Below are positions 1 through 64,000 of a stretch of 64,000 nt of DNA, piece after piece. Position numbers and translations under genes: made by a program. The DNA is from Asterias rubens (taxonomy: Eukaryota), in the NCBI RefSeq assembly GCF_902459465.1, contig NC_047062.1, forward strand, positions 4,836,001-4,900,000. Reading direction: 5' to 3'. The notes below the pieces were generated by a model. That model was given only the letters and a program-made list of their open reading frames with translations. It searched no databases and had not been told where the DNA came from. Each line of letters opens with the position of its first letter. Positions within the stretch are counted from its first letter, which is position 1.

Positions 1-78
1 CCGAAGGTATATACGAAGTGTCCCGAATGTATGAAGTGTCCAGGGTACGAAGTGGCAAAGATACGAAGTGTCCGACAT

Positions 79-439
79 CAGTCAAAGACTAGTCTTCACA
101 GTTGGTGTATCTCAACATACGCATAAGATAACAAACCTCATGAAAATTTGAGCTCAATCGGTCGTCGAAGTTGCGAGATAATAATGAAATAAAAAACATC
201 CTTGTCATAGTACGAAGTTTTGTGCTTTCTGATGTTTGATTTCGAGACCTCAAACTCTAAACTTGAGGTCTCGAAATCAAATTCGTGGAAAATTACTTCT
301 TTCTCGAAAACTACGTCACTTCAGAGGGAGCCGTTTCTCACAATGTTTTATACTATCAACCTCTCCCCATTACTTGTTACCAAGTAAGGTTTTTTGATGA
401 TCATTATTTTGAGTAATTACCAATGTCCACTGCCTTTAA
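79..439 (+). mobile_element. TTAA-flanked MITE family 1 (Kolobok-like), 5'-truncated copy
   Basis: Shares the internal hairpin GATTTCGAGACCTCAA...TTGAGGTCTCGAAATC and the end TCCACTGCCTTTAA with about 10 other copies in the window. Confidence 0.85.
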
Positions 440-714
440 GCATTCCTGCTAAGCTAGTAAGCAAAAGACCAGTTTTAAATCATACAAGCGTTCGGCTGGT
501 AACCTTTTTTTTTGATAATCACAGTTGTTTTGTGCTTTTTAAATTTGTAATCTGGGCCGAGGATGTCCACAATGATTCTTTGCAAGCAATTATTGAGCAT
601 GCACGGGTCAAATTAATTAAGGATGCGATCTCATTCAATTTTGAGAAAGTCATGCAGGCCTTAAGTGTTCTCAGACTAAAAAAATAGTGAACAATTATCC
701 CGGCTCTCAAAAAA

Positions 715-855
715 NNNNNNNNNNNNNNNNNNNNNNNNNNNNNNNNNNNNNNNNNNNNNNNNNNNNNNNNNNNNNNNNNNNNNNNNNNNNNNNNNNNNNN
801 NNNNNNNNNNNNNNNNNNNNNNNNNNNNNNNNNNNNNNNNNNNNNNNNNNNNNNN
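715..855. other. Assembly gap (N run)
   Basis: 141 N. Confidence 1.
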
Positions 856-1339
856 ATAGGTAAACAAAAATAAATAATAATAGGTCAGATGGTGTAGCAG
901 GCTCACGGTCAAACTCTATAATTTTCTCTTTTAACTCAAATTTAAAAGTTTAGAGAAAGGGCCTGATAAGTAATACTCTTGCTCTCACGGTAGTACCCGC
1001 TTTAGTGGTTTATTAGGCCTATCGGATACTTGTAAAATAATGGCGACTGTTCGGAAACTATTGGCACTCTCATACAAAGATTTAGACCTCCATGTTTAGA
1101 TCTATATATATTTTCTTGTTTTGCCTGCCTGGAGAATAAATATTGGAGATGTGAAGAAAATAGGTGGGAAAGGGTCAGGTAGAACTGCGTGGTTAGATAA
1201 TCTTCGTGCCAAAAATAAAAACCGGGCCAGTTGCTATGCACAAAATGATTTGCGACTGATGTTGTTTCAGGGCCACCATAGGTTTTGCTGCGCTGACTGC
1301 CCCTGATGTAGGATTTGTGAAACCCGGCAGATTTTGTTG

Positions 1340-1440
1340 CACTATCTGCGCTTGCGCACCGAGGGGCATCATTAGACGCCATATTTGCGAAGCGTGAGAG
1401 AAGCTGGATTCAACGTTTGCTGCAAGTTGAAGTGTGTAAG
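1340..1440 (+). promoter_or_regulatory. Probable promoter / non-coding first exon of the SR gene
   Basis: GC-richer island with NRF1-like TGCGCTTGCGCA (1347-1358), YY1-like CGCCATATTT (1377-1386) and donor GT|GTAAGG at 1436. The coding exon has an acceptor 4 nt before the ATG, so an upstream exon is required. Confidence 0.45.
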
Positions 1441-3221
1441 GAAACGTTATTTTTCATATGTTTATCTTATTTTATGTATTTCTTTAAACAACACTGTATT
1501 TATATGTGTTTATTGCCTTCAAATGTTTTCATTGTTGTTCCAACTTGTTGTTATTAAGCTATCTTAAGTCATTATTTTTCAGCAGGTTGCTGTTTGTTGT
1601 TGGAAGCTTCAGCTAGACAGAGAACGCAACCGCCGTGGCCGCGCCGGACAGTCCTTGGTTGCTCGGCTCGCGTAGCGTCCTATTTTTTATATATCCACGG
1701 TTTACGTTCATGATTCCTAGGGACCTTACTTAGTATGTATCTGTTGAATAAATAAAAATGCTACTTTTGTTTTTTGCTAGATCTGTTATGAAAATAAGAA
1801 GGGGTAAAAAAAGGGCATGATGAGCCGGGGGGGGGGGGGGGGCTCACATTTAAATAAATTTTTGGGGAAAAGTTTCCATATGCATATGGGGCGCCACCAC
1901 TTTTTCATTTGAATATGAGATAATAAAGTATCATTCTAATTTACCTACATGAGATATCCCTAATTGTTTAAATGAGTGGAAAATCGGTGGTGTCGTATGG
2001 AAAGTTTTTTTTTTTTGGGGGGGGATTGGAATGAGGTCCACATTTTAACTGTTTTTTTTGTGTGTGTTAGGGTGCAAGAAGAAGAGATGAGGCCCACAAA
2101 TTATTAATTGTTTTGGAGGGAGAGGGGGGGGCGCAGGGTTCCCTTTGCCGGTGCTCCGCGCTGTTACATTTTGTCCGGGCGCTAGTCGTGCTAATCCAAT
2201 CCTGCACGATTTTAAGTTGCCAGTGCATACTAGTTGCGATAGCGTTGCCCTACTCCCGACCGCGAAGCTGGTGTGTTACAAACCAGGATTGAATTGTACA
2301 GGGTTAAATGGGTCCTTATTAAAAGCTGACAACAAGCCGACAACAAGTCCAGAGTGCCGTCAACACGCTGACAACAAGTTTAATAATCTCCAAAACCGCA
2401 AACCAAAGCTTTAAAATACAGAAATGTCAATGCACATCTTCACGAAAAGTCTGAAATTTTATTCAGAAAAAGCGAAGTAACATGGCAAAGTAACACGGCG
2501 ATCAGTTGCCATCTTGGCTTAAAAACCATGTTTCGGCGCGTCATTATGGTACGGGTAGATTACTCACTAACTAACAACAGAGGGCGGGCATCGAGTGAAG
2601 ACCTTCGTTACACTGTCATGAGTGAGTGCACAGTTGAAGGTCATTACATGACGCCCACCCTCTATTGTTTTGTAAACGTATTTTACCATAACTGGTTAAT
2701 ACGTTTTTACATGCTAAAAATAATTTTTGTCTCACTGAGACCCAAATTCATTTGTGACTTGTTTTTTTCTCATCTGTGAACATAATGTTTTGTCTTACAA
2801 AAAGTTACAAATCCTTTAATCATGAGAGTTACAAAGGGCACTTCCATTGAGAAAGTCTATGATGGGGCACTTTTTGAAGGGGCACTAGGTCCAAGACCAT
2901 GTTTGGATTTGTTTTTGTACATTCAATGGAATTTCATCTTTGAATTGAGAGAGCAAAGCCATTTTCATTGGGGACCCTTGTTCTCACATCAAAAACCAAA
3001 CGACAAGGGACAAGCACAACTACAGGCAAACAACCGAAGAAAACAAAGAAATACTATAAAAGTAAACAAAATCACAAAGAATATGGAGAAACTACAGTTT
3101 AAAAATGGCAAAAAATTATTGCACAAGCATGATAAAAATCTACAGGAGAACCGTACTATCCAAATTAATTAATTTTGTAAAAGGTTTTTATTTGTATGAT
3201 TTTATTTCTGCTCACAGCAAG

Positions 3222-6200
3222 ATGAGCCGAGTATATATTGGCCGTCTGAGCTATCAGGCGAGGGAAAAAGACATTGAAAGATTTTTCAAGAACTACGGCC
3301 ACATCAGAGAGATCAATCTCAAGAATGGTTTCGGCTTTGTGGTAAGTATTGTACAGTCCAGTAATCATTTGTTTATTAACAATGAAGCAATGAAGCAATT
3401 TTTCAAACTTACGATCATTCAAATGGTTAAACAAGGCCTTGAAATAGCACTCAACATCCACAGCAATTGCAGTGGTGGCCTGTGCTTTTTCTGTAGTGCC
3501 CTCTGCTTTCATTTTCCACCATAAAAGTGCCCCTTGTACTAGAGGAAATTTGGCATGATTGGCAATTTAATGGAGTTTCTGAAGAAAAAAAGTAGTCCTT
3601 GGTTGCTATCCTTGATAGAGTTGTTATCTCATTTCCGATGCTCTGAAGAACTACACTGTCGAGGCTAAAAATGAGATATTTGCAATTTCAGGCGCATGAT
3701 CTTAGCTTTAGTTACTTACACAACCAGCTTGTAACTAAACATAGGTGGAACTTACCAAGCTGAGGCTGAATGGCTTTATAAAGTAAATCTGCAAGGAAAA
3801 CATTACTAAATAAGTTTCCTTTTCCCCCAGGAATTTGATGATCGCAGAGATGCTGAGGATGCAGTTTATGACTTAAACAATAGAGAACTTTGCGGTGAAC
3901 GGTGAGCATTCAAGGAAATCACTTTTTTATGCAAATTTATTCATTAACTTTTATAAAAAAAAGTATTTCAAAACAAGCCATTGGATAACTGCCAACGCAA
4001 TTTTTATGTAAAGATTATTGTTATCTTTTTGTACAGGGTGATTATTGAGCATGCACGTGGACCAGCCAGAGGAAGAGATGATCGCTACGGAGGTTCTAAT
4101 GATAGAGGAGGGGGTAGGGATAGAGGTGGCAGTGACAGAAGACCAGGCTGGATCGACAAGTAAGGAATACAGTCATCTTCTTTGTTGATCTTTATTGTTG
4201 CATTTACTTTTAAAGGTATACTACAGGTTGGTAGGGATAAAAAACATAATTGTTAAAAAAAAATCTCTGAAAGCTTAGCGAATTATGGAAAAATTTCCCT
4301 ACATTATGAAGTTAAAATCAGAAAAAAAACTGGATCTAAAAATGAGGAAAAAAGTAACGGCTGATAAAACCGGAATTAAGGACAGTGTGTTTACTACATG
4401 CTGACAATTGTGCATGGCTTTTCACTATTTGCTCTCGACTCACAATGGATGAAGGCAATATTTTCACAGGTTTGCTATTTCATGCTTTGGTCATTTACAT
4501 AATAAAACATGAACTCTGTGACTACTTTGTCATCTCTACCAATCCTGTATAATGCCTTAAAGTAAATCCATTGTGTAACTGTTTACTTTTAATACACAGC
4601 TGATGAGTGTAGTTACTCTCCATTTGGAGCAATAAACCATTTACACCACAAAGAAAATTTGATGACTTATCATGGACGTTAAAAACACAGTATCACTCAA
4701 GCTTACAAAAAAAAATATTTGAAGCTTTAGACGTGTTCAAGCAATAAATGAAGAAGTAACTAACTATCTTGCTGTGACAGATTCATCTACATATTTCTAT
4801 GCTAACCACGAAATTATAAGTTGGCTTAAAATGTGTAAAGTTTTAGGTGAAAGGCTTTATCAGCCAAGAAAAACATGGCGTCTTTCAACAGACATGGCAT
4901 TCCTGGTGATGTGTTTTGTAAGCATTTCTGTATGCACGAAAACTGTTCCTGATTGTGTGGACTATCTGGGCCACATCATGAATCATTGTCAATGGGCAGC
5001 CACTTAAAATACTCTTTTAAAAGCAACAGTTTAAAAGGAGTTTCAAAATAGGAGTGTGTGGTGTGTATATATCCCTAGATGACCTGGATGGCTGAACAGA
5101 ACGAAGGGGAAATGCTGAAATTACCCCTAACTGATCGTGATGTTTCTTCTCAAAGTTGGGTTACTGAAACAGAACCTCTGATGTTATGCTTTTCATCACT
5201 CTGTTAAATTGATATTGAAGCGTTTTGTAGACTTGCTCTTTCTTTTTTGAGAAAGTGGGCCATTTCTTCCACAACTTTTGAAGATCAGTGATATGCACAT
5301 TGGGGTTATTCAGCTAAAAAAAAAATGTTGTTACAGATGATTGAAGAAAAAGCATGTCCTTTTGCTTATTTGAGATTTCAACCTGTGAAGCAGCATGTGA
5401 CTTAGGCAGATAAAGCCGACTACCCCTGAAATGCAAACATAATGTATATTTTCCCTTTGTTCCTTCAGTCATAACGGCTCAGCGTCTTTTTCTGGTCGAT
5501 CTTCTAGGTGAGACACTCAAAAATTATTCTTCTCAAAATAAGTAAGAAATAAACATTGCATTATAATTTAAGGTGCTTTTAAAGGTTTGACATGATTGAA
5601 TCTGTTGTGGTTTTGAAAACCTGACCAATCCTTGTAACATGAAGAATGTCGCCACCAATTTTCTTTAAAAGATTAGTTACCCTGATTTACTAATCCATCT
5701 AAGCTTAAATCCATCCAATTCATGAAATGTGCCACCCTGGTGTAGGTCCACAAGGGGATATATACACACACTCACACACACACACACATGATGATTATGT
5801 GTATTACCAAATGAGCATTCTGTTGTCCTCCCTGTAAGATGTATTTTGCAAGAACATGATCACGATAACATTATTTGAATTTTTGTGGCATATTTTCAGA
5901 TACGGTCCACCTGTACGCACTGATTTCCGTGTCATCGTTGATAATCTCTCCAGTCGTGTCAGTTGGCAGGTATGATTTCAGTTTGTTGTTCTGTTCATAA
6001 TTGGCACACATTACAATACATACCATCCAGTGGTTATAATGAACTTCATCATTTGCAATCGTTTGTCCAGCTTACCCGATTGATTTTTAGACCTTTCTTC
6101 CTTAACTTGCCCTGACTTCTGGGAATGGCTGAAAAAACAGTCATTGTCTTATTTTCTTAAAGCCCTCAAAAGACTATATTGATATTGTATGGTAAAACAA

Positions 6201-9200
6201 GTGGCCAACTGACCAATGCAATGTTGTCCTTTCTTCAGCACTATTTTAGCGACTGAGATGTCCATGTAAGGCACTGAGGGTTGTCTCTCTATCTGAGGGA
6301 AGGTACCCCCCTTGTACCACTAACGAAGGGCTTAAAAGGTCTAGGTCATGGCAGATGATGATGGTCTATCGCTCTCTGAGGGCCGAGAATAAACAGGGCT
6401 GTGGCTGCTGAAGCGTCCTCCGCCTCATGCTCCTTAACCATCCCCCCATTGTGTGTAGAGAGAAACGAGCAGGCAGATGGCTTAATCCTTTTGGCAGTTC
6501 TGGTTGGACGACCGCCCTGGGCTGGCTGTACATCTTCCCCCGAGGGATGTTCTATGCAAAGTTTTTTCGGCCGAAACTGTGGCCCCCTAAAATATCCAAC
6601 GTTATTTTTTCACACATGAAGAATCTATGTTTTTAGCCAAAAGATCAGCACTGAAGAAAAAAAAGTACGATGTGAAAACTTTGAAGTGAAAGAAAAGAAC
6701 AGTAAACAAAATTAGAACAGTAGAACCGTTACACCTTTTTTCCTAAGAAATTGGTCAATTGTACTAAGTTGGTTGCAATTCAAAACATGTCAACTGTTTC
6801 AAACGACATCTCAAAATTTTGGTAACCTTCATTTGAAATATAGAAATATACATTTTGGCATTGATCACCTTCTCTAGAAATTTGAAAATGAAACCATGAA
6901 GGTGCAAAAACAATCGGGGAAAAACCTCCTTGGCATTTATGTGGAGGAATGCAAAAGAAAGTTGTGTGTCCTTCTCCAACTGCTCATCAATCCCAATTTC
7001 TATTGGGTTGAAATTCTACTGATGGTTACCACCACCTGGGCCAATCTGTGCTGAAGCTGGGCTGGCTGGCTGGCTGTTTTGCATAAAGTGTGACCCACCC
7101 CCGAGGGGTGCCTCTCTGTCTGGCTGTTCTCTCATGGGTCTTGTAGCTGCCCCTCTCAAGTAAATATCGATGGCTGATGAGAGCTTGGCCTTACTATCTG
7201 TGGAAGGTATAGTAATGTTAAACCATCAGGGAGTCCACAGTCACTTTTAAGATAGAGCACATGAACAACCATAAGGGAGACGTCTTTAGTTTGGGAAAGT
7301 AAACATTTTTAATAAATAGTTTGAATCTTGATGGGTGTTCAGGGTAAGGATGAAATATGCAAGAATTTAATTGCAAACTTTTTATTTTTTGTTACCAAAG
7401 TTTCTTTGCCTGACTGACAGTACTTCCTTACTACATGTTCATGTGTTCTTTCTCTCTTGGTGATCAATGAGCTTGTGTTTTAATCAGTTGAATTAAGGGG
7501 TAGGCAATCTTGTTGCTGAAGGAGGCTGCTGGACTACGCCATCCGAGATCATCAACGATGTTCTAGATTGCTCCAAGGATAGCTCCAGCCAACATTTTCA
7601 TTTGTTTCAGGCATATTTATTACTAATGTGATCAGTTATTGTAATGAACACCATGAACTACATAATCTAAAACTTTAAAAAATACTTGCAATTAGTGAAG
7701 ACATAACATTGTTTACTGTGTTTACATTGTTTACCGACTTCAAAAGATTGGGCCGTTGTATGGCGACACGGTTTTGCGTTCTCTCGTTACAAGTGACAAT
7801 AATACATTATTCTATTCTATTCTACTGTGCGGACAACATTTCCTGGTGTTCTTTACATTAACAACCCTGATTTTTGTTCCTTTACCAAATTATTACAATC
7901 CCATGGTAACATGAACCTTTTTATGAAAATAAAAAAGGATATTATTTTTGTTATCAGTTGTGTTCATGAAATAGAATTGATTTTCATGATAAGTCTTCTA
8001 AAGACCAAAAAAAAACATGTTACTGTGAGATTGTTTGATTTTTATTTATTTTGTTGTGCGTTATTCATTTGTATCGTATTCCTTCCCTAGATATGTACCT
8101 GGCGTGCTCCTGTAAAATAAACCAAGTTTGCCCTTATTCCAAATATTGTCACTTATAGCATGCAACCAAAAGTGATCGCTTATCAGCATGACACCATCTC
8201 CTTGGCTCGAATAAGATCTCTCAAACCCTTTTATGTTGCCACCCTCCCTCCCCCCCCCCCCCCAAAAAAAAGTTGCATAATCTCTGGATGTAAACTTTCA
8301 AAATTGTCTTTGATGTCCTTTTTTTGATTGGTATTTGTACCCATATGTTTCCTTGCTGTAGGATCTGAAAGATTACATGCGTCAGGCTGGTGAAGTGACC
8401 TTTGCAGATGCCCACAAACAGCGCAAAAATGAAGGGTATGTTATATGTTCACAATGAGATTAATTTTGCTCACTGATTGCTCCCTGATTTTGCTCACTGC
8501 ATGGACCAAAGTCGGCCCAGTCTGGAATTTCATTTCAAATGGGAAAAACCTATTCAGTGAGAATTGGGACACTGCATAAAGCAGTGTTGAATGACACTTG
8601 ACTCAAATAGATAAAGCAGTCATTGTTAAAAAATGTTCTAGCTGTTTCAATTATGAATTTCTTTTTAAACTATTAAGTAACCCTCTGCTACCGCTTCCCA
8701 GGTTGTAGCATAAATTTACGTTTGATTCCTGACATTCAGGAACGGTTTAAATAGCTTCTAACTGGTACCCTGAACGAAAATATTTACAAAATAGGGAGAC
8801 TGCCAACACCACCAAAGGGCTCAATAGCTCAGTCTGTAGAACACTGGCTTGTTAATCTGGAGGTGGCATGTCTAGTTTTGAAAACTTGACTTTGTTCAGC
8901 CCAAAAGAATGCAATTTCAATGTAAACTATTATTCATTTGTTTGATCCTTATGTGTTGTAGTTGTTAATTTTGTATCTTGTTTCTCATGCAGCATTGTCG
9001 AATTCAACAACTTAAACGACATGAACAATGCTATCAAAAAGCTAAACGGAACCGAGTTGAGTGGAAGACACATCAAGATAATGGAAGATACTCCACGGAA
9101 GAAGTAAGTTGTTTTTCTAGAATATCTCTCCAAAGGTTTCACAAATCCAGAGAGAATTGTATGTTTATTAATAGTGAACAACAATCTTCGAGAGAATTGT

Positions 9201-10039
9201 ATGTTTATTACTAGTGAACAACAGTCTGCTGACGAGTGGCTGTCCAAAACACCAACTTAAGTCTCCATTAAATAATGTGGGTTTTTTTATTTTAGAAATG
9301 TTATTATAATGTTCTAGGGTGTTAAACTTTTGCGTGTCTTCTTATAGTTGTCACATTATTGACTTTTTTTTGCATATTTTCAAGAACCTGACTATGAACT
9401 GTGAATTCTGAAGAAATTAAGATTCGAAATATGTAATTACGGTTTGTGTTTAGCTTCATGCTTAGCATTATAATGTGGGGTGCATGTGTGTAACAGCTCC
9501 CTTAAAATTGATAAATACAAAGAAAACATGCATGTGCATAAAAGCTTTTAGACAACAAAATGCTTGGGTCATTTAGTCGCCAGTTCATAGAGCCAGTCTT
9601 TATATCAGATGTTAATACACCCCCATATGACCAGTCGTTAACCAATCCAAATGCAAAAACACTCGAAGGTTTGTTCCCTTTTCTTATTTGTTTAATGTAT
9701 TTTATCCACAGGAGAAGTTATACTCGTAGTCGCTCTCGATCTAGATCTCGTTCCCGCTCACCTCGCCGATCTCGTTCTCGCTCACCCCGTCATTCTCGCT
9801 CCAGACGCTCACGATCTGGAAGCCGCTCCAGGAGCAGATCTCGCTCAAGGGACCGCAAGAGCAACAGCAAGAGTCGTAGCCGAAGCAAGAGTGCAAGACG
9901 TAGCCAGTCTAAGTCACCAAGGTGTAGTGTATCACCGCGCAAATCAAAATCCAGATCTAGATCCAGATCCCGCTCCCCACGATCCCGTTCTCGATCCCGT
10001 TCCCACTCAAAGTCAAGATCACACAGCCCCTGCGACTAA
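3222..10039 (+). CDS. SRSF4/5/6: SR splicing factor, SRSF4/5/6 (B52/SRp55) type: two RRMs plus RS domain, 298 aa
   Basis: Exons 3222-3341, 3831-3901, 4037-4159, 5900-5969, 8362-8435, 8993-9103, 9712-10039. All introns are GT-AG and the phases join to 897 nt. Translation gives MSRVYIGRL...KNGFGFVEFDD (RRM1), [42 protein letters not shown] (pseudo-RRM2 with SWQDLKD) and a C-terminal RS repeat. Confidence 0.96.
5469..5507 (+). CDS. Candidate 39-nt in-frame cassette exon in the SR gene RRM1-RRM2 linker
   Basis: Acceptor ttttccctttgttccttcag, donor TAG|GTGAGA, phase 2-2 matching the flanking exons. Inclusion changes WIDKYGPP to [21 protein letters not shown] with no stop. Confidence 0.7.
6239..6302 (+). 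other. Candidate poison (PTC) exon in the SWQ|DLKD intron of the SR gene
   Basis: Branch point CTGAC (6209-6213), pyrimidine tract and AG at 6237-6238. The in-frame read is HYFSD-TGA (stop 6254-6256). Possible donors at 6266 (CAT|GTAAGG) and 6303 (AAG|GTACCC). Confidence 0.6.
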
Positions 10040-11578
10040 GGAAGTCGGATAGCTTGAGTACATTGTAATGGTTCAGTACAGATATGCAAATGGTACATTC
10101 AAGAAGGGTGTGCAAACAAATAGTTGTACCAAGATCCTTAATGTTCAATGTTAATATTAAAGACTAGGGTCAAAATATTGGACTATTTCCATGTTATTTG
10201 TGTATTATATCCAAGTTTTTGTTTATGACATTACTGCCCCCATGATTAAAGGGTCAAGGTGAACGGACGATCTGGTTGTAATGTCAATTTTGGTGTAGAA
10301 ATAATATTTTTAAATGAAAAGGATTAACTTGGTAGTTTTGTTCAAGAGGAAGGCATTGATAATGTTCGTTTTCAATTTCATGTAATACTATAACATCAAA
10401 AATTACATAGGGGAATGAATAGATTCGTCTCTACAACATACATGTAATTGCAAAGAAAATAATGGCATTTTTTGTAGAGTTTCTTTTCATAAAATGATTT
10501 CATGGTTATTTTATCCAACTATAAAGCAAGGAAAGTATGGTATAAAGCAAACCAATAAATTCTTTTTTCTTTTTGGGGGGGGGGGGAAATGTGATGGTGG
10601 TGTTCATGCACTTTTTAAAGCTGTACATTAAGTGATTTTGTCTCCTTTCTGTTATTAAGTATCAGTTTTATGTTTTGTTTCATTCATTACAATGTGTGAA
10701 AGATGAGCAGGAATATTATCAGTACATGAGTAACGGGCAACAAAAGTTTTTAAGGGAATCGGCGCAACAGTCGAATTTGTGCCAATTTATTTTCTCTTAA
10801 AAGAAGAAATCACATTAAAAACTTGCTTGGTAGCCATTTTCATTCATCTCTTCTTTTGACGTATTCCAAACTTGAAAGGCAAATTTCTTAATGACTTGGA
10901 ACATGTTTGGTACATTTTTTTTATTTTAATGATTTCTGTATGGATGTGTTTTTATTATAACAGAATGCATGGTTTGCATCTGAAATCAAACAGGCTTTCG
11001 GGCGATAAGTTCTAAAATCTCAATCAATGGTGATATAGGAAAAACTACAGTGGATTCCTTTAGGTTGTACTTGTCAATAAATACTATTTTTCAGTTGGTT
11101 AATTCTATTCACTTTTTCATCAAATTTAACTGTCTCATTGTGACTGATATTGTTTGTGTATGTGAAAATAAACTTAAAATGTATTTGGAATTTTTTGTGA
11201 TTTTAGGAAATTAATTTCTTTTTGTTAGATGTGTCCGATTCAAACTTCTGTAAGTTAGCAACTTCAGGAAGGATTCAAAGTTTCAATACCTTTCATTTTT
11301 ATTCAAAATAATAATAATGAGTGGACGAACATGTCAAAGTGTCTGGGAGAAAGAAGCCATCACAGGTCCCATACATGAAAGTTCCATACTGTGACGGTGA
11401 GGATGGGAGATGTTTTACGAATTGAAGATAACGCCTTGCATTAATGAAATAATGCTTGCAGTGCTTAAGTCGAGTGGTGTCCTCGAATCACAATGGTTCC
11501 CCAAGTCTTTCTGTCCCCCATTGCTGACTTGAAATCTGTTGATTCAAGTCCCGTGGTGTTTTTTGAGAAAGTCGGTGC

Positions 11579-12021
11579 TGGTGTCGCATGCAATTATGTC
11601 CTCTATGCAATACTATCCGGAGCATATGCAATAATGTCCGCCAGACGATTTTGCATATGTAATCGTGTCCGTCCGGACACTGCTCCATAATGCAATTGTG
11701 TCCGCCCGGACACATTTGCATACGCAGTTGTGTCCGCCCCGTGCAAAACCGTCCTTGCAGTAAATTAAACGCCCTTGGTCGACAGAATATGTTCGCCATT
11801 TTTTACAAGCTTAATTGCATGTCATGAATGACATGGGAAATGTTCGGCCATTGGGTAATCGCTGCAATCATAAAATACGTGAATATTCCTGCTGCATATT
11901 ATGTAGGTTCAGTGCATGCACGCTCGCTTACACGCGCACATACATGTACGGACACGATTGCATATGCAAAAGTGTCGGGAGTGGACAATATTGCATGGCG
12001 GACACAATTGCATCTGACACC
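11579..12021. mobile_element. TIR element (GGTGTC...GACACC) with internal repeats; inverted homologue at about 53304-53670
   Basis: Two dispersed copies share ATGGCGAAC...GTCGACCAAGGGCGTTTA and TGCAATTGTGTCCGCC blocks. Confidence 0.7.
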
Positions 12022-13538
12022 TGTCTACCAGATTTCCTCCTCCCATGCTTAGGGGTCCACAGAACAATATTGGACACTGATTTGCTCCTGTAGCAGTGGC
12101 CAGCAAAACACATTCTTCTGCGTCTGATTTTTGCTGAGAGCTTGGGTAGGTTCCTGTATAGAAGTCATGAAATAATGGGTGGATGGAAATATTTAAGTGT
12201 CTGGGGAAAGAAGTTACCACAGGTGCCACGACACCTTCCATACTGTGACACCGAGGGAAGATCAGAGATTTTTTTTAAAGATTTACAGAGGGGGGGGGGT
12301 AATTACATATATAAGTTGGGTGGGAAATACTTTTTCAAGTTGCCACTTGCAATATTTGGATCCTGGTTTTCAGTCATTCTTTTGAAAAGAATACTTGCAC
12401 CCACACTGACGAAGTGTTATAGGTTTTTGTTCAAAGTTGAAAACCAGAAATCCATAATTTGTTTATTTATTTACTTATTTATTTATATATACATGTTATG
12501 TATATATAAATATAAATTTTTGTGTGTGGGGGGGGGGGGTAATTAAAGTGATCTTTGTACCAGTCTGGCTTTATACAAAATAACACACAAAGCATACAGA
12601 GCTTGAATTTATTTAGTTTAATCTCAATCACCAGGTCATTATTTTCAGTTTGAAACAAAAGTTATTAAGTAAAATAATTCACTACATGTACAGTAATGAG
12701 AATTGTACCCAATCGAATACAACTGTATGAAACACTAAAATATAAGCCTGATGCAAGAATGAAGATAAACAAAATAAAGCCATTATTTCTTCCATGTCAA
12801 ATCCTACACCATCTGGAAAACCAACTGCACCTAGGTGTGACATACAGCTGGAAGAATGACCATAACTCACCTAGTGATTCCGGTTCCGAGTTATTCTACT
12901 AGCATTTGGCACCCCTTGCATTTTCTATGCAAGCAGACTTCTTTGCAAGAAAACTGCTGTACTTAAAAAAGTCCAAGTCTAGCGCATTGTACCTTCTACA
13001 ATTCATGTATTTTTTGGTTCTCTTTTTAGTGACTGACATCCTCATTGCTTTTGTACACAATATCAAATTGAAAACCTTGACCTGACAAAATACATGATCC
13101 CTTTTCTTTAAGTCTACCACGAGTTGAGTTAAGACACACTCACTAACAATAAACATAAGCAGTTACTTAACACAATTATTTACATAAACACTAGTACAAA
13201 TCCAATGTACATGTATTTACAAAAGCAAGTCTTCTTCAGCTTACATCCCCTGACCTCAAAAGTTCTGAGCTTTCTGTTGTTTATTTTGCAAAAGCAGTTC
13301 ATTCCCTTCTTTTGAACAAGTGAGTATACAGATAACTGTAGAACTGTTGGAAATGAAAATGAAAATAGCAAAACCGGTGAATTATAGCCGACTGGCAAAT
13401 TCACAGAACACAATGCTTCACTAGGTCACAAATCCAACTTGCATACTCCATTCAAGTCAGAAACATGAGCCATGGTTGCCATAAAAGTCTTTCGTGATCG
13501 TTCATTTGTCTAACAACAGTTTCTCATCCCTTTGTGCA

Positions 13539-14891
13539 TCACTGCTTCGCTGTTGCCAGAGGATTCCTCAACACTAGGATAACGCTATCCCCTCGCAGGA
13601 ACATCTTGGAAATATAACGATCCTTGTTGACAGGTTTGGATTTTTTCTTCCCTTTACCGGCTTTTGGTGTTTCTGTCCACATCTCCTTCACATTCTCCAG
13701 TACCATGTTGCAATGTCTGAAAGTAAATTGGAAAGTTTTGATGAAAAGGCTGTAAACACACCGCAGAAATCAAGAAATATAATGAGTAAAGGGAACAGTA
13801 AATAAAAAATACCAAATACAGATTGCACCACAGACAGCACCTTGTAAAAACTTACTACATGCTACATATGGATTTGCATACCTGTCAATCATACAGAAAT
13901 TGAGTGCACATAAATTCATTTAATTTCATTTAATAATTCTGGTTGTGCACCTTTGAAGCAAAGGATTCTCAGAAAAGTGGTCTTTTCTACAGAACCCCTT
14001 AGCTTCGAGAAAAGACAAAGAAGAAGTTTCATGTTATAGGTGTGGGAGGGAAAACCCCAGATATTTATATAGATTGTTATGAGCTTATGGCTTTCTTTAA
14101 TAACAATGGTCTATCCATCCTCCATGGTCTACAGTCGCCATTGAATGATAAGACTGATGTGCAAAGAGAGCCATAACACTAAGTAATCCAAACAAAGAGG
14201 GCTAATGGTGGTGGTGGCTAGCTGTTAAATTACCTATCAAATGCCTTGACTCTTCCAAGTAGTTTCTTGTTGTTTCGACAATTGATTAAAACTTGTGTGT
14301 TGTTCTTGACGGACTGTGTAAGGACAGACAATGGTCCTGTATTGAACTCTTCTTCTTCTCGCTTAGCGAGCTCCTCTGATGTCATCTCGCTCTTTGGTTT
14401 CGTTAATAACCTAAAGGGAGGGAGAAGAGCAGGAAAAAATGTGGTCATTGCCATATAGCCCCATTTATGATTTAATTTAAGGGCCAATCAATCAACTGAA
14501 CTTCCATTTGTTGAACCAAAATGTGCAACTGACGTTCACGTAGGTTGTAAAATGTTCTTGTTCATGTTGGTAATGTTGCATGATTCACCCAAGTAATAGC
14601 CCCACTGGTGTGGCCAAGTTTGTTATAGAGAACTACATTCACTCATATTTTACCTTTATCCCAAATAAATAGGGGTTTGGATGCATTTGAATGCTTCCCC
14701 GCCATGTGTAATAAAAAGAGCAGAGCGTATATTAACATGCACATTTTAATTTTTTTATCTGCCATTGTTTTTCTTCAGAAACCCCCATATTTTTGGTCTA
14801 TATTTAGCTTAAATCAAATAAATAAATATGCCACAATAAAGCCATATACCCTCATTACACATTGTTGACAAAAAAATACAACTTACGACAT
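13539..14891 (-). CDS. SNRPD2: Small nuclear ribonucleoprotein Sm D2, 119 aa
   Basis: Exons 14891-14887 (ATG TC|gtaagt), 14410-14234, 13716-13539; 360 nt. Translation [76 protein letters not shown]...[23 protein letters not shown] is a near-perfect SmD2 match. Confidence 0.98.
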
Positions 14892-15300
14892 GTTGAAGGG
14901 TCAGATGCAGTGGATTTCAAAGATGATTAAGTCGTCTGCGAACGATGAATGTAACGTTTGAGTAACGCACTTAAACGATCATCAAAACGAACTACGCGCA
15001 AACCCCTGGCACATCACACAACACACACTGCATGCCGATCGCTTGTCCTTGTTTTGTGTTATTGCCCGAGCGAAGTATCGAAAGAACGAGGTTGATACAA
15101 ACATTACACCGTCTGGCTACGTTTATGTTCTTTCATCGGCACGTATATTTTGTATAATAGACGTCTGGGTATGTTTCATAATTGAAATACTCCTTCTCAG
15201 GTTTTAGTAAGTACCAAAAACAACCGTACCGACCGCTACGTGTATTTTGTTGGTGCTCTTGTTTTTGTGCTGGCCGCGGGGAGCTACTAAACTGCGGAAG
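14892..15300. promoter_or_regulatory. Bidirectional promoter between SNRPD2 and FKBP2 copy A, including FKBP2-A non-coding exon 1
   Basis: SNRPD2 ATG at 14891 (-). A GC-richer segment ending in donor GCGGAAG|GTAAGG at 15300/15301 has a homologue upstream of the second FKBP2 copy (donor 23065/23066). Confidence 0.7.
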
Positions 15301-16245
15301 GTAAGGACCTCCATGGTTATATTATTATTTGGGGGAAAACAAAAAAACATAAGCATTTCCCTTTTTTCCTATGTTTGTTGCCTAACTGTTGAGCTTTTTA
15401 TTTAGGTTGTCTATTTTTCTTGGTGGTTCTCAGAATTTTTAAACATCAATTTTTATTTTTAGTGCCACTTCATTCCTTCCTTGCTCTATTTTATGCTATG
15501 GTTTCAGGTAATTGTCTCTTTTTCAAGTATTCTTGATTGTTCTTATAATTTTAAACATTGGCCATTGTATTGTATTGTTTTATTGTTACTTCATATTATC
15601 ATAGCTTTGCTTTGGTAATATAATACTATAATACTCTCTCTTTATTTAGTGTTCTATGTGTAATGTGGTTTTTAATTAGGCAGTTCCGTCAAGTTGATTT
15701 CACGTGCACGTACACAGTCACAGCCCCGAAAAAAAAGAACGAAATATATTAAATCATACCTCACATTTTGTACAACTCACAACTATGACACTTTAAAGCA
15801 GGCAGGAGCATTTTCTCCTCTTGCTTACATTTTAATTTTTTTTTTAAATCGGATGAATAGTTTCGGAGGTATTGTACAAAAATAGAGAGCAACGACAGAA
15901 ACGTGTTTCCATAATGTTCCACCACAAGAGGGCGTGTGTTACAATAAGTTTGATATGATAGGCCGGGGCTCTAATTATGTTTCGTCTTGGTTGGGGCATG
16001 GAGCAATATGGTTGGGGGAAAGCTGCCCGATCTTGTTTTTGGTAATTTCCACGTTCTGACTTGATAATAACAGTCTGCTCATCTTGAGTCAAAAGAAACT
16101 AGTGTTTTATTATCTATTTTTAAGGCCTAACAATTGAATCGAAAGTAGAACAATAAATTGTTTGTATTTATTGTAGCAACTAGTTTGGAAAAGTTTCCGT
16201 ATGGCGCCACCACTTTTTCATTTGATATGAAATAAATCGAAACAG

Positions 16246-16419
16246 GTCAACTCGTACCCAAGTCAACTCGTACCCAAGTCAACTCGTACCCAAAATTTTG
16301 TACCCAAGTCAACTCGTACCCAAGTCAACTCGTACCCAAGTCAGCTCGTACCCAACAAGTCAACTCGTACCCGAGTGAACTCGTACCCAAGTCAACAAGG
16401 TCCCAAGTCAACTCGTACC
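16246..16419. repeat. 16-bp minisatellite (GTCAACTCGTACCCAA)n
   Basis: About 10 contiguous units, no spacers. Confidence 0.92.
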
Positions 16420-16559
16420 GTATAACGTACATTGTATGCCGAAACGGAGAATTCCCGTGCGGCGTGATTTTATAAGCGATAGGAAACGATGTTCTATGTT
16501 CCTCTAGTTTCTGCGTAAAATCATTCAGATCCACTTTTTAAAGCAAACAAATATGTTGG

Positions 16560-17260
16560 ATCATGACTTTGTAAACCCAATAGAAATACAAATTTGCGCG
16601 AGTTCTGATTAAAAAACACCCAAACTATTTAACCAAACCAATACAAAATTTATTGGTTTATTACTTTATAAACCCAATAGAAATACAAAATTGCTTAAGT
16701 TCTGATTAAAAAACACCCAAACTATTGAAACAAACCAATAAAAAATATGTTGGTTCATGACTTTTTAAACCCAATAAAAAAACAAATTTGCATAAGTTCT
16801 GTTAAAAAAAAAACTATTGAATGAAACAAACTAATAACAAATATATTGGTTCATTACTTTATAAACCCAATAGAAATACAAATTTGCGTAAGTTCTGATA
16901 CAAAAAAACACCTAATTAAAACAAACCAATTAAAAAATATTGGTTCATGACTTTTTAAATCCAATAGAAACAAAACAAAAACTAATTTAAACAAACCAAT
17001 AAACTATGAATTGGTTCATGACTTTTTAAACCCAATAGAAAATACAAATTTGCGTAAGTTCTTATTCTATTTTTCAGGGAAACAAAACTACAACTTATTC
17101 AAACAAACCAATGAAAAAATAGATTGGTTCATTACTTTTAACCCAAATACATATTTGTGCAAGTTCTGAGTATCTCTCTTCGAAACTAAACAAAAATGTT
17201 AACCAAACAAAAATACGTGTTTCATAACTTTTTTTTCCAACCCAGTACAATTTGTCCGAA
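16560..17260. repeat. AT-rich tandem repeat of about 100 bp in FKBP2-A intron 1
   Basis: Recurring AAACCCAATAGAAATACAAATTTG...AAACAAACCAAT unit, about 7 copies; absent from copy B. Confidence 0.85.
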
Positions 17261-17863
17261 GTTCTGATTAATTTTCCCAACCGAATTAACAATGATCCCT
17301 GTTGCGTAGATAAATGTATGATTATAAATAATATCATCAATATAAATAACCCAGCAGGCACACGACGTCTTTCTGACGTCATATTATGGTTGATTTTGAG
17401 TCGCGATGTCAGATTACCAAAAAGTGACTATAAATACAACGTCAGATTGGCGACAAGAATCAAACGTAAATTAATAACCTGGTATGGACGTCGTAAGATG
17501 GTCATGACTATGATAACTAAAATGTAACCGAAAATGAACGTTACATTTTAGGTAGATTTATAACTTAATGGTAACGTCATTGACCAGACGTTACTTAGAC
17601 GTAATTTTATTGTCATAGTCTAACCATCGTTTTATTACAACAGTCTGACCATAATAAGACGTTGCATTAATGAAATTGGGCACTGGTAAAGGTCTATACT
17701 GGGAATCTGGAATAATATATCATAGCTCTTGGTCATGTTCCTTTAATCTCGAGGGTTATGATGATCACACCAAGTAAAGGTCCAAATTTGTTATTAATCA
17801 TTCATTTTGACATTACTAATATAATAAAACATCTGTTTTTTTAGTTGAAGAGCAATTTCAAAG

Positions 17864-20325
17864 ATGGTATCTTTAAAGGTGGCGCTGACTGCTGGGATAG
17901 TTACATTCATCCTCATCGCCGGTCTTGTTGTTGTTGTTGTGGTGGTGGTTGAGGCTGGTGACAAGCCTAAGAAGCTCCAGATCGACGTCACGAAGAAGGT
18001 GGAGAACTGTGACCGGAGATCCAAAGTTGGTGATTCCTTGCATATGCATTACACAGTAAGGAAGAGAAAACCATTATTTTCTAGATCATGACTTGCCAAT
18101 GAATTATCCTACCTATGGTGTTCATGCACCTGTTTTGTCTATAAGGCTTTGATTTCTATTTTGCTTATTTTGTTTCGGTGTAATTTTTTCTTAGGGCATT
18201 TTGACTGTAATGTGCCCCAATATCACAGTGCGTTATATTCATGCCATAAGTCTGCACTTTACTTGGAAGAAGAATAGGCTGGTTCTGGAGAGAGAGCAAT
18301 AGAAATTCAAAAAATTATTTTAATTATTATATTTAGAAAGGTCCTGATACACACCATCTTTACAGCAACTGGGGTTTTGGACTATTATGAGCCGAACCAT
18401 TCACCCTTTGTGGACTTAACTTTATTTAGAGCCCACCATTAAAATTGGTCTAGCTACAGCACTGGTGGTCTGTTTTGTATTGACATCATATGGGTGCTGC
18501 AGAGATTTGGACACGTTGGTGTTTCTCAGCTGAACTTGTAAAATCCAGTTGGAAGTTTTTCAGGTTCTGATATTGAGGTTTATTTTAAGTCCAATTAATT
18601 ACTAAGCCATCAGCCAATAAATGTTTCTAACCTAAGATTTGTTTCCAATTTGATCTCTTGACTTTCTTTGTTTTTTGTGGTCCTTTAATTTATTGTATTT
18701 GTTTAAATCCAGGGCACACTAGAAGATGGAACCCAGTTTGACAGCAGCATTCCAAGGGGGAGTCCGTTTGTTTTTACTCTTGGCGCAGGCCAGGTGATCA
18801 AAGGCTGGGACGAGGGACTACTCAAGTGAGTATTCAGTAGCTTTAGGGCTTAATTGGTTTGGTGACACCTGTTGGAAGGTGTTCAATTTAGTTTCCTTGG
18901 TAATAAGCAAGTTGCTAGTGCATCTGTATCTTATTTGCACGTTCTCGTCATAGAGAGACCGGCTTTTGCTGGACTTTCTTTGCCTCAATGCTGCAGGCTT
19001 TGCCTGGTCTCATGTTTTCCCTCTTGGTTTTTGATTTCATTCAGATTGTTGTTGTTTTTTTTCTTGTTATTCTCTGAGTGCTTTGCAACCCATAGGAAAA
19101 GGTGCTTTATAAATGGTGTTGATATTATTATTACCATTGCACTCATAAACATTCATTATGTGTATAATATTGTTGATCATGATGCATGCAATAATTGTAT
19201 TTGTTCATTACACAATTTTCAGCATGTGTGTTGGAGAAAAGAGAAAACTAGTTATCCCATCTGATCTAGGATATGGAGACCGAGGATCACCTCCCAGAAT
19301 CAAAGGTGAGTGGCCCTCCCCTTTTATCTGTTATGAGGTATACTAAACAAACAGATTGATGATTTTCTTTTAAAGGCACTGGACACGTTTGATATAATAT
19401 GTCAAAGACCACCATTCTCACGTGGTGTATCCCAACATATGCATAAACTAAGCTGTGAAAATTGGACTCAACTGGTCCCATAGAAGTTACAATAGAGTAA
19501 TGGAGAGGTTTCGCAAGCGTACGGATACAGATACAGATACGGATATGATAACCGTATTTGTTCACGTCAACCGCGTATGGGATTTTGTTTCGCAAACTAT
19601 AGGCATGTTTCACTTGAGTGCGCTCGCATTCATAATGAGTGTTTTTCTGACAAACATGACCGAGAGACGCCGCATTTTATACACTGCACTTTCTCATCGT
19701 TTTGCTTGCAAATGACTATTAATTGTCTATATATCAAGCACGATACCAGTGAAAGCAATTCTGTGGGAAATGTTTTTGATCTGATTCAAAAAGACAACTA
19801 AAAGTCTGCAAAACAGTATCCGTTTTTGTACTACAGGTATGAGCTCCCGTATCCGTTGCTAACGTGTATTCAAAATACGATAGTCGGGGATACGCGTCAC
19901 GTGAACACACAAAGTGTCGACGTATCGGTATCTGTATGTGTATCCGACGCTTGCGAAACCTCTCTAAAGAAAGAAAAAATACCCTTGTTGTCAAAGTTTT
20001 TTGGCTTTCAGATGCCCTAGAAAAAACCTTCAGGCCCGGAGTCTTTCTCAGATTCAAATATTTGAGTGAGAAAATACCTCTTTATAAAAAAATTATGTTA
20101 CTTCAAAGGGAGTCGTTTCTCACTATGGCTTAACGGCTCTCTGTTGCTCGATACCAAGTAAATTTTTAGGCTAATATTTATTTCGAGTAATTACCAAACG
20201 TGTCCAGTGCCTTTAACATAAATGTTTACTTCGTGTAAAGTTGATAATAAAAATACTATCCTGCTTTGTTTTTTCCAGGGGGTGCTACTCTTGTCTTTGA
20301 AGTAGAGCTGATGAAAATTGGCTGA
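17864..20325 (+). CDS. FKBP2: FKBP2/FKBP13-like peptidyl-prolyl isomerase, copy A, 144 aa, lacking the C-terminal ER-retrieval motif
   Basis: Exons 17864-18055, 18713-18825, 19223-19305, 20279-20325; 435 nt. Signal-like N-terminus; FKBP motifs [58 protein letters not shown]-stop. Confidence 0.93.
19370..20216 (+). mobile_element. TTAA MITE family 1 in FKBP2-A intron, interrupted by a nested TIR element (19503-19964)
   Basis: TTAAAGGCACTGGACAC...GTGTCCAGTGCCTTTAA; nested element with TIR GAGAGGTTTCGCAAGCGT / ACGCTTGCGAAACCTCTC. Confidence 0.85.
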
Positions 20326-20653
20326 TGAAAATTGACCAAAGGGAGGAGCTATAACCAGTCCCCACCTGAGCTTAAAATCAAGCCTTATTTCTTAATTCTC
20401 AAACTAGAAGCATGGATAGCATTAGTGCAATGATTCGGTAGGGTTTTTCTATTTGAATCCTCTTGCTTCCTATAACAGGCATGCCACTTTTCAACTGATC
20501 AGCTGATTTCCTCTTTTTCTTTTCAAAAAAGTGCCTTAGAAAACTGAAAACACTGTATCAGCCATTTTTTTTTTTTTTAGAGAGTTGCATGTCTGAAATT
20601 AGAAAGTTGCATGTCTGAATTAAGCCGACAGAGAATACTTGTTTTCATACTCT

Positions 20654-21481
20654 TAGCCTGTAACACATAAATGGTGTTGATATTGAAATGGTCACTAAAC
20701 ATAAATACCTTGGGACTCACATTGATAGCCATTTAAATTGGAATGTTAATACACAGAAATTATGCTCTAAGGCTAATCAACGTTTGTATTTTTTAAGGAA
20801 ACTTAAGATTGTTAACATTGACCGGGATATTATCATGTTGTTTTACAAAAGCTGTAATTCAGTCTGTCATTGCGTCCTCTTGCATTGCATGGGCGAATGG
20901 TCTGTCTGTGGGTAATCAAAATAAAATCAACAGAATCACTAGATCTGCTAGTAAGCTCATTGGTATTCCTGTAAAAGACTTAGGTTCCATCTACGCGGCA
21001 GCTATATTGTCAAAACTCGAAAGTATACAACTTGATGATACCCACCCACTTCATACACCTTTTGTTTTTAATAAGTCTGGGAGATTGCGTCAACTCAAAT
21101 CCAACACTAATCGTCATCGTCTATCCTTCTTACCCAGTGCAATTTTCTATTTTAACAACAATTTTATTAGATAACTTGCTTCGTACTTCCCAATCCATGT
21201 CACCTACGGCCTCTCCCTCGTTCCCATGTATTGTCTTCCCACCCCTCCTACACCCTTCCTTCTCTCCTTTTCCCACCCCCTTTCCTTTCCAAGTCATCCT
21301 TAGTTTAGTTTCTGTTTTTATGTATATTAATTCCGTTGTATTTTAAACTATTTTTTTGTGCAATATGATATTTTTATTAGTGTTTTGTGCTATTTTTAAT
21401 GACTGTATTTTAATGTGCAATATCGGGGAAGTGATTTTCATGCTGGGCATGACGAATAACAAAATCTAATCTAATCTATCT
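20654..21481 (+). mobile_element. 5'-truncated non-LTR retrotransposon (L2/CR1-like RT C-terminus), frameshifted
   Basis: KHKYLGTHIDSHLNWNVNTQKLCSKANQRLYFLRKLK is a typical LINE RT C-terminal motif. A +1 A near 20857 breaks FYKAVIQSVI; the element ends in (ATCTA)n. It is absent at the paralogous site in FKBP2 copy B (about 27090). Confidence 0.85.
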
Positions 21482-22689
21482 AACATCATCAGTGTAAAAC
21501 TTGGTTGTGCCATGTTGAGAGTCATTGTAACCGTGTGTGATAATGGTGTAGTGTACATTTTAGGCCATGCAACTCTTAACTTACACACTTTGATTCCCAA
21601 AATTTGACTCCCAAAATGGCGAGCAGACAGAAGTAGAGTGTAATGTTGATGCAAAGGGTGAATAAGGGAAAGCACCGATGCTCAGTCAATGACTTTCAGA
21701 TGCTATATAGCAGAGATACAAATTCATATCCAGTTGTTGACATTTTGCACACTATTTTTTGAAACAATGAAATTGTTTAGTAAACAAGGTTCTATTTGTG
21801 ACTCCCAACAGTCTCCCAAAGAGATAAACAAAAACATTGATATTAGATTGAGTTCTTTACAAGGAGGGAAGAAACAATTACAGCTCAACAACATTATGAT
21901 ATATTACATTTTGCATTCATTCATTGTAATGTATCAAGGAGAATTGTCAAATTGTAGCAATAATATATTACGAGATCAGTTTTTGTATTGAATAAATATA
22001 AGAAAAGACCGAATTGACTTGGTCTTCCTCTATGGTGCAGATTGTTTGTATTGTCTCACTTGTAATATTATTGGTTTATATTCAGCAACAATTGTCAAGT
22101 TTGATAAATGAGTATTTTGTAATCAGCAAAACTACTACCTTTTTTTCATAAAAACAATTGAGGTTAATAAAAAGAAACTATGATTAATAACCAGAATGGT
22201 AAAAAGCGCGTTGGATTCCAGATTTTCTTAAAATTACCTTTTGATTGATTGATGTGTTTTTTTAGGGGGGGCACCCCCGTTGAGGTCATGGGCTTATTTT
22301 AAAGAAAAGGTCCAGCACAAACCTTGCCAGAAGTACCCACCAGACAAAAATGGTGCACCCCTTGTGTGCCCCTGTTACCCTAAAGAAAAAAAAAAAAAGA
22401 AAAAAATGTATTTTATCAAACTGACTCGGATTTGGCTCGGTATTTGCGGCCCATTTTTGTATTTATTTTTATTAGTTCAATATAATGTTTTGCTTAAAAA
22501 AAATTAAAAGTTAATAAATAAATATATTATCTATTAAAAAATTGTGTTTTATTGCTTAATATTGCAAAATTCGTTCGATTAAAATAACGGATTCCATATT
22601 TGAATCGAGCAAAATGCGAAATCTTGTCACCTCCCTGTACTGTATGTGTTCTATTTCCCGAATACGCGGCTGGTTTTTCCGGGAATACG

Positions 22690-22941
22690 TAGACTTGTGG
22701 ACAAGTCGTTAAATCGGCCCCACGTGCTGAGATAGTGCTCCCCCGACAACACTGCTCTCGCGCGAACTCACTGCTCTCGCGCGAACTGATGGCTCCCCGA
22801 TTTTGACTCCTCATTAATGAGGAGTCAAAATCGGGGAGCCATCAGTTCGCGCGAGAGCAGTGAGTTCGCGCGAGAGCAGTGTTGTCGGGGGAGCACTATC
22901 TCAGCACGTGGGGCCGATTTAACGACTTGTCCACAAGTCTA
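22690..22941. mobile_element. Perfect 252-bp palindromic fold-back MITE with 9-bp TSD (Mutator-like)
   Basis: Arms are exact reverse complements about ATT|AAT (22815/22816); termini TAGAC...GTCTA; GGGAATACG on both sides. Confidence 0.9.
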
Positions 22942-23897
22942 GGGAATACGCGGCTGGCAATTTCGGGCCCAAAACCGTACCGCTAAGCTACGTGTACTTT
23001 TTCTTGGAGCTCTTTTGTTTCTGTGCTGGCCGGCCGCCGGAAGAACTAACTCAAAACTGCGGAAGGTAAGGGCCTCCATGGTTATATTATTTCGAGGCAA
23101 TTTATCAAGTAAAAAAACATTAGCATTTCCCTTTGTTCCTTTGTTTGATGCCTAACTGTGCTTTTTATTTAGGTTTCTCTTTTTCTAATTTTCTTGGTGG
23201 TGGTGGTGGTTCTCAGAATTTTTAATAAGCATTGTTTATGTTATTTTTTATGGATAACTTTCCGTATGGCGCCACCACTTTTTCACTCTTTTTTAGAAAA
23301 AGGAATGGGTAACTTTCCGTATGGCGCCACCACTTTTTCACTCATTTTTACAAAAAGGGATATATTAATCAGGTAAATTTGATACTAAATTATTTCAAAT
23401 CGAATGAAAAAGTGGTGGCGCCATACGGAAACTTTTCCAAAGGGATATCTCATTGAGGTAAATTAGATACTATATTATTTCATATCGAATGAAAAAGTGG
23501 TGACGCCATACAGAAACTTTTCCATATTATTCACAGGTTAGCAGAAAAACTAGGCGGCCATATTGCGTGTTTACAATGGATTCTCCATGGATTTGCATTG
23601 TGGCGTCATTTATTTTTATGCAGTAAGCCCTTTTGTGTGCTTATAATTAGCATCGCTATGAAATGGAAATCGCACAGTAATCACGAAATCGACCACTGAT
23701 CGAGCAGCTCTATGAAATTGGGCCCTGGTAAATGTCTATACTGGGAATCTGGAATAATAGCTCTTGGTCACGTTCCTTTAATCTCGAGGGTAAAACTAAG
23801 TAAAAGGTCCAAATATGTTATTAGGATCATTCATTTTGACATTTCTAAATACAATAAAATCATCTGTTTGTTTTCTAGTTGAAGAGCAATTTCAAAG

Positions 23898-26805
23898 ATG
23901 GCATCTTTAAAAATGGTGCTGAGTGCTGGGATGCTTTCGTTCATCCTCATCTCCTGCCTTGTTGTTGTTGAGGCTGGTGACAAGCCTAAGAAGCTCCAGA
24001 TCGGCGTCAAGAAGAAGGTGGAAAACTGTGACCGGAGATCCAAAGCTGGTGATTCCTTGCATATGCATTACACAGTAAGAAAGAAACAAAATCATCATCT
24101 AGATCTGAACTTGTGGATGAATTATCCCACTTAATATGGTGTTCATGCACCTTTTTTTTGTCTATATAAGGTTTTTATTTCCATTTTGCTTTTTAAATTT
24201 AAAGGCAGTGGACACTATTGGTAATTACTCAAAATAATTATTATCATAAAACCTTTCTTGATTACGAGTACTATGGAGAGGTTGTTAGTATAAAACATTG
24301 TGAGAAACGGCTCCCTCTGAAGTAATGCCTTAGGCAGTGGACACTATTGGTATTTACTAAAGCATAATTATTAACATAAAAACCTACTTCGTTTCGAGGA
24401 ACGGAGAGCTGTTTATAGTATAAAACATTGTGAGAAACGGCTCCCTCTGAAGTGACGTAGTTTTCAAGAAAGAAGTAATTTTTCACAAATTTGATTTTGA
24501 GACCTCAGATTTAGAATTTGAGGTCTGGAAATCAAGCATCTAAAAGCACACATATTCGTGTGACAAGTGTTTTTTCTTTCATTATTATCTCGCAATTTTG
24601 ACGACCGATTGAGCTCAATATTTTAGCAGGTTTGTTATTTTATGCATATGTTGAGATACACCAACTGTGAAGGCTAGTCTTTGACAATTTCCGATAGTGT
24701 CCAGTGTCTTTAACTGGTGTACTTTTCTTATACTGTTTCTTTGTAATTTCTAATAAATGCCATTTTTAGTTACAACAGACTGTTCCTGGAGAGAGTACAA
24801 TATGAATTCAATAGATTGTTTTATAGAAAGGTCCTGCTGATACACCACATCGATACATATGCATCTGATGTTTTGACTATTATGAGCTGAACCATTCACC
24901 CTTGGTGGACTTATGTTGATTTAGAGCCCACCATTAAAATTGGTCTAGGTACAGCACTGGTGGTATGTTTTGTATTGACATCATATGGGTGCTGTAGAGA
25001 TTTGGACTCGTTGGTGTTTCTCGGCTGAACTTGTAAAATTCAGTTGGAAGTTTTTCAGGTTCTGATGTTTGAGGTTTATTTTGAGTAATTACTGAGCCAT
25101 CAGCCAATAAATGTTTCCAACCCTACTTTTTTTCTAATTGATGACTTGACTTTTTAAAAAATTTTTATATATTGTTTTTTGTTTAATTCCAGGGCACACT
25201 ACAAGATGGAACCGAGTTTGACAGCAGCATTCCAAGGGGAAGTCCATTTGTTTTTACTCTTGGCGCAGGCCAGGTGATCAAAGGCTGGGACCAGGGCCTA
25301 CTCAAGTGAGTATTCAGTAGCTTTAGGTCTTAGACCATAGTGGCTGCAAGCGGCTTCAACCAAAATGCACAGAGAGGCTGCAAACAACTGCAAAATTTGA
25401 AGAAATTTTGCACAAATAAGAGGGTCAACAAAAAGGTATTGGACCGAATTGACAGTTTCCATTGTTTCCTGTGTAAACACATAATCTACAATGCTAAAAC
25501 AAAACCATGTATTTCTGATTCTTTTGAATTTCTTGACATTTTCCCTGAAAGTAACGGTGCAAAATATTAACAAGATTAGCAATGTCTGGGCTGGGCATAT
25601 GGTGATGATTATACAGAAATGAGTGGTCTCTAATGGTTAATTGGTTTGGTGACACGGTGACACCTGTTGGCAAGGTACTTCAATTTATTTTCCTTGGTAA
25701 TAAGAAAGTGCATCAGTATCTTATTTGTTAAAGGTACTGTACTTCTATTCACAATGTTGCTTAACATCAGCACAGAATTAGCCCTCTCACAGTTGTATAT
25801 CAACGTGCGTCGCAACTCACAGTATTTTAAATCTGGATGTTGTGGTTCTTCCATTGTTTTTCAAAATTATTATTATGTATTTGGCCAGTGAAACAAAAGA
25901 ACAACATACAGGCAGTAAAAATAACATCAAACTATTATTGGGTATGCAAGAAACTTGGCCAATGAAAGCACCCACGTATGGGTGGTCAAAGATTTGATCA
26001 ATTTGAAATGGGTCTCCTGGTTTGTGAAACCTTTTGAGAATGTATGTTTGTCACAGCACCATAGGAATCCACTGTATTCATTGTATTCACACTATGACTA
26101 TTATATCTGATAATATTACTGTATAATGTTGATCATGGTGCATGCAATGAATGTATTTGTTCATTACATAATTTTCAGCATGTGTGTTGGAGAGAAGAGA
26201 AAACTAGTTATCCCATCTGACCTAGGATATGGAGACCGGGGATCACCTCCCAAAATCCCAGGTGAGTGCCCCTCCCCCCCTTAATCTGTTTTGAGGTTAA
26301 CTAGACAAACATATTTATGAATTTCTTTTAAAGGCACTGGACACGTTTGGTAATTGTCAAAGACCAGTATTCTCACTTGGTGTATCCCAACATATGCATT
26401 AAGTAAGCTGTGAAAATTGGGCTTAATTGGTCATCAAAGTTAAAAGAAAGTAATAAAAAGAAAAAATACCCTTGTTGCCCAAGTTTTTGTGCTTTCAGAT
26501 GCCTTAAAAAGCTTCAGGCCCGAAGGCTTTCTCAGATTCAAATAATTTAGTGAGAAATTACCTCTTTCTTAAAAACTATGATTTCTCCGTTTCTCACATT
26601 GTATTATGGTATCAACTGCTCTCCGTTGCTTGATATCAAGTAAGTTTTTACGCTGATATTTATTTTGAGTAATTACCAAATGTGTCCAGTGCCTTCTGTG
26701 TGAAGTTAATGATGAAAATACTATCCTGTATCGTTTTTTCCAGGGGGTGCCACTCTTGTCTTCGAAGTAGAGCTGATGAAAATTGACAGGAAGAAGGAGC
26801 TATAA
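23898..26805 (+). CDS. FKBP2: FKBP2/FKBP13-like peptidyl-prolyl isomerase, copy B, 144 aa, ending in KKEL
   Basis: Exons 23898-24074, 25193-25305, 26179-26261, 26744-26805; 435 nt. Same intron positions as copy A; ends [13 protein letters not shown]-stop. Non-coding exon 1 donor at 23065/23066. Confidence 0.95.
24199..24713 (-). mobile_element. TTAA MITE family 1, specific to FKBP2-B, with an internal duplication of one end
   Basis: TTAA-bounded; GGCAGTGGACACTATTGG occurs twice; absent from the matching intron of copy A. Confidence 0.85.
26328..26695 (+). mobile_element. TTAA MITE family 1 in FKBP2-B intron (same site as 19370-20216)
   Basis: Same intron position as in copy A, so it predates the duplication. 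Confidence 0.8.
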
Positions 26806-28906
26806 CCAGTCCCCAGCTGAGCTTAAAATCAGGCCTTATTTCTTAATACTCAAAACTAGAAGCATTGATAGCATTAGTGCAATGACTCGGAAGGGTTTTT
26901 CTATTTGAATCCTCTTGCTTCCTGTATCATCTGCAAGTAACAGGCATGCACCTTTTCATTAAAAAAAAGTGCCATAGAAAACTGAAAAACACTAAAAAGG
27001 TTAATTGTGATCGGCAATTCCTCTCTCTTTTTTTTTGCAATTAGAAAGTTGCATGTCAAGTAAGCCGACAGACAAGGATTTATTCTCATACTCTCAACAT
27101 CATCATCAGTGTAAAACTTGGTTGTGCCATATTTGAGAGTCATTGTAACCGTGTGTTATAATGGTGTTGTGTACATTTTAGGCCATGCAACTCTTCACTC
27201 ACACACTTTGATTCCCAAAATTTGACTCCCAAAATGGCGAGCAGACAGAAGCAGAGTGTAATGTTGATGCAAAGGGTGAATAAGGGAAAGCACCGATGCT
27301 CAGTCAATGACTTTCAGATGCTATATAGCAGAGGTACAAATTAATTTTGCACACTATTTTTTTTGGAATAATGGAATTGTTTAGTAAATTAGGTTCCATT
27401 TGTGACTCCGACAGTCTGTCTCCCAAAGAGACGGTTTCATTAAGAGATAAACAGAGACATTGATATTAGATGGAGTTCTTTACAAGGAGAGAAGAAACAA
27501 AAGGGTTCTGTTTTACATTATTTTTGTCACCTTATCTCGATTGGAAGCAGTTACAGCTCAAGAACAGTTTACATTCTGCATTCATTTGTGGTAATGCATC
27601 AAGGAGAATTGTCCAATTGTAGCAATAATAATATTATGAGATCAGTTTTTGTATTGAATAAATATTGGAAGAGACTAAATTGATTTGGTCTTAGATCTTT
27701 AGACTCGAGTTCAGTCTTCCTCTTTGATGCGAATTGTTTGTGTTGTATCACTTTTAATATTATTGATTTATATTCATCAGCGATTCTCAAGTTTGATAAA
27801 AGAGTATTAAAACTACTACCTTTTTTCGTAAAAAAAATGAAGGCCAATAAAAAGAAACTACGATTGATAACCAGAATGGTAAAAGGCCTGTTGGATTCCA
27901 GATTTTTCTCAAATTAATTCCCTTCTGATTGATTTTTTTTATTTTTAGGAGGCACCCCGTTGAGGTCAAGGGCTTATTTTGAAGAAAAGGTTAAGCACAA
28001 ACCTTGCCAGAAGTGCCCACTAGACAAAAATGGTGCACCTGTTGTGTGCCCCTCTTACCCTAGCTACGCCGCTGTCCAATTCTAAGGAATAGGTCGACAA
28101 AAACTTGCATGGATATAATACATTGTATTGAAAATGTCACTGCCTCTAAAACATGGAAAACAGTTTCCGATTGTTTAAAATATTTATTTTGATCATCTGA
28201 AACCTTCATTGTTCGTTATTATGTAATTATAAAAACCACAAAATATATATATATATACTCTTGCACAAATGTTTTAGGCTGGGTAGGGGTAATTTCTATG
28301 GGATTTAATCTCTATAAACCCAAAATAAAAAGGTTCAAACATACAGGTTTTTAATCTCTGCGCTAACGTGCTATGTAAACCCTACAACATAAAAGGTCTG
28401 GCAATTAACCAGAAACAAATTGTTGGTTTCATACTGAAGGCCCCCTTTGATTACCAATCTCACACACAATTTCCATTTGAACCACTGTCAAAGTCGAGTA
28501 ATGGAAGTGGATTGAAGTGCCCCCAAATCACCGTTGTTCATTATGACTGTCAATGCAGGTACATGAATGAACATAAAATCCTTTTCGGAACATACATTTT
28601 TTGGTGTTTCCTTGAAAAAAGTTTACTTTGAGTTCATGAATAGAAATCGTTACACATTGAACTTAATGTACATAATGTACATGATGATGTATAAAAACAA
28701 AGATGAAAACTGGGATGTGTAGATGAGCTCGCTGGAGCTCGGCACACACTGGCATGTGACACATACTGGCAGAGTGCACAAGTGGCTGCACTCCAGGAAT
28801 GACAATTTCGTTAATTTATCCTCTCCTTGGTTTGAGTCCCACTCCAGTCAATCATCCTTTTGTTGTCACTTTTCTCCATTCATCAGCCAATAACAAACTG
28901 CTTCTC

Positions 28907-31900
28907 CTAGTGTTTCTTCGTTTGCAGATTTTGTTGATCCATTATCCCTCGATACGCTAGGAGCATCAGAACTGTTGAACCGCCTGAGAAAAAACATCAT
29001 GGGAGCAAAGGCAGAAGTTCATTAATTGTCACTTTTTGGGAACGAAATTACAAAATCTGATCTCAAACTTCCATATTATGGGGTATTCAATTTTTTGGGG
29101 GAAAGTGTGGGGAGAAATTTAAAATTCAGCGGTTTCTTTAATCTGAAGCGATAGCTGTAGCTACCAATTTGGACACGGCCTACCTGTGTTGTGATATTTG
29201 TAATGAGTGCTATTAAATCAATTCTGTCTGTCTGTCTGTCTGTCTGTCTTTGTCTTATGATCTCCCATCAATGAAACTCGGCAAACTCCCACAGGGGATA
29301 TAGGCCTGAACACCAAGCTGGCACCAGCCAGTCTCTCTAGAATAAACGGTGGTTAAACATCTATGATTATCTGTATCTGTATATTAATTTGGGTTTTTAC
29401 CCATACACTGATGTGTGCTAGCAATGTTTACTCGGTACTTTCCCTGAGTCCTGTGAAAAAATATCACAGGCATATTACTCGGGTGGGATTCGAACCCCAG
29501 CCCTTGCAATTCTAGAGCAGTGTCTTACCAACTAGACTACTGAGGTTGCCCGGTAGCTAGAGGCAGTTTGAATCCTATGTTTTGGCAGCGGGTACCGCAA
29601 CGTAATAACAGATGTTAAATTTGCATCGGGGATAAAGAATATTAATTTGGGTTTTTACCCATACACCGATGTGTCTGTATAGTTGAGCCGGCAAAAAAAA
29701 ATGTCTAAAGACACATCACACCAGCTTTGTACATTGTGTGGATGGGATGGCTTAATTTTTGAAGTGCTTTGTGAGAGTAATCACGCGACCGGGTAAGGCA
29801 TTCCAGTCTTTGATGGTGGCCGGAAAACAAAATTATGAGTTGGTACAAATCAAGAAATTGTGATTCAGTGACTAAACAACAAAACTTGTTTCAGTCACAG
29901 TAATTAGCTTGGTAGGATTCGAACCCACAGCCTTGCGACTGCAAGTCCTGCAGTCTAACCACTGGCCCACGCACGGTGTGGGAGATACATTTTATATTTT
30001 AGATATCATTGTATGGGCTTGGCTGTAACATTTTAGTGAATGTTCAACTTTTTTAAAGGGCTGGCCTCTTCCCAGTGCCTCATAATAGATTGACAAGAGA
30101 AAGAAGAGAATGAAAATTGCTAGAGAAGGGCTTCACCAAACAAAGAATGATTGAATACTTGATGACGAGCTGTTTCCTAAAACTAAAAAGTACAAACCTG
30201 CCACAATAAGTGGGGATATGACTCCAGCTGAAAGTTCCACTGTTTTGAATATCAGCAACTCTGAAGCAAAATAAGCGAAGGCTAGCACGAAGGAATACGT
30301 TGTGGCGAAGTATAACCTGTAAGTAGGATGGGAGGAGATCATACAGTATTAAAGGCAGTGGACACTATTGGTAATTACTCAAAATAATTATCATCACAAA
30401 ACCTTTCTTTATAACCAGTAATGGGGAGAGGTTGATAGTATAAAACGTTGTGAGAAACAGCTCCATCTGAAGTGCCATAGTTTGCGAGAAAGAAATAATT
30501 TTCCACGAATTTGATTTCGAGACCTCAAGTTTAGAACTTGAGGTCTCGAAATCAAGCATCAGAAAGCACACAACTTCGTGTGACAACGGTTTTTCTTTCT
30601 TTCATTATTATCTTGCAACTTCTACAACCGATTGAGCTCAAATGTTCACAGGTTTGTTATTTTATGCATGTTGAGATACACCAAGTGAGAAGACTAGTCT
30701 TCGACAATTACCAATAGTGTCCAGTGTCTTTAATCTAAAGTACATGTAAATGTATAAGAAATGAAAAAGGCAGATAAAAAACAGTTTTTCCAAATCCAGA
30801 ATTAGGGGGATCAAAAGATACAATGACACTCCTTGTCAAAGGAGGCCACTATTTGCAGGCAACTTGGAGGCAACCAACTACAGTGCATGATACAAAACTA
30901 CTTCGGTAGCAAATGAGTCCTTTTTGCACATTGTCTTTTCATCCACAAGAAAAATAGGTGAACAATGAAATGTGAATGGCCTTTCTTTCTTCTTGAAAAT
31001 TGCCTGGAACCGGTTGCCTGGAACCGGTTGCCTGGAACTGGTTGCCTGTAAATTGCCTGGAACCGGTTGCCTGTAAATTGCCTCATGTGACATGGCCCTA
31101 ACAATCATTTTGCAACAACTACGGAACAGAATACTTCAGTGTTTTGGTTGACAAGTTACAAAAGTCATGTGCGACACCACAGAGCTCAAATTGGTGACTA
31201 TCCTGGCCTACAATAGCCTTGTCCAAGGCTCTTTACTCAAGCACCGGCCCGCTCTGAATTCACAAACTGCATAGATACTATACTGCACGGAACACAACTG
31301 CACTTGATACCGTGGGGTCGAAGCATGGCTTTCTGAGGTATCAACGAGGTTACAACGAGGCCTAAGCAAACTCGTTGTACGAGGTACAACAACCTCGAAA
31401 AACCTTGCTTTGACCCCATGGTATCAAGTACTGTTATGTACCATGTAGTATAGTTTCTATGCAGTTCGTGAATTCAGAGAGAGAGCAGTGGCTGGTGCTT
31501 GCGTAAAGAGCCTTGGACAAGGCTAGGCCTACAGTAGCTAGTCAAGGAAGCAGTAGGCCGTTTCAAACTTTTTGAGTCGACACCTTTAGTTGTGCAAAAG
31601 TCTGTTTACTTAAAAATGTAAAAAGAATTACACCAAAGTAACAAAGAGTTTTCTGTATTAACATAGCATAACAATAACCAGCTCCACCCCCTTCGTCTCC
31701 CTATTTGTTGTCTACCCCTTGTTTTTCTGTGTACTTTCCTCCCTCCTTCTCTCTCTATGTATTTCCACTTTGACTGTTTCTGCTTACACCTGTTCCAGAG
31801 AAGACTCTGCTAGGGTTGAAATCGTCAGGCCCATTTTTTTGCAACATTACACACTCTATTAAACTTACGGTTTACTGGTGATAAATACAGCACAGAGAAT

Positions 31901-32720
31901 CCTCACTACACCAGCCAGACAAGTCCAGGTTCCAAACAGTCTGCCAAGGGCTGGAGTCACTGGATTAACACATTTCAAAAATAACATTACAATTAAATAC
32001 CAAAAAAATATTTTCTAAATGTTGTACATTTAGTTCTATATTCAATTTCTCTAGTATTGTGACCCCTTGTAAGAAGATATTCTATTGGGTTAGAAAGAAA
32101 GGTGGCTCTATGAAATAGTGATTTTTTTTCGTTATTTGACGTTGTTTTATTTAATGACAACAAGAGTGTAACCTGGTCTTCACTGTGTGGTAATGATCTT
32201 GCTTGTGGCTGGTTGGGCCCGGTCCATTAACAGCTGCCAGCCACCAACCTGTTAGGCATCATTACCACTCAGTGAAGACCAGGTTATTGCTGGTCGCTGA
32301 ATAATGGACCTCATTTTGGATCGGTCCGATAACAGCGGCCAGCCACCAGCCCTGTCATTACCACTCATTGAAGACCGGCTCATTGATGACAGGCCGCTGA
32401 ATAATGGACCTCATTTTCGGATCGGTCCAATAACAGCGGCCAGCCACCAGCCCTGTGGTGACTTGCCGCTGTTAATGTACCTCATTTTCAACTCAGTCCA
32501 TTAACAGCGGCCAGCCAGCAACCCAGTGAAGAGTCATTACACAGCAGATTAAGCATTTCTGTTTAGCAAATGGCCTTAACCGTCCATTGTTTTTACCTGA
32601 GTCCTTGTCCAAAGTGTAAATTCTTTCTGCTAGGAAGGAGCTATCAATGAAGCTTTGCAATGATGTGACTATGGCTGTGAGACCCACAATGCCGACCCAA
32701 ACACGAACAAGGCTCTTCAT
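28907..32720 (-). CDS. ERG28: Ergosterol biosynthesis protein 28 homologue (C14orf1), 136 aa
   Basis: Exons 32720-32597, 31959-31869, 30316-30198, 28983-28907; phases join to 411 nt. Translation MKSLVRVWVGIVGLTAIVTSLQSFIDSSFLAERIYT...LGRLFGTWT...LAFAYFASELLIFKT...ISPLIVAG follows the ERG28 pattern (LQSF, RTFGIWT, HFLSELFVY, PLMVA). Confidence 0.9.
29381..29673 (-). mobile_element. tRNA-derived SINE-like repeat, partly tandem
   Basis: Minus strand has an A-box-like TAGTCTAGTTGG and B-box GGTTCGAATCC; the body matches copies at about 35000-35232 and 49730-49905. Confidence 0.75.
30349..30733 (-). mobile_element. TTAA MITE family 1, full length
   Basis: TTAAAGGCAGTGGACAC...GTGTCCAGTGTCTTTAA. 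Confidence 0.88.
30995..31085. repeat. Short tandem repeat TTGCCTG(GAACCGG/TAAA)
   Basis: About 7 units in ERG28 intron 2. Confidence 0.85.
31214..31525. mobile_element. 312-bp fold-back MITE in ERG28 intron 2
   Basis: TIR TAGCCTTGTCCAAGGCTCTTT / AAAGAGCCTTGGACAAGGCTA with further internal symmetry; flanks GGCCTACAA / GGCCTACAG (9-bp TSD, 1 mismatch). Confidence 0.85.
32175..32540. repeat. GC-richer tandem repeat of about 100 bp with internal hairpins in ERG28 intron 1
   Basis: Repeated GGTCC(A/G)ATAACAGCGGCCAGCCACCAGCC and GCTGAATAATGGACCTCATTTT blocks. Confidence 0.75.
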
Positions 32721-33196
32721 CTTCAACAATGGCGAGGAGTCAAAGTTTAGACTAACACTACAGTAGAAGGTTTTTCAAGCACAAAACCTGTTTTAGAGTA
32801 AGATTAATATTTCCAGTAACAATTAGCTCAGTACTAAACTAGTAAATCACAATGCCCAATAAATTGAAACTGCATATCATGCACACTGTCGCCCATTTAC
32901 TAGTTTAAAGTTGCTGGTGGTAGGATAAAGCGATACAGCACCTCCATGGTACCAGCTAGCTGCGCTAACTTAACCCTCCTCCCGATAGCGAACTTTCGGC
33001 TAGGTACCAGCATGATTGGGCTGTGTTTTTTGTAACACAAATCATACCAAACTATTTAGTATTTATCTTAGCCCGTTAGAGAGCATGGAGGTAGAACTAG
33101 AAGAGCAAGCAAGTCTATACAAGTTTGAGTCTCAATAATTAGTATATTGCATCGGTGCCAGCATTGTTATTTGGTAACATATCAAAAGGGGTATCG

Positions 33197-33605
33197 GTCA
33201 ACTCGGTCCCAAGCCAACTCGGTCCCAGTCAACTTGGTCATAAGTCAACTCGGTCCCAAGTCAACTCGGTCCCAAGTCAACTCGGTCCCAAGTCAACTCG
33301 GTCCCAAGTCAACTCGGTCCCAAGTCAACTCGGTCCCAAGAAGACAGGGAAGCTTGCACACCGAGTTGACTGGGACCGAGTTGACTGGGACCGAGTTGAC
33401 TTGGGACCGAGTTGACATGGGACCGAGTTGACTTGGGACCGAGTTGACTTGGAATTGGGACCAAGTTGATTTGGGACCGGGTACCGAGTTAACTTGGGAC
33501 CGAGTTGACTTGGGACCGAGTTGACTTGGGACCGAGTTGACTTGGGACCGAGTTGACTTGGGACTGAGCTGACTTGGGACCGAGTTAACTGGGACCGAGT
33601 TGACT
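33197..33605. repeat. Two inverted arrays of the 16-mer GTCAACTCGGTCCCAA
   Basis: Forward units at 33197-33340, a 20-nt spacer, reverse units at 33361-33605. Confidence 0.92.
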
Positions 33606-33624
33606 CATAAGCATCAAAAGTACT

Positions 33625-33740
33625 TAGCCCACCTTGTTGAGCTGTTAATGGCTCCGCTTTTAACATCGGTCTCATCAATGGTGACAGTGATGAGACCGAT
33701 GTTAAAAGCGGAGCCATTAACAGCTCAACAAGGTGGGCTA
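33625..33740. mobile_element. 116-bp hairpin MITE with 10-bp TSD
   Basis: Perfect 53-bp arms (TAGCCCACC...GGTGGGCTA) around a 10-nt loop; CAAAAGTACT on both sides. Confidence 0.9.
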
Positions 33741-34999
33741 CAAAAGTACTGTACACAAACAAGCAAGATTTAATAAATTATCATCAAGCCAACTTAAGGT
33801 AGAAATCCTACCTCCATGGTTTGATTGGTGGTAACAATAACTGTGAACAGGGTGACAATATTCTGATTTGGCACGGTCCATCCACCACACCTTACTCAAG
33901 TTATATTTTACTGGGAATCCTTGCACTGTAATACCATGGAGCTCTCCATGGTTACTTGGTAAATACCATTTGACTCTGACTTTGGGCTGATGTTGTTAAT
34001 GTTAATAATGTTAGTCAAGTCTGCTTGAAGATAAATTCGTGAACACGATGCAATGTATTGCATGCTCATCATCTTAAATGGTCTATGCATCAATGTAGGG
34101 TCCAAGCTGCGTGCACTTCACAACATACCGACCCCAAAACTCCCCAAAACAGGGATGACAACTGACAAAGTGTTGGCCTACTTACCTTTTCGGTGGCTGG
34201 TGGTCCCAGGGTACTTCACTCGTCTAGTGCGCCTGTAAATTGGTGGTGTGTCCGGAGCCGGCTTTAGTCTTGGTTCAACACCCTCCCATTATGCATACCC
34301 GGTCTATTATTGCCACTATGACTATTTGAGGGCGCTCTCACTGTAACACACGGCTCTGAACAGACCACTCAGAGCCGTATATCAACATAACTTATACACA
34401 TAATTTGCAAAAATATAAGCGATGCTTATTCACGATATCACAAAAAACAACAGCGATGGAACTTGACCGCAGGAGTTAAGATAATAAAAAACAATAGCGT
34501 CTTGAACCAAGCCTAGCCGGGCTCTTGTTTACATGCTGCTCCCTCTCACACGTGCGCAGAGTCCGAGTTGTGCATGGCTGGCGCCAGCAACGACGGGATA
34601 AGGCATTTGGTTGGTTGGCTTACACTTCACTGGAAACGGGTCCGCCCTCAGATTTAATATTATTTTTTAAAACACCGTACCGATTGACACATTCCTCCCG
34701 AAGTGTATTTTTTAGTCTTAAAAATAGTTACTCGCGAATTAATTTGCGACTGAATTAATCTGCGCAATCTGGTCAGACCAGCGAGGAGGGGGGGGGGGGG
34801 GGGGCTGAGAGCAAAGAAGAGTACAAAACGTATTATTGGTTTACAATCAATATACATAATATGTGGTTTAACAGAGACGGCCATTCATTCATTTATCGAT
34901 TCATTACAGGTTCGTTTATTTATGGCAGCCTTGTGCTGAATTGCATCATGGCGTACATCGAGTCATTTAGATATAGTTATAAACACAGTCAAAAATAAT

Positions 35000-35232
35000 A
35001 GATGTTAAATTTTGCATCGGGGATAAAGAATATTAATTTTTGTTTTTACCCATACACCGATGTGTGTTAGCACTGTATACTCAGTACTTTCCCGAGTCCT
35101 GTGAAAAAATATCACAGGCATGTTACTCGAACCACGACCCTTGGTCGTGGGTTCGAATCCCATCCGAGTAACATGCCTGTGATATGTTTTCACAGGACTC
35201 GGGAAAGTACTGAGTATACAGTGCTAACACAC
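35000..35232. mobile_element. Rearranged (self-inverted) copy of the tRNA-derived SINE
   Basis: About 67-bp SINE body segment present in both orientations (35062-35128 and 35165-35232) around a B-box. Confidence 0.75.
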
Positions 35233-35399
35233 AGTCAAAAATGGTAATGTGCACATGACACAAATGAAGCAACGTCTGCTACCCCCCCCCCCACAAAACC
35301 AACAAACACCCCAACACCCCAACGAACACCCAACAAACACCCCAACAAACAGAAAACAAACAAACAAACACCCAAACAAACAAACAAACACCCAAACAA

Positions 35400-35575
35400 N
35401 NNNNNNNNNNNNNNNNNNNNNNNNNNNNNNNNNNNNNNNNNNNNNNNNNNNNNNNNNNNNNNNNNNNNNNNNNNNNNNNNNNNNNNNNNNNNNNNNNNNN
35501 NNNNNNNNNNNNNNNNNNNNNNNNNNNNNNNNNNNNNNNNNNNNNNNNNNNNNNNNNNNNNNNNNNNNNNNNNNN
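35400..35575. other. Assembly gap (N run) after a CA-rich low-complexity tract
   Basis: 176 N. Confidence 1.
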
Positions 35576-36078
35576 ATCATCCACAAATATTTTTTTTAGT
35601 AACTAAAATGGAAATTATAGTGTACCATGCGACAGACAAATACAAATAAACAGTAACAAACAACACGAAACAAAACAGTAAATCAATTTGAGAGTGTGAT
35701 AGCAATAATTAACGAAAGGGCCCTTCTCCTGAAATACTGCTGATAGTTTTGCAGTGTATTTTACACGCAAAAACTGCATGCATCAGGACAGTCTTGAAAT
35801 CAAGTCGGTAATTGCTTAAAAGCGCGGTGTGGCCACGGGGACGGTACACTCATCTCCCAGATTGTGTGTGAGTATAGCAGCAGAAACACAAGAGACATTC
35901 TTTGCAACAAGTGTACTACTGCCCCAAAGAAAATTATGTGAACATTCAAAATGTGATTTCATTTACAACAAAATAAATATAAAACAAATATAATAGTAAG
36001 GGTGAAAAAAAGTCATATAAAGGAGAAGTATAACTCCTCCTAAGAAACGAAAACACCAAACAATTATTGAATAAGTAT

Positions 36079-36300
36079 TATAAAGTTTATCTTATGAGAG
36101 TTGAGGCATTGCATGGTGAGTTATCAATACACATTATTTGATTTGCGGATTGCGGCAACACCATTGTGTATTATTTGCCAGGTAGAGAAAGTTATAAAGT
36201 TTATCTTATGAGAGTTGAGGCATTGCATGGTGAGTTATCAATACACATTATTTGATTTGCGGATTGCGGCAACACCATTGTTTGCCAGGTAGAGAAAGTT
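36079..36300. repeat. Near-perfect tandem duplication of about 114 bp downstream of LC8-1
   Basis: TATAAAGTTTATCTTATGAGAGTTGAGGC...GCCAGGTAGAGAAAGTT occurs twice. Confidence 0.9.
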
Positions 36301-36480
36301 GTCCTGCTTTAAATTCTACTACCGCGGATTAGATTTTCGGAAGTCGGGAACCTACTCAGTTCAGGACAAGGAGTGGTTTAAAACAACGACGTTTCTTTCA
36401 GTCCGCTGTGAGTGTCTTCACGGGTGGCCCCTGACTTTTTTTTTTTTAGAGTTATGCGTCACACAACGTTGATGAACTAT

Positions 36481-36774
36481 TTAACCAGATTTGAAGAGCA
36501 GAAATGCATATTGGCGGATGTAAAAATAGATGAAGTTCTTGGTTTCATGCGTGACGTAGCTTCCGAAACTCTTGCCTACGATGCAGTGCCAAGTCGGGCT
36601 GTGATCTTTATCAAACTCTTTCTTGATGTAGGCTGCGATGTCCTTCTCGACGTTAAACTTTTCAAGAGCACGATCCGCAAGTTCGGTGGCGTGATCTTGT
36701 AGCTCTTGGTCCATGTCCACATTTTTTATGACAGCGGGTTGTTTATCATCGCTGATTCCCCTGGAGCGGTTCAT
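36481..36774 (-). CDS. DYNLL: Dynein light chain LC8 paralogue 1, 97 aa
   Basis: Intronless [24 protein letters not shown]...[36 protein letters not shown]; acceptor AG at 36789-36788 just upstream of the ATG. Confidence 0.93.
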
Positions 36775-37187
36775 CTTGATTGAAGATCTATCGAGAAATA
36801 AATAACAAGTAAACAAATAAAAGTAATTTGATAAAAGTAACATATATTTGAACGTATTTTCAATCTTCATCGTAGCTGTAGGTTACTCATCAAAACTAAT
36901 TAACATCTTGAATTATTTTATTTCTATAAAATCCGTATATCGAACAGTGCAGCAGGAAGAATAATACCCAGGGTTACGCGGTTGGGCTTCTCGCATTCAA
37001 ATTTGTGGGCATAAAATCTGTTATCCTTTTACATAACCATGCATTACTTCGAAGTGAAATGTTTCTTTAAATGCCTTATACTATATCAAAAGCTGCTGTA
37101 ACCTTCCCCTTCCAGCCAAAGGTTTCTATTGCAATAGGAGTCATTACCAAACGTATACCTTTCCTTTAATTGTAATTTTTTGACAAG

Positions 37188-37925
37188 TTAAAGTCACCTG
37201 GAAGTGGTATTTTTTCAAAATAAAGCTTTTGTCACTAATATATGTGTTTTGATGAGTGGAATGCGAATAAACAGTTAACTAAGGTTTTACAAAATCAGTT
37301 CTTATATTATTCAAAACCCATTTGGAATGAAAACTTATTTGTGTGCTTAACTATATTCTTTGCATTCTGGCTTCGGCATCTCTCCTGCGCCAGGAGTGTC
37401 TTTTAGACAGACATGGCGCATTATAAATTGCCACTATTATTATTATTATTTATTATTATTTACAAATTTAAGAGTAGACCCCGACCCGAGAGGGCGCTGT
37501 TCGTGACGTCAATCGAGGCAGACTTTGCCTGTAATGCGTAGAGTAAACACAATTGCAAAGTACATGTACGGACCAAGTCGTGAGTTTGTAAGTTTCGAAT
37601 TTTTTTTCGTTTTTTTTTGTTTTTTTCCGGCAATGCCGACCAGGTGTATTGCTGCTGAATGCAGAAAAACACTTTTTGAAATGTACCAACTCACGACTTG
37701 GACGTACATGTACTTTGCACGTGTGTTTACTATACGCATTGCAGGCAAAGTCTGCCTCGATTGACGTCACAAAAGGGGTAGGCGGAGTCAGCCCCCAAAC
37801 AACTTTATATATTTTTTTAACATATAAATCGTAACAAACAATTACTAAAAAAATTGTTTTAATGTTCGTAAGCATATACTCTTATGTTTGAAAGAAAAAA
37901 AAATTCTATTTCCAGGTGACTTTAA
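37188..37925. mobile_element. TTAA-flanked MITE family 2 with a large internal imperfect hairpin
   Basis: TIR TTAAAGTCACCTGGAA / TTCCAGGTGACTTTAA; inverted arms at about 37504-37590 and 37683-37769. Confidence 0.8.
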
Positions 37926-38280
37926 AGACCGTGGACACGATTGGTATTTGTCACAGTTGGTGTATCTCAACATATGCATACAATAACAAACCTGTGAAAA
38001 TTTGAGCTCAATCGGTCATCGAACTTGCGAGATAATAATGAAAGAAAATACACCCTTGTCACACGAAGTTGTGTGCGTTTTTATGGTTGATTTCGAGACC
38101 TCAAGTTCTAAATTTGAGGTCTCGAAATCAAATTCGTGGAAATATACTTCTTTCTCGAAAACTATGGCACTTCAGAGGTAGCCGTTTCTCACAATGTTTT
38201 ACACCATCTACCTCTCCCCATTTCTCGTTACTAAGTAAGGTTTTATACTAATAATTATTTTGATTAATTACCAATAGTGC
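37922..38280 (+). mobile_element. TTAA MITE family 1
   Basis: Family consensus match; shares its TTAA with the preceding element. Confidence 0.82.
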
Positions 38281-39278
38281 GAGCAGTTAAATCGAAAACA
38301 AACACTGGAACACCTTAGCATGGATATGGCTAATAGAATTGTGTTTTTGTCCTTATAATCTGTTGTTGTTCTATGACATAACATAACAAGTTCACAAAGT
38401 TGACTGTCCTACTCACCGGGTTGGTTGTATGTGACAGGACCAGAAAATGAACACTCGACTGGTGGTAGTATTATCTCCCTCTTTATCTGACGGAGGAAGA
38501 GGAGGTATACGGACCGTGACTGACTTCTGTGAAGACCTGTGGAGTTTGTGTCGAACTTCAGAAACGCTGACTGGGCCTAAAATCTCTTCAAACCTTTTAT
38601 AAACATAACATGAAATTCCACGAGAAACAGTCACATCTCTTTTGGGTCCAAGTTCCCACGGTGTTTCCGTGGCTACACTCGGCACCCTCTCTCCGGTAAC
38701 TTGCTCGCTTTCAATCAGACTGATTTCTTTAACACCTCTTGTCGCTATGTAGAGAACAATATCTGGTCCCTGAAAACATTCCGAGTGTTGCCCTTGGAGC
38801 TGCTGGGAATATTGTTTAAGTCATCGGCTGAGTTTACCATGACAATGACCATGTTTGCTGTGTGGTTGAGTAAGCATAAGTCTCAAGGTTGTTGCTCAAA
38901 CTGCCGAGGATTGTATAAGGGGGGGGAGTGTGACTTAGCCATGACAGTTGCTGCCCCCAGTAGAGAAGGCAACTTTTACTAAACGAAAATCTTTCCCTTT
39001 TTGTCTTATTTGTCATCAGCATCATTATCTTTTTTTCAACAGTTCTTTTTGTGCCGTGATAGTGTTTATAGTTCATTGGTGTGTTACCCCTTTTCGGGTT
39101 TCAATCGCTTTCAGAATTTATCTTTTAAGTTTAATTAACAATTTTTTGTCGTTTAAAAAAATACCGTCAATATTCTGGCCCAGGGTTTTACTTTTAGTCA
39201 ACCCAAAAAACAAAACCTAACTAACATTGACATCGGAAGGGCTGACAGTAATCTATCTATAAAATGATGAATTTTATC

Positions 39279-39661
39279 TTAAAGACACAGGACACTATTG
39301 GTAATTGTCAAAGACTCGTCTTAACATTTGGTGTATCTCAACATATGCATACAATAAAAAAACCTGTGAACATTTTAGCCCAATCGGTCGTCGAAGTTGC
39401 AAGATATTAATGTGAAAGAAAAAAACACCCTTGTCGCACCATGGTCACACGAAGTTGGGTGCTTTCATGCTTGATTTCAAGACCTCAAATTCTAAATCTG
39501 AGGTCTCGAAAACAAATTCGTGGAAAATTACTTCTTTCTCGAAAACTACGTTACTTCAGAGGGAGCCGTTTCTCACAATGTTTTATACTACCAACCTCTC
39601 CCCATTACTCGTTACCAAGAAAGGTTTTATGCTCATAATTATTTCGAGTAACTACCAATAT
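39279..39661 (+). mobile_element. TTAA MITE family 1
   Basis: Family consensus match, right end degraded. Confidence 0.82.
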
Positions 39662-40013
39662 TGTACTACATTTAAATCATTATGTTGTAAATTAAAATCA
39701 ATTGCCGTGTGATCCTCAAAGTATATATACCTGTGGTGTTTGAAACCGTTCGATTATTTCAATCTACAATAAAACTAACCCGTGATTTGTTTTTCAAATG
39801 GTGGTCGCATTGTGAGATATTGCCGAATTATTCGTACTAGGAACACACAATCTACGAGCCGTTACTGACGATAACGCTTCTCAGATTCAAATTTGGTGTC
39901 ATAAAAACTGATTTCCTTTTAACCACCTCATGGTGAAATGTTATCGAAAGCTGACTATGTTTCTAACTAAAAGTCAAAACTATGCCATTGATTTTAAGAA
40001 GTCTATCTACCCT

Positions 40014-40367
40014 TTAAAGCCATTGGACACTTTCGGTAAACAGTATTGTCCAAGTCCCACACTTCGTGTATCACAACTTATATTAGAATAACAAACCTGT
40101 GAAAATTTAGGCTCAATCGGTCGTCGGAGTCGGGAGAAAATAACGGAAAAAAAACACCCTTGGTTTCCGCACGTTTCGCCGTGTCATGACATGTGTTTAA
40201 AATAAATCCGTAATTCTCGCTATCGAGAATTGATATTGTTTTAATGTTTTCTCAAAAAGTAAAGAATTTCATGGAATACCATTTTATGAGAAGTCTTTCA
40301 CCATTACAATTATTTGTAAATCTGTGAACTTTTTTTTTCCTGTACCGAAAGTGTCTAATGGCCTTAA
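40014..40367. mobile_element. TTAA MITE family 3 (related termini); partial inverted copy at about 53680-53885
   Basis: TIR TTAAAGCCATTGGACACTTTCGGTA / TACCGAAAGTGTCTAATGGCCTTAA. Confidence 0.75.
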
Positions 40368-41408
40368 ACCAAGATGCCTGAATGTACCATTTGGAAGACG
40401 TGTTCATATTCAGCTTAAGATGGGAGCGAAAATCTGATTGGAAAATCCCACGTTTAGGTGGGAGAAACTTAAGAAGAAAGCAAAAACCATGAAAGGTTTT
40501 CACCCAAAGGGAGATGAAAGATATGGGCAAGTATTCCTTAAAAAAGAAAATCAAATTTTCAAACTTCTACAACAGGCCCTATAATACCACTGTAAATCGA
40601 CGAAAACTGAAATGTTGTCACTACTCACTGCTCACTAAAGGCAGATTGTCTCGCAAATGATTCGATGGACCAAATGGAAGCATTATAAGCAAACAATAAC
40701 TGAAAATACCCACCTGATGCCCGTCACTGTTTTCACGAAAAAAGGGACCGTCCAAATACTGCAACTTTCACAAGTTGTGATCTGTTTCTAGTAAAGGCTA
40801 TATACGATAAGAATTAATGTAGGCCTACTCTTAGATGTTTCTTTATGAATATATATAGAACGTTGGAAGTCACTTGGTAGCCTTTGGGCTTCTTGGATTA
40901 ATTTCAAAAGAAATCATTCTTTGTTATAATTATGCGGACAGCATGCAGGATAAAGATGTTAGGATGAAAAGTAAACAAAACATTAAAATAAAGTACGAAA
41001 TTACTTTGTTGAACCAGCCAGACTGTTGGGGGTGGGGGGGGGGGGGCGCTGTGCCAGACTTTTTTTAAGACGAGAGTGCACCCCAATTCAGTATCGTTTT
41101 AACTTAATAAGTGACATGAGCTTAACAATCAGTTTGTATGGCAGTTGTCCATAGCACCCCTGCATAAATGCGCTCATTTTTTTATTTAGGAAAAGTTGCC
41201 CTATCATATAAAAAACCCCAAAAACTAGCGATCAAAAAAGGTCCAATTGTTAAGAGCATACGGTTTGCACACAGTAGAAAGCACTAACTAAAAATTATCA
41301 GGCACCGGCCAACAAAGCTGTATCTCAAAAAATACCGGCACTCCCAATAATCAAACGTATATCGTATACGTATTTTAAGGGGAAACGGTAATTGTTAATT
41401 TATACAAA

Positions 41409-41957
41409 TTAAAGACACTGGACACTATTGGTAATTGTCAAAGACTAGTCTTCACAGTTGATGTATATCAACATATGCATAAAATAACAAACCTGTGAAA
41501 ATTTGAGCTCAATCGGTCGTCGAAGTTGCAAGATATTAATGGGGGAAAAAACACTTGTCGCACCATGATCACACGAAGTTGTGGGCTTTCAGATGCTTGA
41601 ATTCGAGACCTCAAATTCTAAATATGAGGTCTCGAAACCAAATTCGTGGGAAATTAATTCTTTCTCGAAAACCTCGTCACTTCAGAGGGAGCTGTTTCTC
41701 ACAATGTTTTATATTGGGTGCGTTCGTTTAGCTTCCCTGGGTCGACCCCGGTGTGTGGCGGTTTTTTTTTTCCCAGGACGAACGTGTGCAGATAATTACC
41801 CACGTTCGTCCTGGAAGAAAAAACACCACACACCGGGGTCGACCCAGGGAAGCTAAACGAACGCACCCACTATCAACCTCTCCCCATTACTCGTAATCTA
41901 GAAAGGTTTTATGATAACAATTATTTTGAGTAATTACCAATAGTGCCAACTGCCTAA
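41409..41957 (+). mobile_element. TTAA MITE family 1 carrying a nested 153-bp Harbinger-like hairpin (41716-41868)
   Basis: Nested element has about 43-bp perfect TIRs beginning GGGTGCGTTCG and a 3-bp ATT/ACT flank where the host consensus has ACT. Confidence 0.82.
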
Positions 41958-42462
41958 CCATTTTCCCCCTGCTTACATTTTTCTACTTTTTGGATATGTT
42001 GTTTTAGAGGGTTTCAGGAGACACTTACAAAAACTTCATTTCTGTTGCAATTTTGTCTAGGTAAAGCCATATTGTGGCTTAGATTGACTAGGCTACATCA
42101 GGCACTTGTCTCTTAAAACTTGTCCATACGTTCCAAATTGTTTTCTTTTAACATCGTATTCAATGGACGTTGGTCGTCATGACCTCATCTTGGATGGTGG
42201 GTGTGGCAGGGCGGGGCAAGGTGGGGGCGGGGCGGGTAGTCTTGGTTAGCAACACTTTGCGAAAGAAGACGCAACATCGACTTGCTTGGAGGGACTGGGC
42301 AAGTCTACCAATCTATGCCGAATTTTTATTTACAGGGGGGGGGGGGGGGGGGGGTGGGGAGGTGAAGGGGGATATGGTAGAGAAGTTGGGCGGGAGGGGA
42401 GTGTGGTCCATTTTGTGCGCTTTTTGTTGGGGGCGGGACTTTCATTTTTTGTCTTTCTTTTT

Positions 42463-42494
<32 letters not shown>

Positions 42495-43079
42495 TTTCTT
42501 TTTTTTTTGGGGGGGGCGCCCGCCCCTCCCCATCCCAGGTGAGCCTGAATGGAGGGTGTTGGGGGGGGGGGGGGGTGGTGGAGGGAGGTGGGGGGGGGGG
42601 CGGTTAAGAACATATTCTTGCCAAGAAGCATTTATCTCATCCAGATCCTATACTCTAAAAAAACACAGTACAGACAATTATTCAAGGATTCAAGAATAAA
42701 CGCATTTTCAATCATATTATTATAAACATAACAGGAATAGTGACAACTTTACATAAAAGTATTTATTTCAAAGCACCAAACTTTTAGTAGCGAGTCATCG
42801 ACAAGGGTTAATTGTGGTGTGTGTGTGGTACACGATAGCATGTTACAAAGAATAAAGGTGATAACAAATGCAATGTTTCAAATCTTGTTTTGGTTAACAC
42901 TTTCAAACTTTTGGATACATCCTTTATCAGGACTAAATAAATACTGGGTTTCGCCAGATGCAAAACAATGCCAACATTGTAGGGGGTGGGGGCCACAAGG
43001 TGGACACCATTAGTTTCTAGGGGCCGCTTATTTTCTATAATGGATATTAACACGGTTACTTTTTTAACCTGTCATTATT

Positions 43080-43585
43080 TTTTAACGCGGCGCCATTTTT
43101 AGTGGAAACTTTATTTTTGGTAGGCCACTAGTTCTTTTTGGTGGCGCCTTCAGTGGAACGCGACCACTTTTTTTTAAGCGATACCTCTTCTTTTAGCGGC
43201 GACTTTTTTTTTGGCGGCAACTTTCGTTTTGGTGGCGACTGTCTTTTCGGTCGGCGTTTTTTTTTTTTACGTGTCACCTTCCGGGTTATGTTTGTGTGTA
43301 TGGGGATGGGAAAGGGTGGGGGAGGGGGAAGGGAAGGGGGAGGGGATGGGAATTCTCCCACACAAACACAACCAAAAAAGGCGACGCGTTAAAAAAAGGC
43401 GCCGCCAAAAATAAGAGCCGCTGCCAAAAAAAAAAGTTGCTGCCAAAAAAAAAGTCACTGCCAAAAAAAGAGGCATCGCTTAAAAGTTTCCGCGTAAAAA
43501 AAGGTGCCTCCAAATAAAAAATAGTCGCCGCCACCAACAAACTCCCGCGAAAAAAGTCGCCGCGTGAAAAAAAGAAAATCGACGC
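43080..43585. repeat. Fold-back-like element built from inverted (GGCGAC-Tn)/(An-GTCGCC) units
   Basis: T-tract units at about 43130-43270 are mirrored by A-tract units at about 43375-43580. Confidence 0.65.
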
Positions 43586-44225
43586 AAAAACATGGCAGTG
43601 TTACTGGTCAATGCCATAATTATGGTCAAATAAAAATGCAACTGTCCGTTTGCACCTTTCCTTTAATCATGACCGGGCTGTTCAGGCTCTTGTGGTGCTG
43701 TTCACTAATTGTTATACTAGATAATATTACGTGGTAAAAGCAGATTATATTATCTGCGTGGAAATAGACAATATTTTTAATACAATAAAATTACTACATG
43801 AACGCTATACATTCTGGTAATAACATAAAAACTTCAGAATTCAAGAGAGGCAGAGTTCGATTGGGGGGGGGGGGTGGGGGTGGAATGCCTCACCCCCCGT
43901 GTCCCGTACCTTGGCTAGATTTTGCATTGACAGACAATACACAGAGATAGAATGAATGTACATTTGCTGGTCTGGTCCCTATAGCAAATCGTAGATTGTC
44001 GATTGGGGTATGTAGAAAAAGCCTCAATTTCTTTCACTTAAATATTGAGATACTTTAGGCTTGCTAAAGTTTATATTAACCTGTCCATTTTTGTACCGTT
44101 CACATTAAAAGATCGTTGACTTGGTGAAATACAGTTTTAACACCATCTGATGAGTTACAAAAACAACATCGGCCTTTAAGCCTGCTATTAGTCTATCAGC
44201 TCTCGGGAAGACTGCCCTCTGTCGT

Positions 44226-44501
44226 CTATCCTGATTTATACAGCAAGACTGCAAGTTGTCCCAAATAGAAATAGATGAAACTTTTGGTCTCGTGGGTGAC
44301 GTAGCTGCCAAAGTTTTTCCCCACAATGCAGTGCCACGATGGCGAGTAGGTTTTGTCGAATTCCTTCTTCAGGTACGCAGCGATGTCTTTTTCAACGGAG
44401 AATTTTTCTAAGGCTTTGTTGGCCTGGCTGATGGAGTAGTCCTGCATGTCCTCGTCCATGTCGGTGTTCTTGATCACCGCCTTGGGATCCGTTTGACTCA
44501 T
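44226..44501 (-). CDS. DYNLL: Dynein light chain LC8 paralogue 2, 91 aa
   Basis: Intronless [18 protein letters not shown]...[36 protein letters not shown]; acceptor tttgtag at 44514-44513. Confidence 0.94.
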
Positions 44502-45069
44502 CTTGACCTGACCTACAAAATAAAATAAGACGTTCATTTATATTATTTCAACTTCTCTCCAAATATATAGGCAAATGTAACCTTTGATTTTTTGCAAAAA
44601 AAAATAGTCAATGGCCTGACGCTTGCCTGACGTTCAGTTGTTCAAATCCTATTTGGATGTAGTTAATAAACAATTACATTTCAAGTGATAAACCACAAGG
44701 GAAACTGACTGGGTACGTTTTTAAATAGTTTGGCTTCGAACGAAAGATAAATGGACTGAAGCGGGACTCGAACCGACAACACACAACAAACTAAATTGTG
44801 AAATATTGTTATATTTCAAAATGTGGTAACGTTTTTGAGATAATGTTGCAGACGATTTATCCACGAAGGAGGAACAATCCATCATTAGAACACACAATCT
44901 ATGATCATTAATTCATGCACAGAAACGTTTCTCAGATTGAAATGTTTTTTAATCATTCTCTAAAACCGCATTTCTAAAAATGTTATACAATATCAACAAC
45001 AACAGTGCTTCCTATCCAAGTGAGTGTCTATGGTCATTAATTAAAGGAGTTACCAAAAGGTACACTGCC

Positions 45070-45614
45070 TTAAAGGCAGTGGACACTTTTGGTATTTACT
45101 CGAAATAGTTATTAGCGTAAAACCTCACTTGGTAACGAGTGATGGGGAGGGGTTGATAGTATAAAACATTGTGAGAAACGGCTCCCTCTTAAGTAGTTAT
45201 ACTCTTTCAATCCTCCACAACTGAGTTTAGTTCATTAAAGGCAGGGGGCACTATTGGTAATTACTCAAAATAATTGATAGCATAAAAACTTTGGTAACAA
45301 GCAACGGAAAACTGTTGAAACAGCTCCCTCTGAAGTAACGTAGTTTTCGTGAAAGAAGTAATTTTCCACTAACATAATTTTTATTTGAATTGGATTTCGA
45401 GACCTCAAAATTAGACTTTGAGGTCCCGAAATCAAGCATGAAAACACACAACTTTGTGTGACAAGGTTGTTTTTTTCTTTCATTATTATCTCGCAACTTC
45501 GACAACTAATTGAGTTCAAATTTTCACAAGTTTGTCATTTTGTGCACATGTTGAGATACACCAAGTGAGATGACTGGTCTTTGACAATTTACTAAAAGTG
45601 TCCAGTGACTTTAA
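45070..45614 (-). mobile_element. One partial (45070-45190) and one full (45235-45614) TTAA MITE family 1 copy
   Basis: Family consensus match, TTAA-bounded. Confidence 0.8.
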
Positions 45615-45929
45615 GGGAAACCGAAATCCCCAAACACTTAAGAAAAGACCATACTATAGGTGACACTAAGATTTCTAGTGCTCATGAACAAAGTTTCTTC
45701 ACTTTGATTATCCTGTGTATATTTTTTACTTTATTTGTGCACAAAAAATATAAAAAGGTAAAAAGGTATAGCTTTTCGAAAGTTAGTCAACTTGGGAAAA
45801 ACAGACACTGTATTCAGCTCAAACTTTTCATGTGACCTTAAAAATATCTTGTTGATAACTTTGCCAATAAATCAGTACGTTGACAAAAAGACAATCTAAG
45901 TTCCTACCTTTGATCCCTTGGTTAGGTTA

Positions 45930-46350
45930 CCACTCTTGATCTGCACAACACCACACGATACAGCAAAATAGTCTTGTCGCTGAAGATTCGAGAAGAGAAG
46001 TTTTGGACAACCGGGAGTAAAGTTATCCCCTTAAGTACTCCGAATCGAAGGCTGCAGTGTGATCGCCATTGGTATCAGAAAACTTTTCCTCACAGCCGTG
46101 ATTGGCTTAAAAAGTTCGACTCTGTCTGGTGATTGGTTGCTGACTCAGAATTGATGCGGTAGCCATACGTCTGAAGGACGCTGGCTTCAGGACTCTCCCC
46201 AGAAAAACATCTCTCTTTCGTTCGATTTCCAGAGGTGGGCTCAGATGACTGAAGTGTCATCCTACGAAGCGACTACAATAACGCCTACATTCCAATGGGA
46301 TGGTTAGTGACTGTGATTGGTCACCATGGAGAAGAATGACTTTTGATTGG
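45930..46350 (-). promoter_or_regulatory. CCAAT-box-rich promoter and probable non-coding exon 1 of LC8 paralogue 2
   Basis: Five minus-strand CCAAT boxes (ATTGG at about 46068, 46101, 46132, 46316, 46346), in groups about 30-33 bp apart, followed by a candidate donor GAGTG|GTAACC near 45928. Confidence 0.55.
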
Positions 46351-46569
46351 CTGGGAACGTGTAAACCCTGAACCCGGTAGCTTGTTTCGTTTGCGCCAAG
46401 GCCGTAAACCCAGCTTTGTAAAAACAACTCTCTTGAGAACGGTAGTTTAAAAACAACAGTCAAGGAGGGACAAATGAATTCAGTGTTAATTTTTTTGTAT
46501 CGCTATATCGTGTTTGTTCTTTTTTTTCTCTTCGTTTTGTCAACATCATACTTTTGCCTTCCTGCGACA

Positions 46570-47560
46570 ACAGCTTTGTATTCCACACACACCGGCATCG
46601 CGTCTCTTTTGAACTTCTTGCAACGTGCATGTTTCGTCTACCTATAGGGCCCTATGCGTTATTTTTATCTTAAATGTTTCCTCTTGTAACGCCTTACTAA
46701 GAATGGCTGTTATATCCCACATCCATCACTGCGTCAAGATGCATGTTTCATTCCCCTTTAATTAGACTTTTTCAAGAAACTCCCACCCTCAGCTCAATTG
46801 AGATTATTTTCATATAAAATGTTTCTTCGTGTCGTTTTGTCAAAAAATGTCAACCACATACTCTTGGTTTGTTAAGATGTGTAGAACAAATGGCCACTCC
46901 AACAGCTTTATATTCCACATACCAGCACAGCGTCTCTTTCCAACTCCTTCGAGGTGTTCAATCCCCTATATCTATACAGTTTTTAAGAGGAATATAAATT
47001 CCCACCTTCAGTTCCTATGATTTATTTTCATCTGTAAAATGTTTCCTCGTGTAACCCCTTACCAAGAATGGCTGTTATATTCCACATCCATCACTACGTC
47101 TCTTTCAAACTCCTTCAAGGTGCTCGTTTAATGGGGATGAAACTTTCATCCCCTTTAATCTAGACAGTTTAAAGAGGAATATAAACTCCTTTAGCGCCTA
47201 TTGGTTATTTTCATCTAAAATATAGTAACCCCTTACCAAGACTGTCTGTTATATTCCACATCCAGCACTGCGTCTCTTTCGAACTCCGTCAAGGTGCATG
47301 TTTCAACCCCATATAGGATAATCTAAAGACATTTTAAAGAAACACCCACCTTCAGCTCATTATAAGTTATTTTCATCTAAAATGTTTTTGTTGAAGTTTT
47401 GTCAACCACTAACTCTTGCTTTGCTGAGATCTGTAGAACAAAGGGCCACCCTAACAACTTGATATTCCACATATCAGCACAGCGTCTCTTTTGAATTCCT
47501 TGTATTAGAGGTGCATATTTCAACCCCCTATAATCTAAAGACATTTTTAAGAGACCGACC
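46570..47560. repeat. Degenerate tandem repeat of about 135-210 bp between the divergent LC8-2 and LC8-3 genes
   Basis: Anchor ATATTCCACAT...GCGTCTCTTT recurs about 6 times. Confidence 0.8.
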
Positions 47561-49729
47561 TTTAGCTCCTCTGGGTTGTTTCCATACCACTAATGGTTGT
47601 TAACCTGGTTTGGGGCAAACCAAGCTGGGGCAAACTTGCATACAAAATAATACAAGAGGGTCACGAGCTTGAAAGTTGGTATTACAAAATAAATTAATGT
47701 AATAATTATAAACCAAGTGTCTTTCATAATACTATAATAAAGTTTAAGCTCATGCGTTTTAGAAGCATGAAGTTGAGGGCCATCTGTCCAACACAAGGAT
47801 AACTTGCTATTTTCAAACAAGCCTTTATTTGCACCCCCCCTTTATACAGTCTAGTATAAACTTATCCAATCACTGGATCTTTGCTTGAAAATAATTGGGA
47901 AGTAGTTCCAACAAAACCAATTAATCACCATGGTGTTTTTACCCCCAATCCTTTAACGATCAAATCAAATCTACGCAAATTAATTCACTTGTGCTATTGA
48001 CAGGTTTAAATAATCATAAAAAAATGTGGCCTTGATCATGAGTAGCACAAGGGGGACGGTTGGATCGACTGCGACTCACTCAAGTTCCCGGGACGTTATA
48101 GATATTTTCATGGGGGATATATTTTGGGGTTTATGACAGAGTTTGATGATTTGGGTGATTTTTTTGTGGACTGGTGGAGTGTCACTGTTCCGTGACCACA
48201 CCCTTCAACCATTGCACCGTGACTTCGTAATATATCTGCCGTCGATTTCACCAAACTCTTCCTAACTTAGGATTAATCTTAGGACTTGGGCCCGAGTTGC
48301 GTAGGACGCATTGAACCATCCTAAGTTTAGGACGGGTTATTAATTAGTTAGGATTAATCCTAGAGTTTCGTGAAATCGGCTGCTGTTATCTGACAACATT
48401 GGAAGTATGAAGCAAAATCCTGTTTTGTTTTGGAGTGATTGGGATGGTGAATTAACCGTGCGGCAGGAGTCCCCACCCCTGGGGACTCGATGCTTTTTGT
48501 AACCCAAGCCACTACCCCTACCTTCGTAACCTCTGGTACATTTTGCCCTGGTTTGTGGAACTCCCTACTTCACAAAGTTTCCCACGCCCGCGTTGGGCTC
48601 CACTGACAACAGAGCTCCACTTCATTCTTTTGTCTTTTGATGAGAGGTGTTGAAAAAGAATTCACTCCACGAAAGCGAACAAGCTACCGAAGACTGGAAC
48701 GGCACATTGCACCCAGCCAGTTTACTCTGAGAACAATGGCAACGGTATGACTGAACTACAAACAAGCTTTTGACCAATTAGATTGTGTCTGTTTTCACGG
48801 AAACTCACGTTGTACGAAGGTGATGCTTTCGACTTGATTCACGCCCCTTTATCCTTCAGCGTGGGTATTTAATGGGAGAATAGTTGAGTAGGTTGAACAC
48901 AAATATTAAAGCTTCTCAAGAAAGTCTGTCCAGATAAATCGATCTTGTTCTACATCTTCCGAGAGACCAAGGGGAACGAGAGGAGCGTCAAACAGCCGAG
49001 TGAGGGATATTACAGAATACAGGTAGGCATACCCCTATTGTGAATAATTTTATAACCTATATTTCCTACAAACTAACTTTAATTTTAAATCAATCAAAAC
49101 GACAAGTTGTTAATAAGGTATAGTTTGCTCTGTTAATGTAGTGAACAATTCACTCTCTTATCCGAGTGGTGTCGGTCTCACTCTTTTGAGAGTGAGAGTC
49201 ATTCTGTGTCACTCTGTTGTAAAATTGAAACAAACTTCCCTCCAAATCGAGTTGAAAGTACCCGTCTTACACTCTAAAAAGGGTTAGATGAATGCGATTT
49301 AGAGACGAACACTGTAGTGTAATTAGCAACAAAAGTTTGCAATTGGCACATTAAGTCATTCAGTGTAGCCGCTTTGAAACTTAAAAGCTACCCCTTTTCC
49401 AAATGCAATGATCCTACATTGAATAGTTTATTTAAGGCATGGTTTAATTTATAAACCGATTGCACACCAAAGATTTGTTGATAAAACCTTAAATTAACTT
49501 TGATTCATCCATCACCGAGACAATAGAAGTGTTAATTAAATGATTAGTTGATTATTTAATTAATTTTGTTGTAATAGTATAGGGCATTCTTACCAATCAA
49601 AACCTCGGAACACTTTCATCAAAGTACCGCGGGAGCCCTTTGTAAAACGTTTTAGCGAAACATTTTATGAAACGATATCTTTGATTTATAGAGAATTTGT
49701 TTGATTTAAAACAATGTACTTTAAGATAG

Positions 49730-62554: not shown

Positions 62555-64000
62555 TTGTCGACATTCATTTATTGTTTTCATTTATTTTTCTAGTTGTATA
62601 TAACTCTTTTTAAACTGAGGATTCGTTTTTAAACCTTTGTGTCTCTTGCCAATTTTACAATTTTTTTTTTTAAATGTTTCTTATTAAGTTTATTTTTTGC
62701 CTGATGGGAGGGAGTGGTGCTATTTTGCATTTTTACTCTTTCTGCGTTCTTGCTTTTAATTATATTTCTGTTTTTGTCTTAATGTTCTTCATGTTTTTAT
62801 AGTTTTTTGTAAATAATTATAGATTTTTAATACAAGGCCAGGGATATTGGAATTGAAGTCCTTCGGGCTACAGTTTTTAGGTAAACTTTTTTTAATTCTA
62901 GGCATAGGGCCTATGTCCCTGGCTTTTGTTTTGTACTGTGTATGTTTGTACCTTGTATGTATTTTTATGCCGAATAAATAATAATAATAATAAATAATAC
63001 ATTTTGAGAAACAATTTATTTTCAAGTATGGCATACAGCGGTTATTTGAAAAAAGATTGTTTACCCCCAAAATGTTAAATTAAGATGATGTGTAATCCTA
63101 TAAGAGATTTTCTCTCTAGATTTCCGGCGATTGACAATAATATTGTACGCAATATAAGAAAATGTAATTTGATGGAACTATGAGAAAATAAAATTAGCTG
63201 TTGCTTGAACAACTTACCAACCAAATGGACCAATGGTATATATGCAACAAAATGGCCTGACGTTTCGACCCTAGCAGAGTCTTTCTCGAAGGCTAAAACT
63301 ATGGCAAACTATCTTGATGGAACTATTTGACAGGATGGTTTTATAAAGAGTTTAGATGGAGAACTATTCACTCTAAAATCTCCCGGTTCAAAAACAACGA
63401 TTTGACCTCGAGGCTGCATTAGTTTCGGATAACACAGATTGCGTTCAGTTTTATTTATAGCGCTTTAATTTTTAAATCGTTAGACAAAATAACATCATTT
63501 AAAATTGTCTAAGTAAGACCCAGATTTTAAGAGTGTTGAGAAATTTCAATTTTGACAGTTAAATAATTTGTTATTACATCTAGAAATTTATAGTTATAGC
63601 AATGAAAAGCTGCAATTCTTTTGTTGACATTCATTTATTTATTTTTTTCATTTTTTTTTCGAGTTGTATATAACTCTTTTTATCTTGATCGAGGATCCGT
63701 TTTTAAACCTTGTGTCTCTTGCCAATTTTTTTTTTGTTTCTTTAATGGTGGTTAAGTTGATTCTTTGCCTGATGGGAGGGGGTGGGGCTATTTTGCATTT
63801 TTGCTCTTTCTGCGTCCTTGCTTTTTGAATTATCTTTCTGTGTTTGTCTTAATGTTCTTAATGTCTTTATAGTTTTTTGGTAAATAATTGTAGATTTTTA
63901 ATATATGGCCAGGGAACTTGGAATTGAAGGCCTTCGGGCTACAGTTTTTAGGTAAACTTTTTTAATTCCAGGCATATGTCCCTGGTTTCAGTTTTGTACT
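62555..64000. repeat. Direct duplication of about 380 bp (62555-62940 and 63621-64000)
   Basis: Shared AGTTGTATATAACTCTTTTT...CTGATGGGAGGG...GGGCTACAGTTTTTAGGTAAAC blocks. Confidence 0.85.
63253..63295 (-). ncRNA. Penelope-like terminal remnant with a minimal hammerhead-like core
   Basis: Minus strand reads GCCT-TCGAGAA-A-GAC-TCTGCTAGG-GTC-GAAACGTC-AGGC: stem I GCCT/AGGC, stem II GAC/GTC, GAAACGTC. A degenerate copy lies at 31789-31832 (+). Confidence 0.5.

What the first reader, a model, noticed from the sequence alone, without database searches (positions are those of the whole stretch)
20301..20354. A 14-nt tandem duplication deletes the ER-retrieval signal of FKBP2 copy A
Seen: GCTGATGAAAATTG is duplicated (20307-20320, 20321-20334), giving ...MKIG-TGA. 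Without it the exon would read ...MKIDQREEL-stop; copy B ends ...MKIDRKKEL. Known: FKBP2 is kept in the ER lumen by a KDEL-like tail. Inference: copy A keeps an intact-looking PPIase domain but would escape the ER, so it may be a secreted or surface immunophilin, or a decaying duplicate.
Basis: partly seen in the sequence, partly recalled or inferred. Interest (0 to 1): 0.7.

Follow-up and report, generated by a model that had tools for sequence, protein, structure and literature searches.

The report
Starfish FKBP2 duplicate lost ER tail
A real 14-base tandem duplication cuts the ER-retrieval tail off one of two neighbouring FKBP2 genes in a starfish; the sister species lost the same tail by a separate deletion, so this fast-evolving copy no longer needs the tail, though nobody has shown that its protein leaves the ER.

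Summary
GCTGATGAAAATTG occurs twice in perfect tandem at 20307-20334, in the last exon of copy A. Copy A is the upstream gene of two tandem FKBP2 genes, which are about 90% identical, introns included. Copy A now ends ...MKIG-TGA. Without the second unit it would end ...MKIDQREEL.

- **Identity:** the copy A and copy B models equal two RefSeq "FKBP2-like" proteins of Asterias rubens.
- **The duplication is real and expressed:** three public runs from three studies carry it without a difference. One is a spliced exon 3-exon 4 contig, so the mRNA is made.
- **It is derived:** copy B has one unit, and so do both copies in A. amurensis.
- **Independent loss:** the A. amurensis copy A lost the tail through a separate 93-nt deletion and ends ...DQRKEGFSN.
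- **The tail is normally conserved:** 159 of 163 FKBP2-like proteins compared end in -EL or -DL.
- **Rates differ sharply:** copy B is identical in protein between the two species (0 N : 6 S). Copy A has 12 N : 7 S (omega about 0.5-0.7) and changes at near-invariant sites. Its domain ORF, start codon and splice sites are intact in both species.

My best reading is a still-coding, fast-evolving paralogue freed from KDEL-receptor retrieval. Escape from the ER is an inference: tagged human FKBP2 without its tail stayed in the ER.

The parts
20307..20320 (+). First copy of the 14-nt unit GCTGATGAAAATTG. It encodes part of ...E-L-M-K-I.
20321..20334 (+). Second, inserted copy of the 14-nt unit. It shifts the frame, giving Gly (20320-20322) and then TGA.
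   Evidence: Absent from copy B and from both A. amurensis copies.
20323..20325 (+). New stop codon TGA of copy A, lying inside the duplicated unit.
   Evidence: The model equals P0270.
20334..20354 (+). Former tail codons GAC CAA AGG GAG GAG CTA TAA (DQREEL-stop). They are now out of frame and form 3' UTR.
20349..20441 (+). Stretch that is deleted (93 nt) in the A. amurensis orthologue of copy A: the Leu codon, the stop codon and 87 nt of 3' UTR. It is present here.
17864..18055 (+). Copy A exon 1: start codon, hydrophobic N-terminal segment, and the start of the FKBP domain.
   Evidence: GT donor.
17927..17950 (+). (GTT/GTG)8 run encoding eight Val. This is 5 more than in copy B. It makes a 24-residue uncharged segment, shared with A. 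amurensis copy A.
18713..18825 (+). Copy A exon 2 (FKBP_C core, [12 protein letters not shown]...WDEGLL).
   Evidence: Pfam PF00254, E 3.4e-12
19223..19305 (+). Copy A exon 3 (MCVGEKRKL...SPPRIK). It carries the rubens-specific changes K127R and P129K in the 80s loop.
20279..20325 (+). Copy A exon 4, coding part ([14 protein letters not shown]-stop).
   Evidence: spliced contig of X26
23898..24074 (+). Copy B exon 1.
25193..25305 (+). Copy B exon 2.
26179..26261 (+). Copy B exon 3.
26744..26806 (+). Copy B exon 4 with the intact tail ...MKIDRKKEL-stop and a single 14-nt unit.
   Evidence: The model equals P0190.

Best explanation
Shown: the window carries a tandem pair of FKBP2 genes whose proteins are identical to two RefSeq proteins of Asterias rubens. 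In copy A a 14-nt tandem duplication shifts the frame of the last exon. The duplication has the form expected of replication slippage (inferred). It is specific to this lineage. The protein now ends ...VELMKIG instead of ...[12 protein letters not shown]. The stop lies in the last exon. The mRNA is made and spliced. The full FKBP domain is kept. Inferred: copy A is still a protein-coding gene. It is a young, fast-evolving paralogue that no longer needs, or no longer tolerates, the C-terminal xxEL signal read by the KDEL receptor. Its sister-species orthologue lost the same signal by an independent 93-nt deletion, while the domain, start codon and splice sites stayed intact in both species. Without the signal the protein is not a KDEL-receptor client. 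It is therefore expected to move beyond the ER. It would be secreted if its signal peptide is cleaved. It would be tethered as a type II membrane protein if the unusually long 24-residue hydrophobic N-terminus acts as an uncleaved signal-anchor. Whether the loss was selected or merely tolerated is open.
For: - **Duplication present and derived:**
- **Independent support and transcription:** contigs of X1, X3 and X26 span the site with 0 differences. X26 carries the exon 3-exon 4 joint. The genome has only two places matching this exon, so the spliced contig is not a retrocopy. Several small RNA-like runs from five studies hold the last exon and 3' UTR.
- **Identity:** A = XP_033647707.1 and B = XP_033647697.1.
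- **Independent tail loss in A. amurensis:** P0350 ends DQRKEGFSN because of a 93-nt deletion.
- **Tail normally under strong constraint:** 159 of 163 FKBP2-like proteins end in -EL or -DL. The starfish outgroups end in RKKEL.
- **Domain kept:** every invariant column of a 26-protein alignment is retained. The best PDB match is human FKBP2 4nnr at 2e-53. In the AF2 model the last strand spans residues 134-143.
- **ORF maintenance:** P is about 0.01-0.03 for an intact domain ORF, ATG and splice sites in both species if evolution has been neutral since speciation, and 0.0004-0.006 if neutral since the duplication.
- **Both ORF-changing lesions fall in the last 7 codons of about 150.**
- **N-terminal segment:** it is the longest and most hydrophobic of 25 FKBP2 proteins compared. 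The length of the h-region is the obvious difference between signal peptides and signal-anchors (PMC2120157).
Against: - **No localisation or secretome data exist for this protein**.
- **Human precedent against escape:** tagged human FKBP2 remained in the ER after deletion of RTEL (PMC2140024, Table I).
- **Near-neutral protein evolution in copy A:** between the two species NG86 omega is 0.54 for the whole protein and 0.67 for the mature part. By parsimony the terminal branches have 11 N: 3 S, which does not differ from neutrality (p = 0.70). Coding divergence of 4.4% is similar to the intron divergence.
- **Changes at near-invariant FKBP2 positions:** G41D, K43T, E72Q/K, Q98E, K127R and P129K.
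- **Possibly low expression:** in X26 the copy-A-specific contig has a much lower k-mer depth (about 296) than a contig carrying a copy-B state (about 7000). The tool warns that depth cannot rank genes.
- **The ORF-survival simulation is crude:** its indel rate comes from introns, and the counts are small.
Confidence: 0.45

Rival explanations
1. Copy A is functional but still resident in the ER. On this view the tail is redundant for this paralogue. Retention would come from binding to other ER residents, or from a membrane-anchoring N-terminal segment. The tail then decayed neutrally in both species, with no change of compartment.
For: Human FKBP2, FKBP7 and FKBP14 stayed in the ER after their tails were deleted (PMC2140024, Table I). 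The +5 Val expansion predates the species split and gives a 24-residue hydrophobic segment that could tether the protein. My rough estimate puts two independent neutral losses of a 6-codon tail at about 0.09, which is not very improbable.
Against: The tail is kept in 159 of 163 FKBP2-like proteins, so retrieval matters in vivo for ordinary FKBP2. The human assay used over-expressed tagged protein and immunofluorescence, which would miss slow leakage. Copy A also changed several otherwise invariant surface positions, which suggests a changed role.
Confidence: 0.25
2. Copy A is a decaying duplicate. It is transcribed, but its protein is no longer useful. The tail lesions are simply the first ORF-altering hits.
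For: On terminal branches omega cannot be told from 1 (11 N: 3 S, p = 0.70), against 0 N: 4 S for copy B (Fisher p = 0.011). Coding divergence is about equal to intron divergence. There are substitutions at near-invariant sites, including P129K in the 80s loop. The protein branch is about 45 times longer than that of copy B. A spare intact copy B sits 6 kb away.
Against: Two independent lesions both spare the domain. By my arithmetic a random ORF-hitting lesion falls in the last 7 codons about 5% of the time, and about 2.6% of the time for a 93-nt deletion. There is no stop, frameshift, lost ATG or lost splice site in either species. The mRNA is spliced correctly. Pairwise omega of A against B is 0.28-0.37, which is below 1.
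Confidence: 0.22
3. The duplication is an assembly or sequencing artefact, or a rare allele of the sequenced individual.
For: One of the DNA runs that shows it may be the source of the assembly. 15 indel rows of the read table were not displayed.
Against: Contigs from three runs filed under three organism labels and three studies carry it with 0 differences. One of these is a spliced RNA contig. The RefSeq protein model carries the same end. The contig depth at the site in X1 (188.6) is not half that of its neighbours (130-161), so there is no sign of heterozygosity.
Confidence: 0.03

Closest known systems
Human FKBP2 (FKBP13), an ER-lumenal FK506-binding prolyl isomerase (PDB 4nnr, 2pbc)
   Same: It has an N-terminal targeting sequence followed by one FKBP_C domain. 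It is the best PDB match, at E 2e-53 over residues 21-143. All columns that are invariant in 26 animal FKBP2 proteins are kept. Copy B also keeps the xxEL tail (KKEL, against RTEL in human).
   Different: Copy A ends at the last strand of the domain (..MKIG) and has no xxEL tail. Its hydrophobic N-terminal segment is longer (24 residues). It differs at six near-invariant positions.
Calreticulin exon-9 frameshift mutants: small insertions or deletions that remove KDEL, after which the protein leaves the ER
   Same: A short frameshifting indel in the last exon removes the C-terminal retrieval signal of a soluble ER protein. The folded body stays intact. The abstract of PMC13040144 states that mutant CALR loses KDEL and is released extracellularly.
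   Different: Those are somatic disease mutations in a single-copy gene, and they create a long new tail with a new function. Here the change is germline, apparently fixed, sits in a spare paralogue and adds one residue only. No export or new function has been shown.
MANF and CDNF: secretory proteins with weak KDEL-like tails (RTDL, QTEL/KTEL)
   Same: These are ER-targeted proteins in which the strength of the C-terminal signal sets the balance between retention and secretion (PMC4731063 abstract).
   Different: The fold and family are unrelated. They keep a weak signal, whereas copy A has none.

Membership tests
FKBP2/FKBP13 subfamily of FKBP-type prolyl isomerases | FKBP_C domain (Pfam PF00254) | tested here: met
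   Exon 2 alone scores E 3.4e-12, 47 bits. PF00254 is precomputed for P0270. The own-genome scan hits both loci.
FKBP2/FKBP13 subfamily of FKBP-type prolyl isomerases | Closest relatives are FKBP2 proteins rather than other FKBP paralogues | tested here: met
   The best PDB hit is human FKBP2 at 2e-53, against about 1e-29 for FKBP12-type proteins. In the tree copy A is sister to Asterias copy B inside the asteroid FKBP2 clade.
FKBP2/FKBP13 subfamily of FKBP-type prolyl isomerases | Ligand-pocket and catalytic residues conserved (equivalents of FKBP12 Y26, F36, D37, R42, F46, V55, I56, W59, Y82, I91, F99) | tested here: met
   Y63, F73, D74, R79, V92, I93, W96, Y119, I128 and F136 are invariant columns that include copy A, and F83 is nearly invariant and kept. 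The mapping onto FKBP12 numbering is from my own knowledge. No activity assay was possible.
FKBP2/FKBP13 subfamily of FKBP-type prolyl isomerases | N-terminal cleavable signal peptide | tested here: inconclusive
   A hydrophobic N-terminal segment is present, followed by V-E-A|G. At 24 uncharged residues it is unusually long. No signal-peptide predictor was available.
Soluble ER residents retrieved by the KDEL receptor | C-terminal KDEL-like tetrapeptide (PROSITE [KRHQSA]-[DENQ]-E-L, or a variant ending -EL, -DL or -EF) | tested here: not met
   Copy A ends MKIG. The A. amurensis orthologue ends GFSN. Copy B ends KKEL. The -3 position tolerates any residue except Pro (PMC2140024).
Unprocessed pseudogene | Disabling mutation inside the domain, or lost start codon or splice sites | tested here: not met
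   All exons are open, all introns are GT-AG and the ATG is present in both species.
Unprocessed pseudogene | Neutral protein evolution (omega = 1) | tested here: inconclusive
   Omega between the A orthologues is 0.54-0.67. The terminal branches have 11 N: 3 S, which does not differ from neutral. A against B gives 0.28-0.37.
Unprocessed pseudogene | Not transcribed or not spliced | tested here: not met
   A spliced exon 3-exon 4 contig in X26 carries the duplication.

The most novel reading that the evidence does not exclude
After a tandem duplication in the Asterias lineage, one FKBP2 copy was turned from an ER-lumenal folding helper into an exported immunophilin. First an in-frame Val expansion lengthened its targeting sequence, possibly into a membrane anchor. 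Then selection removed the ER-retrieval tail twice, independently: by a 14-nt duplication in A. rubens and by a 93-nt deletion in A. amurensis. Surface residues evolved fast throughout. This would be a natural, repeated case of relocalisation by tail loss.
Probability: 0.2. Interest if true: 0.6.

Novelty: new variant of a known kind. Interest (0 to 1): 0.4.

Why it matters
Loss or gain of short sorting signals is a simple way for a gene duplicate to acquire a new cellular address, but clean natural examples are few. Here the same 4-6 residue signal was removed twice, by different mutations, in sister species. An unchanged partner gene next door serves as a control. That makes the idea directly testable with two proteins and two species. 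If the protein does leave the ER, it would be a secreted or surface FKBP in an echinoderm. If it does not, the case shows that the conserved FKBP2 tail can become dispensable. Either way it is a modest evolutionary finding, not a new kind of system. Both genes are already annotated as 'FKBP2-like'.

Tried and rejected
- **Representatives search with exon 1 of copy B**. It returned mostly exon-sized fragments. Its only use was to supply a full-length echinoderm-like FKBP2 (P0070) as a query.
- **Reads**.
  - All runs were contigs, so starts, ends and expression levels cannot be read from them.
  - Run X5 could not be resolved at the site. It matches A. amurensis at 17 of 20 variant positions, and the A. 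amurensis assembly answered that question instead.
  - The 22-letter exon-3 side of the X26 joint is not printed, so assigning it to copy A rests on the perfect copy-A match of the other 171 letters and on the contig's k-mer continuity.
- **Paper searches** for the RefSeq accession and for starfish proteomes with prolyl isomerases found nothing relevant.
- **Artefact or heterozygosity** was rejected; see the rival explanations.
- **Retrocopy as the source of the spliced contig** was rejected, because the genome has only two matches to this exon.
- **A third FKBP2 copy** was rejected.
- **Rescue of the frame by alternative splicing** found no support. The RNA contig is collinear with the genome through the duplication and the stop.
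- **AF2 model**. Its confidence is only moderate (mean pLDDT 75.9). I used it only for the extent of the secondary structure and ran no fold search.
- **Not available:** a signal-peptide or anchor predictor, and PAML-type branch models. I substituted Nei-Gojobori counts, parsimony counts and a crude simulation.
Full report
**1. The observation**

The stretch 20307-20334 is GCTGATGAAAATTG twice in perfect tandem (TRF: period 14, 2.0 copies, 100% match). A perfect 14-mer tandem repeat is expected about 2e-4 times by chance in 64 kb (my arithmetic). More tellingly, three homologous sequences carry the unit once.

**2. The genes**

Six-frame translation and repeat analysis show two FKBP2-like genes on the + strand. 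They lie in a tandemly duplicated block, about 17700-22400 and 23700-28060, that is 85-97% identical including introns.

Exon models with GT-AG introns:

| Copy | Exon 1 | Exon 2 | Exon 3 | Exon 4 |
|---|---|---|---|---|
| A | 17864-18055 | 18713-18825 | 19223-19305 | 20279-20325 |
| B | 23898-24074 | 25193-25305 | 26179-26261 | 26744-26806 |

- Copy A gives 144 aa ending ...VELMKIG, with stop TGA at 20323-20325.
- Copy B gives 144 aa ending ...[12 protein letters not shown].
- Without the second unit copy A would end ...MKIDQREEL, with stop at 20352-20354.
- Exon 2 of both copies matches Pfam FKBP_C (E about 3e-12).
- The whole genome (417.6 Mb, 150 contigs; the window is C1:4836001-4900000) has only these two FKBP2 loci.

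**3. Identity**

I reached full-length database proteins without typing sequences.

- The copy B model equals P0190. This sequence is listed as 'FKBP2-like' for both Asterias rubens (XP_033647697.1) and A. amurensis (XP_071788469.1).
- The copy A model equals P0270 (XP_033647707.1, A. rubens).
- Both equalities were checked by script.
- The window is therefore from A. rubens or something indistinguishable from it. The truncated end is already in the public annotation, though not remarked on.

**4. Is the duplication real and expressed?**

Logan contigs of four runs were laid on 17700-21200.

- X1 (DNA) has a 205-nt contig over 20191-20395 with 0 differences and 0 gaps.
- X3 has a 181-nt contig over 20191-20371, also with 0 differences and 0 gaps.
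- X26 has a 193-nt contig whose last 171 letters match 20277-20447 perfectly. Its first 22 letters lie at the end of exon 3, with a joint from 19303 to 20277 (GT..AG).
- The genome has no third copy of this exon. That contig must therefore come from spliced RNA of copy A, duplication included.
- The three runs carry three organism labels and come from three studies. One of the DNA runs may be the assembly's own sample.
- The contig depth in X1 at the site is not halved relative to its neighbours, so there is no sign of heterozygosity.
- Small RNA-like runs from five studies hold the last exon and 3' UTR.
- In X26 a contig across exons 2-3 carries the copy-B state at 18812 and has a far higher k-mer depth than the copy-A contig (about 7000 against about 296). 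This hints at lower expression of copy A, but the tool warns against ranking genes by depth.

**5. The sister species**

The 90% cluster of copy A contains the A. amurensis orthologue P0350 (152 aa), which ends ...MKIDQRKEGFSN. I fetched its locus as L001.

- A. amurensis copy A, and copy B of both species, have one 14-nt unit each. The duplication therefore arose on the A. rubens side after the species split.
- A. amurensis copy A has its own lesion: a 93-nt deletion equivalent to window 20349-20441.
- That deletion removes the Leu codon, the stop codon and 87 nt of 3' UTR, and reads on into EGFSN-stop.
- Two different mutations in two species thus destroy the same C-terminal motif and nothing else.
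- Run X5 matches A. amurensis at 17 of 20 variant sites, so its organism label is probably that species or a close relative.

**6. How conserved is the tail?**

- Two of the four exceptions are the copy A orthologues.
- The starfish outgroups (Acanthaster, Patiria and two unnamed asteroid proteins) end in RKKEL, like copy B.
- FKBP13's RTEL is regarded as its ER-retention signal (PMC2132710).
- In the reporter study of Raykhel et al. the -3 position accepts any residue but Pro, so KKEL and REEL are plausible signals (PMC2140024).
- The same paper's Table I reports that tagged human FKBP2 was in the ER both with RTEL and with it deleted. Loss of the tail therefore need not cause visible relocation.

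**7. Rates of change**

| Comparison (call) | Copy A | Copy B |
|---|---|---|
| Between the two species, Nei-Gojobori (35) | 7 synonymous, 12 non-synonymous; dS 0.070, dN 0.038; omega 0.54 (mature part 0.67) | 6 synonymous, 0 non-synonymous |
| Terminal branches, parsimony (36) | 11 N : 3 S; not different from neutral (p = 0.70) | 0 N : 4 S |

- The two terminal-branch counts differ from each other (Fisher p = 0.011).
- Intron divergence between the species is 2.6-10%, with about one small indel per 8.5 substitutions. Copy A's coding divergence of 4.4% is therefore close to neutral.
- In a 26-protein alignment copy A differs at near-invariant positions. G41D, K43T, E72Q/K and Q98E occur in both species. 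K127R and P129K occur in A. rubens only and lie in the 80s loop.
- Every fully invariant column is kept, pocket residues included.
- A protein tree places A and B together, as sister to another asteroid protein. The A stem is 0.13 and its tips 0.04-0.05, against 0.004 for B.
- The duplication is therefore young and confined to the Asterias lineage. It is older than the rubens/amurensis split: dS between A and B is 0.13-0.17, against 0.065-0.07 between orthologues.

**8. Decay or function?**

- Near-neutral amino-acid change argues for relaxation.
- Against full neutrality, neither species has a stop, a frameshift, a lost ATG or a lost splice site in the domain.
- A crude simulation used the intron-derived rates. 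It gives 0.01-0.03 for that outcome in both species if copy A has been neutral since speciation. It gives 0.0004-0.006 if neutral since the duplication.
- The only two ORF-changing lesions fall within the last 7 of about 150 codons. A random lesion would do so about 5% of the time, and a random 93-nt deletion about 2.6% of the time (my arithmetic).
- I conclude, with moderate confidence, that the domain is still under selection while the tail is not.

**9. Mechanism**

- *Shown:* the frameshift, the new stop in the last exon, the spliced mRNA, and a complete FKBP domain. In the AF2 model the last strand spans residues 134-143. FKBP12-type domains in the PDB matches end at the equivalent position.
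- *Inferred:* the protein enters the ER through its hydrophobic N-terminus, cannot be recognised by the KDEL receptor, and so can travel onward.
- *A further clue:* an in-frame (GTT/GTG) expansion at 17927-17950 adds five Val. It is shared by both species and so is older than the tail losses.
- That expansion makes a 24-residue uncharged segment, the longest and most hydrophobic of 25 FKBP2 proteins compared.
- The length of the hydrophobic region is the obvious difference between cleaved signal peptides and signal-anchors (PMC2120157). Copy A may therefore be membrane-tethered, which could itself have made the tail dispensable. This was not testable here.

**10. Comparison and novelty**

Copy A is an FKBP2-derived paralogue. 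It meets the domain, kinship and pocket criteria but fails the ER-resident criterion of a C-terminal retrieval signal. The nearest mechanistic analogue is the calreticulin frameshift that removes KDEL and lets the protein leave the cell (PMC13040144 abstract). That case is somatic and pathological. I found no paper on these starfish genes. I rate the finding a new variant of a known kind, of moderate interest. The independent second loss is the part a specialist would notice.

**11. Verdict**

- 'Decaying duplicate' is less likely than 'fast-evolving, tail-less, still-coding paralogue'.
- Export from the ER remains an untested inference, with published counter-evidence from the human protein.

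Noticed in passing
window 17927-17950: An in-frame (GTT/GTG)8 run gives eight Val in copy A's N-terminal segment, five more than in copy B. It is shared with A. amurensis copy A. The resulting 24-residue uncharged stretch is the longest and most hydrophobic of 25 FKBP2 proteins compared, and it may act as a signal-anchor.
   Followed up: partly
window 16512-17153: A tandem array of about seven 97-nt units lies just upstream of copy A, outside the block shared with copy B.
   Followed up: no
window 20577-20619: A second slippage-type tandem duplication (22 nt x 2, 95% match) sits in the 3' UTR of copy A, about 250 nt downstream of the 14-nt one.
   Followed up: no
window 21515-21727 and 27133-27345: A 213-nt block downstream of the two genes is 97% identical between the copies. 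The rest of the duplicated unit is about 85-93% identical. This may be gene conversion or a young repeat.
   Followed up: no
window 19104-19220, 19338-19454, 20040-20273: Stretches of introns 2 and 3 of copy A have very high k-mer depth (1e4 to 8e5) in all four runs, so they are high-copy repeats, probably transposon fragments. Many spurious joints map there.
   Followed up: no
window 18734 (codon 72), 19299-19301 (codon 129); L001 copy A codon 81: Codon 72 has three states: E in copy B and the outgroups, Q in rubens A, and K in amurensis A. Two double-nucleotide codon changes both produce Lys: P129K in rubens A and S81K in amurensis A.
   Followed up: partly
window 23898-26806 and L001 18914-22729: The copy B protein is identical in the two Asterias species, with 6 synonymous differences and no amino-acid change.
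   Followed up: yes
L001 2145-3941 (minus strand): In A. amurensis an LSM-domain gene lies upstream of copy A. Synteny with this window was not compared.
   Followed up: no
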